64,000 nucleotides of DNA from Thermoanaerobaculia bacterium (lineage in GTDB: Bacteria > Acidobacteriota > Thermoanaerobaculia > Multivoradales > Multivoraceae), in the NCBI GenBank assembly GCA_963664405.1, contig OY761158.1, positions 2,208,001-2,272,000 on the forward strand. Reading direction: 5' to 3'. The translations under genes were made by a program, and so were the position numbers. Positions 1 through 64,000 of the stretch are shown here, piece after piece. Position 1 is the first letter of the stretch. The number at the start of each line of letters is the position of its first letter. The notes under the pieces were generated by a model. The model was given only the letters and a program-made list of their open reading frames with translations, did not search any database and was not told where the DNA came from.

Positions 1-825
1 GGCCTCGCGATAGACAGCCACGAAGCGTCGATAGGCTGCTTGGAATTGTCGCGCGCTCTGCCAAGTCGCCGCATGCACGAGCGGCGCCGGGGACTTGGCG
101 CTCGATCGTGGCCTCCCATGAGGATCCTGGCGCAGGATCCCCTCTCTCCCAAGAGGTCGCCTCCCACTCCGTCGCTGCGCCTCCGCAATGTGGTGAGCAC
201 GCTCCTGGAACCAGGCAACACGATCTTCTGGCTCCCAGCCCAACATGCAAGGCAGCGGTGTCAGCTTGACTACCCGTCGCTCGCGAAAGAGCTTCTCCGA
301 GCTGTCTTCGCCTCGTTGACGCGCCTGGTACTGCGCCGTGCGATTGATCCACTCTCCTCCGATCTCGTTCCGGCCCTGAAGTAGAGCCCGAGTACTCTGC
401 GCTCCGGGCCAGTCCTGAGGCCTCGAGACCAGATTCTCCTTGACGCCCTGGGCAAGGATGTAGTCCATGCGCCCGAGCTGCGCCGTTTCTTCCTGCGTCA
501 CCACGATCGCTTGGTAGCGCCGTCCCCAGAACTTCTCGCGCCACCGAGCGAGACGTCCTGCTTCACGAGCCACGTTGGACTGAACGTAGTTCATGAAGCG
601 CGCCATTTGCTCGGCGTCGTCGACCGTAATGAGAAGATGGAAGTGGTTCGACAGGTACACGAAGGCATGGATCTCTACCCCATAGAGCTCCTGTGCACGA
701 CTGAGAACGCCGATAATGCGACGCCGCAGAAGCTTCGAAGGACCCAGCAGAAAGCGACCCTGCAGGGTCCTACAAGTGATCTCGGCCAGGGATCGCTCGG
801 GTATGAAGCGCAGACGGCGGCTCAT
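1..825 (-). CDS. REP-associated tyrosine transposase-like (RAYT/TnpA-REP, Y1 HUH family), 3' end outside window
   Basis: Not in ORF track. Manual translation from ATG 825: MSRRLRFIPERSLAEITCRTLQGRFLL...HAFVYLSNHFHLL...FWGRRYQAI...DYILAQGVKENLVSRPQDWPG; HUH motif (NHFH) plus FW-x-x-R-Y and catalytic-Tyr region; frame open to position 1. Confidence 0.85.
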   Translation of the reverse strand, partial: MSRRLRFIPERSLAEITCRTLQGRFLLGPSKLLRRRIIGVLSRAQELYGVEIHAFVYLSNHFHLLITVDDAEQMARFMNYVQSNVAREAGRLARWREKFWGRRYQAIVVTQEETAQLGRMDYILAQGVKENLVSRPQDWPGAQSTRALLQGRNEIGGEWINRTAQYQARQRGEDSSEKLFRERRVVKLTPLPCMLGWEPEDRVAWFQERAHHIAEAQRRSGRRPLGREGILRQDPHGRPRSSAKSPAPLVHAATWQSARQFQAAYRRFVAVYREA

Positions 826-877
826 ACATGACTAGGGTGCCAACCCTGGGCAGAAAATGCACCGGACGGCCACTTTT

Positions 878-1060
878 TTAGGGTGGCACCTTCGTTCGCG
901 AAGCGAACGGGAGAAAAGCCCGAGTCGCAAGGGCGACCTGAATGGCGCCATCGACAAGATCCCAGCGAAGTACATCGCCAGGGCCCAGCGCCAGCATGTC
1001 GCGGACTTCCTTGGGAACCGTAGTCTGGTTCTTCGACGTGATCTTGGATTGGGCCATCAT
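878..1060 (-). CDS. AbrB/MazE/SpoVT-family antitoxin-like DNA-binding protein, probably C-terminally truncated; no toxin downstream
   Basis: MMAQSKITSKNQTTVPKEVRDMLALGPGDVLRW fits the AbrB pattern; tail runs into a palindromic region upstream of the RAYT. Confidence 0.75.
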   Translation of the reverse strand: MMAQSKITSKNQTTVPKEVRDMLALGPGDVLRWDLVDGAIQVALATRAFLPFASRTKVPP

Positions 1061-1064
1061 CGAT

Positions 1065-1093
1065 TCCTTACCAATTATCCAACATCGTAAGGA
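1065..1093. promoter_or_regulatory. Candidate autoregulatory operator of the AbrB-like gene
   Basis: Inverted repeat TCCTTAC-N15-GTAAGGA just upstream of the start codon. Confidence 0.45.
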
Positions 1094-1114
1094 GACTCGC
1101 AACTCGCGCTCCTC

Positions 1115-1357
1115 CTAGCCAGCGTTTCCGAAGTTCGAGTCGCATAGCTCGAGGTCATTCTGTTCGCTGGCTAGGAGCCTGCGAAGCAGGCGAGTAGTTC
1201 TCAGGCGGGGATGGGCCGGAGAACGGGCCGCAGGTCCGTTCTCCGGGGCGAGGCGCGCCGACGCAGGCATATTGGGAATCTGTCGAGGAGGTGCAACGCC
1301 GCCAGCGGGCAGAAGGGGCCGAGATAGGTGGCGCGAACTTTGGAAACGCTGGTCTAG
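1115..1357. mobile_element. MITE family A copy (reverse orientation) with nested family B element
   Basis: CTAG-flanked, TIRs ccagcgtttcc(g/a)aagttcg / cgaactttggaaacgctgg; homologous to 24288-24453 and 38483-38661; about 80 extra bp at 1171-1252. Confidence 0.85.
1171..1252. repeat. Repeat family B nested in MITE A
   Basis: ctaggagc...caggcgagtagttct...gatgggccggagaacgggccg...ccggggc also present at 62251-62341. Confidence 0.8.
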
Positions 1358-1444
1358 TGCAGGGGGCCGCCCCATCGAGCTTCAGACCTGAAGACGAAAT
1401 GGAGGGCTGGAGCCTTGCAGCGAGAAGAGTGAGGGGGGCGCGAC

Positions 1445-2641
1445 TCAGAAAATCGGGTCGCGGAGATAGACCTGAGTCGGTTCCTGGTGCCGGATCGTCT
1501 CGACCTTGGTCATCGTGCCCGAAGCGACTTCGAGCACGCGTTGCAACAGCTTCTCACCAGCCGATTCGACGGTCTCGCTTCCTTCGAGAACCGTGCCGGA
1601 GTAGAAGTCGATCGAGGACGAGGATCGAGCCAACGTGCCGGGGTTCGCCGTGGTCCAAAGCAGCGGGGCAACCACGCCGGGACTCGGATACAGCAACAAG
1701 TCGCTCTCGTTGCTCACAAAGCCACCCCCACCCAACTGAAACAACATCAGCTGCGCCCCCGTAGCCGCATAGCCAACATAGATACACATGGTCGGAGTCG
1801 TATCGACGAAGTAGAGCCCCTTGCCCCCGGGTCGTTCTCCGTACTTGAGGACGCCCTGGATCGGTGAGGAGCCCGACTTGCAAATCGCCCCGAGCGACTT
1901 CTCTTCCAAGGTCGATATACCGCCTTTGATATTGGCCGGGATCGGATTCATCGTACGGATGTCTTCCCCGGTCGACTTCGCTTCCGCCTCGATGGTCTCG
2001 GCGACCTCCAGAATGTCTTTGGCCACGTCTTCGTTGACGGCGCGGCCGGCGAGCACATGCTCGGCGCCGACGATCTCGGTGTTCTCGCCGAGGACGGCAG
2101 TACCGCCGGCCTGGACGACACGATCGTAGAGATTGCCGATAACCGGATTGCCGGCCAGACCCGAAGTGGTATCGGAAGCCCCACACTTCACCGCCAGCAC
2201 GAGCCGACTGACATCAAACGACTGGCGGCGAAGCTCAGACGCCTCATACGCCATCTCTCTAGCAAGGGCTATCCCCTTGGCGATCGCCGCCAGCGTCCCT
2301 CCTTCGTCCTCGTGTCGCAGCACTTCGACTCGCTTGCCGGACTTCGAGATCTCCTCGTAGAGCCTGTCGACGGTGTACTCGGCATAGCCCGCGCGAGCGA
2401 TCGAGCCGTCGATGATGACCGAGGCGACATTCGGATTCAGACCGAGGCCGATCAGGGTGCGACCGACCGTTTCGCGATCGCGGCTCGTATGGTCGAAGTA
2501 AGTGTCGCCGGCGATCAGCACGGTCTTGGTGCCCGCCACGAAGTCGCAGATCTTGGATGCGACGATCCCGCCAGGAATCACCAGAACATGATTGCGGATA
2601 CCCACCGAGCCATCGGGACGCTCATAGCCCTCGAACTTCAT
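1445..2641 (-). CDS. UxaA/GarD/SuyB-family dehydratase or lyase, large subunit
   Basis: GYERPDGSVGIRNHVLVIP, VKCGASDTTSGLAGNP, GGISTLEEKSLGAI motifs. Confidence 0.9.
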   Translation of the reverse strand: MKFEGYERPDGSVGIRNHVLVIPGGIVASKICDFVAGTKTVLIAGDTYFDHTSRDRETVGRTLIGLGLNPNVASVIIDGSIARAGYAEYTVDRLYEEISKSGKRVEVLRHEDEGGTLAAIAKGIALAREMAYEASELRRQSFDVSRLVLAVKCGASDTTSGLAGNPVIGNLYDRVVQAGGTAVLGENTEIVGAEHVLAGRAVNEDVAKDILEVAETIEAEAKSTGEDIRTMNPIPANIKGGISTLEEKSLGAICKSGSSPIQGVLKYGERPGGKGLYFVDTTPTMCIYVGYAATGAQLMLFQLGGGGFVSNESDLLLYPSPGVVAPLLWTTANPGTLARSSSSIDFYSGTVLEGSETVESAGEKLLQRVLEVASGTMTKVETIRHQEPTQVYLRDPIF

Positions 2642-2952
2642 TTCGACTCCTTCTTGACCAGGTCGCCTCGACCGCGAGTGCCCTCGAGGTTGTGGATATG
2701 AACGAGGTCGCCCTCGCGAATATCCTCCGAAGCGATGCCGATCGACTCACCGTACTTCTTGACCTGAGAGCCCTTGGCAATATCCGCGGTGGCGATCTTG
2801 AATCCGAACGGGATCGCCTCGATGGCGACGACTCTACGAGTCTGCTCCCCCAGCTGGACCTCGACCGAAGTACCGCTCGACACTTCCTCCAAGCAGGTAG
2901 CGACGTTGTCCTCTTCCGACAACATCATCGCGCCTTTGAAAGCCATCGTCAT
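2638..2952 (-). CDS. UxaA/SuyA-family small subunit (SAF domain)
   Basis: DNVATCL...IPFGFKIA...VKKYGESIG...HIHNLEGTRGRGD; 4-nt overlap with large subunit. Confidence 0.9.
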   Translation of the reverse strand: MTMAFKGAMMLSEEDNVATCLEEVSSGTSVEVQLGEQTRRVVAIEAIPFGFKIATADIAKGSQVKKYGESIGIASEDIREGDLVHIHNLEGTRGRGDLVKKESK

Positions 2953-2970
2953 CCTCCTTATCAGGGTGGC

Positions 2971-3708
2971 TCAGAAAACGAGCTCGACAACCACGAAAGC
3001 GACAGCGATCGCGGCGAGAACGCCGAGCAGCAGGATGATATACGCGAGAGCCTTCATCACTCTGAGCGCTCGCTTCACCGTCCTGCGGTCGTTCACGCGG
3101 GGGAAGTCACCATCGGGGACCTCCAACCCGAGAAAGTCGCACAGAGGGCGCCACCCCTCGCTGACCTCGAAGACGAGAAGTCGGTCGCTCGGAACTGCTG
3201 CCCTCACTTCGTCCACATGTTCGAGATAACGCGCGACGGCCCGGCTACGGTCGCTCATCGTGCCTCGTAGGAAGCGCAGCCATACCAGGTCGCGAACCAT
3301 CGAGTTGAAGCGGCGAAGCACCGGGATCATCCGCTCGATCACCCGCCAGTGCCAAAGCCGCTCACCGTAGTAGATCGTCTCGTAGGTGCTCTCGTACCAG
3401 GCCTCCGGACCGCCGGGGTGAAGGGTCAGGAGCACCTTGGCGTCGGGATAGGCAGCCAGCAGCTCGCGCCAGACGCACGAGGCCGGGAAGTCGACACAGG
3501 CTGTGTAGTCGGCGAAGACGCGCTCCCAGTCGTGTTGGGTGCCTTCAGGCGACGCCGCGACCTCACGCCAAAACCAGAGATGCCCCCGGTTCCTGGCGTC
3601 GATGACCACCCGCATGTGGTAGCAAGGGAAGCCGAGGCTGTTGAGCGCGACCCGCGTAGAGTCAGTTCCGGTGCGACCGAAACCGGCACCGATGATCTTC
3701 AGAGGCAC
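2971..3708 (-). CDS. Sulfotransferase-like P-loop protein with C-terminal membrane anchor
   Basis: IIGAGFGRTGT, PCYHM, ACVDFP, GWRPLCDFLG, FPRVN; hydrophobic C-terminus; GTG start inferred. Confidence 0.85.
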   Translation of the reverse strand: MPLKIIGAGFGRTGTDSTRVALNSLGFPCYHMRVVIDARNRGHLWFWREVAASPEGTQHDWERVFADYTACVDFPASCVWRELLAAYPDAKVLLTLHPGGPEAWYESTYETIYYGERLWHWRVIERMIPVLRRFNSMVRDLVWLRFLRGTMSDRSRAVARYLEHVDEVRAAVPSDRLLVFEVSEGWRPLCDFLGLEVPDGDFPRVNDRRTVKRALRVMKALAYIILLLGVLAAIAVAFVVVELVF

Positions 3709-3851
3709 CGGACTCCGACCTTGGGTCTCATGATCAAGCCTCCTTACGAGAAGACGAGAGTTTCGCACACCGTCGCCGCCACTTTGAAATAGGATGGGAG
3801 CCTATCCAAGGGGGGATGGTCCACTCGGTCGAAAACCAGGAGGAAACTCGA

Positions 3852-4391
3852 ATGAGAATCGCCCGTTACTTCCTTCGCCTCGCCCTCGCAGCGTCACTCC
3901 TGCTGACGATGGCGCCGGCCGCGAACGCCGTCGACTTCTCGGTTTTCGGCTCGTATTTCGATACCAGCGATCTCGCAGAAACCTATGGTGGAGGAGTTCG
4001 CCTGGGGCTCTTCCATCGCATCCAGCTACAGCTCGCCGGTACCCTCTACGACAGCGTTGAAGAATCGATTCCGATCCCGGGAGGCGGTATGGGTAGCGTC
4101 GATGTCGACATGACAGCGATCGACGGCGGAGTCGCCTTCTACTTCGGCGGCAAGGCCACCGGTTTCAACGTCGGCGGCGGTCTCTCCTACTTCATCTTCG
4201 ACGAAGCCACCCGTGAGGCCGACGACGAGGTGGGGTACTACGGCCAAATCGGCTATCAGTTCGAGCACTTCTTCCTCGAGGGCAAGTACCGAGTCATCGA
4301 AGGCACGATCGAAGAGATCATCGACGGCATCAAGCAGGGCGTCGACGTGTCGATCGACGGCATCACCGTGAACGCCGGCTGGAGGTTCTGA
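3852..4391 (+). CDS. Small outer-membrane beta-barrel protein
   Basis: Signal peptide, alternating amphipathic strands, C-terminal AGWRF; AGGA upstream of ATG. Confidence 0.8.
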   Translation: MRIARYFLRLALAASLLLTMAPAANAVDFSVFGSYFDTSDLAETYGGGVRLGLFHRIQLQLAGTLYDSVEESIPIPGGGMGSVDVDMTAIDGGVAFYFGGKATGFNVGGGLSYFIFDEATREADDEVGYYGQIGYQFEHFFLEGKYRVIEGTIEEIIDGIKQGVDVSIDGITVNAGWRF

Positions 4392-4417
4392 GACGGCGCT
4401 CGCCTGACCGGCCTGGG

Positions 4418-6103
4418 TCAGATCGACTTATCGCGACCAGCCCAATAGGGCTCCCTCACCTGACGTCGTAAGATCTTGCCCGTCGGCAGGCGGGGCAGGT
4501 CGGTGGCGAAGTCGATGCGGCGCGGGCTCTTGTAGTGGGGCAGATGCTCCCGTGTCCACTGCACCATCTCCTCAGCCAGCTCCTCGCTGGGCTCGAAGCC
4601 CTCCTTCAGCTCGACCACCGACAGCACGCTCTCTCCCCACTCCTGGTTCGGAATGCCGATGGTGCAGACCTCGTAGACCGCCGGGTGCTGGTGGATGATG
4701 TCGTCGACTTCCTGGGGATAGATGTTGACACCACCGGCGATGATCGTCTCGGCGCTGCGCCCGGTCAGGAACAAGTAGCCTTCTGCGTCGACGTAGCCCA
4801 TGTCTCCCATGGTGAAGTAATCGCCGCGATAGGAGCTGGCGGTCTTCTCGGGCGCCTTGAAATACACGAAGCGATTCTCCGGCGCCTTGAAGTAGACGGT
4901 ACCGGTCTCGTTGGCACCTACGACCCTACCCTCGTCGTCCTGGACCTGCGCCTCCGTACCTTCTAGAGGGCGCCCGACCGTCCCCGGCTTGGTCAGCCAT
5001 TCATCGGAATCGACGTAGTAGCTACCGCCCTCGGTGGCAGCGTAATACTCGTGAATCACCGGCCCCAGCCATTCGATCATCGCCTGCTTTATGTGCACAG
5101 GACACGGCGCGGCGCCGTGAACGACCCAACGCATCGAGCTGATGTCGTACTTCTGCTTGATGTCGTCGGGGAGGGCCAGAAGGCGGTGGAACATCGTCGC
5201 CACCATATGGGTGTGGGTGGCTCGGTGACGGTCGATCAGTTGAAGGGTCTCTTCAGCGTCCCATTTGTCCATCAGGATCACCCCGACACCGACACCGAAG
5301 GGAATCGCCAAATTGAGAGCCAGGGGAGCCGCGTGGTAGAGAGGCCCGGTGACGAGAGCCATGTCGGTTTCGGGGTTGCACGCCGCCGTTTCACGAAACT
5401 TCAGAAGCAGCGGAGCCGGGGTCGGATCGGGCCTGCGAAAAACACCCTTGGGGCGACCCGTGGTGCCGGAGGTGTAGAGCATCGATGAGCCCAGAGTCGG
5501 GTCCTCGAGATTCTCGCCGTCGTGGTCGGCTAGCGCGAGATGATAATCATCGAGGCCTTCGATCGAGCCGAGCGCAAGTCCCTCGACCAGATGTGGCGAG
5601 AGCGCCATCGCCTCGATGGCCGAGTCGGCGAACGCCCCATCGGCCACAAGCACTTTGGCCTCACAGTCGGTGACGATATAGGCGACATCCTCAGCGCTGA
5701 GATGCCAATTGATCGGGGTCATTCGACCACCGATGCGGGAGACAGCCTGCAAGGTCTCGATGAACTCGGGCCGGTTCCTCGCCAGGAGAGCAACGCCGTC
5801 GCCGGGCCCCACCCCTGCCAACCGCAGCCTTCGCGCCAGCCGGTTGGCGTTCTCGTTGAGCTCTCCCCAGCTGCGTGACCCGAACCTCGAGACCACAGCC
5901 TGTCGCTCGGGGGCAAGGCCCGCGTGGTAGGCCAGGACCATCCCCCGCGCCGCCCACTTCTGCAACTCTTCCGGATCAACCTTGGCTCGGGTGCTCAGTG
6001 GCTCGCCCCTCTCTCTGTCTGTAGGAGACACAACACTAGCACCCGCCCTCCGGGGCAAAAAGCCGTCCCTCCGGAAGAAGGAAGCCGGTGCGGACCGGGC
6101 CAA
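4418..6103 (-). CDS. Acyl-CoA synthetase / AMP-binding enzyme (start uncertain)
   Basis: MLYTSGTTGRPKG, YYAATEG, TMGDMG, LPRLPTGKILRR. Confidence 0.93.
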   Translation of the reverse strand: MARSAPASFFRRDGFLPRRAGASVVSPTDRERGEPLSTRAKVDPEELQKWAARGMVLAYHAGLAPERQAVVSRFGSRSWGELNENANRLARRLRLAGVGPGDGVALLARNRPEFIETLQAVSRIGGRMTPINWHLSAEDVAYIVTDCEAKVLVADGAFADSAIEAMALSPHLVEGLALGSIEGLDDYHLALADHDGENLEDPTLGSSMLYTSGTTGRPKGVFRRPDPTPAPLLLKFRETAACNPETDMALVTGPLYHAAPLALNLAIPFGVGVGVILMDKWDAEETLQLIDRHRATHTHMVATMFHRLLALPDDIKQKYDISSMRWVVHGAAPCPVHIKQAMIEWLGPVIHEYYAATEGGSYYVDSDEWLTKPGTVGRPLEGTEAQVQDDEGRVVGANETGTVYFKAPENRFVYFKAPEKTASSYRGDYFTMGDMGYVDAEGYLFLTGRSAETIIAGGVNIYPQEVDDIIHQHPAVYEVCTIGIPNQEWGESVLSVVELKEGFEPSEELAEEMVQWTREHLPHYKSPRRIDFATDLPRLPTGKILRRQVREPYWAGRDKSI

Positions 6104-6149
6104 TCCGAGACGGCGAAGATCCGTCCCACGACTACGGTACGCTCGCTAC

Positions 6150-6785
6150 ATGCGGCACGTCGTGGTCTCGCGAATGTCGGTACCGCGGCTGGATGAGCTC
6201 ACCGCCGAGCTCCACCGCGACCCGGAGTGGCTCGCCGCTCGGATGGAGCTCTTCCACAGATACTTCGCTGCCAGCGTCGGACGGCTCGGTGTGCCCACCA
6301 TCCTGCTGTGCTCGAGTGCCAGCGCTGGTTACGTGGTCGACAATACCCGCGGACTGAACTGGCTCAGCGTCGAGGTCCAGGATGACTGGTACGGTGGCTG
6401 GACCGGCGCTCCGGACCAGATGGTGACGCGGCTCGACTCGGACGACTCGCTGCGCGAGGACTGGTTCAAGGCGCTCGACGCCGCCCCGCCCGGCTTCGAC
6501 GCCTATTGCACGAAGCGTTTCCTCCGCTTCGATCCAAAGACCCGGGGGCTCTACGAGCGCGTCCGGCGGGAGCCCGCCTCACTGGCCGCGTTCTCCGCCG
6601 GCAGGAGTCCCTTCGACCACGACCACAAGACGCTCGAGGAGCACTACAGAACCTTCGAGCTTCCGCAGTCCTACCTGCTGCAAGTGGTCCACAGCGGCAA
6701 TCTGAGTTGGCGGCGGCCGCGATGGTGGCACTTCCGCTATCGGGTGCCGCTGGAGCGCATGAAGCCGTTCGGGTTGGAGGTCTAG
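6150..6785 (+). CDS. Putative glycosyltransferase (putative rhamnosyltransferase-like)
   Basis: HVVVSR...WLAARMELFHRY...TRLDSDD (DxD)...LQVVHSGN. Confidence 0.6.
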   Translation: MRHVVVSRMSVPRLDELTAELHRDPEWLAARMELFHRYFAASVGRLGVPTILLCSSASAGYVVDNTRGLNWLSVEVQDDWYGGWTGAPDQMVTRLDSDDSLREDWFKALDAAPPGFDAYCTKRFLRFDPKTRGLYERVRREPASLAAFSAGRSPFDHDHKTLEEHYRTFELPQSYLLQVVHSGNLSWRRPRWWHFRYRVPLERMKPFGLEV

Positions 6786-6913
6786 CCTCCGGAAATGATC
6801 GCTATCATTTCCTCCGGCTAGTTTTTGTTTGGCGCCGAGGACGGCGCACTCGGGCATTGCTTCCTATTCGCTCCGGGAAACGGCTCAGGACGAATACTCG
6901 GACACGCTCCTAG
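6782..6913 (+). repeat. Repeat family C copy 1 (stop-codon-anchored hairpin cassette)
   Basis: cTAGcctccggaaatgat-cgct-atcatttcctccggctag hairpin, T tract, ggcgccgaggacggcgcac, cttcctattcgct; TAG is the stop of 6150-6785. Confidence 0.85.
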
Positions 6914-6979
6914 CCTGGACTATTCATGAGGTCCGTAGCGAGGTGCCGCAGTAGGAGCTTCATGAATAATCCAGGCTAG
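6910..6979. repeat. 70-bp CTAG-bounded miniature inverted-repeat element
   Basis: ctagcctggactattcatga ... tcatgaataatccaggctag (20-bp IR, 1 mismatch). Confidence 0.75.
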
Positions 6980-8533
6980 GAGTCTGCGCGGCAGGAGTGC
7001 GGGTACGGTGAAGCTTCGATCGCGCTGCAGAATGGACGCCGCATTGGGTTTCGGATGGCGGAGAGTGCGTTGAGCAAGCCTGACGAGGCGTCAGGAAGCG
7101 CGATGCGGGTCGTATAGGGAGCTCTAACTCGGTGGCATGGCCCGGAGCGGCTCATGAAGCCGCTTGGAGGACGTGGAAGCGCTTCAAGTTGACGGCCAGA
7201 CACACCAGATCCCACTCGTGGCCGACATTGTCTTGGCCCCGGAGGCTGAATCGTCGGAAGCCCAGCACCTCTTTGATCCAACCGATCACCGGTTCCACGA
7301 CCGCCTTGCGCCGTCGGTAGCGTTGCTTGCCGGCGTCGCTGGCGAGTTTGTTCTGCATGCGGCGAGACGCTGCGAGCCTCTTGCTCACCTCACGCTTCTT
7401 TCCCTCTCGACCCAAGGAGATGTGAGCTTCAATGCCTCGTTTCTCGAGCTCGAGAAACGTCGCCTCGCTGCGATACCCCGCATCCGCCAAGACCTGCTCG
7501 GGATCCTCCCCCATCGCCGCCTTCGCCCGCGACAGCAACGGCATCATCTCGCCCACGTCCGCGGCGTTGTTCGTCAGGCTCGTCGAGACGATCATCTGCG
7601 ACTCTTCCTCCACCGCCAACTGGCCGTTGTAGCACTGATCGTAGCCATGGACCGTTTTCATGATCCGACTCTGCGGATCGGTGAAGTTGTCCTGGGCCCG
7701 GTCCTCCGGTACACCAAAATCGCGCGCGAAGGGCCGCCCGCGACGAGGCGGGTCGTCGTCGTCAACCTCCTTACGGCCGCGCTCTCGGTCCTTTTCGGCC
7801 TGGCGCGCCTCGAGCCTCTCCTTCGCCTGCTGGATCTTCGCCAAGCGCTGCTCGCGCCGCTGCAGCTCGGCCGGCAGCTCATCGCCGCGCACCTGCGCAC
7901 CATGCTCCACATCCTCTGCCGTATCCACCGCCTCGGCCTGCGACAGGAGCTCGGCGATCTCCTCTTGCAGACGCTTCTCCTCCTCCAGCATCCGAGCGTA
8001 GCTCATCGACTTGCGCTTGCTCGCGTTGGCCTTGACCTTCGTACCGTCCACCACCAACGTCCCCATACGCAGCACCCCGGCCTCACGAGCGATCTGCACC
8101 ACCTGCACGAACAGCGCCCGGAATGCCGCTAAATGAAGCTGACGAAACTCACATATCGTGCGATGCGCCGGGGAGTTGCCCGCCGCCAGATAACGATACG
8201 CCACGTCCTCCTCGAGCTTGCGCGCGATGCCGCGCGACGAATACGTCCCCGTCCCATACGCATACAACATCACCTTCACCATCATCCGAGGATCGAACGG
8301 CTGATTCCGACGACCATCCCCCTCGTAACGAGCGTAAAACGACGACAGATCCAGCGCCTCCACCGTCTCGGAGATGAAGTACACCAAGTGGCCCTCCGGC
8401 AACCAGTCACGAGGGCTCGGGGCTAGCAGATACAGCTGATCCGGAGCATACGGACGAAACGACGTCGGCATGCCACAACTCTACTCCGTCTTCGATCTCT
8501 TCACTAAACACTCCGTTTCTGCCGCGCAGACTC
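6980..8533 (-). mobile_element. IS1182-family insertion sequence
   Basis: Perfect 15-bp TIRs gagtctgcgcggcag / ctgccgcgcagactc; CTAG on both sides (6976-6979, 8534-8537). Confidence 0.92.
7152..8471 (-). CDS. IS1182-family DDE transposase
   Basis: FDPRMMVKVMLYAY, VDGTKVKANAS, NFTDPQSRIM, LADAGY, YRRRKAVVEPVIGWIK. Confidence 0.95.
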   Translation of the reverse strand: MPTSFRPYAPDQLYLLAPSPRDWLPEGHLVYFISETVEALDLSSFYARYEGDGRRNQPFDPRMMVKVMLYAYGTGTYSSRGIARKLEEDVAYRYLAAGNSPAHRTICEFRQLHLAAFRALFVQVVQIAREAGVLRMGTLVVDGTKVKANASKRKSMSYARMLEEEKRLQEEIAELLSQAEAVDTAEDVEHGAQVRGDELPAELQRREQRLAKIQQAKERLEARQAEKDRERGRKEVDDDDPPRRGRPFARDFGVPEDRAQDNFTDPQSRIMKTVHGYDQCYNGQLAVEEESQMIVSTSLTNNAADVGEMMPLLSRAKAAMGEDPEQVLADAGYRSEATFLELEKRGIEAHISLGREGKKREVSKRLAASRRMQNKLASDAGKQRYRRRKAVVEPVIGWIKEVLGFRRFSLRGQDNVGHEWDLVCLAVNLKRFHVLQAAS

Positions 8534-10735
8534 CTAGCGGGCCACGGGGCCTCCGGCGTCCTCAGAGCTCTCGAGAACGAAGTCGCCGTGCAACCGAATG
8601 TCGGCCGACGAACTGCCAACGAGGACCTGGAAGGTGCCGGCTTCAGCGAGCCAACGGCATCGATCGACGTCGTAGAACGACAGATCGGCCGCCTTCAGGT
8701 CGCAGGAAAAGAGACGGCTCTCTCCCGCGGCGAGCGAACAGCGAACGAAGGCCCTGAGCTCCTTATCGGGCCGCTCGACGCTGCTCTCCACGTCGCGGAC
8801 ATAGACTTGTGCGATCTCGACCCCCGATCTCTGTCCTTGGTTCGTCACCCGGAAAGTCAGGGTGGCGGCAAAGCGGTCACCCCGTCCCTGGGTCTCGACT
8901 CGCAGGTCGTCATAGCGAAAGCAGGTGTAGCTCAGCCCATGACCGAAGGGAAAGAGCGGCGGGTCCGGATGGCGCTCAATGCCGCGGTAACCGACAAACA
9001 CACCTTCGTTGTAGAGAGGACTCGGGCGTGGAAAGCTCTCCCCGTCTGGAAGCTGACCGAGATGGGAGGGGAAAGTGATGGGCAACCTGGCCGATGGATT
9101 GACATCGCCGAGTAGAACGTCCGCCAGAGCACGGCCGCCCTGTTCACCGGGATACCACGCATGCAGAATCGTCGCCGCCCCGCCAACCCATGATCCCATC
9201 GTCACCGCCCCCCCGGCGACGATCACGACAACCGTCCGCGGATTGACTTCGAGCACGGTCTCGATCAACTCCACCTGACCCGCGGGTAGATCGAGGACCC
9301 CACCGCGACGATCGACACTCTCGCGCTCCCAGGTGTGGTCGAAGCCAACGACCACGATCGCCGCATCGCTCTTGCCCGCTAGCTGCGCCGCGCGGCGCAA
9401 CTTCGTCGGTGTACTCCGGCCGTCGAGCTCACACCCTTTCCTGTAGCGAACGCGAAACCGGTTCGCGAACCGCTCCCGAAGTCCGGCCAGCGGCGAAACG
9501 CGGTGGAAGGGCCTGACCTCGCTGCTACCGTCCTCTCCTAGCTGAGCTACGGCGGCATTGGGGCCGAGGACCGCCAGCGATCCGAGATCGGTTGGGCTGA
9601 GTGGCAGAACACCGTCATCGTTCTTGAGCAGCACCATCGAGGCACGGGCCACCTCCAACGCCAGAGCTCGGTGCTCGAGACAGTTGACGACCCCACGCTG
9701 CTTGACGGGTCGACGCTCGAAGAGCCCGTTCGCCATCTTGGTTCGGAGCACGCGTCGCGCCGCTCTCTCTACCGCCTCTGCCGACACCCTTCCCGCCTTC
9801 ACCGCCTCGACCAGCGCGCGGCCGTAGTGCACTTGCTTCGGCATCTCGACATCGAGGCCCGCATCGATCGACCGTTCGGTACCCTCGACCGTCTTCCAGT
9901 CCCCCACCACGATGCCGCGGAAGCCCCACTCTCCTCTCAGAACATCAGTGAGAAGGTACTCGTGCTCCGCGCCACGCGATCCGTTGACCCCAGTACGAGC
10001 CGACATCACGCTCCACACCCCGCCCTCCTCGACACAGGCACGGAACGCCGGCAGATAGATTTCTCGCAGAGCGCGCTCCCCGACCTCGACCATCAGTTTT
10101 CGATCGCTCAGTTCTGGATCGTTGGTGCCCTCCTGGTTGTGGCAGGCGAGATGCTTGACGCAGGCGATGACTCCCTGCTGCTGGATCCCCTCGACAAACG
10201 GCACCGCGATCGCGGCAGTGAGGAAGGGGTCTTCGCTGAAGCACTCCTGCGTGCGCCCGGCGCGCGAGTCACGAATGATGTTGACGCAGGGAGCCAGGAG
10301 CCAGTTGCGGCCCTTGGCCATTGCTTCTCGTGCGATCGCCGAGGCCATGCGACGCGAGAGCTCGGGGTCCCAAGCGCTGGCGAGAGCGATGGAGACCGGG
10401 AAGGCGGTTGCTTTGTCGGTATGGCGGAATGGATAGCGCCACACCGCTTCGCCGATACCTCGAGGACCATCACAACATCGAAAGTCCGGGATACCAAGGC
10501 GGCGATTCTTCGGCGCTCGCATCTGCCCGATACCGTGAAGCTGGCGAGCCTTTTCGAGCAGACTCATCTGCTGTAGCAGCAGCTCGACTCGGTCGTCGAG
10601 CGAGCTCTCAGGATCGAGGCGCGGATGACGCGCGAGATCTCCCCCGGATTGAGCATCGCCCACGGCAGCGGACCCTACCACCGTCGTCGGCACCGAGCCC
10701 CCTGCTAGTGTCGTGTCCCAGAAGTGCCTACCCAA
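8534..10735 (-). CDS. Glycoside hydrolase family 3 (beta-glucosidase-like) with FnIII-like C-terminus; true start probably below 10705
   Basis: DGPRG, FPVSIALASAWD, GRTQECFSEDP, CVKH, VVGDW nucleophile, FPFGHGLSYT; annotated 5' end overlaps a MITE. Confidence 0.93.
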   Translation of the reverse strand: MGRHFWDTTLAGGSVPTTVVGSAAVGDAQSGGDLARHPRLDPESSLDDRVELLLQQMSLLEKARQLHGIGQMRAPKNRRLGIPDFRCCDGPRGIGEAVWRYPFRHTDKATAFPVSIALASAWDPELSRRMASAIAREAMAKGRNWLLAPCVNIIRDSRAGRTQECFSEDPFLTAAIAVPFVEGIQQQGVIACVKHLACHNQEGTNDPELSDRKLMVEVGERALREIYLPAFRACVEEGGVWSVMSARTGVNGSRGAEHEYLLTDVLRGEWGFRGIVVGDWKTVEGTERSIDAGLDVEMPKQVHYGRALVEAVKAGRVSAEAVERAARRVLRTKMANGLFERRPVKQRGVVNCLEHRALALEVARASMVLLKNDDGVLPLSPTDLGSLAVLGPNAAVAQLGEDGSSEVRPFHRVSPLAGLRERFANRFRVRYRKGCELDGRSTPTKLRRAAQLAGKSDAAIVVVGFDHTWERESVDRRGGVLDLPAGQVELIETVLEVNPRTVVVIVAGGAVTMGSWVGGAATILHAWYPGEQGGRALADVLLGDVNPSARLPITFPSHLGQLPDGESFPRPSPLYNEGVFVGYRGIERHPDPPLFPFGHGLSYTCFRYDDLRVETQGRGDRFAATLTFRVTNQGQRSGVEIAQVYVRDVESSVERPDKELRAFVRCSLAAGESRLFSCDLKAADLSFYDVDRCRWLAEAGTFQVLVGSSSADIRLHGDFVLESSEDAGGPVAR

Positions 10736-10872
10736 TAGCTCGGCCCCTTTCGCTCGCTGCCTTCGTTACGCCTCGTCGACAGATTCCCAATATGCCTGCC
10801 TCGCCGCGCCTTGGCAGCGAACGAAATGACCTCGATCTATTAGGCAGGCATTTCCGGGACACGACACGCTAG
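10705..10872. mobile_element. MITE with family A core but different TIRs
   Basis: CTAG at both ends; TIRs gtgtcgtgtcccagaagtgcct / aggcatttccgggacacgacac; core tcgacagattcccaatatgcctgc...cagcgaac..aatgacctcga shared with 24288-24453. Confidence 0.8.
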
Positions 10873-11210
10873 CGGCCTCGTCGAGATTCATCCACCGGCT
10901 CCGCCATCGAGTCGAGGAATTCGAGTACCAGGTGGTTGAGCTCGTCAGGCCTCTCGAGGCTCGGTAGGTGAGCGACACCTGCGATGTCAACCGCACGCGC
11001 TCCGGGAATGCCCTCGACCAGCGCTCGGCCCGAAGCTCGACTGCGGCGGACATGCACCTCGAAGCGTTCGTCGAAGGCGTCGACCTGGGGCTGCCACGTA
11101 CGCGAATCGGCGATGCCGGCGTGAAGAAAGATCACCGGCGGCCCTGCGCCGGAGCGCGCGTACCACAAGCGCGCGCCCTCGACTTCCAAGTATCCGATTC
11201 TCTCGGTCAT
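10869..11210 (-). pseudogene. Alpha/beta hydrolase with large internal deletion
   Basis: N-terminal GAGPPVIFLHAG and C-terminal GVAHLPSLERP present, but only 113 aa and no GxSxG nucleophile elbow. Confidence 0.7.
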
Positions 11211-11376
11211 CTTGATCCGTCTACGATTCCAAAAATAGATAGACCTGTCTATTTTTTTCACCGATCCTGAGTTATCCTTGCCCCTGAACGGTGTTGCTGC
11301 CGCCGAGTGTACGCGGAAACGACCTCTTGACAGTTCGGTTCTCAGTCGGCGAAAGTTCCTTCGACAAGGAGTCTTG

Positions 11377-12066
11377 ATGAAGCCAACAACCAAGCGAATC
11401 GCGTGGGTAGCCGGCATTCTGGCGGTTTCTATCGCGGCCGGCAGCTGGGGCTACCGACAGGCGATGTTCGCCGGCCTGATCCGGATCAACGAGTACGACA
11501 TCCGCTCCGAAGGCATCCTGCAAGTTGGGGAGCTGGCTCCAGACCTGGAGCTCGCCGACGTCGATGGCGGCATGACCAAACTCTCGCAGCTGTGGGCAGC
11601 GAAGCCGCTGGTGCTGGTATTCGGGAGTTATACCTGACCACCCTTCCGAGCCAGTTTGGCTCGGATCGAGAAGCTGCGGGAAGAGTGGACTCCTCGCCTC
11701 GAGTTCACCTACGTCTACATCAAAGAGGCCCATCCTGAAGACGAGTGGCAGGCGCCGAAGAACCTCGAGAGTGACGTCATCTTCAAGCAGCCCACCAACT
11801 TCGTCGAGCGTATGGAGCTCGCCGAGACCTTCGTCGAAGCCAATGACATCGGCACTCGCACCCTGGTCGACGACATGACCAACAAGGCAAATGCCTGTTA
11901 TGCCGCCTGGCCAGAGCGCATCTACGTCATCGACCAGGACGGCACGATCGCTTACAAGGGCGGCATGGGTCCCTTCAAGTTCAAGCCGAAAGATCTCGGA
12001 GAGTTCCTCCAAGATCGCTACAGTCACCTCGCCCCGGAGATCACAGAGCTCCAACAGCCCTCTTGA
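11377..12066 (+). CDS. Iodothyronine deiodinase-like selenoprotein (in-frame TGA 11635-11637 read as Sec)
   Basis: Two track ORFs are in one frame: PLVLVFGSYT-TGA-PPFR...YIKEAHP...AWPERIYVI; AAGGAG upstream of ATG. Confidence 0.9.
11645..11665 (+). promoter_or_regulatory. Candidate bacterial SECIS hairpin
   Basis: tccgagcca-GTT-tggctcgga perfect 9-bp stem; loop G 17 nt after TGA. Confidence 0.75.
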
Positions 12067-12082
12067 AGCCGGCCGGCCGCGG

Positions 12083-12189
12083 GGGGGGTCTTGGGGACCG
12101 GGCTGCTCCGCGGGTTTCTCAGACAGTCGTAGTGAAGCCGACTTGCTTCGGTATTTTTATGCTACGCAGCCCGGTCCCCAAGACCCCCC
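12083..12189. repeat. Perfect 24-bp inverted repeat around an AT-richer spacer
   Basis: ggggggtcttggggaccgggctgc ... gcagcccggtccccaagacccccc. Confidence 0.8.
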
Positions 12190-12403
12190 TGATGCGGCCT
12201 CCGCCATCGGCGAGGGAGCGTCGTTTCTGAGTGCTACGGCTGACGTAGCCGAGCCTTCAGGATGGCCAGGGGGTTCGGTCGGCCAGGCTGTCCTGGGTGG
12301 GGAGCGTGCGCCTTATCGCCACAGCGCAGTGAGCGAACGCGGAGGCGTATTCCACGCCGCACAAGTGAACGACCGAGCACGCGTACGATCGCCGCCCAGG
12401 CGG

Positions 12404-12530
12404 AGCCGGGTGTTCAGGGTGCCCCATATCGCGGCAGCACAGGGGCGAGGCGACGTAGGCGTACCGGAGGTACGTCGGAGGAGCCGAGCGACGAGCACGC
12501 CGTGAGATGGGGTGCCCTGGACAGCCGGCT
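12404..12530. repeat. Repeat/MITE family D
   Basis: Imperfect TIRs agccgggtgttcagggtgccccat / atggggtgccctggacagccggct; partial copies near 14834-14865 and 17326-17385. Confidence 0.7.
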
Positions 12531-14760
12531 AAGGTTGCCAGAAGTAGGTGTACTTCAGGATCAACTCTCGGCGGAAGGTCTCGCGCGCGCGGAACGACGG
12601 CGCGTCCCAGTTCTCGTTGTAGACGAGGAAGAGATCGGCGCCAGGCTTGTAGATCCAGTTCAGCCGTAGGTTGAGGCCAACGAGCTCGGCAGCGTCGTTG
12701 TACTGGAGGAAGGTGTTGAGCCGCAGGTCGGGATTGAACGAGAGGTCGACACGAAGACCGTAAACCGTGGTCTCGAAGTCGCCCTGCGGTAGCGTGACGT
12801 CGTTGTAGTTCCACGTCAGCTCGCCGAAAATATGCTTCGATCCGCGCACTCTCGCGGTGAGAAAGTAGCTCTCCCGATCGCCATCGAAGAAGGGACCGAT
12901 GTTGATATTGCCGTTGAAGGAGAAGCGCCGGCCACTATTCGAGAAGCCGCGGATGAACAGACCGTCGAAATTGTAGAGACCCGGCGGGATGACAATTCCG
13001 GGCTGGATCTCGAAGGGCTCGAAGAGCTGCTCTGTATCTTGGACCCAGGCGACTCGAAAGCGATCGTCTCCCTTGGTTCGCAGCGAGAGCGGAGCCAGGA
13101 GGATCCGTCGGCTCTCGATGTCTCCGATGCTTTCGCGCTCGTAGTACTCCAGCTCGGCGTCGAGGGTCCAGCTACGGATGAACCACTTGTTCACTCGTGG
13201 CTCGAATCGCACCGCCGGCTTGTAGTGCATGAAGTCGCGGCGCTGCAGAAAGCCCATGGCGGGATCGAAGTTCTTCTGCGCCTGGACGATGTCGAGGCTC
13301 GCTCGCAGATTGCTGCGCGTGTATACCCCGCCGGTGCCGAAGGAGCCCGACTCATCGCTGCCGTGCTCGTTCTCGCTTCCAGCGCCGAAAAGATAAAAAC
13401 TCGAAGTGGTCGTCGGCTTGTAATCGAGATCGAGCCCGTAGAGACGATTGAAACCGGAACCGCTCGGGTCGCGCTCGGTGACGATCATGCCCAAAGACGA
13501 GCGCTCGCCGAGGTTGCGCTTGAGACGGAACACTCCGAAGAGCTCGTCGGGCACGAATCGCCGCCCTTCTTCGTCCACTTGATCGGTACTCACACCCAGC
13601 ACGCCCACGTTCCAGTTCCCTACTCGCCCGGTGAGCCGCCCGCCCCAGTCGAGGGGAACCTCCTGGCCCTGATCGATGCCGATGCGGCGAGAGAAGAACG
13701 CCTTCATCAGGGGTGGTTGATTGGGGTTGCCGCTGCTCGGAGGGCCGAACTCGAAGATGCCGGCGTTCTCGAGAAAAAACTCACGCTTCTCGGGGAAGAA
13801 GAGCGAGAAGCGAGTGATGTTCACCTGCTGTTGGTCGACTTCGACCTGGGCGAAGTCTGTGTTGTAGGTCAGGTCGAGGGTCAGCGACCGGGTCACGCCC
13901 CATTTGACGTCGAGACCGGCATCCAGCTCATCATCGTGCTTCGGCTCGCGCTGCGGCTCTTCGCCCACCAGCCCGACCACGAAGGGCTTGACGTCGAGGC
14001 GTCGGGCCGCCTTGACATCGCCGATGCCGGTCAGATCGCCGGCGAGGGAGACCAGATGAGCCGCATAGGTTCGGCCCACCGCGCGAATATTGACCTCTCG
14101 CGATATCGCCGCCCAGTTACTCTCTTCATTGGTACGTCGCACAACTCGACGCACGTTGAGGCCCCAGGTGTCCTCTCCAGGGTTGAAGCGAAGACTGGTG
14201 AAGGGGATCGCCACCTCGGCGAACCAGCCCTGCGCATTGCGGCGCGTCCCCACCGCCCACACGCCGTCCCATTCGACGTTGTAGAGCTTCCCCTCGTCGG
14301 TGACCAGAGCATCGGTGCGCGCCCCGTTGGGGTTGATCTCGAACATGACGCTGTTGCGCTGATCGTGGAAAGTGTCGAGCACGATCGAGATAGCATCGTC
14401 GTTGCGCCCCAGATCAGCGTCTCGCTGCATCTCCTTGGCGACGATCTCTTCCGGCTTCGAATCGAAGGCTCGGATGCCGAAGTACAAGGTGCTCGGCGTA
14501 TAGAGAACCGAGAACTCGGTGCGCTCGGCGGCGGGTCGGTTGTCGTTGGGCTCTCTGGCGGCGAAGTCCTTACCGACCTCCGCTTCGGCCCACGCCGCTT
14601 CGGTGAGCTCGCCATCGACCGTGATCGCCTGGTCGATAGGGAGAGCGGCGATACTGGGCCGAAGGGTCGAGCTGTTCTGCGCCGCCACGGGTGTCACCCA
14701 AAGAGCGGCAATGGCGAGCCAAGGCAGCAGCAGGCGTGCCAGGGCCGGCCGAGAGTCCAT
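12529..14760 (-). CDS. CBM9-like + DUF5916 outer-membrane protein, paralogue 1
   Basis: Signal peptide; VDGELTEAAW, LDTFHDQRN, YNTDFAQVEVD, FFPEKREFFLENAGIF, FFSRRIG; ends KYTYFWQP. Confidence 0.85.
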   Translation of the reverse strand: MDSRPALARLLLPWLAIAALWVTPVAAQNSSTLRPSIAALPIDQAITVDGELTEAAWAEAEVGKDFAAREPNDNRPAAERTEFSVLYTPSTLYFGIRAFDSKPEEIVAKEMQRDADLGRNDDAISIVLDTFHDQRNSVMFEINPNGARTDALVTDEGKLYNVEWDGVWAVGTRRNAQGWFAEVAIPFTSLRFNPGEDTWGLNVRRVVRRTNEESNWAAISREVNIRAVGRTYAAHLVSLAGDLTGIGDVKAARRLDVKPFVVGLVGEEPQREPKHDDELDAGLDVKWGVTRSLTLDLTYNTDFAQVEVDQQQVNITRFSLFFPEKREFFLENAGIFEFGPPSSGNPNQPPLMKAFFSRRIGIDQGQEVPLDWGGRLTGRVGNWNVGVLGVSTDQVDEEGRRFVPDELFGVFRLKRNLGERSSLGMIVTERDPSGSGFNRLYGLDLDYKPTTTSSFYLFGAGSENEHGSDESGSFGTGGVYTRSNLRASLDIVQAQKNFDPAMGFLQRRDFMHYKPAVRFEPRVNKWFIRSWTLDAELEYYERESIGDIESRRILLAPLSLRTKGDDRFRVAWVQDTEQLFEPFEIQPGIVIPPGLYNFDGLFIRGFSNSGRRFSFNGNINIGPFFDGDRESYFLTARVRGSKHIFGELTWNYNDVTLPQGDFETTVYGLRVDLSFNPDLRLNTFLQYNDAAELVGLNLRLNWIYKPGADLFLVYNENWDAPSFRARETFRRELILKYTYFWQP

Positions 14761-14919
14761 GTAGTTTCGCGCTCTCATCTCGTAAATCCGGGCAGAGACT
14801 ATCCCATCCCGGGACCGGCCCCCACGCGACGGTTCCGGGTGTTCACGGTGCCACAGATCGGGGCGGGGCACCCCGCCGAGGCTCTCGGCGACGGCCAGGC
14901 CTGAAACCGCCGAAGAATC

Positions 14920-15028
14920 GGGCTGCGCCGTTGCCCGAAGCGTATAGGAAGCAACGCGCAAGTGCGCCGTCCTCGGCGCCAAAAAACAAGTAGCTTTCAG
15001 AAATGATATTCATCATTTCGAAAGCTAC
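14920..15028 (-). repeat. Repeat family C copy 2
   Basis: Minus strand gTAGctttcgaaatgat...atcatttctgaaagctac ttgtttttt ggcgccgaggacggcgcac; TAG is the stop of 15025-17268. Confidence 0.85.
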
Positions 15029-17268
15029 GGCTGCCAGAGGTAGGTGTACTTGACGATCAGCTCTCGACGGAAAGTTTCGCGGGCGGAAAAGGTGGGTGCA
15101 TCCCAATTCTCGTTGTAGACGACGAAGAGATCGGCCCCTGGTTTGTAGATCCAATTCAGCCGCACATTGAGGCCGACGAGCTCGGCGGCGTCGTTGTACT
15201 GGGCGAAAGTGTTGATCCGCAGATCAGGGCTAAACGAGAGGTCGATGCGGAGACCGTAGACCGTGGTCTCGAAGTCGCCCTGTGGCATCGACACATCGTT
15301 GAAGTTCCACGACAGCTCGCTGCGTAGATGCTTCGATGCGCGAAAAATCGTGGTGAAGTTGTAGCTTTCACGGTCACCCTCGAAGAACTCGCCGATGTCG
15401 ACCGTGCCTCGGAACCTCACCCGCCGCCCCTCGCTCGAGCTGGCCCTCATGAACGCAGAATCGAAGTCGTAGAGCCCTGCCGGAATGACGATTCCAGGCT
15501 GAATCTCGAAGGGCTCGAAGAGCTGCTCGGTCTCATGGTTCCATGCGATTCGAAAGCGGTCGTCTCCGTTCGTGCGCATCCCGATCGGCGTCAGCGAGAG
15601 CCGTCGGCTCTCGATCTCACCGGTGCTCTCGCGCTCGAAGTAGTCGAGATTGGCATCGAGAGTCCAGCTGCGGATGAACCACTTGTTCACTCGTGGCTCG
15701 AATCGGAGCGCGGGCCGGTATTGGACGAAGTCGGTGCGCTGGAGAAAACCCATGCCCGGGTCGAAATTCTTCTGCGCCTGCACGATGTCGATGCCGCCCC
15801 GCATACTGCGCCGAGTGAAGCTGTAGCCGGTGCCAAAGGAGCCCGAATCCTCACTCTTCTCTTCGTCTTCACTCTCCGCACCGAAAAGATAGAGGCTCGA
15901 AGTCGTCGTCGGCTTGTAGTCGAGGTCGAGGCCATAGAGACGATTGAAGCCGGCCCCGCTCGGGTCGCGCTCAGTGACAATCATGCCAACGCTCGAACGC
16001 TCGCCGAGGTTCCGCTTCAGCCGGAAAACACCGAACAGCTCCTCTGGCACCGAGGATCGTCCTTCCTCGTCTACGGCGTCGGTACTCACAGCCAACATGC
16101 CGACATTCCAAGCGCCGACGCGCCCCGTGAGCCGTCCGCCGTAGTCGATGGGAACCTCCTGGCCCTGATCGAGACCGATGCGTCGCGAAAAGAAAGCCTT
16201 CATCAGCGGCGGTCGGGCGCTGGTCTGGGGCGGACCAAACTCGAAGATACCGGCGTTCTCGAGAAAGAAATCTCGCTTCTCCGGGAAGAAGAGCGGGAAA
16301 CGAGTAATGTTGACCTGCTGTTGGTCGACCTCGACCTGGGCGAAGTCGGTGTTGTACGTGAGGTCGAGAGTCAACGACTTGGTCACGCCCCATTTGACGT
16401 CGAGGCCGACGTCGACGTCATCGTCGTGCCTGTTCTCGCTGCGAGGCTCCTCGCCCACGAGCCCGACCACAAAGGGCTTGACGTCGAGGCGGCGCGCGGC
16501 TCTCACTGCGCCGATGCCGGTCAGATCACCGGCGAGAGAGACGTAATGAGCTCCGTATAGGGGGCTCGATCTGCGAATCGTGATCTCCCGCCCAATGGCG
16601 GCCCAATTGCTCTCTTCATTGGTGCGCCGCACCACTCGCCGCAAGTTGAGACCCCAGGTTTCGTCGCCGGGGTTGAAGCGGAGCGTTGTAAAGGGAATCG
16701 CCACCTCGGCGAACCAGCCCTGCGCGCTTCGCGAGGTCGCTACCGCCCACACCCCGTCCCACTCGAGGTTGAAGCTCTTCCCCTCGTCGGTGATCAACGC
16801 ATCGGTGCGCGCACCGTTGGGGTTGATCTCGAACATGAAGCTGTTGCGCTGATCGTGAAAAGTGTCGAGGATGATCGAGATTGCATCGTCGTTGCTGCCC
16901 AGGTCGGCATCGCGCTGCATCTCCTTGGCGATGATGGCGTCGGGTTGCGAGTCGTAGGCTCGAATGCCGAAGTACAAGGTGCTAGGTGTATAGAGAATCG
17001 AGAACTCGGTGCGCTCGGCGGCGGGTCGATTGTCGTTGGGCTCTCTGGCGGCAAAGTCCTTTCCGACCTCCGCTTCGGCCCACGCCGCTTCGGTGAGCTC
17101 ACCATCGACCGCGATCGCCCGATCGATGCGCAACGCGGCAATCGAGGGTCGAGGGCTCGAGCTGTTCTGCCCCGCCAGGGGCGCCACCCAGAAAAGGGCA
17201 GCGAGGATACCGGACAGCAGAACAAGGGCTCCTGCCGGTCGAGGAAAGTGCGTTTTCAGAACTCCCAT
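15025..17268 (-). CDS. CBM9-like + DUF5916 outer-membrane protein, paralogue 2
   Basis: Same motifs, colinear with neighbours. Confidence 0.85.
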   Translation of the reverse strand: MGVLKTHFPRPAGALVLLSGILAALFWVAPLAGQNSSSPRPSIAALRIDRAIAVDGELTEAAWAEAEVGKDFAAREPNDNRPAAERTEFSILYTPSTLYFGIRAYDSQPDAIIAKEMQRDADLGSNDDAISIILDTFHDQRNSFMFEINPNGARTDALITDEGKSFNLEWDGVWAVATSRSAQGWFAEVAIPFTTLRFNPGDETWGLNLRRVVRRTNEESNWAAIGREITIRRSSPLYGAHYVSLAGDLTGIGAVRAARRLDVKPFVVGLVGEEPRSENRHDDDVDVGLDVKWGVTKSLTLDLTYNTDFAQVEVDQQQVNITRFPLFFPEKRDFFLENAGIFEFGPPQTSARPPLMKAFFSRRIGLDQGQEVPIDYGGRLTGRVGAWNVGMLAVSTDAVDEEGRSSVPEELFGVFRLKRNLGERSSVGMIVTERDPSGAGFNRLYGLDLDYKPTTTSSLYLFGAESEDEEKSEDSGSFGTGYSFTRRSMRGGIDIVQAQKNFDPGMGFLQRTDFVQYRPALRFEPRVNKWFIRSWTLDANLDYFERESTGEIESRRLSLTPIGMRTNGDDRFRIAWNHETEQLFEPFEIQPGIVIPAGLYDFDSAFMRASSSEGRRVRFRGTVDIGEFFEGDRESYNFTTIFRASKHLRSELSWNFNDVSMPQGDFETTVYGLRIDLSFSPDLRINTFAQYNDAAELVGLNVRLNWIYKPGADLFVVYNENWDAPTFSARETFRRELIVKYTYLWQP

Positions 17269-17461
17269 CCTGAATTCGAGCGAGAGACTATCCCATCCGC
17301 CAGAGCGCCGCCCCCTTTTGTGGATGCCGGGTGTTCAGGGTGCCCCAGATCGTCGCAGCGCAGGAGCGAGGCGACGCAGGCGTACACTCTGGGGCCAGGA
17401 GCGCGGCTGAAAATGAAGCAGCAGCGTCTCGCCGCGTCGAGGTTCTCTAAGACCGCCGAAA

Positions 17462-17572
17462 TCGGCCTGCGCCGTCTCCCGAAGCGAATAGGAAGCAACG
17501 CCCGAGTGCGCCGTCCTCGGCGCCAAGAACAAGTAGCTTTCGGAAATGATACTCATCATTTTCGAAAGCTAC
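17462..17572 (-). repeat. Repeat family C copy 3 (holds an empty IS110 target)
   Basis: Same hairpin and core; minus-strand cttcctattcgCTtcggg at 17478-17495; TAG is the stop of 17569-19815. Confidence 0.85.
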
Positions 17573-19815
17573 GGCTGCCACAGGTAGGTGTACTTGACGA
17601 TCAGCTCTCGTCGGAAGGTTTCACGCGCGGAAAAGGTGGGCGCATCCCAATTCTCGTTGTAGACGACGAAGAGATCGGCCCCTGGTTTGTAGATCCAATT
17701 CAGCCGCACATTGAGGCCGACGAGCTCGGCGGCGTCGTTGTACTGGGCGAAAGTGTTGAGGCGCAGATCGGGAGTGAAGGAGAGGTCGAGGCGTAGGCCG
17801 TAGACGTTGGTCCGAAAGTCGCCTTGGGGCAGCTTGACATCGTTGAAGTTCCACTCCAATTCGCTGCGCAGATGCTTCGACGCGCGAAAGACTGTGGTGA
17901 TGCGGGAGCTCTCCCGCTCACCGTCAAAGAAATCGCCGACATTGAACGAGCCCGAGAGCGAGAGGCGGCGCCCCCCGTTGGTGCCACCCCTCATGTACAC
18001 CGAGTCGAACTCGTAGAGCCCCGGCGGGATGACGATTCCTGGCCGGACCTCGAAGGGCTCGAAGAGCTGCTCGGTCTCGCGCGACCACGCGGCTCGAATG
18101 CGGTCGTCTCCCTTGGTGCGTATGCCGAGCGGATTCAATCTGAGTCTGCGGCTCTCGATCTGACCCGTGCTCTCGCGCTCGAAGTACTCGAGATCGGCAT
18201 CGAGAGTCCAACTACGAATGAAACCGCGATTCACCCGCGGCTCGAATCGGACGGTGGGCCTGTAATAGACGAAGTCGGTGCGCTGGAGAAACCCCATGCC
18301 CGGATCGAAGTTCTTTTGCGCCTGAATGATGTCGACACCGCCTCGCATGTTGCGGGCCGTGAATTGGAAGCCCGACCCGAACGAGCCCGAGTCTTCGCTC
18401 CCCTCGTCGCCTTCACTCTCAGCCCCGAAGAGGTAGAGGCTCGACGTCGTCGTCGGCTTGTAGTCGAGGTCGAGGCCAACCAGACGATTGAAGCCGGCGC
18501 CGCTCGGATCGCGCTCGGTGACGATCATACCAACGCTCGAGCGCTCACCGAGGTTGCGCTTGAGGCGGACGACTCCGAACTGCTCGTCGGGCAGAGGGGA
18601 GCGCCCTTCATCGTCTACCGCGTCGGTACTCACACCCAAAATGCCGATATTCCAGGCGCCGACGCGGCCCGTGAGCCGCCCGCCATAGTCGATGGGAACC
18701 TCCTGGCCCTGATCGAGACCGATACGACGCGAGAAGAATGCCTTCATCAGCGGCGGTCGGGTGCCGCCGCCCTGCGGAGAACCGAAGTCGAAGATCCCCG
18801 CGTTCTCGAGAAAGAACTCACGCTTCTCGGGAAAGAACAACGAGAAGCGGGTGATATTGACCTGCTGCTGGTCGACCTCGACCTGGGCGAAGTCGGTGTT
18901 GTAGGTGAGGTCGAGTACCAGGGAGCGGGTCACACCCCACTTGACGTCGAGGCCGGCATCGACCTCGTCGTCGTGTCGCGGCTCGCTCTGCGGCTCCTCG
19001 CCGACCAGTCCGACCACGAAGGGCTTGACCTCGAGCCGTCGGCCTGGCCGCACCTCGCCGATGCCGGTCAGATCACCTGCGAGCGAGACGAAATGAGCCC
19101 CATACAGCCGGGTCGAAATGCGAATGTAGAGCTCGCGCCCGATGGCAGCCCAGTTGCTCTCTTCATTGGTGCGCCGCACCACCCGCCGGATGTTGAGGCC
19201 CCAGGTATCGTCTCCGGGGTTGAAACGAAGGGTGGAAAAGGGAATCGCGACCTCGGCGAACCAGCCGCGGCTGTCTCTGCGCGTCGCGACCGCCCACACT
19301 CCGTCCCACTCGAGGTTGAAGCCCTTCCCCTCATCGGTGATCAAGGCATCGGTGCGAGCCCCGTTGGGGTTGATCTCGAACTGGAAGCTGTTGCGCTGGT
19401 CGTGGAAGGTATCGAGGACGATCGAGATCGCGTCGTCGCGGCGCCCCAGATCGGCATCGCGCTGCATCTCTTTGGCAACGATGGCGTCGGGCTGCGAGTC
19501 GTAGGCCCGGATGCCGAAGTACAAGGTGCTCGGCGTATAGAGAACCGAGAACTCGGTGGGCTCGGCGGCCGGCCGATTGTCTTCGGGCTCCCTGGCTGCG
19601 AAGCCACCGCCGACCTCCGCCTCGGCCCACGCCGCTTCGCTGAGCTCACCGTCGACAGAGATCGCCCGATCGATGGCGAGAGCCGCCAGGCTCGGGCGAG
19701 GGCTCGAGCTGTTCTGCGCCGACAACTGGACAGCGAACAAAGAGACCAGGGCGATCAACGAAACCGAGCAGCAAGAACGGGTGGACAACAACGTGAACCC
19801 TGAGCCCGAAACCAA
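17569..19815 (-). CDS. CBM9-like + DUF5916 outer-membrane protein, paralogue 3
   Basis: Same motifs; start codon uncertain. Confidence 0.85.
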   Translation of the reverse strand: MVSGSGFTLLSTRSCCSVSLIALVSLFAVQLSAQNSSSPRPSLAALAIDRAISVDGELSEAAWAEAEVGGGFAAREPEDNRPAAEPTEFSVLYTPSTLYFGIRAYDSQPDAIVAKEMQRDADLGRRDDAISIVLDTFHDQRNSFQFEINPNGARTDALITDEGKGFNLEWDGVWAVATRRDSRGWFAEVAIPFSTLRFNPGDDTWGLNIRRVVRRTNEESNWAAIGRELYIRISTRLYGAHFVSLAGDLTGIGEVRPGRRLEVKPFVVGLVGEEPQSEPRHDDEVDAGLDVKWGVTRSLVLDLTYNTDFAQVEVDQQQVNITRFSLFFPEKREFFLENAGIFDFGSPQGGGTRPPLMKAFFSRRIGLDQGQEVPIDYGGRLTGRVGAWNIGILGVSTDAVDDEGRSPLPDEQFGVVRLKRNLGERSSVGMIVTERDPSGAGFNRLVGLDLDYKPTTTSSLYLFGAESEGDEGSEDSGSFGSGFQFTARNMRGGVDIIQAQKNFDPGMGFLQRTDFVYYRPTVRFEPRVNRGFIRSWTLDADLEYFERESTGQIESRRLRLNPLGIRTKGDDRIRAAWSRETEQLFEPFEVRPGIVIPPGLYEFDSVYMRGGTNGGRRLSLSGSFNVGDFFDGERESSRITTVFRASKHLRSELEWNFNDVKLPQGDFRTNVYGLRLDLSFTPDLRLNTFAQYNDAAELVGLNVRLNWIYKPGADLFVVYNENWDAPTFSARETFRRELIVKYTYLWQP

Positions 19816-19839
19816 GTGGAAGGGGGTCGTGCTCCCGAT

Positions 19840-21756
19840 CTAGCCAGCGGGAACGAACCAGATGGGAGAAGACCAGGCGCGCTCCTGCAGCGTAGTGTGC
19901 ATATCCGGATTGGGCTCGGCGCCGACCCGCACCGCATCCCAGGTCGACCAGCGGCAGGTCGGATTCTCCAGAACCCTGACGTAGTAGAAGGCTCGCTGCC
20001 CGGCATCGAAGCTCGGATCGGTCCACAGCGCCTCGAGCTCGGCAGCGCCGAGACCCTCGCTGATACTGCAATCGGAGATATCAACGCTGGCGCCGTTGTC
20101 GGGGCAGCGATGGGCGACGGGATCAGGTGCGCCACCGTCGGAGCAAGCGACGTCGAAGACCTGCTCCCGCGCTTTGCCGTCGTCGCCGACCCAGCCCTTG
20201 ATCACCTGGAGGCGCTGCAGCGCCGCGCTATTCGGACTACGGGTCACCGCGGCGAAGAAGCGGGGCGCCCGCTCGCCTTGCGCGGAGAGATCGGCACCCA
20301 TCGGAACGCCCTCGGCATAGGCCTTGGCGATCCGGTTGCGGTCTTCGAGCAGATCGTCGCCATAGTCATAGCCGGCGAAGAAGCGGACGCGCATCCGAGG
20401 TCCGGTGGTAGCGAAGGTCTCCTTGCGCCGGAAGGCTTCGTAGAGAGCATCGCGCGTATTCTCCTCGGCCCACACGCCGACCAGGGCGGCGGCGCTGAAG
20501 AGGTTGCAACCGAGACAGCTCTCGTGCGCGTAGCGCTGACCGTCGGCGTCCCCGGCACCGTCGACCTCGTCGAGTGGCACAGATCCGCGGCCCTGGGGCG
20601 TTGCATCGATGATGCCGACGCTCGAGTGGTAATTCGACTCTTCGACTGCCGTGGTGCCGTTGTGGGTGTCGGTGGAGCCGATGAGCCCGAAGTGAAAAGG
20701 ATTGAATCCCCGCGCCTCCTCCATCTCGATGCCGTCCAGCAAGGCGCCACGCACGTAGCTGTCGACAGGATCGCTGGCAACCAGAGTGCCGATACGGTAG
20801 GGATAGATCTCGAAATCCGCCCACTCGTCGTTGGGTGACAGCAAGGGATGGGTGTCAGAGGTCCCCTTGTGCTGAGTGATTTCCACCAGCGGCTCGTTAC
20901 GCATTCGAGTCTCGGCGTAGGCCGCGTCGAGGGGCTTGCCGTCAAAGGTCTCGAGCTTGAACATCTGTCCGTTCGAACCGTTGGAGTTGTGAGGAATGGC
21001 CAGCGCCTCTACGCCCTCGTCTCGAAGGCCATCCATCCACGCCCATAGGTCCTCCGGATTCGGGGAGTCGAGGCGGCTGAAGGGGAGATCGGGCGCCTCG
21101 CTGCCGCGAAAGATCACGTTGCGGTGGAGGTTCTGGCCCTCTGGGCTGGTGGTGTACTCGTAGGCGATAAAGGTCGTGAACTTACCAGGCTCGTTGTGCC
21201 GCTCGGCGGCCGCAACATTCTCCTTCCAGGCCGAGCGCACGACGTCCAGGTCGAGGATACCGACGTGGCCTTCTTCACTCATGTACGGCCGGATACCCTG
21301 AAACGCCGCCAGCTTCTCGGCGGCAGTCTCGGCAGTGACGAAGGACTCGGCGATATCGAGCTTCGACACCTCGGTCGTCGGGTCCGCCATAGCCGGCAGC
21401 ATGCCGAGGAAAACGGCGTGATCGGTCACGGCGTAGAAGTCGAGCGGCCCGTCTCCTAGCCGCACTTCGAAGCCCAGAGGATGGACCAGCGCCGCCCCCT
21501 TGGCGTAGCGGTAGGCGTCGTCGGGTGTCGCCGTCGTGCCGATGATGAAAGCGTCGAAAGAGTTGCGGGTATGAATGTGAAGATCGCCGAAGTAGGCATT
21601 GCGAAGAGGGTTGGGCGGTGAGGGAGCTGAGGTTTCCGATACGGCTTGCCCTCCCTCGAGTTCGGTCGACTGGGCTCCGGGGTCGCCGGGGGAACAAGCG
21701 ACGCCAATCGCCAGAGCGACAAGCATCATGTGTGCAGGACCGAAACGGACGAGCAT
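19840..21756 (-). CDS. DUF3604 (PHP-like metal-binding) lipoprotein
   Basis: Lipobox GVAC; YFGDLHIHT, AVTDH, NLHRNVIFR, IPHNSN, STDTH, QERAWSSPIW. Confidence 0.88.
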   Translation of the reverse strand: MLVRFGPAHMMLVALAIGVACSPGDPGAQSTELEGGQAVSETSAPSPPNPLRNAYFGDLHIHTRNSFDAFIIGTTATPDDAYRYAKGAALVHPLGFEVRLGDGPLDFYAVTDHAVFLGMLPAMADPTTEVSKLDIAESFVTAETAAEKLAAFQGIRPYMSEEGHVGILDLDVVRSAWKENVAAAERHNEPGKFTTFIAYEYTTSPEGQNLHRNVIFRGSEAPDLPFSRLDSPNPEDLWAWMDGLRDEGVEALAIPHNSNGSNGQMFKLETFDGKPLDAAYAETRMRNEPLVEITQHKGTSDTHPLLSPNDEWADFEIYPYRIGTLVASDPVDSYVRGALLDGIEMEEARGFNPFHFGLIGSTDTHNGTTAVEESNYHSSVGIIDATPQGRGSVPLDEVDGAGDADGQRYAHESCLGCNLFSAAALVGVWAEENTRDALYEAFRRKETFATTGPRMRVRFFAGYDYGDDLLEDRNRIAKAYAEGVPMGADLSAQGERAPRFFAAVTRSPNSAALQRLQVIKGWVGDDGKAREQVFDVACSDGGAPDPVAHRCPDNGASVDISDCSISEGLGAAELEALWTDPSFDAGQRAFYYVRVLENPTCRWSTWDAVRVGAEPNPDMHTTLQERAWSSPIWFVPAG

Positions 21757-21894
21757 GGTCGATCTCCTCCTCGAAACAGCATACCGGTGGCTGAGATCGA
21801 AGGCTATCTCACAGCGAACGGCGGAAGCAGAGACGATAGCGAGCAGGAGTAGAGCAGAGAGGCTCCCATTCACGAAAGCCATGGCGCTGGCCCT

Positions 21895-22203
21895 TCAGCC
21901 TGCTAACAGCCACCACCACAGCGCTGCCATGCACGTCAACGGTACGAGCACAAGCAGAGCAACAAAGGTAAAGCCGAGCGCCCAACTGCGACGGAAGCCG
22001 GCCTCCACAGACCTTCCCAGACGACGAGACCTGGGAAACCAGAGGGTCTCGGCGGAAGCTGCCATCCCCGGAAACATCCGCCGTAGAAGCGGGTACGGTG
22101 GGGCTCCGCCACCGGCAGATGCGATCAACAGCCAGCTGTAGACGAGGGCGTAGCCCAGATACCAGACAAGATAGGCAGTGAGGAGGGCTAACAGGATCAG
22201 CAA
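21895..22203 (-). CDS. Small membrane hypothetical protein
   Basis: Two hydrophobic segments; fills the gap co-directionally; GGAGG upstream. Confidence 0.5.
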   Translation of the reverse strand: MLILLALLTAYLVWYLGYALVYSWLLIASAGGGAPPYPLLRRMFPGMAASAETLWFPRSRRLGRSVEAGFRRSWALGFTFVALLVLVPLTCMAALWWWLLAG

Positions 22204-22314
22204 TATACTACCTCCGCCTCACCCAACTCGACGGAGGCCGCGCCTGATCCAGCCCCTTCTGGGTTGGCCGCAAGTCGAGCGGGGCGCATTAGCCCCGCCC
22301 GACACGGCAGGACG

Positions 22315-23110
22315 TTACTGCGTCGGAATGTTGCTCAGCTCCGGCACATAGGCGAACAGCTGCGCCGAGGCAGTCGCCAGCTCGGAAGCCTTGTCCCCCA
22401 GCTGGGCCGCCCCTTGTAGACCGAAGGCATCGATCGAGACTTCGCGAGGCGTCGCCATACCGTCCATGTCGCCCCACTTGGACAGCGAGATGAAGAAGGA
22501 GTATTCGAAATCCTCGCCGCCGACGACCGTGTTGTAGCCGACACTAGCGGGTGCCTTGGGATTCTCGCGGGTCGCGCCGACATACTTGGCAGCAACCTGG
22601 TTGAACTCGGCCACGCTTTCTGCAGGGATCTGGTAACCGACATGCAGCACCATCGGAGGAGGCGCCATCGCTGGCTGCGACGGCATCTTGCTCAACTGCG
22701 GCATGAACTTGAGGACACGCGTGGTGGAGTCGGCACTCGAGGTCAGCGACTCCAAGACCTGGCCGCCTTTCTCGGGGCCAAGCTCCGCGATCAGAAGCCC
22801 CGGCAAGTCCAGATTGTCCATCTCCCCGAGACTCTGCATGGCGATGAAGTGGTTGTACACAGCTCCCTCGCCGGTCACGTTGACGAAGGTGGCAAAGTTG
22901 GAACCGTTCTCGCTGCTCTTGTTCGCCGCGACGACCTGAGCTATAGCCAGCGCATAGGTCGAGCCCATGCCGGGCTTGATCTCAGAGCTCACGACATAGA
23001 AAAAGGGGAATGCCCCACCGTCCTGGGCCAGGGACGGGGCAACTGCACCCAAAGCGAGTGCAAAGAACGCGACCGAGATCACTAACTGCTGCAAAAAACC
23101 TCTTTCTCAT
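22315..23110 (-). CDS. Secreted hypothetical protein with two similar halves (probable frameshift in a T-run near the start)
   Basis: Signal peptide; YNHFIAMQSLGEMD vs YSFFISLSKWGDMD; ATG 23110 (MRKRF) joins the ORF if the T6 run is T5. Confidence 0.65.
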
Positions 23111-23303
23111 CTCATCATCCTTTCCATCCCTCGCAGGACGCGTTTTCAAAGAAAACAAAACACACGAGCACACCGAGAGCGCTCGCTCCCCCCAAAAATA
23201 GCCAATTTGAGCACCTGAAAGCTCCCCCATGGTGCAGCCCACGAGGGCGGAAGTCAAGCTCGTGCGGAGTGCCTGCTATCTAAGGACCTGGGAGGCGCTA
23301 TCG

Positions 23304-24272
23304 CTAAGGACGCAGACGACCGATCGCCTCACCCAGCCGCAGTGGACTCCCCAGCAGATGAAAATCGATCTCGATCTCGCCAGGCGGCGTCAGCATCACG
23401 ATCGTCGAGCCGAACTCGAAATAGCCCCACTCCTCGCCGCGATCGAAAGTCGGACCGCCTTCGCCGAGGTCGCGGCGAGCAGCAACAGCGCCGCTTTCGT
23501 TGGTCGTCATTTCATCGAAGCCGAGGCGAACACTACCGACCATGGTTGCGCCGACGGCAACGAGAGCGATCGAGCTTTCCTCGGGCCGCGCGCGCTCCTT
23601 CCCTGGGCTGTCCGAGACCAGTTCCAAGTACGCACAGATCCGCTCATTGCGGGCAAAAAGGGCATCAATTCCCCGCAAGCCGATCGAGTTGACCGGCCAC
23701 AGAGCGCCCGGGTGGTAGTCGAGTCGTGTGAAACGACCGGCGGTCGGGGTGTGGAAACGATGGTAGTGGCGCGGAGAAAGATAGAAGGTCGCATAGCAGC
23801 CGCCCTCGTAGGCAGCCGCCATCCTCTCGTCTCTGAGCAGATCCGCAACACGATACCTGCGCCCCTTCACCTGAAGCATCGTTCCCGACTCGATTCGACC
23901 CGACTCCCCCCAGGTGCCATCGCAGGGCGCGACAAGGCAGTTCCGGTCGCCCTCGATCGGTCGCACTCCAGCGCGCAAGGCACGAGTAAAGAAGTGCTGA
24001 AGCGACGCGAATGCCTCGATCCCGTCTCGCATCTCCGAGAGATCCACTCCCGCCAGCCGCGCGAACAGGCGAATCTCGCCACGCTGAAGCGGCCCGGGCA
24101 GTGGAATAGAAACCAACCGCCCTATCAATCGGGACATCGCGTTCTTGGGGAGCAGGTGAAGCAGAACCAACAGAGCACGGCCAGCACCCCGCAACGGAGT
24201 TGGCTGGCTCGAAGAGCTCGTTGGCTTTAGGTCCTCGCCCAGGTCGGTCGTTCGAGGGGTACCGTCTTCCAT
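23304..24272 (-). CDS. psd: Phosphatidylserine decarboxylase proenzyme
   Basis: FFTRAL, APCDG, FYLSPRHYHRFHTP, LFARNER, VGATMVGS, FEFGST cleavage motif. Confidence 0.95.
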   Translation of the reverse strand: MEDGTPRTTDLGEDLKPTSSSSQPTPLRGAGRALLVLLHLLPKNAMSRLIGRLVSIPLPGPLQRGEIRLFARLAGVDLSEMRDGIEAFASLQHFFTRALRAGVRPIEGDRNCLVAPCDGTWGESGRIESGTMLQVKGRRYRVADLLRDERMAAAYEGGCYATFYLSPRHYHRFHTPTAGRFTRLDYHPGALWPVNSIGLRGIDALFARNERICAYLELVSDSPGKERARPEESSIALVAVGATMVGSVRLGFDEMTTNESGAVAARRDLGEGGPTFDRGEEWGYFEFGSTIVMLTPPGEIEIDFHLLGSPLRLGEAIGRLRP

Positions 24273-24287
24273 CTCTCGCCCCTGATA

Positions 24288-24453
24288 CTAGACCAGCGTT
24301 TCCAAAGTTCGCGCCACCTATCTCGGCCCCTTCTGCCCGCTGGCAGCGTTGCACCTCCTCGACAGATTCCCAATATGCCTGCGTCGGCGCGCCTTGCCAG
24401 CGAACAGAATGACCTCGAGCTATGCGACTCGAACTTCGGAAACGCTGGTCTAG
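24288..24453. mobile_element. MITE family A, intact 166-bp copy
   Basis: ctagaccagcgtttccaaagttcg ... cgaacttcggaaacgctggtctag. Confidence 0.9.
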
Positions 24454-24496
24454 CGAAGCGGCAAGATGGCTGGAGCAGCGTGTCGAAGGAGCCGCT

Positions 24497-25390
24497 TCAG
24501 AACTTTCCGCTTGGCGCCAAGCGGCCAAGGAGCTCGAGATCGGGACCACGCTGGCCGGCCTGAAGAGCCTGGACACAGACGTGGTCCGCGCCGGCCGCAT
24601 AGTGGGCGTCGATCCGGTCGTGGATCGCGCTTTCGTCACCCCAGGCAACCAGCGCATCCACGAGGTGGTCGCTCTTGGCGTCCATCTCTTCGGTGGTGAA
24701 GCCGAGGCGCTCGAGATTGTTGCGATAGCCCGGTGCGGTGAGGTACGAGGAGATCGCCTTGCGTCCCACTTCGCGAGCCACGGCGGCATCCGACTCCAGT
24801 AGAACCATCTGCTCGGTGCACAGCCAGGGCCCTTCCCCCAGAATGCCGCGCGCAAGAGCCGTGTGCTCGGGCGGCACGAGAAAGGGGATCGCTCCACGCG
24901 TACGCTTCGCCGCTAGGCCGAGCATGAGGGGGCCCAGCGAGCCGAGAACGATCGGAGCGTCGTGCTCCGGCTCGGCGCCGCGGTAGAGAGCCTTCTCCAT
25001 CGCTTCCAGATAGCCGCGCATCGCCGGCAGCGGCTTTTTGTACTCGTGTCCGCGAACGCCTGAGACGAGAACCGGACTCGACACTCCTAGCCCGAGGATG
25101 AAACGTCCTGGCGCCGCAAGGGCCATCGTCTTCGCCCCCGAGTTCATAGTCAGCGCGTCACGAGCGTAAATGTTGGCAATGCCTGTCGCCAAGATCAGAC
25201 GCTCGGTGCGAGCGGCGAGATATCCCAGCTGAACGAAGGGGTCGCCGCCCACTGCCTCGGGCAGCCACAGGGTGCTGTAGCCACCCTTCTCGATACGGCC
25301 CGCCAGAGTCGCGAGGTCTTCCGGGGACAGCGTTCCCCCACCGAGAAAGACGCCAAGGCGGCCGGGATGCTCTGGTGCTGTACTCATCAT
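24497..25390 (-). CDS. LLM-class (luciferase-like, probably F420-dependent) oxidoreductase
   Basis: LWLPEAVGGDPF, LATGIANIYARD, GRFILGLGVS, AGADHVCVQ; start at ATG 25390 after GGAGG. Confidence 0.88.
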   Translation of the reverse strand: MMSTAPEHPGRLGVFLGGGTLSPEDLATLAGRIEKGGYSTLWLPEAVGGDPFVQLGYLAARTERLILATGIANIYARDALTMNSGAKTMALAAPGRFILGLGVSSPVLVSGVRGHEYKKPLPAMRGYLEAMEKALYRGAEPEHDAPIVLGSLGPLMLGLAAKRTRGAIPFLVPPEHTALARGILGEGPWLCTEQMVLLESDAAVAREVGRKAISSYLTAPGYRNNLERLGFTTEEMDAKSDHLVDALVAWGDESAIHDRIDAHYAAGADHVCVQALQAGQRGPDLELLGRLAPSGKF

Positions 25391-25508
25391 GTCCTCCCGT
25401 TTCAGCGCAGCAGATCTACCGATGAGGGCCGACTTTACGACGCGAGTACGGCCTTGAACAAGGCCGCTTCGACGAGCCTCAGCGGGCCCCAAGCGTGGCC
25501 GTCGTAGA

Positions 25509-26624
25509 ATGGTCGCACTCGCGCGGGCAACCGCGACCGAAATGCCAAATACCTCTCCTATTCCCGAAAACATGATCCAAGAGATGCCGGACGACGGCGT
25601 CATCGAGGCGATCGAGAGCTGCTTCGACGCCGGCTGGACCGACGGTCTGCCTGTCGTACCGCCCTCGAGGCCGGCTGTCGAGGCGATGCTCGCGGCGGGC
25701 CCATGGAAGGCGGACGAGATTCTGCTCGTCGAGCCGGTCCGCGACCGCCAGGTCTCGGCACTCAAGATCGCAGCGAACGCGGTCATGGCGGGCTGTCGCC
25801 CCGAATATTTCCCTGTCGTCGGCGCCGTTTTCCAGGCGATGAGCGACCCCAGATTCAACTTGCATATGCCCGCCACTTCGACCGGGGGGGCCGCCATCGT
25901 CACCGTGGTCAACGGCCCGATCCGCGATCGACTCGCCATTCACTACAAAGAGAATCTTCTCGGCCCCGGCTTTCGTGCCAATGCCACGATCGGTCGCTGC
26001 GTTCGGCTCGTCCTCCGCAACTGCCTCAGCGTCATCCCCGGCACCCTCGACAAGTCCACTCAGGGCTGGCCCGGCAAATACTCCTGCTGTTTCGGCGAGG
26101 ACGAGAGCGCGAGCCCCTGGGAGCCCTTCCACGTCGCCAACGGCTTTGAGGCGGAACAGTCGACGGTCACCATCTTCGCGGGTGAGGGCTGTCACAACCT
26201 CCTCAACCACGGCTCGGCGGACGCCGAGGGCCTACTGATGACTTTCGCCGACAGCATGGCTGCGGCGGGCTCCTTCAGCCCCGGGCCTTCGCTCATCGTG
26301 GTCGCTCCGGAGCATGCCAAGAAGCTCGAGGACTGGGATCGCACGCAAGTTCAGGAGTTTCTCTACGAAAACGCCTGTAGAACCCTCGCCGACTTGAAGA
26401 GGCTGGGCAAGTGCGAGGCCGACGACGGAGCCGCCACCTACTGGGTGCGCTCCGGCCTGACGCCCCTCCCCGGAGATGAAGAAAAGATCATTCACCGTGG
26501 CCAGTCGCCCGAAGACATCTACCTCTTCGTCGGTGGTGGCGACGCGGGCGGTCATTCCGCCTTCTTCCCCAGCTGGAGTCGAGGCCCCAGCGTGCCTGCC
26601 ATCACCTACCCCATTCCCGGCTGA
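25509..26624 (+). CDS. Conserved protein typically linked to UGSC selenoproteins
   Basis: GWTDGLPVVPP, IAANAVMAGCRPEYFPVV, RANATIGR, CFGEDE; directly upstream of UGSC gene. Confidence 0.75.
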   Translation: MVALARATATEMPNTSPIPENMIQEMPDDGVIEAIESCFDAGWTDGLPVVPPSRPAVEAMLAAGPWKADEILLVEPVRDRQVSALKIAANAVMAGCRPEYFPVVGAVFQAMSDPRFNLHMPATSTGGAAIVTVVNGPIRDRLAIHYKENLLGPGFRANATIGRCVRLVLRNCLSVIPGTLDKSTQGWPGKYSCCFGEDESASPWEPFHVANGFEAEQSTVTIFAGEGCHNLLNHGSADAEGLLMTFADSMAAAGSFSPGPSLIVVAPEHAKKLEDWDRTQVQEFLYENACRTLADLKRLGKCEADDGAATYWVRSGLTPLPGDEEKIIHRGQSPEDIYLFVGGGDAGGHSAFFPSWSRGPSVPAITYPIPG

Positions 26625-26655
26625 TTGCTCTTCGTTGAGCCCAAGGAGTCCGAAC

Positions 26656-27498
26656 ATGCCCCTTCAACTCGTCGACCCCACCATCTCGACCTCCGATCAT
26701 GTCGTTCCATGTGCGACACGACTTCAGAGCCTCGACGGCGTTGTGATCGGGCTGCTCAATAACGGCAAGACCCATGGCCAGCAGATCCTCGCTCGTATCG
26801 CCGAGAACCTGGGGCGCAAGTACAAAATCGCCGGCACCCTACCGCTGCGCAAGAGCACGGTGAGCATGCCGCTTCCGGAAGACGAAATGGATTCTTTTGC
26901 AGAGGAGTGCGGTGCCGTCCTCGCCGCCGTCGGCGACTGAGGGTCTTGCTCGTCGGGCAGTTTGCTCGACGCAATCCTCTCCGAGAAGCGCTCGATTCCG
27001 GCCGCCGCGATCCTCACCCGGCCCTTCATACCCACGGCTCTGGCTCTTTCTTCGATCCAGAATATGCCGGGCTACCCCTTCGTCGTGCTGCCCCACCCGG
27101 TCACCAGCCTCACCGCCGAAGAAGCCCTGGCAAGGGCCGATGCGGCGACTCCCTACATCGAGGCGCTGCTAGTCGAAGGTGTGGCACGACCGGAAAACGA
27201 CGAGATCAGAATCGAGGGTGCCGCAGAGACTTCTTCGGCATCGGACCTCGCCAAGCTACGCGAGCTCACCGAGGAGCTAGCCGAGCCGCTTCGCGCCGAC
27301 GGTGCCGATCTGAGCGCCCGTCTGAGCGCCCCCGCCGAGCTGACCTTTGCCCTCCGCACCAGCGGTGCCACCTGCGAAGAGTGCGTAATGCCGGGAGCGC
27401 ATCTGCTCGAGATCTATCGCAACCGCACACGCCACGTATTCGGCGACTCGTGGACAGTTCGTCTGGAAGACCCTCGCGAAGAGCAGGTGCTGCGCTAA
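26656..27498 (+). CDS. UGSC-family selenoprotein (TGA 26938-26940 read as Sec) with C-terminal NifU-like CxxC domain
   Basis: In-frame AVGD-TGA-GSCSSG; LNNGK, VVLPHP; C-terminus PLRADGAD...GATCEECVMP; AAGGAG upstream of ATG. Confidence 0.88.
26951..26971 (+). promoter_or_regulatory. Candidate bacterial SECIS hairpin
   Basis: cgtcgggca-GTT-tgctcgacg 9-bp stem (one G-U); loop G 20 nt after TGA. Confidence 0.72.
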
Positions 27499-27592
27499 AT
27501 CAACGGCCCGGGAGCTCGAATCCCGCTCCCGGCGAAGTTGACACACCGTTGCAAACTTCGTTCTAGGCTGTTCCGATCGAGGAGGAAACAAA

Positions 27593-28246
27593 GTGAAAGC
27601 CGCCCCCTACATCACGAGGTGTGCCACCGCAGGCGCCATGCTCGGGCTACTGGCTCTCCCCACCGCTGCCGGCGCCTTGCCGCCGTCCGAGGCCGACGCG
27701 TCCGACGCCTGTGTGCCGGGCGGCACAACCACCTCCATGCCGGAGACCGCGTCGGAGTACGCTCGCATGTGCGGCGAGCATGTCGGAGTGCCACCGACGG
27801 TCAACTGCGGCGACGGGGTGCGAGTACCGATCCGTGTCGACGGTGTAGAGGTGTTCGAGAGCCCGGGCTACCGCAAGTGTGACAACCCCGACTTCAAGGG
27901 CAATTGCAACGTCGGCTCGAAGATCGGAAGGGTTCAGGGGACCGCCGCCGACGGCACCCCTCTCCCAGACGTCGTGTGGGCCTACCTCTGCCGGTCGGCG
28001 GGCCAGGAGCTCTTCGAGCGCGGCATCGCATCGGTCCAGATGATCGGGCATAACAAGACCACGGGAGCCAGCTGCTTCTTCGAATCGCCGGACGCGGTCG
28101 GGAATCTCGTTCAGGCGGAGTACCTCCGATTCGACGAGGACGGCCTTCTCGAAGGCGAGTTGCGGTGCGTGCGGCACGCATCGCCGGCGCTCACGACTTC
28201 ATCCTGGAGCTACCCGGGGGGTATGACACGAAACTCGGCACCGTGA
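27593..28246 (+). CDS. Secreted Cys-rich hypothetical protein, apparently truncated near 28165
   Basis: Signal peptide and several Cys; tail overlaps an ABC ATPase fragment in another frame. Confidence 0.55.
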   Translation: MKAAPYITRCATAGAMLGLLALPTAAGALPPSEADASDACVPGGTTTSMPETASEYARMCGEHVGVPPTVNCGDGVRVPIRVDGVEVFESPGYRKCDNPDFKGNCNVGSKIGRVQGTAADGTPLPDVVWAYLCRSAGQELFERGIASVQMIGHNKTTGASCFFESPDAVGNLVQAEYLRFDEDGLLEGELRCVRHASPALTTSSWSYPGGMTRNSAP

Positions 28247-28569
28247 CGAGTAAAGTGTCGGTAGGCCAGAAGCAGCGCATCGCCATCGCTCGCGGCCTCT
28301 TGCGCGACGCGCGCATCCTGATTCTCGACGAGCCGACCTCGGCCCTCGACCCGGAGACCGAGGAGTACCTGGTCGCCGCTCTCGACGAGGCGGCTAAAGA
28401 CCGTCTCGTCGTCATCATCGCTCACCGCCTGTCGACCATCGCCCACGCCGACAAGATCGTCTTCCTCGAGGACGGCGAGATCCGCGAGCAGGGCAGCCAC
28501 GCCGAGCTCATGGCCAGAACGGACGGCCACTACCGCGAGTTCGTGCGACTTCAGTCCGGGGCGTCGTAG
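28165..28569 (+). pseudogene. C-terminal fragment of ABC exporter ATPase
   Basis: VSVGQKQRIAIARG, ILDEPTSALD, IAHRLST; no Walker A or membrane domain upstream. Confidence 0.8.
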
Positions 28570-28631
28570 TAGACCGCTCGGTCTACTTTACTCCTCCGGA
28601 CGCGTATACTGCAGCCGCATCAACTATTTCC

Positions 28632-31304
28632 ATGAGCTCGCGTCCCGCCGTTTCCCGTCCCTTCCTCTTGCTTGCTCTGTTGCTGGGGGTGCCGGCTCTT
28701 TCGATAGGGCAGGGCGACTACATGGCCGCCGACCTCCGCGCCCGAGTAGAGAAGCTGCAGGGTGAAGCTTCCCAGTCTTCGATCTCTCCCCAGGTCCTGC
28801 TCGACCGCCTCGACACTCTGTGGGCGTGGGCCAACGCCTATGCCCTGGATGGGGGACGGCTCGCCATCGACTTCACCATGCAGTACACCCTCGAGCGTCT
28901 GGCGGCGCGCTCCATCTCGCCGAGCCCGAGCGACGCCCTCCTGGTAGATCTGGCAGGAGCCTTCGAGGATTATGTGCGAGGGATCCCCGAGCTGAGCCTG
29001 CCCTCGATGGGCGATCGGGAAGAGCTGTTGCGCTCGGTTGGGAGCTTCGTCGAGACTCAGGTGGCAGAGCTGACCCTGAAAGAGGAGCATCCCAACGCCT
29101 TGGGCACACTGCGGCTGGAGCCAAACCAGGCGCAACGCGCGGGCTCAATGGTGACCTTGGAGCAGACCTGGACGGTGGGTGATGTTCCCATGCGCGTCGG
29201 CGGCGGGATCGCTCTGACCAGCCGAGGCCGCTGGGGCTCACTGCAGACAACCGACGCCACCGCTCAGGGCTACACCAGCGTGCGCAGCTCTCGCGCAGGG
29301 GCGAGACTCGTACCTTCGGAGCCTTGGGCCAAGTGGACGAGCTTCATTACTCGCTTCACTCTGCAGTGGCGTCTGGAGGGAGCCGAGCTCCGCCCCGGCG
29401 ACACCGTCACGGTCACCTACGGCGACCGTTCGGGGGGTGGTCCCGGCTTCCGGGTCCACAGCTACTCCAACGACGCCATGGTTCTTCCCGTCCACCTCGA
29501 CCTCGAGGCAGAGGGGCACGTGCTACAGCCGACCTGGCCCTCCTTTCCGGTGATCGGAGCGGAGGAGACCTGCTACGTCGACCTCGTCGCCCCTTCGGTG
29601 GTCGCCGCCGGTGAGGATCTCGCTCTCACTCTGCGCGGCCAGGATTGCTGGAAGAACGTGAGCAGCGGAGAGAGCCCCGCTTACCGCGTGCTCCTCGGCG
29701 AGACCGCGGTCGCGACTCTGGCGGCAGGCGGCCCCGGGCTTCAGACGATCGAAGAAGTACGCCTCCCCGAGCCGGGCATCTATCGCTTCGAGGTGCGCTC
29801 CGAGGACGGCCGCCTGAGAGGAGGCTCCAACCCGGTGTGGGTCGAGGCGGCGCCTGAGCGCCGCGTTCTATGGGGCGACACCCACGGCCACTCGGGCTTC
29901 GCGGAAGGCCAGGGTCAGCCCGAGGGCTACTACCGCTTCGGCCGCGACGTGGCCAGGCTCGACTTCCTCAGTCTGTCCGAGCACGACATCTTCATGGACG
30001 ACGGCGAGTGGCAGGCGCTGCGCGACGCAGTCGATCGATTCAACGATCCCGGGAGATTCACCGCGCTCCTCGGCTATGAGTGGACGGCGCTGGTTCCTTT
30101 TGGTGGCCACCACAACGTCTTCTTCGCCGACGCTGAAGCCGGGCGCAAGCGGGTGCCGGTGCAGACCGCGCCCGTGCTGAGCGAGCTCTATCAAGGACTA
30201 CGGAAGGCCTACCAGACCGACGACGTTCTGGTCATTCCGCATGCCCACCAAGCGGCAGACTGGCGACAGAGCGACGGCGATCTCGAGCGCCTGATCGAGA
30301 TCGCCTCTGGGCACGGAACCTTCGGCTTCTTCGGCGACAAATACCTGGCAAACGGGTTCAAGGTCGGCTTCATCGGCTCGACCGACAACCACAACGGCCA
30401 CCCCGGTTATACCGGCATCGGCAACCAGCAGCTGGGAGGGCTTGCGGCGGTGCTGGCCCCGGAAAACACGACTCCGGCCCTCTTCAGCGCCATGCGCTCC
30501 CGCTCCACCTACGCCACCACCGGCGAGCGCATTCTGCTCGACGCCGATCTCGACGGCCATCCCATGGGCGCCGTCGTTGAGCCTACGGCCGACCGCACAC
30601 TACGGCTCCGGGTCTCGGGCACCACTCCCATCGACAACGTCGACGTGGTCAAGAACGGCCAGGTGATCTATCGCCGCAGCTTTCTGGGAGAACCTCAGGG
30701 AGTCGGCTCCACGGCACGGGTCCAGCTTCGCTTCGAGTCCTCTAGCGAAGTCTTCAACGGCCACCGCAACCCGCGCGGTCCCCGCCCCTGGAAAGGCAGC
30801 GTCCGCGTCGAGGGAGCCCACCTGGTCGGATTCGACGAGCCATGGTTCGCGCATCCGGATACCTTTCACCTCCGTCGCTCGGCAGCGGATGCCGAGGCTC
30901 TCGACTTTTCTTTCCGAACCAGGGGTCGCTCGAAATCTCTGGTCGTCGATCTCGAAGACACGACAGGCAAGACCGAGCTGGTGATCGACGTCGCGGCGGC
31001 GAGAGAGATCTCTGGATCTCCCGGAGCTGTGGATCGCGAACCGGTAAACCTTCCCTCAATCCGGCTGAGCTTTGATCTCGACGAGCTCGCCAAGGGCCCC
31101 GTCGGCCTGGAGCTCCCGGTCGTACGCAATATCGACCGAATCGAGGCCCGCCTGGTGCCCTCCGGCGCCGCCCTCGACGTCGACATGGAGTTCCGGGACC
31201 AGACCCGGCTCGCCGCCGGCGACGTCTACTATGTACGAGTGCGGCAGCTGGATGGCGGGGTCGCCTGGTCGAGCCCGTGGTTCGTAGGCGCCGCAAATCG
31301 GTAA
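28632..31304 (+). CDS. Secreted DUF3604-like / PHP-type metallo-protein
   Basis: Signal peptide; WGDTHGHS, LSEHD, GHHNVFF, IPHAH, STDNH, YYVRVRQ..AWSSPWF. Confidence 0.8.
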   Translation: MSSRPAVSRPFLLLALLLGVPALSIGQGDYMAADLRARVEKLQGEASQSSISPQVLLDRLDTLWAWANAYALDGGRLAIDFTMQYTLERLAARSISPSPSDALLVDLAGAFEDYVRGIPELSLPSMGDREELLRSVGSFVETQVAELTLKEEHPNALGTLRLEPNQAQRAGSMVTLEQTWTVGDVPMRVGGGIALTSRGRWGSLQTTDATAQGYTSVRSSRAGARLVPSEPWAKWTSFITRFTLQWRLEGAELRPGDTVTVTYGDRSGGGPGFRVHSYSNDAMVLPVHLDLEAEGHVLQPTWPSFPVIGAEETCYVDLVAPSVVAAGEDLALTLRGQDCWKNVSSGESPAYRVLLGETAVATLAAGGPGLQTIEEVRLPEPGIYRFEVRSEDGRLRGGSNPVWVEAAPERRVLWGDTHGHSGFAEGQGQPEGYYRFGRDVARLDFLSLSEHDIFMDDGEWQALRDAVDRFNDPGRFTALLGYEWTALVPFGGHHNVFFADAEAGRKRVPVQTAPVLSELYQGLRKAYQTDDVLVIPHAHQAADWRQSDGDLERLIEIASGHGTFGFFGDKYLANGFKVGFIGSTDNHNGHPGYTGIGNQQLGGLAAVLAPENTTPALFSAMRSRSTYATTGERILLDADLDGHPMGAVVEPTADRTLRLRVSGTTPIDNVDVVKNGQVIYRRSFLGEPQGVGSTARVQLRFESSSEVFNGHRNPRGPRPWKGSVRVEGAHLVGFDEPWFAHPDTFHLRRSAADAEALDFSFRTRGRSKSLVVDLEDTTGKTELVIDVAAAREISGSPGAVDREPVNLPSIRLSFDLDELAKGPVGLELPVVRNIDRIEARLVPSGAALDVDMEFRDQTRLAAGDVYYVRVRQLDGGVAWSSPWFVGAANR

Positions 31305-31359
31305 TATAGGCCTCCCAGCAACGAAACGCTCGCCTCTCGGAAGGCGAAGGAGAGTCGAA

Positions 31360-32469
31360 ATGAGAGTAGTCCCCAAGCTCGTCCTGATCGCCATCTGCAC
31401 CCTCGCCTTCGCCTGCAGCCAAGCCGCGGACGACACGGCGTCTCCTATGGCCGCGGAAGTGCCGCCTGATCTGGGGACCGACACCCACAACGTCGACGAG
31501 CTGGCGCCGGGCGTCTACTTCCTCCACGAGGCGGGGGCGATCACGGTCATGAGCAACTCTCTCGTGATCGTGAATGACGACGACGTGGTGGTGGTCGACT
31601 CCAACGTCACGCCGGCCGCCGCCGAGGGGCTCCTCGCCACCATTCGGGGGATCACCGATAAGCCGATCTCTTACCTCATCAACACCCACTACCACTTCGA
31701 CCATGCCCACGGGAACCAGTCGTTTCCGCCGGAGGTGCTCATCGTCGGTCACGAGTACACACGAGAGAAGTTGGCACCTGCCGACGCGCTCGAGGACGCT
31801 ACCTTCGTCAGCTTCAAGGGCCTCTTCCGCCAGAACCTGGAAAGCCTCGAAGCCGACTACCAGGTTGCGGACGCCGCAGCCGACGGGGCTGCACTCGCGG
31901 ATCTCGAGGGGCAGATCGAGTTGCTGAGCAATCACATCGAGGCGATGGAGGAGGTCGTAGCGACGCCCCCCGAGATCACCCTGAGCAAGAACATGACACT
32001 TCATCGCGGTAGCCGCGAGATCCAGCTCCACTTCCTCGGCCGCGGTCACACCGGAGGCGATGTAGTCGTGTTCCTGCCCAAGGAGAAGATCGCCTTCACC
32101 GGCGACCTTCTGGTTCCAGGGCCTTCCTACATGGGGGACGCCTTCGTCGACGAATGGCTCGAGACTCTCGACCGCCTGAAAGAGCTCGACTTCGAGACCA
32201 TCGCCCCCGGGCACGGCATGCCCTTCAGCGATCGGCAACAGATCGACAATGTCCAGGCCTACATGAAGGACGTATGGGACAAGACGGTAGCCCTACGTAA
32301 AGAAGGCGCCTCGGCTCTCGAAACAGCACTACGTCTGGACCTGGGGGCCCACGAGCCCACTCTCGGCGCCTACACCTCGCCACTACTGCCGTCGGGAATC
32401 CTCGAGCCAGGCCTCTACCCGGCTGCTGTCGAGCGCATCTACAAGGTTCTCGATGAGCGGGGTGATTGA
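31360..32469 (+). CDS. MBL-fold metallo-hydrolase lipoprotein
   Basis: AFAC lipobox; THYHFDH, GHTGGD, FTGDL, APGHG. Confidence 0.9.
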   Translation: MRVVPKLVLIAICTLAFACSQAADDTASPMAAEVPPDLGTDTHNVDELAPGVYFLHEAGAITVMSNSLVIVNDDDVVVVDSNVTPAAAEGLLATIRGITDKPISYLINTHYHFDHAHGNQSFPPEVLIVGHEYTREKLAPADALEDATFVSFKGLFRQNLESLEADYQVADAAADGAALADLEGQIELLSNHIEAMEEVVATPPEITLSKNMTLHRGSREIQLHFLGRGHTGGDVVVFLPKEKIAFTGDLLVPGPSYMGDAFVDEWLETLDRLKELDFETIAPGHGMPFSDRQQIDNVQAYMKDVWDKTVALRKEGASALETALRLDLGAHEPTLGAYTSPLLPSGILEPGLYPAAVERIYKVLDERGD

Positions 32470-32483
32470 GGCGCTGGTCTTTC

Positions 32484-33179
32484 CTACCAAGTCTCGACGG
32501 AGGGACGTACGAGGTGCTCGAAGCTCCATGCCGACCGCGGCTGCTTGGTCAAGAACAGTGCCGCGTCGGCGACCGCGGCAGGCTGAATGAAGGCATCGTC
32601 GGGATGGTCAGGGAAGTGCTCGCGAGCTTGCGGTGAGTCGACACCGCCATCGAGGATCAGGTAGGCGACGTGGACGCCTTTCGGTCCATAGGCCCGGGCA
32701 AAAGACTCGAGCATGATGCGCTGCCCGGCCTTGGCCGAGGCGAAGCTCAGCGTATTCGCTCGTCCGCGAAAAGTAGCACCGGCTCCGATGGCGACGAAGT
32801 TGCCGGAGCCCCGCTCCGCCATGAGCGGTAGTAGCCGCTTGCCGAAAGCGAAGCAGCCGCGTACGTTGATCTGCCAGTCATTCTCCAGATGCTCGACCTC
32901 GAGATCGTCGAGAGCAGAGAATCGACCAGGCCCGGCGTTGAACACCACCGTGTCGACAGCGCCGCGATCCGCGAGGATGCGATCGAGAGTCGCACCAATC
33001 GAAGCCACGTCCGAGACGTCGCAAACATGGGCGCTGCCGCCAAGCTCCTCGGCGAGCTCAGCTGCGAAACCCGCACGACGAGCTAACCCCGCGACATGAT
33101 CGCCCTGTTGCGCGAAGGCGCGAGCGATGGCGGCACCATTGCCAGGGCCGACGCCGACGACCACAGTGGTTCTCTTCAC
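32484..33179 (-). CDS. SDR-family oxidoreductase (atypical, FxxxK)
   Basis: VGVGPGNG, FNAG, FASAK, GVHVAY. Confidence 0.88.
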   Translation of the reverse strand: MKRTTVVVGVGPGNGAAIARAFAQQGDHVAGLARRAGFAAELAEELGGSAHVCDVSDVASIGATLDRILADRGAVDTVVFNAGPGRFSALDDLEVEHLENDWQINVRGCFAFGKRLLPLMAERGSGNFVAIGAGATFRGRANTLSFASAKAGQRIMLESFARAYGPKGVHVAYLILDGGVDSPQAREHFPDHPDDAFIQPAAVADAALFLTKQPRSAWSFEHLVRPSVETW

Positions 33180-33189
33180 AGTGAGGGGG

Positions 33190-33756
33190 CTAGCTCGCCT
33201 GCAGGTAGGGATCCAGATCCATCGCCGTCACCCCCTCCAGAACCTGGCGATTGCCGGGAAGGAGCTTGTGACGCCACACTGGCAGATAGTCTTCCATCCC
33301 CGAGATCAGCTCGTCGACGGTGAAGAGATCGAGGATCTTGTTGAAGAAGCCGAGCATCGCCATGTTGGCGACTTGTGCCGCGCCGGCCTGAGTTGCCAAC
33401 TCGAAGATAGGGATGCCGTAGGAGATGACTCCGTTCAGGGGTGGCGGGTCGAAGATCTTGGAGCTGTCCCAGAGGATCATGCCGCCGTTCAGGATGCGGG
33501 GCCCGTAGGACTCGTAACCATCGAGGTCGAAGGCCATCACGGCAGTGAAAGAATCGATGACCGGGTTGTCGATCGTCCCCTCCGAAACCACCAGCGTGCC
33601 TTCGACCAAACCGCCTCGAGTCTCGGGGTTGTAGTCGGAGGTGTAAGCCATCTGCCAGCCCTTGGCGGCGGCGGAATACCCCAGCGTCTTGAGGCAGGTG
33701 AGGACTCCCGCGCCCCCCTTGCCCGCACCGGCGATCCTTTCTACACGCATCGTCAC
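33190..33756 (-). CDS. 2-oxoacid:ferredoxin oxidoreductase gamma subunit
   Basis: IAGAGKGG, YNPETRGG, ANMAMLG; operon context. Confidence 0.85.
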   Translation of the reverse strand: MTMRVERIAGAGKGGAGVLTCLKTLGYSAAAKGWQMAYTSDYNPETRGGLVEGTLVVSEGTIDNPVIDSFTAVMAFDLDGYESYGPRILNGGMILWDSSKIFDPPPLNGVISYGIPIFELATQAGAAQVANMAMLGFFNKILDLFTVDELISGMEDYLPVWRHKLLPGNRQVLEGVTAMDLDPYLQAS

Positions 33757-34571
33757 TTCACCTTGATCGGTCGGTAGCCTTCCGGCCTGCTCTGCTCCCC
33801 CATGACGAAGTACTGCATGATCGAGTCTTCGATGAACTCGTTCGCCGACTCAGGGGTGAAAGTGACCCCGCCGCCCTTCCAGTTGACGTTGCAGTTGCCG
33901 AGGGCGTCGACGATCTTGATTCCGCGGTGGCCATCGATATGGACCTCGAAGGCCCTTTTTATGATGCGCTTGGCTTCGTTATATCGAGGTGCGGTGGTGA
34001 GAGCACAGCGTGCCGCATAGGCGACGCCGGGGAAGTGAGCCAGGGTCCGGATGATGTCCATCGGATAGCCCATCACCGACTCGTCTCGACCGCTCTGGAA
34101 GGTCGTGGTCGGCACTTCTTTGGTCGTCGTGGGCCCGGTCTGACCGCCGGTCATGCCGTAGGCGTTGTTGTTGTAGATGAGAACGATGAAGTTCTCCGCC
34201 CGGTTGCAGGCGTGCATCAGGCCGCTGAGACCGATGGCACAGGAGTCACCGTCGCCCGAATACTGAATCACCACCCGGTCCGGCAGCATGCGGGCCATAC
34301 CGGCGCTTACGTCACTGGCACGGCCGTGAGGACTGGCGACCGCATGCACTTTGAGAATCGCCAGCATCGATCCCCCGCAGCCGACGCCGGCGCAGAGGAT
34401 GGTCCTCTCCTGAATGCCGAGCTCATCGATCACTTCGGCGAGGATCTGACTCAGGGAGCCATGCCCGCAGCCCGGACACCAGGTCGAAGGCAGCCCGGTC
34501 ATGGTGTCGAGAGCGGCGCTGACCTTGTCGGCCGCTACGTCTGCGGGAGGCTGATAGATCTCAACAGTCAT
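33753..34571 (-). CDS. 2-oxoacid:ferredoxin oxidoreductase beta (TPP-binding) subunit
   Basis: WCPGCGHG, GVGC, HGRA, GDGD...NNNAYGMTGGQ. Confidence 0.93.
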   Translation of the reverse strand: MTVEIYQPPADVAADKVSAALDTMTGLPSTWCPGCGHGSLSQILAEVIDELGIQERTILCAGVGCGGSMLAILKVHAVASPHGRASDVSAGMARMLPDRVVIQYSGDGDSCAIGLSGLMHACNRAENFIVLIYNNNAYGMTGGQTGPTTTKEVPTTTFQSGRDESVMGYPMDIIRTLAHFPGVAYAARCALTTAPRYNEAKRIIKRAFEVHIDGHRGIKIVDALGNCNVNWKGGGVTFTPESANEFIEDSIMQYFVMGEQSRPEGYRPIKVK

Positions 34572-34581
34572 CGTTCTCTCC

Positions 34582-35847
34582 TCAGTACTTGCCGACGTCC
34601 TTCACCACTGTGCTCTTGCGGATACCGAGGAGCTCGTCGACAACTCCCTGCACGCCCACCTCACCGCCCCATTCCCGCGACAGCCTTTCGAAGGAGTCTC
34701 GTCGCGCCGGAGCCATGCTGTCGGCGACGTGAGAGGCGACGGGATGCACGTCTCCGAACTCGCGACGCGTCACCTGTTCGCCGCGGGCGATGGCGTGGAT
34801 CGCCTCTTCGACTGCGCTCACCGGCACGGTCAGAGCGGGTTGGCCGAGAAAATGGACCGGACAGCGACCGTTGACCGCCAACCTGACGTCCACCAGAGCC
34901 TGCCCGAAGTTCATCTCGGTCACCAACACCTCGCGAGCCGTACCCGCCAGCTCTCCAAGCTGCTCTTCGGGGAAGGGGAAGATGGTGATCGGGCGGAAGA
35001 GGCCCGCCTTGACTCCCTTGGCTCGCGCTCGCTTCACCGCCTCCTTGGCGATGCGGGCCATGATGCCGTAGGCGACGACGACGATCTCCGCGTCGTCGCA
35101 GTGGACGGCTTCGTAACGCACCTCGCGCTGGCGCATCACCTCGTATTTGGCCTGGAGCTCGTAGCAGATCATGGTGTCGAGCTCGGGGAAGCGTGCCGCC
35201 GCCACCACGCGCCGGCCTTCGCTCAGCGGCTGGTCGACAGCCCAGGTTTTCTCCGGGATCTCGCGCTCTGGCACCGTAAAGGGCTGGAGAGTCTCGATCA
35301 TGTTCGACATCTTGCCGTCGATCGAAACGATCACCGGCGTCGAGTAGATGTCGGCGATGTCGAAGGCCTCGGCCGTCAGCTGGGCGGTCTCGGTGATGGA
35401 GTCGGGGACCAGCAGCGGCAGATGGTAGTCGCCGTTGCCCAGCCCCTTGAGCATACGGATATCCGACTGCGCCGGGTAAAGGCCTCCCGAGACGCCGACG
35501 TGCGCACGGGTGATCGCGCCAAGTACCATCGGTGTCTCCGCACCGGCGGCGTTGGTCAGGCCGTCGATCATCAAGGTCAAGCCCGGCCCCACCGATGCCG
35601 TCATTACCCGGCGCCCGCAGCAGGCAGCGCCGAAGATCGCCATGATCGAGGAGATCTCGTCGCCCAACTGCTGGAAGATGCCGCCGTGCTCGGGCAACGC
35701 CTGAGAGATGTACTCGAGGAGCTCGGTCTGTGGGGTGATCGGGTAGCCGGTGAAGTAGTCGAGGCCGGCGACCATCGAGCCAATGCCCATGGCGTGGGCG
35801 CCCATGGTCGGCTTGCCGATCGGCGGCTGGAAGCCGTTGTCCTTCAT
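34582..35847 (-). CDS. 2-oxoacid:ferredoxin oxidoreductase alpha subunit
   Basis: GYPITPQTE, MTASVGPG, FRPITIFPFP, EMNFGQ; start at ATG 35847. Confidence 0.93.
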   Translation of the reverse strand: MKDNGFQPPIGKPTMGAHAMGIGSMVAGLDYFTGYPITPQTELLEYISQALPEHGGIFQQLGDEISSIMAIFGAACCGRRVMTASVGPGLTLMIDGLTNAAGAETPMVLGAITRAHVGVSGGLYPAQSDIRMLKGLGNGDYHLPLLVPDSITETAQLTAEAFDIADIYSTPVIVSIDGKMSNMIETLQPFTVPEREIPEKTWAVDQPLSEGRRVVAAARFPELDTMICYELQAKYEVMRQREVRYEAVHCDDAEIVVVAYGIMARIAKEAVKRARAKGVKAGLFRPITIFPFPEEQLGELAGTAREVLVTEMNFGQALVDVRLAVNGRCPVHFLGQPALTVPVSAVEEAIHAIARGEQVTRREFGDVHPVASHVADSMAPARRDSFERLSREWGGEVGVQGVVDELLGIRKSTVVKDVGKY

Positions 35848-36125
35848 GCCACTTCCTCGTGGGGGATAGGTTTGGCGAAACGAAAGACTTCGATCGCCTG
35901 GTCGGGGCAGATCATCGCGCAGAGATTGCACGCCAGGCAGTACTCCATGCCCTCGACCGCAACCGGGATCCAACCCATCCAGTTCACGCTCTCGGGACCG
36001 GCTTTGACGATGATGTCCACCGGACAGGCGGGAATGCACAGATCACAGCCCTTGCAGCGCTCCTCGATGATGCGGATATACCCGCGCTGGGCCTTGGGTC
36101 TGGGTACGGGATTTGAAGCAGGCAT
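35844..36125 (-). CDS. 2x[4Fe-4S] ferredoxin (delta subunit)
   Basis: CKGCDLCIPACP and CLACNLCAMICP. Confidence 0.93.
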   Translation of the reverse strand: MPASNPVPRPKAQRGYIRIIEERCKGCDLCIPACPVDIIVKAGPESVNWMGWIPVAVEGMEYCLACNLCAMICPDQAIEVFRFAKPIPHEEVA

Positions 36126-36136
36126 AAAGATCTACC

Positions 36137-37108
36137 TTAACAGACGCGATAACGCGGCTCTTCGCCGCGCCCGGCCCTGCTGATGTTCTCGAAGCTCTCC
36201 TCGGCAACATAGCGAGTGCATTCGATGGTGTTGCCACCACAGTGGGGAGTAACGAAGCAGTTGGGCGCCTCCCACAGCGGATTGTCGAGAGGTACCGGCT
36301 CCTCGACGAAGGTGTCGACCGCCGCGCCGGCCAGGTGCCCCTCGTGCAGCACCGACGCCAGCTCGGCCTCGTCGAGAATGCCGCCGCGAGCCGAATTGAT
36401 CAGGTACGAGCCCTTCTTCATTCGCAATAGCTCTTTGCGCCCGATCAGACCCGCGGTCTCTGAGTTGAGAGGAACATGCAGACTGAGAACGTCGCTCGTC
36501 TCGAGGATCTCGTCGAAGCTGACCCGACGAGCGCCGACACTTTCTTCCGACGCGTCGGCCGGACGCTCTCGACCCGGCGCGCTGGCGGTCAGAATCTCCA
36601 TACCGAAGGCGCGGGCGCGCACCGCCACCTCATGCCCGATCGCCCCATAACCGAGGATCCCCAGGGTCCGGCCCCGGGCCTCGTGCATGCCGCTGGCGAC
36701 CAACCCGGGCCAGGGGAAGAGGCAGTCGCGCGCCGCCTGCTGAAGATCCGGAACGCGGCGCAGTATGTAGAGCATTGCAAGGATCACGTACTCGGCCACC
36801 GACACTGCATTCGCCGCAAAAACATTGGCGACCGGGATGCCGAGGCGGCGAGCTCCATCGAGGTCGATGCAGTCGAGACCGACGCCCACCCACTGCACCA
36901 GCTTGACGCCTTGCAGCCGCTCGAGGAGCTTTCCTTCGAGAGGGGTGTGCACCGCCATCAGCATGGCGTCCGCGTCCTTCAGCACGTCTTCGGTCATCTC
37001 CTCGGCGGAGTGCACAGTGCGCCTCTGCCAGTGCTCAGGAAAAGGAGGAATGATCGTCGGCAGCGGACCGGGTGGAAGGAGACAAATGACGTTCATGGAG
37101 AGCTCCAA
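36137..37108 (-). CDS. D-isomer-specific 2-hydroxyacid dehydrogenase
   Basis: GILGYGAIG, LHVPL, INSARGG, DTFVEEP, TPHCGG. Confidence 0.92.
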   Translation of the reverse strand: MELSMNVICLLPPGPLPTIIPPFPEHWQRRTVHSAEEMTEDVLKDADAMLMAVHTPLEGKLLERLQGVKLVQWVGVGLDCIDLDGARRLGIPVANVFAANAVSVAEYVILAMLYILRRVPDLQQAARDCLFPWPGLVASGMHEARGRTLGILGYGAIGHEVAVRARAFGMEILTASAPGRERPADASEESVGARRVSFDEILETSDVLSLHVPLNSETAGLIGRKELLRMKKGSYLINSARGGILDEAELASVLHEGHLAGAAVDTFVEEPVPLDNPLWEAPNCFVTPHCGGNTIECTRYVAEESFENISRAGRGEEPRYRVC

Positions 37109-37257
37109 AGTAGACCGATCGGTATACTAACCTGCCCCTATCCCCCCGGACAAGCGTCAGAGAGTCGATCGAGAAAAGGAGGCTCCCGAGCATGACAGCC
37201 TAGGCCGGCGAGGACTGAGCGCCGACCGAGAGCGTTGTCCTTGATCCGGACCGAGAC

Positions 37258-38478
37258 ATGAAGGGAAGTGGCATCGATCGCGTCTGGCGGCGCAGCGAGT
37301 TCCGCGCCTACATGAGCGCGACCGGCTTCGCCGGCGTCTCCTTCGCGATGCACCAGCTCCTGGTTAGCTGGCTCTTTATCGGCATCCTCCTGCTCCCGGC
37401 CGATCGAGTCGGTCAGCTCCAGGCCCTGATCGGCATACCGGCAGTCTTTCTGATGCTCTGGGGCGGTGCGAGTGCGGACCGGGCCGACTCTCGAGCCCTG
37501 CTGATCCGCGTTTACGCGTTCGCTCCCCTGCTACCGCTGGCCCTAGTCGTCGTCGACCAGGCCCGCTGGATCAGCGTTGCGACCGTAACGCTCTGGGGGC
37601 TCGGAATGAGCGTCGTCATGGCCTTTTCGAGCCCGGCGCAGCAGGCCATTCTCAATCGTGTCTCCGGATCGGCGGTGCAGAAGGGTGTGACGGCAGCCAC
37701 CGCGATTCTCTTCCTGGTGCAGATCGTCGGTCTGACGGTGGCGGGGCAAATGGATCGTGTCGGCCTAACTCCCGTCCTGCTTGTTCAGGCAGCGAGCCTG
37801 GCGATGGCCGCGGTGATGATCCGTCGGGTGTCGCCGAGCCCCCCGCCGAGAGGCGCCGACACCGGCCCGGCTTGGCGCAATATCGTCGAGGGGCTAAGAG
37901 CCGTTCACGCCGACAAGGTCGTCTTCAACGTGCTCACTACGAACTTCGTTTCGAGCATCTTCAACGCCGGTGCCTTCACGATCGTGTTTCCCTTCATCAT
38001 CAAACGCATCTATGGCGGTGACGCAGCCCTTCTTGCGGGCATGATGGTGGTCTTTTTCGCCGGAGCCATGGTCTCCAATCTCGCCATGCTTCGCTGGATG
38101 CCTTTCGCCCATCCGGGACGCCTGTTTCTACTGATGCAGCTTTCGCGCATCGCGATCCTGTTTCTGCTGTGGATCGAGCCGAGCTGGTGGCTGCTGGTGG
38201 TCGCCACGGTCTCTTGGGGCCTCAATATGGGGGTGACCTCGACTCTCGCCCGCTCGATCGTCCAAGAGTCGGCGGCGCCCGGGTTTCGCGGACGAATGCT
38301 TTCGGTCTTCACTGTCGCTCAGATTGGCAGCGCACCGATCGGCGCCCTGGTGCTCGGATGGATCATAGAGACCTTCGGCACTCTCGACGCTCTGCTGCCG
38401 GCAATGCTTACCTCTCTGGTGATCTTTGTCTACGGCATCTCAGCAACCCGGATCTGGAGCTATCGATCGCATGAATAG
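37258..38478 (+). CDS. MFS transporter
   Basis: About 12 hydrophobic segments; GASADRADSR loop; FRGRMLS. Confidence 0.85.
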   Translation: MKGSGIDRVWRRSEFRAYMSATGFAGVSFAMHQLLVSWLFIGILLLPADRVGQLQALIGIPAVFLMLWGGASADRADSRALLIRVYAFAPLLPLALVVVDQARWISVATVTLWGLGMSVVMAFSSPAQQAILNRVSGSAVQKGVTAATAILFLVQIVGLTVAGQMDRVGLTPVLLVQAASLAMAAVMIRRVSPSPPPRGADTGPAWRNIVEGLRAVHADKVVFNVLTTNFVSSIFNAGAFTIVFPFIIKRIYGGDAALLAGMMVVFFAGAMVSNLAMLRWMPFAHPGRLFLLMQLSRIAILFLLWIEPSWWLLVVATVSWGLNMGVTSTLARSIVQESAAPGFRGRMLSVFTVAQIGSAPIGALVLGWIIETFGTLDALLPAMLTSLVIFVYGISATRIWSYRSHE

Positions 38479-38482
38479 AGGA

Positions 38483-38661
38483 CTAGACCAGCGTTTCCAA
38501 AGTTCGCACACATATCTCGGCCCCTTCTGCCCGCTGCCGGCGTTGGCTAGGCGCCCCCGCGCTCCTCGACATATTGCCCAATATGCCTGCGTCGGCGCGC
38601 CTGGCCAGCGAACAGAATGAGCTCGAGCTATGCAGCACGAACTCTGGAAACGCTGGTCTAG
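38483..38661. mobile_element. MITE family A, diverged 179-bp copy
   Basis: ctagaccagcgtttccaaagttcg ... cgaactctggaaacgctggtctag. Confidence 0.88.
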
Positions 38662-38794
38662 TGCCCGCTTCAGCCAGCCGTTCGACATCCGCACCACGCT
38701 GTTATGCTGATCACGACCGAGAGCAGACCTCAAACGAGCTCGTCGGCTCACCGTCGACAGGCCCACAGATCTCAACCAAAGAAGGTGTACGAGC

Positions 38795-39721
38795 ATGGAT
38801 TTCGGAGTTCAAGTCAACGTCTATCGGAGCGAGTGGGAAGCGGTGAGCCTCTCGGTGGAGGCCCTAGAGACCGGACCCTGGAACAGCGTCTGGTTTGCCG
38901 ATCACTTCGTGCCACCGGGCGCCCCTCTCGAAGAGGAGGATCAGACCGCCTTCGAAGGACTTTCCGCCATCGCATTCGCGGGTGGCATGACCAAGAAGCT
39001 GCGGCTCGGCAATCTGGTGTTGGGAAACACCTACCGCAACCCGGCCCTGGTCGCGAAGATCGCCGGCACTATCGACACGATGAGCGAGGGGCGGTTCACT
39101 CTCGCGATCGGCGCAGGATGGTGCGAGCGCGAGCACGAGGCTTACGGCTGGACTTTCCCCTCGATGAAAGAGCGGCAGGACCGTTTCGAAGAAGCAGTGC
39201 AGCTCATTCGGCTGCTGATCCGATCCGACGGGCCCGTAGACTTCGATGGCAAGTACTACCAACTCGACAAAGCGCCTCTATCACCCGGTTCCTACGAGGA
39301 GCCAATCCCCATCATGGTCGGCGGCTCGGGCCCGAAGCGCACTCTCCGTACCCTGGCAAGGTACGGCGACGTCATGAACCTGGATGGCTGGGCCGGCGGC
39401 GGCCTGGCGCTGGACTACTACAAATCCAAAGCTCAGATCCTCGACCAGCACTGCGAAGACTGTGGCCGTGATCCTGCCGAGATTCGACGAACCGTCCTCA
39501 TGCCCTGCTACCTGACCGAAAACAAGGGGCTCATCGAGCGCGCCGTCGCCTCACTCGGCCCAGGCACCGTCGCCGGCTCACGTCAGTACGTGGTCGATCG
39601 GATCGGTGAGTTCGAGGAGGCTGGCGTCGCCGAGGTCATCTTCGGCGCACTCAGGTCTGGGGATGTGCCGCGACTGAAGCAATTCGAGGAAGAAGTCGTT
39701 TCCGCGTTCATCTCTTCTTGA
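38795..39721 (+). CDS. LLM-class flavin/F420-dependent oxidoreductase
   Basis: WFADHF, GNTYRNPALVAK, IGAGW, IMVGGSGPKRTL. Confidence 0.9.
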   Translation: MDFGVQVNVYRSEWEAVSLSVEALETGPWNSVWFADHFVPPGAPLEEEDQTAFEGLSAIAFAGGMTKKLRLGNLVLGNTYRNPALVAKIAGTIDTMSEGRFTLAIGAGWCEREHEAYGWTFPSMKERQDRFEEAVQLIRLLIRSDGPVDFDGKYYQLDKAPLSPGSYEEPIPIMVGGSGPKRTLRTLARYGDVMNLDGWAGGGLALDYYKSKAQILDQHCEDCGRDPAEIRRTVLMPCYLTENKGLIERAVASLGPGTVAGSRQYVVDRIGEFEEAGVAEVIFGALRSGDVPRLKQFEEEVVSAFISS

Positions 39722-40391
39722 GGGTCAGGCTGACTCCGGCACGGACGATGGTCTCCAGATCAGGATTCGTGTTGATCGCCTCCATGTAGGCGGGATCCGC
39801 CATCTGAGGCGTGATGTTGTGAGCGACAACGAGCCCTCCGGGCCGGACCAAGGGCAAGAGCTTGTCGAGGTAGTCGATGTAGCCATCTTTGTCCGCGTCG
39901 AGAAAGACAATGTCGATAGGGCCTTTGACGGCGGCCACCTCTTCGTGGGCGTCTCCCTCGACCAGGGTGATGACCTCACTCAAGCCAGCCCGCTTGAAAT
40001 TCGCCCGCGCCGTCGCGGCACGTTCGGCATCGATCTCGAAGGTGATGAGCTTGCCGCCGGTCTTCTCCAGGGCCATGCCGAACCAGATACCGGAGTAGCC
40101 GGTCGATGTCCCGAGCTCGACCACGCTCTTTGCATTCATGGACTCCGTCAACAAGCGCAGTAGACGTCCATCCTCGGGTGGCACGTTCCTGAACCTCTGG
40201 TTCGCACGGATATCATCCAGGATCTCGAGGATCTTCTCTTCCCGATCGTTCTGGGGAACTGGAGGTCTCTCGAGCTCAGCATCTCCCGACCCGCCTCCCC
40301 CTCTGCCGCCGCCGCCACGGCGCGGGGAACGCTGAGCCGCAACGCTCGAGAACAGGACTCCGGAAATTGCCAAAGAGACCAAGCTCTTCAT
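39708..40391 (-). CDS. Class I SAM-dependent O-methyltransferase
   Basis: VELGTSTGYS, VFLDADK, PGGLVVAHN; signal-like N-terminus and Gly-rich linker. Confidence 0.9.
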   Translation of the reverse strand: MKSLVSLAISGVLFSSVAAQRSPRRGGGGRGGGGSGDAELERPPVPQNDREEKILEILDDIRANQRFRNVPPEDGRLLRLLTESMNAKSVVELGTSTGYSGIWFGMALEKTGGKLITFEIDAERAATARANFKRAGLSEVITLVEGDAHEEVAAVKGPIDIVFLDADKDGYIDYLDKLLPLVRPGGLVVAHNITPQMADPAYMEAINTNPDLETIVRAGVSLTLKKR

Positions 40392-40443
40392 CACTGTCGA
40401 CCTGGGGCTGCTTCCCATTTCACGCGTCTCCTCTCTTCGTCCG

Positions 40444-42051
40444 ATGAGCGATCGATCTTCTCTTCGATTCCGATGGTCTCACAAGAGCTGGCCGCTGCTG
40501 GTCGTACTCGCTTTCGGTGCCGTGTTCTGCGGCGCGCTGACGATGGAGTACGTAGAGGGCGACGACGCCACTTCGATCGTCTATCACGCGCTCGGGCGCA
40601 ACAGCGACCTGCAGTCGCCCTACGCCGTCTACCAGGCGGGCGCCGACCTCTTGATGCGACCCCTTCCCGCCTCGGAGCCGCTCCTGCGCATCTCCGCCAT
40701 ACTGGGATCGGCCACGGCTTCGGTCGTCTTCGTATTGCTCGCGCTGCAGCTCGCCTTCCGCTCGGATCAAGGCGAAGAAGCTGCACCGTCGCGCGCGTTG
40801 GTGACCTGCGCCCTGTTACTGGCCACTCCCGAGCTTTTCTACTTCGGGCTCTACTACTCACCGGCTATTCTCGGGCTCTGCTTCGTAACCGCCGCCCATC
40901 TGGTCGCGCGCGGGGCTAGAGAGTCCGGCTCGAGAGCCGCGGCTCGGCCTGCCGCCATCGGCCTATCGGTGGCGCTCTTTGCCGCAGGGGTGGCGCTGCG
41001 CTGGCCGCTGCTCGGCTACGGAGGTGTCATCGCAGCAGACCTGTGGCTCGGGATCTCAGCCTCCAAGCGACGCGGCTCAATGCGCAGCGCGCTCCTCTGG
41101 GGAGCCTCCGCACTCGGCGCCGGCTTGGCGGTCATCGTCATCGCCGGAGCGAGCTCCGGTCGAATTCCCTGGGGTAGCGTCGGGTTCGTAGCCGGGCAGC
41201 GGGGTGCAGCGCGCGGCGGGCTGTTCGAGATCGAGACCGCGCTCAGTTTGTCGCCATTCATCACGCCTGCCTTTTTGCTGCTATTGGCGGCCGGACTCAC
41301 AACCTCGCACGCCGGCCGATTGCGGACCCTGGCGCTACTCGCTGCCGGGCTGCTCGGCGCCGCCCCTTTCCTACTGACCGGGGTGCCCAAGTTCATCGCG
41401 CCGGCCCTGGTGCCCCTGATGCTGTGCGCAGCGCGCGGCTTCCGAGCTCTATGGACGGGCTCCGCGTGGGGCCCCGGCTTCCAGATTCGACCCTTCGACC
41501 GCAGCGCGAGCGACGACGCAACGAGGGTCGGCCTAGCGATCGGGGGCGGCGCCGCCTTCCCCACACCCGAGGGACCGCGCCCAGTTGGCGGCCACGCCTT
41601 CGTCCTTCTCGGCGGTGGATGGCGCTCCTTCGTGACAAGTCAGGCCGAAGAGCGCCGGCGACTGGTCGCGCGATCGATCGAGAGCGAGCTGCCGATCCTG
41701 ACTGCACGCTGGTCCCCCGACTTCTTCGCCGCCGAGCTGTTGCGCCGTGGCTTCACCACCCAGGAGCCGGCCGACGGTAGGTTCGACGACCGATTCGACT
41801 TCATAGGGCGCCGCTTCACCGACACCCGCGGCCGTCATGTGGAGCTTTTGGAGCGCGGAGTCACCGGCCCCCTGAGCGACGACGACTGGATTGCACTCGC
41901 CAGGACGGCAAAGGTCCACCCGCGGGTTCTGTTCCACGCCGCATCCAGCACCCTGCGGTCGTTGTGGAAGCGGGCGCCGACGGCCGTGGAAGGGATGGGG
42001 AGCCACTCCGCCTTGGTCGATCTGGAGGGGATCGGAGCTCCTTCGATCTGA
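40444..42051 (+). CDS. Polytopic membrane protein (possibly GT-C-like)
   Basis: Many hydrophobic segments, EGDD after first helix, soluble C-terminus. Confidence 0.6.
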   Translation: MSDRSSLRFRWSHKSWPLLVVLAFGAVFCGALTMEYVEGDDATSIVYHALGRNSDLQSPYAVYQAGADLLMRPLPASEPLLRISAILGSATASVVFVLLALQLAFRSDQGEEAAPSRALVTCALLLATPELFYFGLYYSPAILGLCFVTAAHLVARGARESGSRAAARPAAIGLSVALFAAGVALRWPLLGYGGVIAADLWLGISASKRRGSMRSALLWGASALGAGLAVIVIAGASSGRIPWGSVGFVAGQRGAARGGLFEIETALSLSPFITPAFLLLLAAGLTTSHAGRLRTLALLAAGLLGAAPFLLTGVPKFIAPALVPLMLCAARGFRALWTGSAWGPGFQIRPFDRSASDDATRVGLAIGGGAAFPTPEGPRPVGGHAFVLLGGGWRSFVTSQAEERRRLVARSIESELPILTARWSPDFFAAELLRRGFTTQEPADGRFDDRFDFIGRRFTDTRGRHVELLERGVTGPLSDDDWIALARTAKVHPRVLFHAASSTLRSLWKRAPTAVEGMGSHSALVDLEGIGAPSI

Positions 42052-42195
42052 AGCCACTCGGCTACCGCGAGGACCCACGTTCCGGATTCCTGGTTGGAGG
42101 CCTGGTACGCGGGGGGCTCGACCGGGTTGCCCTGGAGACCTGGCTACGCGGAGTCGTCGTGAGACTCGATTGAGTCGGGCCTCTCTGTTGGGGAG

Positions 42196-45100
42196 TTACT
42201 GGCACGGAAAGGCCTGGGTTCGGCCCGCAGATTGCGGCAGGTTCCGCGCCGGGTTGATCCACTCATCCTCGAGGCCCGTCGTCATCTGGGTGACAGTGAT
42301 GTGGGTGGCCGCGTTTGTGAGCCCACCATAGAAGACCCAGTAGAAGTGAAGAGGATGCCCGGGCGGGAAACCGCAGCCATCGACCATCTTGACTCCGACC
42401 TCGAAGTTGCCGACATCGAAGGACTCGAAAAAAACCGCCTGAGTGGATTCGGCCCGTCCTGAGGGGAAGCTCATCACCCGGGTCGGGAAGATCTCCGGGG
42501 GATCGGCGAAGCTCGTCATCTCGCCTTCGACCTTGAAGCGGCCGCCGATGAGGCAAGCCGTCTCGTCGCCGGCGAGGCAGACTTCGAGCGGTGCCCCGGC
42601 GATACAGGGGAAGGCCGCGGTGTCACCCAGGGTCTGGGGAAAGGAGCGCGCGGGGTTGGTCCAGGTGTAGACCTGGCCGGTGACAGTGTCGGTGATGCGC
42701 ATCTCGGTGCCAGCATTGGTGAGACCACCGAAGAAAGCCCAGTAGTTGTGAAGGGAGTGGCCCTCGGGGAAGCCGCAGCCGTTGACCATCTTGACTCCGA
42801 CCTCGAAGTTTCCGGCGTCGAAGGACTCGAAGAAGACCGCCTGATCGGACTCGGCGCGGCCCGAGGGGAAGGTCATCACCCGGGTGGTGAAGTCCACAGG
42901 CGGGTCGGCGAAGTTCTGCATCGAGCCTTCGACCTTGAACAGACCGTCGAACAGACAAGCCGTCTCGGGACCGGCGACGCAAGGCTCGAGGCCGGGTTGC
43001 GACGTGGCGTAGAGCTCCTGACCGTGGAGGACGACGACGCCGGCGGCGTGGTCGACATCGTCGGAGCCTGCGCCCGAGGCGAAAAAGCTGAGCCGCACGA
43101 CATCGGAGGGATCGAGCATGGGAAAGCTCGCGGCCAGCGGCCGGCGGTCGAAGGTGTAGCTCGAGCCGGTGAGATTCCGTTGGTCGAGGACGAAGCCGGG
43201 AATCATCGTCGTGACATGGGTACTTGCCCCCGAAAGGCCCGGAGGAGCCGAGGCCTCGATCTCGACCGTCTCCCAGCGGCCGACGGTCGACTCAGGAGGA
43301 AGGGCGAAGGTCACGGGCTCGCTGTCCACCCGGACGACATAGACCGAGAAGCTGCCATCGGCGGTCCCCAGCAAGTCGCCGGTCGGGAAAGGCTCGGTCA
43401 CCTGGCCGGCGGAGGTCTTGCCGTCGAAGACGACCTTCGTCGCGACCTCCCAGCGACCGGGCTGGTCAACCGTGAAGTCGTCGCCCGGCCGATAGTAGTA
43501 GCCGACACGGTTGGCCCGGCCGGCGAAGTCAAGGCGCGCGCCGCCGGGCTTCGTCACGGTGTACTCCACTCTCGCCGGAACAGGAGGCGCAACCGCGCCG
43601 GTGAGAGCAAAGCGGTTGCCGATCTCGAGCACGCTGCCGGGGCGGGTGCCGGTGAGATGAACAAAGAGGTCGACCTCGCGCCCCCTTAGGGTCAGGATCG
43701 GCCCGCCGCTGGGTCCGCCGCCGTTGCCCTGGAATGGAGGAAAGGTGCGTGTGCCGCCGCCGGTCGGGTCCTGCTCGAGGTTGGGCACGAGCACGAAGAG
43801 CGAACCGTAGATCGCGTACTGCGGCTCCAAGATGGCGTCGCCGTAGATGGCAAGGCCGCCGTACTGGAGCTTGAAGTCTCCCGGCAGATCTCCTTCGGGC
43901 CCAACGCCGATCTGACGCCCGTACTCTGCGAAGAAGCGCCAATAGAGACTCGGCATCCCGCTCTCGCCGATCTGCTCCCGCACCCGCACCAGCGGGCGCT
44001 GCACCGAGCGGTAAGTGTAAGCCCAGAGATCGATCTTGGAGGGCTCGACCTGGGGATCGATCCCCGACGCAGTACTCGACCACAGAGGCATCTCGCCGAA
44101 CGCCCTTTCTTGGACGAGCTGCGTCTGATGACGACTGATGAGGAGGCTGTCGATCTGGCCGCTCGGATCCTGGAAGCGCAGCTGCGGGATGGCAGCATCG
44201 TCTTTCTCCTGCCAAGAGATGTCGCCGCTATGGAAGGGATAGTTGACATGTTCACCTCTGGGCTGACCGAGCTGGGTGCCGAAGAACCACTGTGGGCCGA
44301 ACTCCGGGACGTCGGCACCGCGGCGCCCGCGCGCGATGAGCAGCGGATCGGGCGGGGCAACGACTCCGCCCCAGGTGCGAGCACCCGCCCACAGGTGGCC
44401 GGACTCGGACTCGAAGGTGGCGCTCACATCGATCCGATACTCCCCCGCCTGTTCGAGCGAGATGGGCTCCGACGGCTGGAAATAACCGAAGCGGTTGGTG
44501 CGCCCTCGTACGACGCGCTCGACCATGGCGTCGGAATCGGAGCCTGGGGCGAGTTGGAAGCGTACTTCGACGTCGGCCGACATCGGCGGAGTCACCAGGA
44601 GACCCGCATTCAGAAAGTCGCCGACCTCGAAGGGGGTACCGGGCAGAACAGCAGTGTCGAGGGAGAGGACTCGGCCCACCACGACGTCGTAAGTGCCTTC
44701 GATGGCGTAGACGTTGCCCCAGATGTCTTCGATCGATCCGCGTAACTCGATCTCATGGGGACCGTCTTCGGTGAAGGTGTGCTCGAAGCTCGGATCCATG
44801 GTCGACAGTTGGTAGACGTCGGTGATGTGCCCGCCGCCCTCATCCAAGGCTCTGCCATCTGCTCCTACCAGGGTACGGAGACGATCCTGAACGAAGGGCG
44901 CCGGGCCCAGGGTGGTCACTCCGCCGCCAGGCGCACGCACTTCGACGGTCAAGCTTCCCGAGGGGAAACGGAAGGGAATCGTCGGTGGAACCGGTGGTTG
45001 GCCACGGTCGCCGAGGCTGATCTCCGGAAGAAAGGGCTCGAGCCGGTAGCTCAGGCCCTGACCGGACCAGGGATCCCACCGCGGAACGACGAAGAGGTGG

Positions 45101-46467
45101 GACTGGGTCACAATGCGTTGGGCGAGACCGTAGCGGCCGCGGTCCTCTCTCGCCTCGGTCCCGCGCGTGCCGTTGCTCAGAGTGTCGGTCAAGAGGGTGA
45201 CGAAGAGTCTGGGTGCCGCCGGCTTGCCGACTCTTACCAGAGGGAGCTGGCCCTCGTTGTGCGGCTTTCGGCCGGGCTTGTCGACGACCAGAACGAGCTG
45301 GTCGACTGATGGATCCTGACAGAGAGAGCGGTCACCTTCGACGTAGAGAATAGGCTGATAGATCCCGTCGGGGAGATTCTGGTCGATCTCGAGCGATGTC
45401 TCGAGGTCGACCTCGAAACGGTCGGGCGCGACCTTGGTGAGATCCAAAAGCCCGAGGCCCACGCCCGGGACTGCGCCGAGAGGTCGACGCTCGACGGGGA
45501 ATTGCGTCGGAGTGGTGAACCAGGAGCTGAAGAAGCTCCTCGGTGGACCGCCGTAGCCATCGGGGCCGTGATACAGATCGAGCCGCAAGAAGACGTCGGC
45601 CTGAAGAGTATTCAAACTCTCCAAGGCAGGCGACTCGAAGATCAGCTTTCCACTCAGCTCGAGGTCGTCCCCCTTCTTCAGCACATTGCTGCTCAGCGTA
45701 CCCTCGAAACGATAGGTCGGTAGCTGCGGATTGCAGAAGCTGCCGACACCGGCGAAGGGGACCCCGTCGTCGTTGGGCGACGGCTCGGGAACGCGCACGA
45801 TCGTCCCTGGCATCGCCGCAGCGTTGCCCTCGCCGCCGCCGAAAGGCTCCCCGAGCACGCTCCCGATAACGATGCCGACCGGGTCGGACTTGATGAACAG
45901 CGAAGCACCGGAGCCGGCCCGGTGCTCGGTATCAAAGGCGCCAGAGGCGTCGGCCTGGACCCACGATGTATGGCCGGTGTCGAGGGTGAAGATCACGACA
46001 TAGCCATCGGCTTCGACCGCGCCGGCGACTCCCCGCACCCGTACCCAACCGTCCCCATGGGTCGACGGCAAAATATCGATGAGCGCCCCCCTCGGCGGCC
46101 GGTCGGGGAAAAACTCGAAGGGCTCGCGGCGGACTTCGACAATGAGGCCCGAAACATCCGCTCCGGGGACCTCGAGTCGCTGCAGGCTCACGTTGTAGGG
46201 AAGCCCCGCGTCCACCGCGAGGGTGTAGGTCCCGGGCTCGACTTCGAGGTCGAAGCCTCCGTCGTCTCCCGAGTTGACGCCGTCGCCGTGGACGCAGCAG
46301 CTCTCTAGAGTAAGTGAGACGAGCCTTACCGCGGCGTCGGCTATGCCCTCCGCCTCCTCGTTCACCACCCGGCCCGAAACGTGAGTCAGGCCACCGGAAG
46401 GAGTCGGAGTCGCGAGTACTGCGACGAGGACCAGAGCCGAGCGAGTCGCGGGTCGGCCTAATCGCAT
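42196..46467 (-). CDS. Large secreted protein (~1420 aa): carboxypeptidase-regulatory-like N-terminus, unknown core, two Cys-bounded C-terminal modules
   Basis: Signal peptide then VSGRVV; tandem C..ETACL..G.FKVEG...NFEVGVKMV.GC...YW.F.GGLTNA...AFPC modules. Confidence 0.8.
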   Translation of the reverse strand: MRLGRPATRSALVLVAVLATPTPSGGLTHVSGRVVNEEAEGIADAAVRLVSLTLESCCVHGDGVNSGDDGGFDLEVEPGTYTLAVDAGLPYNVSLQRLEVPGADVSGLIVEVRREPFEFFPDRPPRGALIDILPSTHGDGWVRVRGVAGAVEADGYVVIFTLDTGHTSWVQADASGAFDTEHRAGSGASLFIKSDPVGIVIGSVLGEPFGGGEGNAAAMPGTIVRVPEPSPNDDGVPFAGVGSFCNPQLPTYRFEGTLSSNVLKKGDDLELSGKLIFESPALESLNTLQADVFLRLDLYHGPDGYGGPPRSFFSSWFTTPTQFPVERRPLGAVPGVGLGLLDLTKVAPDRFEVDLETSLEIDQNLPDGIYQPILYVEGDRSLCQDPSVDQLVLVVDKPGRKPHNEGQLPLVRVGKPAAPRLFVTLLTDTLSNGTRGTEAREDRGRYGLAQRIVTQSHLFVVPRWDPWSGQGLSYRLEPFLPEISLGDRGQPPVPPTIPFRFPSGSLTVEVRAPGGGVTTLGPAPFVQDRLRTLVGADGRALDEGGGHITDVYQLSTMDPSFEHTFTEDGPHEIELRGSIEDIWGNVYAIEGTYDVVVGRVLSLDTAVLPGTPFEVGDFLNAGLLVTPPMSADVEVRFQLAPGSDSDAMVERVVRGRTNRFGYFQPSEPISLEQAGEYRIDVSATFESESGHLWAGARTWGGVVAPPDPLLIARGRRGADVPEFGPQWFFGTQLGQPRGEHVNYPFHSGDISWQEKDDAAIPQLRFQDPSGQIDSLLISRHQTQLVQERAFGEMPLWSSTASGIDPQVEPSKIDLWAYTYRSVQRPLVRVREQIGESGMPSLYWRFFAEYGRQIGVGPEGDLPGDFKLQYGGLAIYGDAILEPQYAIYGSLFVLVPNLEQDPTGGGTRTFPPFQGNGGGPSGGPILTLRGREVDLFVHLTGTRPGSVLEIGNRFALTGAVAPPVPARVEYTVTKPGGARLDFAGRANRVGYYYRPGDDFTVDQPGRWEVATKVVFDGKTSAGQVTEPFPTGDLLGTADGSFSVYVVRVDSEPVTFALPPESTVGRWETVEIEASAPPGLSGASTHVTTMIPGFVLDQRNLTGSSYTFDRRPLAASFPMLDPSDVVRLSFFASGAGSDDVDHAAGVVVLHGQELYATSQPGLEPCVAGPETACLFDGLFKVEGSMQNFADPPVDFTTRVMTFPSGRAESDQAVFFESFDAGNFEVGVKMVNGCGFPEGHSLHNYWAFFGGLTNAGTEMRITDTVTGQVYTWTNPARSFPQTLGDTAAFPCIAGAPLEVCLAGDETACLIGGRFKVEGEMTSFADPPEIFPTRVMSFPSGRAESTQAVFFESFDVGNFEVGVKMVDGCGFPPGHPLHFYWVFYGGLTNAATHITVTQMTTGLEDEWINPARNLPQSAGRTQAFPCQ

Positions 46468-49400
46468 CGAAACGCCTGGGTCCGGCCTACCGATAGCGGG
46501 AGGTTGCGCGCCGAGTTGATCCATTCATCTTCGAGACCGGTCGTCGTCTGGGTAGTAGTGATCCGAGTGGCGGCGTTGGTGAGCCCGCCGTAGAAGACCC
46601 AATAGAAGTGAAGAGGATGTCCGGGCGGGAAACCGCAGCCATCGACCATCTTGACTCCGACCTCGAAGTTGCCGACATTGAAGGACTCGAAAAAAACCGC
46701 CTGGGTGGACTCTGCCCGTCCTGAGGGGAAGCTCATCACCCGGGTCGGGAAGATCTCCGGGGGATCGGCGAAGCTCGTCATCTCGCCTTCGACTCTGAAG
46801 CGGCCGCCGATGAGGCAGGCGGTCTCCTCCCCGCCGACGCAAGCCTCGACCGGTGCCCCGGCGATACAGGGGAAGGCCGCGGTGTCACCAAGGGTCTGGG
46901 GAAAGGAGCGGGCGGGATTGGACCAGGAGTAGACCTGGCCGGTGACAGTGTCGGTGATGCGCATCTCGGTGGCGGCGTTGGTGAGGCCGCCGAAGAAGGC
47001 CCAGTAGTTGTGGAGGGAGTGGCCTTCGGGGAAGCCGCAGCCGTTGACCATCTTGACTCCGACCTCGAAATTGCCGGCGTCGAAAGACTCGAAGAAGACG
47101 GCCTGGTCGGACTCGGCACGGCTACCTGGGAAGCTCATCACCCGGGTCGTGAAGTCCACCGGCGGGTTGGCGAAGTTCTGCATCGAGCCCTCGACCTTGA
47201 ACAAGCCGTCGAAGAGGCAGGCGGTCTCGGGGCCGGGGACGCAGGTTGTAGGGATGAACTGCTTGACGGGATCCAGGTTGAAGAGGTCCGGGCCGTGCAG
47301 GGTCAGGACACGAGCCGCGTAGCCGTCGAGCGCCCCGCCGGCGACCCTACCGAAGAGGCTTATGGTGATCACGTCGACGAGGTCGTTGTCCAGCATGGTG
47401 AAGACCTGGTTGTAGTGGAACGGAGAGTAGGAGATATGGGCTGCTCCGTTTTGGATCGCCAGCTCTTTCTCGTCGAGACGGAACCCCGGCATCATCACCG
47501 TGGCCCGTGCCTCTTGCAGGGGCGAGCCTCCTGGACCTTTGACCGTCGCCTCGAACGGAAGCTGCTCGGGTCTGACCACGGTGTGCTCGGGCTGGTCGCT
47601 CGACAGTAGTGGGCTATCCGGCGTCACGACGTAGACCACGAAGCTGCCATCGGCCGCACCCAGCACGGAGCCGGTCGGGAAGGGTTCGGTCACCAGGCCG
47701 GCAGAGGTGGTGCTGTCGAAGAGCACCTGCAGATCGACGAGATAAGGCCCGGGCTCTTCGACCACGAAGTCATCGCTCGGATCGTAGTAGTAGCCGACGC
47801 GATTCGCCTGCCCCGTGAAAGCTCTGGGCGGGCCGGTCGGCGGAGCTACGGTGTAGCTCAGCTTGGCCGGTAGTGGCGGTCCGATGGCGCCGGCGAGGGA
47901 AAAGACGTCTCCCACCTCGAGAACGCTCCCTGGCCGCACGCCGGTGAGATAGATGAAGAGATCGATCTCCTGCCCTCCCAGGGTCATGATCGGACCGCCG
48001 CTGGGACCGCCGCCGTTGCCCTGAAAAGGCGGGAAAGTGCGAGAGCCGCCTACGGCATCGCCTCCCTCGGGAATCTCGATAAAGAGCGAGCCGTAAATGG
48101 CGTACTGCGGCCCGTCCACTGCCGGTCCGCGCATCACCAGGCCGCCATACTGGAACTTGATCTCGTTGACCCGGTCGCCGCCGGGCCCGACACCGATCTG
48201 ATCGCCGTACTGCTCCTCGAAGCGCCAGTACAAGTCCTTGACTTCCTCGGTGATCTCTTCGCGCACGCGCACCAGGGGACGCTGCACCGACTTGTAGCTG
48301 TACGACCAGAGATCGACTTTCGAAACGTCGAAATGCACGTCGAGCTGTTCTGGGTGTCCCGACTTGAGAAGTGTGGCTCCGACGGCGATTCGCTCTTCCA
48401 AGGTCCCCGGCCCGGGGCATGCGGCATGCTTCTGTTGAGGTCGTTCGAGAACCGCTCGCGGATAAGATCCGCGTACTTTCCACCGGGATCCTGAAAGGTG
48501 ATCTGCGGCAGCACCGAGTCCCCCCGTTCCATCCACAGGACGTCTCCCGAGTGGAAGGGGAAGGGGAAGTGGTTGCCCGTCTCCAGGCCCAAATCCGAGC
48601 GAAAAAACCACTGTTGGCCGATCTCGGGAGAGTCGTCGATACCGCGTCTGCCGTGGGCGATGAGCTTCGGCTGTTGCGGCGCCACCACACCGCCCCAGGT
48701 CCTCGACGTCATCCACAGGTCGCCCGAGGAGTCCTTGTATCGGGCCGTGACATCGACTCGATACTCCCCGGCCTGATCCAGCGGGATTCCGCCCTCTTGC
48801 GGGAAAAAGTAGCCGAAACGATTGGCGGAGCCCACGATCGTCTTCTCGACCATTCGCATCGGATCGGAATCGGGCGCCAGCCGGTAGCGCAGCTCGACGA
48901 CGGCCGGCACGGCAGGACTCACCCTCAGCCCGCGGTGCAACACGTCGCCGACCTCGAAAACGGCACCAGGTAGAACGGCTGTCTCGATGGCGAGCGGGTT
49001 CGCCACCCAGACCTCGTAGGTTCCCCCCCCTGACCACTTGTTGCCCTGTGTGTCCTCGATCTCTCCTTGGAGGAAGATCTGGTGCAGGCCGTCCTCTTCG
49101 AACTCGATCTCGAAGCCGGAGTCTCCGGTGGAGATCTCGTAGATATCGGTCATCGAGGCCCCCCAACGGACAGCCAAAACCCTTCCTCGACCTTGGCCGG
49201 CGAGATCGACCGCGACTGGACGAAGGGAGAGGGTCCGGCGCCACGTTGGCTGCCGTCAGGCGCCTCGACTCGGAGAGTCAGAAAGCCGGAAGGGAAGCGG
49301 AACGGAACCAGCGGCGGTGTTGGCAGCTGGCGCTCGCCATGGCTGATGGTCGGCAGGAATGGCTCGATGCGGTAGGCACGGGGGCTCCCCGTTCTCGGGT

Positions 49401-50790
49401 TCAGACGCGGCACGACGAAGGTGTCGGTCTCGGTGGCGATGCGACTCGCCAGGCCGAAGGAGTCGCGATCCTCGACAGACGTCAGGCCTCGGGTGCCGTT
49501 GGTAAAATGGTTCGCGAGGATCATCCAGGACAGTCGCGGCGGTGCAGGCTCCCCGACGCGCAGGATCGGCAGGTGATCAGAGTGGCGATCCCGATTGGTG
49601 GACAGAACACCCACGTAGGGAGCCGTGTCGATGCCCGAAAGGAAGAGAGAGAGGGTCGGGCGGTAGATGCCGGGGCTGGCCTGCGCCGGGATCGTGATCT
49701 CCAGATCGAGCTCGCCCTCCCATCGATTCCCTGTCCGTTCGACCGCGATCTCGAACCGGCTCTCGAAGCCGCCGTACTGGTCGGTGCTCTCTATGAGGTG
49801 ACCTCGCTCTACCGGAAAGCCGGTCGGCGTAGTGGTGGTCGAGAAGAACTTCGCGTTCGCGGACACCTCGCGCCCGCTCTCGTCCGTCAACCGCTGGGTC
49901 CTCACCCAACCTCCCAAAGAGAGGCTCGGGGCGTTCGAGTCGGCGAGCCGGTAGAGACGGAGTTGCGCGAGCACATGGATCGTCTGGCCGGGACCGAGCT
50001 CGACCCGATCCAGGCTACCGCTGAGGAGCCAGGCTCCGCCGCTCTCAATGCCGCCCCGCGCGACGAAGTCGAGACCGGTCCCGCCGGTCTCCTCGGGTAC
50101 TCGGACGATGGGCGCCGGCAGGGTGTTGATGAAGGAGATGTCGGTGACGCCGGAGCTCTTCGCACCGTGCTCGAGCCGGAACGCACTCCTCCCCAGGGGG
50201 TCCGACTTCACGACCAGGTGGGTACCCGGCAGCCCGAAGATCTCGGTCTCGAAGGAGCCGTCCGCCAAGGCTTCGACCATCACCATATCGGTCGTATGGA
50301 GACTTCCCAGGATCACGAAGGCGCCAGAAGAGACCGCGCCGGGTTGCCCGGTGACGGTGGCGAGGCCAGCCTCGTCCGGAGGCGAAGCTGAGATCAGGTC
50401 GGCGCGAGGGGGTCGATCGGCAACGTAGGTACCCGGCCCGGCACGAACCACCAGCGCGACGCCCGAGACACTCCCACTCGTTGCGTCTACCCGCAGCCGA
50501 GATGGGTCGTACGGCGCCTTGGGCCACGCGGAAACCACGTAGCGACCGGCTGGTACTGCTACCTCGAAGAAGCCATCTCCGTCAGTGAAGGTCCTAGGGC
50601 CCTGTGGAATCCCGACTCCCTCCCCGATGATGTCGACCTCGACGAACGGGAGCAGGTCGCCCGATTCGGTCCGCACGGTGCCCGAGATCGTGGCCTGCGC
50701 TATCACCGCCGGCGTGGGCAGGCAGATCGCAACGCCAAGCATCAGCCAAAGCGGGAGGGCTCGTGTCCTGTGTGGCAAACGGATGCTCAC
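46458..50790 (-). CDS. Paralogue of 42196-46467, split by two frameshifts (near 49160 and 48410)
   Basis: ORFs 49150-50790, 48134-49177 and the 3' part of 46458-49244 align in order with the neighbour (PPRADLI, TDIYEIST, SVQRPLVRVRE, RTFPPFQGNGGGPSGGPI). Confidence 0.8.
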
Positions 50791-50957
50791 AGGGCTCCAC
50801 AGGGGGAGTCCCTATGCTCTCGGTGGTGGCCTCGAGCGGCTTCGAGGCAGAGCGTCACTGCGCTCTGATGAGTCCGCTCCACAATTACGACGGTGATGTG
50901 GGAGATTATATCGCCGGACGCAACGTCCCGACTCGACCGTCGAACCTCAGACGGGTC

Positions 50958-53099
50958 CTAGGGACAGGTTGAGAACGCAGCGGTGTCCTGAACGGGATCG
51001 AAAGGACTCTTCTGGGGATTGCGATAGACGCGGATATCGCCCGTCGAGGTATCGATCACGATGAGCTCGACCTCGACGTCGGTAAGACCGGCGGCAAAGA
51101 CCCAGTAGCGGCCGTTGACGCCGCAACCGTCAAGGACCTTGACCACTACCTCGATGTTCTCGGGCGCGAAGAACCAAAAAGTCCCGGTATCCTCGGTGAG
51201 CTCCGATGCCTGACCCGCGCCACTGTCGCCCTCGACCGTCGCCCAGGAGGCTTCGACTCGGAAGCGATCGTCGTTCAAACACAGGGTCGTGGCGTCTTCT
51301 TCGCAACTCGTCGCGCCGCGTGGCAGGGAGCGCAGGAAGTCGACGAGGTCGGCGAGCTCGGCACCAGTGAGGTGAGAGGTAACGCCATGGCGATCCTCGG
51401 GATTCTTGGCGCCTGGAACGTCGAGCAGGCTGCCGGCACTCCCATCGTGCAAATAGGGTGCGGTGCCGTGGACACCGCGCAGGCTCGGGGTGTCGAAAAA
51501 CGAGCCCTTGGTCTCTTTGGGACTCGAAGCGGTGCCGACATCGTGCCTCTGACGATCGGTGTAGAGAGGTGGTGGATGGCACTCGGCGCAGCCTACGGCG
51601 GGATCGCCGAATAGAACCTGTCCCCTGGTTGCGCCCTCGCCGAGCTCGCCGGTATCCAGGAGGAAGGGACTGGGTCGCGTGACGAGGAACTCCATGTATG
51701 CAGCGAGGTCATCGAGATCCCGACTCCGGCCGGCGTTGGGCGGGCCTTGATCGCACGCTGGGTCACAGCCGTCGGGACCTGGCACGAGGCCAGTCCCCGC
51801 CTGGATGTTGCGCACCGTCGACTCGACATCGTGGAGCTCGTCGAGATCTCCCGACCAATGAACCGGCCGAGTGTCGCGAACGCCGAGCAAGCTCGGCGTG
51901 TTGCGGGGCCCGTCGGTGAAAAACCAGGTGCGGCCATCCATCTCGGCATCGGGGTGACACACCTCGCACGAGATCCACTGATCTTTCGCAAGATCGCTAC
52001 GGTCGGAGCTGTTGAAGAGGATCTTGCCGGCCAGAACGGCAGGATCGAGGGGGATGTCGGTGACCACGATCTCGTCGATAACCACGTCGAGAGACGTGTC
52101 GACGACCGAGACCGAGCCGCCCAGCGTGTTGTTGACCCAGAGCGTCGCTTCGTCGGGCGACAGAGCAAGGCCGCGCGGATTGTCGCCGACCTCGATGTGG
52201 GCGACGCCGGTCCCGGTGGCGAGATCAACCACCGAAATGTCGTTGGACCCGGCGGCGAGGACGTAGAGCTTGCCGCTCGAAGTCAGGGCAACGTCGATCG
52301 GCATGTTGACCGGCTCGTCGGCGATGTCGAGAGCCAGGCGCTCCCTCAGAAGGTTCTGGCTCGTCGCCAGGTCGAGGACCGAGACGATGGGAAAGACCGT
52401 GGTGTCAAAGAGGAGGGCTTCGTTGGTGACGTTGGAACGGGTCTGGGGCAGGTACGCCCTGCCTGCCCCAGGGTCGAACAAGACACTCTGCGAGAGGTTG
52501 GTGTCGAGGCCGGTGGAGATTGTGCTCTCCACCTCCTCGATATCGACGTCGAGGACTGAGATCCGGCCGCTCAGGAAGTGGGTCACCCAGAGCCTTCCGT
52601 CCGGCGCCAAGGCGAGACCCCGAGGGCGATCCTCGGTCGGAACCACAGCGAGTAGGGAGCCGGTCGCGGAGTCGAGGGCCCGAACTTCGTCAACACCCTC
52701 GGCCGCGATCCACACTCGCCCGGTGCTTCCCACCACCACGCCGAAGGGCTGGTGTCCGACCGGGAAGGTGCCGTCGACTCGTCGCCCAGCCAGCTCGATC
52801 CGCGACACTGTGCCGTCGTCCCGGTTACTCACCCAGGCGAAGACACCGGCGGCATCCACGGCAACGACGCGAGGGTCCCGACCAACCTCGATCTCCGTCA
52901 GCAGCGCGCGGGCAGCGACATCGACCAAGGAGACCGAGCTCGAGTCGGAGTTCGCCACCACGACAGTCTCGCCATCGGGAGTCAAAGCGATGGCGCCGCC
53001 ACTCCGACTTCGAACGTCGGGGCTCGCGAGACAGAGCGTAGCGAACGCCGCGAGTGTGATCCGTACCACGCCGAGCCCGGCGCGACGGTGAGATCTCAT
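50958..53099 (-). CDS. YVTN-type beta-propeller + di-heme cytochrome c (CCP/MauG-like) + Cys-bounded C-terminal module
   Basis: Signal peptide; VGRDP/VGDNPRGLAL repeats; CEVCH and CAECH; RNTPSL, TPSLRG..APYLHDGS; LCLNDDRFRV...VKVLDGC...DTAAFSTCP. Confidence 0.88.
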   Translation of the reverse strand: MRSHRRAGLGVVRITLAAFATLCLASPDVRSRSGGAIALTPDGETVVVANSDSSSVSLVDVAARALLTEIEVGRDPRVVAVDAAGVFAWVSNRDDGTVSRIELAGRRVDGTFPVGHQPFGVVVGSTGRVWIAAEGVDEVRALDSATGSLLAVVPTEDRPRGLALAPDGRLWVTHFLSGRISVLDVDIEEVESTISTGLDTNLSQSVLFDPGAGRAYLPQTRSNVTNEALLFDTTVFPIVSVLDLATSQNLLRERLALDIADEPVNMPIDVALTSSGKLYVLAAGSNDISVVDLATGTGVAHIEVGDNPRGLALSPDEATLWVNNTLGGSVSVVDTSLDVVIDEIVVTDIPLDPAVLAGKILFNSSDRSDLAKDQWISCEVCHPDAEMDGRTWFFTDGPRNTPSLLGVRDTRPVHWSGDLDELHDVESTVRNIQAGTGLVPGPDGCDPACDQGPPNAGRSRDLDDLAAYMEFLVTRPSPFLLDTGELGEGATRGQVLFGDPAVGCAECHPPPLYTDRQRHDVGTASSPKETKGSFFDTPSLRGVHGTAPYLHDGSAGSLLDVPGAKNPEDRHGVTSHLTGAELADLVDFLRSLPRGATSCEEDATTLCLNDDRFRVEASWATVEGDSGAGQASELTEDTGTFWFFAPENIEVVVKVLDGCGVNGRYWVFAAGLTDVEVELIVIDTSTGDIRVYRNPQKSPFDPVQDTAAFSTCP

Positions 53100-53190
53100 T
53101 GGCTCCTATTGTAGCGGCGCACCTCAGAAAAGCGCCGCTGGCGAATCTGAGATGGCCGCTGGCCAGCTTCGCGGTAGGCTGTAGCTTCCG

Positions 53191-54840
53191 ATGATCAATC
53201 TCCGAGGATGTGCCGTTCCGCTCTTTGTGGCATCCAGCCTGGCTGCAACGAGCGCCCGAGGACAGGAGATCGACCTCCCGGGAGTCTTCTCCGAGATCAT
53301 CGACGTACGGGTGGTCAATGTGGAGGTCGTGGTCACCGACAAGGACGGAATCCGCATTCACGGGCTTGGGCCCGACGACTTTCGACTCCTCGTCGACGGC
53401 CGGGACCAGTCGATCGACTACTTCACAGAGATCCTTGGAGGTGAGATCGCCGAACCCGAGGACGGTGTCCGCACCCTGCAAGCAGCGCCGGCTCTCGAGC
53501 CGGAAGGCCCGAGCACGAGCTATCTCGTCTTCATCGATGACTACTTTTCGATCGCCCGAGATCGCAACCGGGTTCTAGACGCCTTCAGCGAGGATCTGGA
53601 GTTCCTCGGACCACGAGATCGCATGGCAGTGGTCGCCTTCGACGGCAAGCGCCTCGACATGATCACCAGCTGGACCACAAACCATCGCGTCGTTCAAACC
53701 GCCCTACGACAGGCAACGACGAGGAAGACATTCGGGCTGCAGAGACTTGGAGAGAGGCGGCAGAGCGATTTCGACCGTGCGGACTTCGCCCGCTTCGGAC
53801 GCGGTAGATCGTCCGGTCTGAACCCGATGGAACGCTACTACGCCACCAGGCTGGCAACGCAGGTGGAGCGCGCCATCAACGCCGCCATCGCCACTCTGCG
53901 CAGCTTCGCCTCTCCACCCGGGCGAAAAGTGATGCTGCTCTTGAGCGGCGGCTGGCCGGTCTCTCCGGCGGAGTACGCGGCGGCCTCGCCGGGCGGCAGT
54001 TTCGACGCCGCCTTCAGGGCCGCCCAGGAACAGGGCATCCCCGCCTATCACCGTCTGTTGAGCCCGCTAACCGACACCGCCAATCTGCTCGGCTACACGG
54101 TCTACCCTATCGACGTTCCCGGTATGACCGCGACGATCGACGTCAGTGCGTCACGGCGGGCGCCTACCATCGGCGGAGGCATCTCCTCCGATCGCGAATA
54201 CGGCATCCACGACACCCTCAGGATCATCGCCGAACAGACCGGCGGCCGACCGCTGATCAATGCTCAGCGGATCCACGCCATTGAGACGGTCGCTGACGAT
54301 CTCCGCTCGTACTACTGGCTCGGCTTCAGCCTCGACCGGCAGGCCAACGACAGCCGCCACACAGTCGAGGTCGAAGTGCTGCGACCCGGCCTCAGAACCC
54401 GCTCGCGCGGGGGCTTCGTCGATCTCTCCCGCAGCAGTGAAGTAACGATGATGGTCGAGAGCTCACTGCTCTTCGGTAATCCGCCATCGAACCGCCCCCT
54501 CGAGATCCGTTTCGGCAACGCGAAGAAGGTGAAAAGAGGCATCGTCGAAGTCCCCATCGAGGTCGGTTTCCCACTCGATGAGGTCACGATGCTTCCCTTC
54601 GACGGCGGTTTCGCCGGTCAGGCCGAGGTCCGTGTAACAGTGATGGATAAGGACGGCAACCGCTCCGATACGTCGGTTCACGGCATCGACATTCGAGGCG
54701 ACCACGCGCCGGAGCCCGGCGAGATGTTCTGGTGGGAGTCTGGCCTTCTACTGCGACGCCGCAAGCACGAGATCGTAGTCGCTGTCCACGACCCGCTGAG
54801 CGGCATCATCTTTTCCAGCACGGTGGAGATCACGCCTTAG
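53191..54840 (+). CDS. VWA-domain protein (Acidobacterial VWFA-related type)
   Basis: IDVRVVNVEVVVTDKDG, PGRKVMLLLSGG, AEQTGG, SYYWLGF. Confidence 0.85.
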   Translation: MINLRGCAVPLFVASSLAATSARGQEIDLPGVFSEIIDVRVVNVEVVVTDKDGIRIHGLGPDDFRLLVDGRDQSIDYFTEILGGEIAEPEDGVRTLQAAPALEPEGPSTSYLVFIDDYFSIARDRNRVLDAFSEDLEFLGPRDRMAVVAFDGKRLDMITSWTTNHRVVQTALRQATTRKTFGLQRLGERRQSDFDRADFARFGRGRSSGLNPMERYYATRLATQVERAINAAIATLRSFASPPGRKVMLLLSGGWPVSPAEYAAASPGGSFDAAFRAAQEQGIPAYHRLLSPLTDTANLLGYTVYPIDVPGMTATIDVSASRRAPTIGGGISSDREYGIHDTLRIIAEQTGGRPLINAQRIHAIETVADDLRSYYWLGFSLDRQANDSRHTVEVEVLRPGLRTRSRGGFVDLSRSSEVTMMVESSLLFGNPPSNRPLEIRFGNAKKVKRGIVEVPIEVGFPLDEVTMLPFDGGFAGQAEVRVTVMDKDGNRSDTSVHGIDIRGDHAPEPGEMFWWESGLLLRRRKHEIVVAVHDPLSGIIFSSTVEITP

Positions 54841-54926
54841 GCTCCAGAAATGATTGGTATCATTTCCTACGCCTAATTGCTCACGGCGCCGAGGACGGCG
54901 CACTCAGGCGTTGCTTCCTATTCGCT
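54837..54926 (+). repeat. Repeat family C copy 4, interrupted by IS110 (continues 56626-56644)
   Basis: tTAGgctccagaaatgat...atcatttcctacgcctaa, ggcgccgaggacggcgcac, cttcctattcgCT|IS|tcggg. Confidence 0.85.
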
Positions 54927-55029
54927 GATATGGAACGACCTTTGTCAAGCACCCAACGCCGCCTTTCTTGTCTTCTTGTAGACGGTGGAGGGCGCGGGGG
55001 AAGCGAGTGGGCGATGGGCGTGGACCCAA

Positions 55030-55200
55030 GAGGTCGCTTCGACGACGAGTCACGCTGATATCCGCGGATTACCCTTCCGGGCAGAGCCGAATGACCGTGT
55101 TCCGTCGTGAGGTCGTGCACTCTTCGTTCGCGAATCCGGGAAAGGACTCCCTGTCGCATAGCGAAAGCGCGAATCCTCGGATCGTGCCTCCCGGGGTCCA
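55030..55200 (-). ncRNA. Candidate bridge/seekRNA (boundaries approximate)
   Basis: Lies 3' of the transposase; minus strand carries ttcgCT, cgaAG (target halves) and atatcAG (donor half) in that order. Confidence 0.6.
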
Positions 55201-55370
55201 GCCCATCCACCCACTCGAGTCTCTGTTGTTTACCTGCCTTCTTGCCCTTCGCGAGTCGCCCCGAGAGGTCGGTTCGGGGTCCAGGCTGTCGGAGCCATCC
55301 CGAAGGGACTTGGCCTGGAGGCCGAAGCGGCCTCTCGACAGAATTGACCAGGGCAAGAAGCGAATGCATG

Positions 55371-56497
55371 TTAGTTCGTGCCGGTGCCTTCCTGCTGTCG
55401 AGGGTAGAGGTAAAGAACATCCACAGGAAGCCGACGAGCTCGCGAGCTATCGCAACGACAGCCTTGGGAGCCGGCTTGTTGGAGCCCAGTACGAAATGGA
55501 GATAGCGACGATGCAACCGAAGCTGCGCCTTGTCTGCCACAGTACAGACCTTCTGGGGTTGACCCTCGCGTCGTTTGCGTAGAGCACGACCCACAGCGGG
55601 CCGGTGTCGGTAGTGCCACGCGGCTTCGATCAAGATGCGACGCGCGTGAGCGTTGCCGGCCTTGGTGATCGGTCCCCGGTGCGTGCGATCCGCGCTCTCG
55701 TCGACCCGAGAGACCAAACCCAAGTACGCCATCAGCTTGCGAGGATCCGGAAACCGATCAAAGCCGTGTAGCTCGGTCACAAGGATCATCGCACTCACCG
55801 TGTCGATCCCCCGAAAACAGCGCAGCCATCCGACCGGTTCCCGATACGGCTCCTCAACGGAGATCTCCTCGATGCGCGTTTCCAAGCCTCGCATGCGCTG
55901 TTCCAAGAGCTCGATGGCCGACAGGTAGTCGTCGAAGACCGTCTGGCTCGCCTCGTGCTCGAATTCAAGAGAGCGCAGCCAAACTCGATGCCGCCGGGTC
56001 CAGTTGTTTCCCGACCGATAGACGAAACCCCGCCGCAACAGCATCTTCACCAGACGTTGACGGGCACGACGAAGATCCTCTACCGCATCCTCGCGACAGC
56101 GGCACAGATCCCGCACCGACTCCTCGCTCTCGCTCGGCGGATGCACCACCGTCAGCTGCCCACCGCGCTCCAAAGTCGCCAGCTTCCGGGCATCGCGGCG
56201 ATCCGTCTTGATCCGGTCTCCTGGCTTCACGGGTATCAACGACGGAGCGATCACCTCCGCCCGCACGCCTTCGGAAGAGAACTGACGCTGCAGCACATAC
56301 CCACACGGACCTGCCTCGTACACCACTCGCAGCTCCCCCTCCCCTTCACGCTTCAGGCGACGAGCCAGACGACGCACCGCTCGAGGCTCGTTCTTACAGC
56401 TCCACTCCAAAGGCTTCTCCACACCCGGCAGCAGAACGGCGATAGAAATCTCCTTCTTGTGTACGTCCAAACCCACGTATGTTGTAGCCTCACTCAT
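55371..56497 (-). CDS. IS110-family DEDD recombinase/transposase (probable 1-nt frameshift near 55422)
   Basis: YVGLDVHK, VYEAGPCG, IKTDRRDA, AYLGLV..DESA, ITKAGN, AIARELVGFLW; alternative frame gives DVLYLYPRQQEGTGTN-stop at 55371. Confidence 0.92.
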
Positions 56498-56695
56498 GAC
56501 CGGTTTCTCCCTTCCTTGCGGCTCTGGCGCGATTGCGACAACCCGCGATATCAGGTGGCTCTGCCACCCGGGTGATTAGATTCCCCGATTGTAGGACTCG
56601 AGGAACCGGTCGTTCCATATTGTCTTCGGGCGTCGTTGTCCTAGGCTCTGGTGTCGGGCTGAGCGGGTTCCAACCTAACGGCCTCGAGGAGAAAG

Positions 56696-57343
56696 ATGAC
56701 GAATCAAGCTCGGAAGCTCGTATGGCTTCGACCCCTGGTTGTCCTCACTGCGCTATCTGTTACGACAGCGGCTACCGCCGAGGAAGCTGAGAAGAGCGGC
56801 GGCGCGGGCCGCACGCACGACGAAGTGGCCCTGAGCTTCGAGGGTTACCGAGTCGTTGAGCTCAGTCCAAGAATCGTCGCCCGACTGCAAACGCTCGACG
56901 GCGAGATTCTGGAAGGGGCACCGGATCCCTACGGCTATCCATTGACTCTCAGGCAGGGCACCGCCCCCTACGACAACAGCACCCACACTCTGCTCGGCAA
57001 CCCCAAGGACAAAGAGTACCCGCACCCGATGCATCTTCATCTGGGGGCCCACACCGAAGCGGGCAAAGGTCATATCGGCCAGTTCGACGACCTTCCCGAC
57101 GACATGTTGGAGCTGTGGGAAATGCCGATAGACACCTTCTTCGGGCCAGCAGCCGTCTGCAACTTCGCGTTCTTGAAGCCGGTCGAGGGCACCTCGGCGA
57201 AGGGGAAGTCCGGGCTGCTGGGACAGGCCATTCTGCCCGAGCACTTCGCGCACGTTCGAGAGGGCGACATCGTTCTCCCGCGGATCAGAAGTGGGAGTTT
57301 GCGAGCGAACCGTGGTGTTGGTACGCAGCCAAACTGGGAATGA
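56696..57343 (+). pseudogene. Secreted cyclase/kynurenine-formamidase-like protein, truncated near 57280
   Basis: Signal peptide, HLGAHTE, FFGPAAV, VREGDIVL then loss of family pattern. Confidence 0.6.
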
Positions 57344-57898
57344 AAATGCTCGAGGTGGCCGACCTCGATCTCGAACAGCATCAGTGGTGCTTCAGCGAGG
57401 AATACACCTTCACACCCGAGCGCTTGATGGCAGGGCGGGATCTGGCCGGCTATTACTTCATGATCAAGGACGGAAAGATCAGCGGAGGCGCGGGAGTCCC
57501 GCAGGAGTGTCTCGATCTACCCGGGTTTCACGTCAAGGTCGCGTGGGGTCTCATCGCTCACCCCTCGTCTTTACTTCTACGGGAGGGAAGGTTCACGACA
57601 GCGGGGGATCGGCGCCAAACAGTTGTCACAAGATCTAGCCGCGGCGGGCAAAGGCAGACCCGAGATCGAGCCGAACCCGAGAAAAACCAATCGGGACGGG
57701 CCTGCTTGGCCTCCCGGCATAGGTGAGTCGCTATCGGTAGAGGCCGAAAACGGCGGTGGCCTCCACAATTTCACCGCTCTTCACCTCGAGCCCTCGCCCG
57801 AGGTCAAAGATCTCCCACAAACCGAATGGGGCGTAGCGGTCCTCACCGAAATGACCGAGCAACAGAAAGAAGACTTCTACAAGCTCATCGGCCGGTAG
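57291..57898 (+). pseudogene. Frameshifted fragment of hypothetical protein
   Basis: Plausible coding text continues across ORFs 57115-57726 and 57623-57898 with a shift near 57570. Confidence 0.4.
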
Positions 57899-57909
57899 AC
57901 GTCGCTCTT

Positions 57910-59496
57910 CTATAGGGAGGGGTGGCGCAGATGCCACTCCGTCGCGCTCTCGAAGGCGTTCCCGACCCGGCACAGAAGGCTCTCCGCGAGGGGGTGAGCA
58001 ACCAGCTGCAGACTCAGCGGCAAGCCGTCAGGCGAGGCGCCGCAGGGCAGCGAGAGAGTGGGATAACCGTTGTAGTCGAAGGGCAAGGTGAAGCGAGAGC
58101 TGGCCTGGAACCACGACAGAGGCACGCCGGAGACCGTTCCGCCGTCCAGATCGAGACCCTCGTACGCCCCCTCTGGATCATAGGTGAAGGCCTCGCTCGC
58201 CGCCGAGGGGCAGGCGAGAACGTCGACCCCCGCCAGCGCTGTGCGCACCGCCCCCACCACCTCGAGCCGGTGCAGGTGGGCCCGTGCATATTGGGCGCCG
58301 CTGACTGTAGAACCGAGCTCGAGCCAGTTACGGAAGGCCTCGCCGTAGTCGTCGGCACGGGAAGGGTAGGTGGCCTCGTGGGCCACCAGGGCCTCGGCAG
58401 CGCAAAGGGTCTGCCAGGCATCGAGCTGCTCTCGTGTCAGCTCCGGCATGTCGACATCGACGATCTCCGCCCCCAGATCGCCGAGCCGGGCCACCGCCGC
58501 ACGTACGGCCACGGCGTAATGAGGCGCCAGATCCGTAGTCGCATACGCATCGTCGTAGCCGATGCGAACACCTTCGATCCCGCGCTCCAGCTCAGCGACG
58601 AGATCCGGCACCCGATCGGACAGACTGGTCGAGTCATTCTCGTCCCTTCCGGCGATCACCTCGAGAACGGCAGCCGCATCTGCCACCCGTCTCGTCATCG
58701 GGCCGACGTGGTCGAGGGAAGGCGCGAGATCGAGAACACCGAATCGGCTCACCCTTCCCCAGGTGGGCTTGAGCCCGACGAGGCCATTGGCCGCCGAGGG
58801 GTACCGAATCGAGCCGCCGGTGTCGGTGCCAAGAGATGCGAAGCACAGCCCCGCAGCGGTAGCGACCCCCGGTCCGCTCGATGAGACTCCCGGCCAGAGG
58901 TCTTCACCCCAAGGGTTGCGCGGCACCTGGAACGAGCGCTGGTACCCGGACATCGCCCCTTCGGTGGTGTTCAGCTTTCCGAGTAGCACGGCGCCGGCAC
59001 CTTCGAGACGGGCAACGACGGTCGCGTCATGATCGGGTACATGACCGCGAAGCACGGCAAGCCCTCCCATCGTGGCTACGCCCTTGGTGAAGCAGAGGTC
59101 CTTGACCGCAATCGGTACGCCGTGTAGCGGACCCCGTGAGCGTCCGGCCTCGATCTCGACCTCGGCGCGTCGAGCCGACGCCATAGCGTGGTCGGCCATG
59201 ACGGTGGCGTAGGCGTGAAGCCGGGGGTCGAGCTCCTCGATGCGGGCGAGAAGAGACTCGGTGAGAGCGACCGGCGACACCTCGCCGGCACGCAGCTTCG
59301 CGCCCACCTCGACCAGGCTGAGATAGTGTAGATCGCTCATTTTTTCCTCTCCCTGTTCGGTTTGCGCCTCAGCTCCCTCGCGAATAACTGGAAGCGCCAC
59401 TCCGAGACCTGCTGCTAGGAATGCCCTGCGCGAAGAGAGCCACCGAGATTCGCGGCTGTCAGACGCATCGACTCCCCTGCCGTTCTTGTCTGCCAT
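57910..59496 (-). CDS. Amidase (amidase-signature family) with possible Tat signal
   Basis: GVPIAVKD, GVSSSG, GTDTGGSIR; SRRAFL near N-terminus. Confidence 0.93.
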   Translation of the reverse strand: MADKNGRGVDASDSRESRWLSSRRAFLAAGLGVALPVIREGAEAQTEQGEEKMSDLHYLSLVEVGAKLRAGEVSPVALTESLLARIEELDPRLHAYATVMADHAMASARRAEVEIEAGRSRGPLHGVPIAVKDLCFTKGVATMGGLAVLRGHVPDHDATVVARLEGAGAVLLGKLNTTEGAMSGYQRSFQVPRNPWGEDLWPGVSSSGPGVATAAGLCFASLGTDTGGSIRYPSAANGLVGLKPTWGRVSRFGVLDLAPSLDHVGPMTRRVADAAAVLEVIAGRDENDSTSLSDRVPDLVAELERGIEGVRIGYDDAYATTDLAPHYAVAVRAAVARLGDLGAEIVDVDMPELTREQLDAWQTLCAAEALVAHEATYPSRADDYGEAFRNWLELGSTVSGAQYARAHLHRLEVVGAVRTALAGVDVLACPSAASEAFTYDPEGAYEGLDLDGGTVSGVPLSWFQASSRFTLPFDYNGYPTLSLPCGASPDGLPLSLQLVAHPLAESLLCRVGNAFESATEWHLRHPSL

Positions 59497-62144
59497 CACA
59501 TCCTCGGGATCGCGCCACACGTAGGCCTAGTAGACTCGATGGTATGCCACCTCGCCTCTACCTCCCTAGCGCGCTCCTTCAGGCGTGCCGTCAATCCGCC
59601 CTGAGCACCGTCCACAGCGTGGCATTGATTCTGCTCTTCGCCTTGGTGCTACCCACCGAGGGCCTCGGGCAGGAGCGCGCTGGCGGCGGTCCAGAGTCGG
59701 CGCCGGCACCCCAGCCAGCGTCGAGGCAGGGTCCAAGAACGCAGGAACAGATCTCAGCAGAGATCCGAGCCCTGCCCCCGCGCTATCTGCAATGGGTGCA
59801 GAGCGTCCTCGGGCTGATCACCCAGGCGGAGCTCGACTACTTCCTCGACCTCGTCGGCGACTACCGCCGCGATGCCTTCATGGAAGCCTTCTGGCAACCT
59901 CGCGACCCTGTTCCGGCGACGCGGGAGAACGAGCTGCGCGCCCGCTGGCAGGAAAGTGTGTCGTCATCGAACGTCCGCGTGCCCTTTACCGATGCTCGCG
60001 CCATGCTCTATCTGCTCAACGGGGCGCCACAGGGATACAGCCTGCCCGACGGGCGTCCCGCCACGCGCTGTTTCAGTCGCACCGACGAGCTCGAGATCTG
60101 GTTTTACAGCGGAAGCGAGCGCCTCCAGAGGGAGTTCATCATCATTCTGCTCAAACGCGGCGCCCAGACGCCCTACGAGGCCTACAACCTGGGCGAGACG
60201 CTCCGCCCTCGCAAGCGTTCGGGTGCCCTTCCGACCAAAGACATCCGACTGCTTTGCGCTGACGAATACTTGCGTTATGCCTTGTCAGAGATCTCGCGCC
60301 CGGGAAACTACGAAGAGCTTCTCGAAACCGTCCTCAAGCCGCCGCTGCCATCCTCGGAGTGGCTCGCCAACTTCTCGGCGTCGACCACCGACCTGCCCAA
60401 AGACGCGGTCACCTTCCCGATGGTCGCCAAGCTCACCTTCCCGGAGCGCAACCAGAGCCGCACAGCGGTCCAAGTACTGGTCGAGATAACTCTCGAGGCA
60501 GCGCCGGGGAGGCGATTCGATGGTGAGCTCTTTCACAATTTTCTGGTCACCGGGGAGGTGATTCGGGACGGTCGCCTGTTCGAAAGCTTCAACTATCAGT
60601 TCGAGGGGCCGACGGAAGAGAGCACCACCAAGATCCCGCTCGGCTTCACGCGCTACCTGCGCCCGGGTCCGGCGGACCTCCGGGTGCTCGTACACGACGT
60701 CTACGGCAAGAGCTACTCCCGCCTCGCTCACGACTTCGAAGTGCCGAGCCCGGAAGGTCGACCCGAAGTCCGCCACGCGCAGCTGCAAGCCGGCACCGCC
60801 GCGGAACAGGAGGGTCCCTCGCTGCGACTCCTCCCACCCCCCGGCGCCACCCACGTCGGCATGTTGCGATTTCAGACCCGCGCGAGGGGCGAGTTCGACA
60901 AGGTCGCCTTCTTCGTCGACGACAAGCAGGTGATCAGCAAGAGACGACCACCCTACAGCGTCGAGCTCAACCTCGGCCAGGACGCTGCACCGCACCGCGT
61001 TCGCGTGGTGGGATTTTCGGGAACAACCGAGATCGCCAGTGACCAGGTGTGGCTCAACCAAGGCTCACAGCGTCTGCGTGTGCGCTTCATCGAGCCCCGC
61101 CCGGGCGGCATCTATCCCGGCAGTCTGACCGCTCGTATTGCGGTCGACACGCCTGACGGCACCCCTCCCGAGCGAGTCGAGATCTTTCTCAACGATGTCT
61201 CGATCGGAGTTCTGGAAGAAGGCCCTTACGTTCAGACAGTGCGTCTCGCCGACGACAACATCGCGGTCGTGCGGGCCGTCGCGACTCTCGCCGACGGTGT
61301 CAGCGCCGAGGATGCGGTGGTGGTCAACGCCGCCGGCTCGGTCGAGTCGGTCGAAGTCCGGTTGGTCGAGATCTACGCTCTGGTGGTCGACGAGAACGGG
61401 CAGCTCGTGACCGGCCTGGCGCAGGAGCAATTCACCGTTCTCGAAGACGGCGTCGCCCAGAGCTTGCGCTCCTTCGAAGAGACACGGGACGCCCCTCTCC
61501 AGCTGGCTCTCCTTCTCGACCGTTCTGCTTCGATGCAGCCTCATCTGGAGACCGTGGGCGAAGCCGCCTTCTCGGTGGCGACCAACGTCCTACAGGGAGA
61601 CGAAGACCGCATCTCGCTGATGTCCTTCGCCGACGACCTCTCGGTCGATGTGGCTCTGGGCTCCGACCTAGCGTTGATCGAGCGAGCGATGGCAGGCATG
61701 GTTGCGCGCGGTGGCACCGCTCTTTACGACGGCATCGTGCAGGCACTCGGTAGCTTCGATGGAGTGACCGGCGCGAAAGCTCTTCTCCTCTTCTCCGACG
61801 GCAACGACGAGGGAAGCAGCCTGAGCTTCGAGCAGAGCATCGCCGCAGCGAGCCGAGCCGGTGTCACCATCCACACCATCGGCTTGGCGGAGACCTACCC
61901 CGAAAAATCGGAGCGTCGGGTGCTCGAAGATCTGGCGGCGGAGACCGGCGGCCAAGCGCACTTCATCACCACCGTCGACCAGCTCGGCGAGCTCTACGAG
62001 GAGATCCTCGCCGAGCTCCGCACCCGCTACCTCCTCACCTTCCAGTCCGCAAGCCAAAAGCCCCCCGATCAGCCAAGAGAGCTGAAAGTCGAGGTGGACG
62101 CAAGGCGAGTCGAGGTCAGAGCACGCAAGAGCTACCGTCCGTAG
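59421..62144 (+). CDS. GWxTD-like domain + Ig-like domains + VWA protein (start uncertain)
   Basis: FWQPRDPVPATRENE...PFTDARAMLYLLNGAP; LLDRSASM MIDAS, GTALYD, FSDGND. Confidence 0.85.
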   Translation: MPCAKRATEIRGCQTHRLPCRSCLPSHPRDRATRRPSRLDGMPPRLYLPSALLQACRQSALSTVHSVALILLFALVLPTEGLGQERAGGGPESAPAPQPASRQGPRTQEQISAEIRALPPRYLQWVQSVLGLITQAELDYFLDLVGDYRRDAFMEAFWQPRDPVPATRENELRARWQESVSSSNVRVPFTDARAMLYLLNGAPQGYSLPDGRPATRCFSRTDELEIWFYSGSERLQREFIIILLKRGAQTPYEAYNLGETLRPRKRSGALPTKDIRLLCADEYLRYALSEISRPGNYEELLETVLKPPLPSSEWLANFSASTTDLPKDAVTFPMVAKLTFPERNQSRTAVQVLVEITLEAAPGRRFDGELFHNFLVTGEVIRDGRLFESFNYQFEGPTEESTTKIPLGFTRYLRPGPADLRVLVHDVYGKSYSRLAHDFEVPSPEGRPEVRHAQLQAGTAAEQEGPSLRLLPPPGATHVGMLRFQTRARGEFDKVAFFVDDKQVISKRRPPYSVELNLGQDAAPHRVRVVGFSGTTEIASDQVWLNQGSQRLRVRFIEPRPGGIYPGSLTARIAVDTPDGTPPERVEIFLNDVSIGVLEEGPYVQTVRLADDNIAVVRAVATLADGVSAEDAVVVNAAGSVESVEVRLVEIYALVVDENGQLVTGLAQEQFTVLEDGVAQSLRSFEETRDAPLQLALLLDRSASMQPHLETVGEAAFSVATNVLQGDEDRISLMSFADDLSVDVALGSDLALIERAMAGMVARGGTALYDGIVQALGSFDGVTGAKALLLFSDGNDEGSSLSFEQSIAAASRAGVTIHTIGLAETYPEKSERRVLEDLAAETGGQAHFITTVDQLGELYEEILAELRTRYLLTFQSASQKPPDQPRELKVEVDARRVEVRARKSYRP

Positions 62145-62254
62145 CCTACGGAAGTGATTGCTATCACTTCCTCCGGCTACCACAACATGGCGCCGAGGAC
62201 GGCGCATCCGGACCCTCCGGCCGAAAGAGACGTCGTCGCTGGGGCCACCCCTAG
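62141..62254 (+). repeat. Repeat family C copy 5
   Basis: gTAGcctacggaagtgat...atcacttcctccggctac, ggcgccgaggacggcgca; TAG is the stop of the VWA gene. Confidence 0.8.
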
Positions 62255-62341
62255 GAGCGTGTCCGAGAATTCGGACAGGCGAGTAGTTCTTAGGGGGGGA
62301 TGGGCCGGAGAACGGGCCGTAGGCCCGTTTCCCGGGGCTAG
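62251..62341. repeat. Repeat family B, CTAG-bounded
   Basis: Matches 1171-1252; its left end ctaggagcgtgtccgag also occurs inverted at 6897-6913. Confidence 0.8.
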
Positions 62342-62952
62342 GGATCGTCGAGGTAGCGGAACTTGATGTTGCGGAAGGCGATTCGGCCCTGATTGTGCTG
62401 AAGGGCGATCATTCCCTTGCGGACGGGGTTCGGGTCGGTCCAGTTCACGAGCTCCTTGCCGTCGAGCGTGACCTCGAAATGCCCGCCGTGGGCGACCACG
62501 TGGAAGGAGCGCCATTCGGCACGCTCCTCCACTCCCTCCACCTTGACCCGCTGCACCAAGCTGCCGGTGGGAAAGGGGTTATCAGGTGGCGCGATGTTGA
62601 GCTCGTAAGTCTCGGTTTTGACATTGGCCGGAATTTTGGGAACGCGAAGGAAAACTCCGCTGTTGGTCCCCAAATCGGCAAGAAAGTCGAGCTTCAGCTC
62701 GAAGCTGTCGAACACCTCTTCGGTGATGAGAAAGCCCATCCCCCCCGAGTCGGAGACGATCGCGTCGTCTTCGATCTTCCACTCCGCGTCTCCGGCCACC
62801 GTCCAGCCATCGAGATCGCTGCCGTACCAGAGCATCAGCCACCCCTCTTCCCCATCTTCGAAGCTCAGCGAGTTCGGCCGCTGTGCGCCGGCCGCGGTGA
62901 CCGACAAGAAGACCACGAAAACCCAAAACAAAACCCTAACGCAGCTGCTCAT
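62338..62952 (-). CDS. DUF1080 / 3-keto-disaccharide hydrolase family secreted protein
   Basis: GWLMLWYGSDLDGW, NSGVFLR, YELNI, GMIALQH, FRNIK. Confidence 0.88.
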   Translation of the reverse strand: MSSCVRVLFWVFVVFLSVTAAGAQRPNSLSFEDGEEGWLMLWYGSDLDGWTVAGDAEWKIEDDAIVSDSGGMGFLITEEVFDSFELKLDFLADLGTNSGVFLRVPKIPANVKTETYELNIAPPDNPFPTGSLVQRVKVEGVEERAEWRSFHVVAHGGHFEVTLDGKELVNWTDPNPVRKGMIALQHNQGRIAFRNIKFRYLDDP

Positions 62953-63051
62953 GCCCGTCTCCCCTTCTGTCTCGAAGCTCATCGAGATTAGCATGCCGAG
63001 CCAGAGGGCGGCAGTCTCAGGGCCCCCATATACTCGGTACCAAGCTCGCCC

Positions 63052-64000
63052 ATGCCGAAACCTCGCCACCTCTTCCTTGCCGCCCATCTGGCTCTTTTGA
63101 CAGCGGTCTCTTCTACCGCGATCGCCGGAGAGGCTGTGCAGTACCGTGTCTCTTTCCCGAATCGAGCTCATCACGAGGCCGAAGTCGAGATCGCCTTCCA
63201 CGGCCTACCTCCGGGACCTCTGGAAGTTCGGATGAGTCGCTCTTCGCCTGGCCGCTACAGTCTCCACGACTTCGCGCGCAACGTATACGCCTTCACCGCC
63301 TCCGATGACGAGGGGGGAACGCTGAAGGTCAGCCGGCCCGACCCCTACGGATGGACGGTCTCCGGACCTCGCTCAGGCGACACCATCAGAGTGGGCTACA
63401 CCGTCTACGGCGACTTCATGTCGGGTACCTACTCCGCAATCGACGACAGCCATGCTCACCTCAACCCCCCTTCCGTCTTCGCATGGGCGCGCGGCCTCGG
63501 GGAGCGCCCGATCGAGCTGGTCATCGAAGCGCCTGGGAGTGAATGGAGAGTCGCAAGCCAGCTTCAGCCGACAGAGGACCCGCTGGTCTACCGAGCACCC
63601 CACCTTCAGTACTTTCTCGACAGTCCCCTCGAGATCGGTGATTTCGAGTGGGTCGAGTGGGTCGTCGGCGAGGGCGACGAAGAACAGACTCTAAGGATCG
63701 CGATCCATCATCAAGGCAGCCGCGACCAAGTCGCCGGCTACGCCGAGATGGCGAAGGCGGTCGTCACTCAAGCAACGGCGGTCTTCGGCGAGCTGCCGCG
63801 CTTCGACTACAAAACCTACACCTTCATCGCCGACTATCTTCCTTGGGCCAACGGAGACGCGATGGAGCATCGCAACTCGACAGTCCTGGTCAGCTCACGC
63901 TCGCTCCAGCGGAGCTCCATCGCACTCATCGAGACTCTCTCGCACGAGTTTCTCCACGTCTGGAACGTCGAGCGCATTCGCCCCGCGACCCTGGAGCCCT
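63052..64000 (+). CDS. M61-family metallopeptidase, 3' end outside window
   Basis: Not in ORF track. Manual translation MPKPRHLFLAAHLALL...SPGRYSLHDF...DSPLEIG...AMEHRNS...SHEFLHVWNVERIRP. Confidence 0.9.
   Translation, partial: MPKPRHLFLAAHLALLTAVSSTAIAGEAVQYRVSFPNRAHHEAEVEIAFHGLPPGPLEVRMSRSSPGRYSLHDFARNVYAFTASDDEGGTLKVSRPDPYGWTVSGPRSGDTIRVGYTVYGDFMSGTYSAIDDSHAHLNPPSVFAWARGLGERPIELVIEAPGSEWRVASQLQPTEDPLVYRAPHLQYFLDSPLEIGDFEWVEWVVGEGDEEQTLRIAIHHQGSRDQVAGYAEMAKAVVTQATAVFGELPRFDYKTYTFIADYLPWANGDAMEHRNSTVLVSSRSLQRSSIALIETLSHEFLHVWNVERIRPATLEP

What the first reader, a model, noticed from the sequence alone, without database searches (positions are those of the whole stretch)
54837..56644. IS110/IS1111 element inserted in the stop-codon repeat, with readable guide segments
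Seen: removing 54927-56625 restores cttcctattcgCTtcggg, identical to the empty site in copy 3 (17478-17495, minus). The predicted circle junction is tattgtCTgatat. On the transposase strand the 3' non-coding region has ttcgCT (55165-55160, left target half), cgaAG (55126-55122, right target half on the other strand) and atatcAG (55061-55055, donor half), in the order expected. Known: IS110/IS1111 recombinases use bridge/seekRNAs around a CT core and often target REP-like repeats. Inference: an RNA-guided recombinase programmed against family C, giving a layered system of gene end, repeat and IS. The matches are short (5-7 nt) and the left donor guide is not clear.
Basis: partly seen in the sequence, partly recalled or inferred. 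Interest (0 to 1): 0.8.

Follow-up and report, generated by a model that had tools for sequence, protein, structure and literature searches.

The report
IS1111-type element with bridge RNA
A 1.7-kb jumping gene of the known IS110/IS1111 kind sits inside a short dispersed repeat and encodes its own guide RNA, whose loops match both the insertion site and the element's ends; it is an ordinary example of a known mechanism in a little-described branch.

Summary

- **Element:** Window 54927-56625 (minus strand) is a 1699-bp IS1111-type member of the IS110 family. It has 13-bp subterminal inverted repeats, a DEDD/Tnp recombinase gene and a 444-nt downstream non-coding region.
- **Site:** It lies at a CT core inside a dispersed ~100-nt repeat. 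Removing it restores a site identical to 17478-17495.
- **RNA:** In 72 aligned relatives the non-coding region holds a conserved ~157-nt RNA (55188-55032) with two internal loops.
- **Guides:** Across 61 non-redundant relatives the loop letters track each element's own flanks; 0 of 10,000 permutations reached the observed match. The donor guide tracks the element end in 11 of 11 variant cases.
- **Fourth guide:** It is weak in this copy.
- **Independent model:** A covariance model built without the window hits exactly this place at 138.9 bits.

Caveats:
- The copy is single and carries a 1-base frameshift 16 codons before the end of the recombinase gene.
- No expression data exist.
- The 9-nt guide match occurs 218 times in the genome, and only 25 of those are in the repeat. 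"Programmed against family C" is therefore unproven.

It is a new member of a known kind.

The parts
54838..54926 (+). Left part of the interrupted dispersed repeat ('family C'). It begins at the TAG stop (54838-54840) of the upstream 549-aa ORF. Its last bases ..attcg (left target) plus CT (54925-54926) are the core copy on this side.
   Evidence: BLAST of the repeat unit ends at genome position 2262926, which is window 54926.
54927..56625 (-). The insertion sequence, 1699 bp. Its limits are ambiguous by the 2-base CT core.
   Evidence: The ends match the family-wide pattern ..AG|ACAAT|ATGGAA.. and ..TTCCAT|ATC|AG.. in transposase orientation.
54928..54940 (.). Subterminal inverted repeat at the end downstream of the recombinase gene (ggtcgttccatat on the transposase strand).
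54943..54948 (-). TTGACA, a candidate -35 box. It would be joined, 17 nt away, to GACAAT at the other end once the element circularises (junction promoter).
   Evidence: TTGAC lies in the last 40 nt of this end in 96 of 109 relatives, 15-18 nt from GACxxT. No promoter-like site was found in the linear copy.
55032..55188 (-). Bridge RNA / seekRNA core, 157 nt. It has a target-binding internal loop followed by a donor-binding internal loop.
   Evidence: Alignment A2, consensus fold and pair counts. A model built without the window hits 55188-55032 at 138.9 bits, E 4e-32, over the full model.
55160..55165 (-). Left target guide UUCGCU, on the 5' side of the target loop. It has the same letters as + strand 54921-54926.
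55121..55126 (-). Right target guide CGAAG plus one further A, on the 3' side of the target loop. It is complementary to + strand tCTtcg at 56623-56628.
55093..55096 (-). Left donor guide GGUC, on the 5' side of the donor loop. Three of its four letters fit tGTC at 56621-56624.
   Evidence: Column covariation with the element end. The same GUC is predicted to pair with GAC at 55050-55048 in the free RNA.
55055..55061 (-). Right donor guide AUAUCAG, on the 3' side of the donor loop. It is complementary to CTgatat (core plus 54927-54931).
55371..56497 (-). Recombinase gene, 375 codons in intact variants. The window lacks one base between 55420 and 55421, just after codon W359, so the listed ORF reads on to 54881 (538 aa).
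56513..56561 (+). Inverted partial copy of the donor-loop scaffold. It lies in the 5' leader of the recombinase gene, on the opposite strand.
   Evidence: Model hit at 17.6 bits, E 0.0069, model positions 97-151. The leader motif CGCGGGTT..hairpin..CAGAGCCGCA occurs in 90 of 113 relatives.
56608..56620 (.). Subterminal inverted repeat at the end upstream of the recombinase gene (atatggaacgacc on the transposase strand).
56624..56644 (+). Second CT core copy (56624-56625), then the right target tcggg.. and the remainder of the interrupted repeat.

Best explanation
This is an IS1111-type insertion sequence of the IS110 family.

Shown here:
- The anatomy of the element and the restoration of the empty site.
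- A conserved RNA structure in the downstream non-coding region.
- Covariation of its guides with flanks and element ends across relatives.

Inferred by homology with IS621 and ISEc11, not shown here:
- The recombinase acts together with a ~157-nt RNA transcribed from that region (55188-55032).
- With the window's + strand as top strand and CT as core, the first internal loop reads the target. [quoted passage not shown] - The second loop reads the joined ends of the circular form (tattgt-CT-gatat). [quoted passage not shown] GGUC pairs weakly with the bottom strand of ..gtC.
- Recombination at the CT core places the element between ..attcgCT and CTtcggg.. of a copy of a dispersed repeat.
- Circularisation would join TTGACA at one end to GACAAT at the other, 17 nt apart, making a promoter for the recombinase gene and the RNA.

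Whether this particular copy still moves is open.
For: Protein:
- Pfam PF01548 (E 1.4e-15) and PF02371 (E 3.6e-17).
- NCBIfam NF033542, 'IS110 family RNA-guided transposase', 227 bits against a cut-off of 140.
- Distant matches to the solved ISCro4 and IS621 recombinases.
- D11, E61, D102 and S268 are invariant in 28 aligned homologues.

Ends:
- A 13-bp subterminal inverted repeat.
- 113 of 161 elements (the window's plus 160 relatives) show the same repeat type and conserved terminal letters.

RNA:
- The 72-sequence alignment A2 supports 34 pairs in 8 helices.
- 90.8% of cells are paired, against 78.7% in shuffles and 30-49% when partners are slid.
- 23 of 34 pairs show changes on both sides. 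0 of 500 shuffles reached any of the five measures.
- A model built from 59 relatives without the window hits 55188-55032 at 138.9 bits, and it is the only such hit in the 6.78-Mb genome.
- The same model finds the RNA downstream of the gene in 97 of 100 relatives. 47 of those were not used to build it, and the 3 misses have contigs that end too early.

Guides:
- In 61 non-redundant elements, each element's own flanks match its loop letters for a mean of 3.56 nt beyond the core on one side and 2.48 nt on the other. Foreign flanks match for 0.61 and 0.98 nt.
- 0 of 10,000 permutations reached the observed sum of 368; the highest permuted sum was 147. The window scores 4 and 3.
- Donor guide: element end ATC goes with AUAUC in 57 cases, AGC with AUAGC in 11 of 11, and ATT with AUAUC in 2 (mismatched).
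- Weak donor guide: end ACC goes with GGUC in 30 of 31 cases, ACA with UGUC in 17 of 27, ACG with CGUC in 3 of 6, and ATA with AAUC in 3 of 3.

Other support:
- Five copies of a related element in genome G013 lie at otherwise unrelated loci that share (C)CT|AG|CTG(T), as its guides predict.
- Between distant relatives the RNA core is the best conserved DNA, at 74-80% identity against 65% for the gene.
Against: - No transcript, circle junction or empty allele at this locus was seen.
- The element is single-copy, although at least 21 perfect sites exist in other repeat copies.
- The window's gene lacks one base after codon 359. That base is present in a second variant contig of runs X1 and X2 and in the contigs of X8 and X9. 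An exact-match contig of X1 confirms the window's own reading.
- Five of seven residues around the conserved serine differ from the consensus: VSRVDESA against VPSEHSSG.
- The guides fit the site at only 4 of 6 and 3 of 5 variable positions, and the left donor guide has a mismatch.
- Of 64 relatives with full flanks, 8 score 0 and 2 score -1 on the right-flank measure. Only 39 of 64 pass both modest thresholds.
Confidence: 0.9

Rival explanations
1. The copy is a dead relic. It is an IS1111-type element by descent, but the frameshift, the altered serine-loop residues and the mismatched donor guide have inactivated it. It stays where it once landed. This rivals activity, not identity.
For: - Single copy in 6.78 Mb despite many matching sites.
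- A 1-base deletion after codon 359 removes the conserved ..AALYLYP tail.
- 5 of 7 residues around S268 are diverged.
- The left donor guide fits at 3 of 4 positions.
Against: - Both inverted repeats are perfect, 13 of 13.
- The RNA scores 138.9 bits, within the 128-168 range of most close relatives.
- The invariant acidic residues and the serine are kept.
- Copies about 99% identical occur in contigs of runs from four studies, three of the four runs holding an intact-frame form. In X9 the contig departs from the window 4 bases past the element's end, which hints at another location.
Confidence: 0.4
2. The dispersed repeat is the element's evolved, preferred harbour. This is the reader's 'layered system', as opposed to the repeat merely containing a common 9-nt motif.
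For: - The insertion is in the repeat.
- The 9-mer is about 40 times denser in the repeat than in the genome. 25 of 218 sites lie in roughly 0.3% of the DNA.
- A second, different IS1111-like element in the same genome has all 3 of its copies at CGAAT(A/T)CTCGG|ACACGCTCCTAG, the tail of the long form of the repeat.
- In run X9 a 99% identical copy also abuts the 42-nt left part of the repeat.
Against: - 193 of 218 matching 9-mers lie outside the repeat. A random choice among sites would land in it with p of about 0.11.
- Only 21 of 108 repeat copies carry the exact site. The commonest variant (35 copies) has a mismatch next to the core.
- The related element in G013 uses five unrelated loci that share only the short motif.
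- One insertion cannot show a preference.
Confidence: 0.3
3. The guide-like matches are chance, and target choice is made by the protein alone.
Against: - The same alignment columns follow the flanks in relatives; 0 of 10,000 permutations reached the observed match.
- The donor guide follows the T/G difference at the element end in 11 of 11 cases.
- The segments lie in internal loops of a structure supported by covariation.
Confidence: 0.02

Closest known systems
IS621 (IS110 group) and its bridge RNA (Durrant et al. 2024, PMC11208160, passages read; Hiraizumi et al. 2026, PMC13626964, abstract and introduction read)
   Same: - A DEDD plus Tnp-domain recombinase and a CT core on both sides.
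- An RNA with a target loop followed by a donor loop.
- In each loop the 5' side has the letters of the top strand left of the core, and the 3' side is complementary to the top strand right of the core.
- The core is included in the guides.
- The 3' target guide runs on for 1-2 letters that fit the joined product, like the published handshake guides.
- A promoter is predicted only across the joined ends.
   Different: - The RNA lies downstream of the gene and is transcribed towards the element's end, so relative to the gene the core reads AG.
- The subterminal repeats are long (13 bp).
- The guides are shorter: 4-6 and 2-5 variable nt in the target loop, 5+2 and about 4 nt in the donor loop.
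- The protein is only distantly related (E 3.3e-07).
- No assay exists for this clade.
IS1111-family elements with seekRNA: ISEc11, ISPa11, ISKpn4, ISPst6 (Siddiquee et al. 2024, PMC11187229, abstract and sections 6, 9, 13 read)
   Same: - Subterminal inverted repeats.
- A long non-coding region downstream of the gene.
- A short RNA from that region with one segment matching each strand of the target, overlapping at the site.
- Each element or group has its own target.
   Different: - That paper gives the recombinase length as 330-350 aa for the IS1111 family; here it is about 374 aa.
- The RNA core conserved here is about 157-170 nt and includes a donor loop, whereas the co-purified seekRNAs were 82-96 nt.
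- Placement in their tree was not tested here.
ISPpu9 of Pseudomonas putida (Pares-Guillen et al. 2025, PMC12288879, passages read)
   Same: - An IS110-family element inserted in repetitive extragenic palindromes.
- An AG dinucleotide at both ends when read in the direction of the gene.
- Extra RNA-related modules at both ends of the element: Asr9 antisense to the leader, and Ssr9 downstream.
   Different: - ISPpu9 is described there as IS110-group, with its bridge RNA upstream and no junction promoter.
- Its downstream Ssr9 is complementary to the antisense RNA. Here the leader carries an inverted copy of the downstream RNA's donor-loop scaffold.

Membership tests
IS110 family (DEDD recombinase insertion sequences) | N-terminal DEDD/RuvC-like domain plus C-terminal Tnp domain | tested here: met
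   PF01548 and PF02371 are both above their cut-offs. NF033542 scores 227 bits against a cut-off of 140.
IS110 family (DEDD recombinase insertion sequences) | Conserved acidic residues and the serine of the G--P----SG region | tested here: met
   D11, E61, D102 and S268 are invariant in 28 homologues including this one. Which of them are catalytic is recalled from the literature. Around the serine the window lineage reads GLVSRVDESA, so the P and G of the motif are not kept.
IS110 family (DEDD recombinase insertion sequences) | Site-specific insertion at a core dinucleotide shared by target and element, with no other duplication | tested here: met
   CT is present on both sides. Excision in silico gives a string identical to the empty copy at 17478-17495.
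IS1111 group | Subterminal inverted repeats of 7-17 bp | tested here: met
   A 13-bp perfect repeat lies 5 nt and 1 nt from the ends in gene orientation.
IS1111 group | The longer non-coding region, and the RNA, lie downstream of the recombinase gene | tested here: met
   There are 444 nt downstream against 128 nt upstream. The RNA is at 55188-55032.
IS1111 group | Recombinase falls in the IS1111 clade (length 330-350 aa in PMC11187229) | tested here: inconclusive
   The length is 375 aa, and 374 aa is typical of the 120 best homologues, which is outside the quoted range. No tree with ISfinder reference sequences could be built here.
Bridge RNA / seekRNA | Structured RNA with internal loops, supported by covariation | tested here: met
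   23 of 34 pairs have compensatory changes, and 0 of 500 shuffles are as high.
Bridge RNA / seekRNA | Loop letters covary with both strands of the target and with the element's ends | tested here: met
   0 of 10,000 permutations reach the observed match, and the donor guide follows the end in 11 of 11 variant cases.
Bridge RNA / seekRNA | RNA is made, binds the recombinase and is required for transposition | not testable with these tools
   This needs RNA sequencing, co-purification and a transposition assay.
Bridge RNA / seekRNA | Match to a curated RNA family | tested here: not met
   No Rfam 15 family matched at E up to 1 over 54500-57000. Whether Rfam holds any bridge RNA family was not checked.

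The most novel reading that the evidence does not exclude
The element carries a second, inverted copy of the donor-loop scaffold in its other end. In the window it lies at 56513-56561 on the + strand, which is the recombinase gene's 5' leader read backwards, and includes the letters AUAUCAG. The motif is present in 90 of 113 relatives.

If that strand is transcribed, it would give a small antisense RNA. That RNA would look to the recombinase like half a bridge RNA, and it would also cover the ribosome-binding site. It could act as a decoy or a regulator of transposition. Alternatively, the sense leader could act as a structured autoregulatory site.

Nothing like this turned up in my four literature searches.
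Probability: 0.2. Interest if true: 0.6.

Novelty: new member of a known kind. Interest (0 to 1): 0.3.

Why it matters
As an element it is ordinary. IS110/IS1111 recombinases guided by bridge RNAs or seekRNAs, and their liking for short genomic repeats, have been in print since 2024 and 2006.

Its value is descriptive. The window's copy led to a large branch, mostly known from metagenomes, whose record titles name Acidobacteriota, Vicinamibacterales, Rokubacteria, Myxococcota, Gemmatimonadota and others. For this branch all four guides, a handshake-like extension, the junction promoter and the RNA fold can be read from sequence alone.

Such natural variety, with short guides and the RNA at the other end, is raw material for people who engineer bridge recombinases. 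The inverted scaffold copy in the leader is the only feature a specialist might not expect.

Tried and rejected
Searches that found nothing or could not run:
- Rfam found nothing over the element or over an intact repeat copy.
- No RNA holder was listed among public runs. Contigs of four runs showed no circle junction and no joint skipping the element. Neither result says anything about expression or excision.
- No structure prediction or complex prediction was attempted, because nothing in the report depends on one.
- Supplementary files were not opened. Durrant et al.'s supplementary tables of predicted IS1111 bridge RNAs may already include this branch.

Methods that failed:
- A first MAFFT alignment of 87 longer segments was too gappy for a consensus fold, at -3 kcal/mol. 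I trimmed it to the core.
- The single-sequence fold of the window's RNA pairs the two target guides with each other, because the site is nearly palindromic. The family alignment shows they are loop strands.
- A regular-expression parse of the two letters after the core in the 3' target guide was unreliable. The handshake-like extension rests on a few variant groups read by eye: AGAU, AGAA and AGUU elements.

Ideas considered and dropped:
- That GGUCAU pairs with the inverted repeat (ATGACC). It does not follow repeat variants.
- That the letters after AUAUCAG follow the flank. I saw no agreement by eye, and it was not tested formally.
- That a full 13-nt target fitting all loop positions exists in the genome. 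There are 0 exact and 12 one-mismatch sites, none in the repeat.
- That the leader pairs in trans with the bridge RNA. Leader and RNA are complementary over 8+8+8 nt in the window. However, two subgroups change one partner without the other. L020-L029 leaders have GTGG/CCAC while their RNAs keep GCGG/CCGC. L005-type RNAs have GUGUG/CACC while their leaders keep CGCGG/CCGCA. The leader motif therefore looks self-contained. Duplex energies were only mildly below shuffles, with a mean z of -2.25 and 37 of 72 below -2.
- Programmed frameshifting at the broken codon. This was set aside because other variants simply carry one more base.
Full report
**What is there.** The stretch 54927-56625 interrupts a copy of a short repeat that starts at the TAG stop of the upstream 549-aa ORF. 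The junctions read attcgCT|gatatgg and ccatattgtCT|tcggg. Removing the insert gives cttcctattcgCTtcggg, which is found intact at 17478-17495 (-) and with one mismatch at two more places. Shuffled windows gave a mean of 0.07 matches.

The minus strand carries an ORF with Pfam PF01548 and PF02371. It matches NCBIfam NF033542, 'IS110 family RNA-guided transposase', at 227 bits against a cut-off of 140, and is distantly similar to the solved ISCro4 and IS621 recombinases. A perfect 13-bp inverted repeat lies just inside both ends. The element is the only copy in the 6.78-Mb genome.

**The gene is slightly broken.** The listed ORF has 538 codons and runs out of the element, whereas the 120 best homologues are mostly about 374 aa. 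A 375-aa protein identical over the first 359 residues ends ..GFLW-DVLYLYPRQQEGTGTN, like its relatives. The window needs one more base between 55420 and 55421 to read that way.

Contigs of public runs show that extra base in a second variant in runs X1 and X2, and in X8 and X9. An exact-match contig of X1 reproduces the window's shorter reading. The correct-frame stop at 55371-55373 leaves a 444-nt downstream non-coding region. The invariant D11, E61, D102 and S268 are kept, but five of the seven residues around the serine differ from the consensus.

**Relatives.** Scans of genome and metagenome collections gave 160 loci with recombinases 42-66% identical. Counting the window's own element, 113 of 161 have both inverted repeats on the locus. 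In gene orientation their ends read ..AG|AC(A/C)xT|ATGGA.. and ..TCCAT|A(T/G)C|AG...

**The RNA.** An internal TATC(A/G)G motif occurs in the downstream region of most relatives, and it anchors a well-conserved block.

- The 72-sequence alignment A2 folds into two internal loops closed by helices.
- With a hand-completed structure of 34 pairs, 90.8% of cells pair, against 78.7% in shuffles and 30-49% with slid partners.
- 23 pairs show changes on both sides, and 0 of 500 shuffles reach any measure.
- A covariance model built from 59 relatives without the window hits 55188-55032 over its full length at 138.9 bits, E 4e-32. That is the only such hit in the genome.
- The model finds the RNA downstream of the gene in 97 of 100 relatives. 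47 of those were not used for the model, and the three misses have contigs that end within about 200 nt of the gene.
- Within the host's taxonomic family, the RNA core is the best-conserved DNA of the element, at 74-80% identity against 65% for the gene.

- *Left target guide.* The 5' strand of the first loop holds UUCGCU (55165-55160), the letters of the left target plus core.
- *Right target guide.* The 3' strand of the first loop holds CGAAG (55126-55122), the complement of core plus right target.
- *Right donor guide.* The 3' strand of the second loop holds AUAUCAG (55061-55055), the complement of CT plus gatat at the element's other end.
- *Tracking the flanks.* For 61 non-redundant elements with at least 8 nt of flank on both sides, each element's own flanks match the first-loop strands for 3.56 and 2.48 nt beyond the core on average. 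Foreign flanks match for 0.61 and 0.98 nt. No permutation out of 10,000 comes near (observed 368, best permuted 147). The window's values are 4 and 3.
- *Elements that do not fit.* Of 64 elements with full flanks, 43 reach 4 or more on one side and 54 reach 2 or more on the other. 39 pass both modest thresholds, 8 score 0 and 2 score -1. Several of the misfits belong to a subgroup whose guide ends in A instead of U, or have one to three extra bases at the junction.
- *Donor guide and element end.* ATC goes with AUAUC 57 times, AGC with AUAGC 11 of 11 times, and ATT with AUAUC twice.
Its first letter follows the fifth base of the element end: C with G in 30 of 31 cases, A with U in 17 of 27, and G with C in 3 of 6. 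Its second letter follows the fourth base in 3 of 3 ATA elements. The window has GGUC (55096-55093) against tGTC, one short. In the free RNA this GUC is predicted to pair with a conserved GAC.
- *Handshake-like extension.* The 3' target guide usually runs on with AC, the first letters of the adjoining element end. Small groups with other ends have matching letters (AGAU, AGAA, AGUU). This recalls the handshake guides of IS621 (PMC13626964, abstract and introduction read). The evidence here is thin.

**A within-genome test in a relative.** Genome G013, of the same taxonomic family, holds five copies of one related element. Their flanks are unrelated except for (C)CT|AG|CTG(T), which is what its loop letters predict.

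**Junction promoter.** TTGACA lies just inside the downstream end (54948-54943). In a circle it would stand 17 nt from GACAAT at the other end. 96 of 109 relatives have TTGAC there, with 15-18 nt to GACxxT. The linear copy has no promoter-like site in the scan. This matches what is described for IS110-family circles (PMC12288879 and PMC13626964, passages read).

**Is it aimed at the repeat?** The repeat has 194 BLAST hits in the genome, some in tandem.

- 108 hits cover the site, and 21 of them carry the exact TTCGCTTCG.
- The commonest variant (35 copies) differs next to the core.
- Genome-wide the 9-mer occurs 218 times, 25 of them inside repeat copies.
- One insertion therefore cannot show a preference.

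Three things hint in favour. The 9-mer is about 40 times denser in the repeat. A 99% identical copy in run X9 also abuts the left part of the repeat while diverging 4 bases past the other end. A different IS1111-like element in this genome has all three of its copies at CGAAT(A/T)CTCGG|ACACGCTCCTAG, the tail of the long form of the repeat. IS110-family insertion into repetitive palindromes is itself a known habit (PMC12288879; also a reference listed in PMC11208160 that I did not read).

**An unexpected extra.** The same model gives a second, weak hit in the window on the + strand at 56513-56561 (17.6 bits, E 0.0069, model positions 97-151). This is the gene's 5' leader read backwards.

The leader motif CGCGGGTT(A/G)-hairpin-CAGAGCCGCA, 16-55 nt before the start codon, is present in 90 of 113 relatives. 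It is the reverse complement of the inner donor-loop scaffold. Its stem changes in a compensated way (CGTGG with CCACA) without a matching change in the downstream RNA. So it is a self-contained element rather than a pairing partner. Whether it works as an antisense RNA, as a structured leader, or is only a vestige of an inverted duplication is open.

**Verdict.** The element is a new member of a known kind. Its present activity is doubtful.

Noticed in passing
window 56513-56561 (+); relatives L003-L159 leaders: The 5' leader of the recombinase gene holds an inverted partial copy of the donor-loop scaffold. The RNA model detects it on the opposite strand (E 0.0069), and the motif is present in 90 of 113 relatives. 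Its stem covaries internally but not with the downstream RNA.
   Followed up: partly
L178, L179, L180 (G000:C1 3365830-3366816, 3696330-3697316, 3899506-3900492): A different IS1111-like element has three copies with inverted repeats GGACTCC/GGAGTCC and TTGACA near one end. All three are inserted at CGAAT(A/T)CTCGG|ACACGCTCCTAG, the tail of the long form of the same repeat. Two of the three have a full repeat copy beside them.
   Followed up: partly
whole genome G000; window 6790-6915, 14900-15025, 17440-17575, 54838-54926: The 'family C' repeat is a ~100-nt dispersed element with 194 BLAST hits. It is sometimes in tandem with about 128-nt spacing (for example 1964971-1965454 and 5314430-5314925). 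It starts with a palindrome that includes a stop codon. It matches no Rfam family.
   Followed up: partly
window 55420-55421: There is a one-base deletion in the recombinase gene relative to variants in four public runs. Runs X1 and X2 hold both the window's form and a variant about 5% diverged with the intact frame.
   Followed up: yes
window 55690-55715 (-), residues 262-269: The normally conserved VPSEHSSG around the serine reads VSRVDESA in this lineage. The serine itself is kept.
   Followed up: no
L006, L019, L101, L102, L104, L115, L116, L117, L125, L126, L139, L142: A dozen relatives from different records all sit in the same sequence, ..aacaccg(g/a)gg(a/t)taAG|..|AGctgcgaagctcca.., with guides to match. 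This suggests another conserved or repeated target.
   Followed up: no
L004, L005, L007, L012, L014, L021, L025, L034, L083, L084, L092, L121: Many relatives are inserted at ..CT-AG-CTAG.., a palindromic site rich in TAG stop triplets.
   Followed up: no
G000 genome-wide: There are seventeen matches to the IS110-family model, eleven above the cut-off, forming at least five different elements. This genome is rich in RNA-guided insertion sequences.
   Followed up: no
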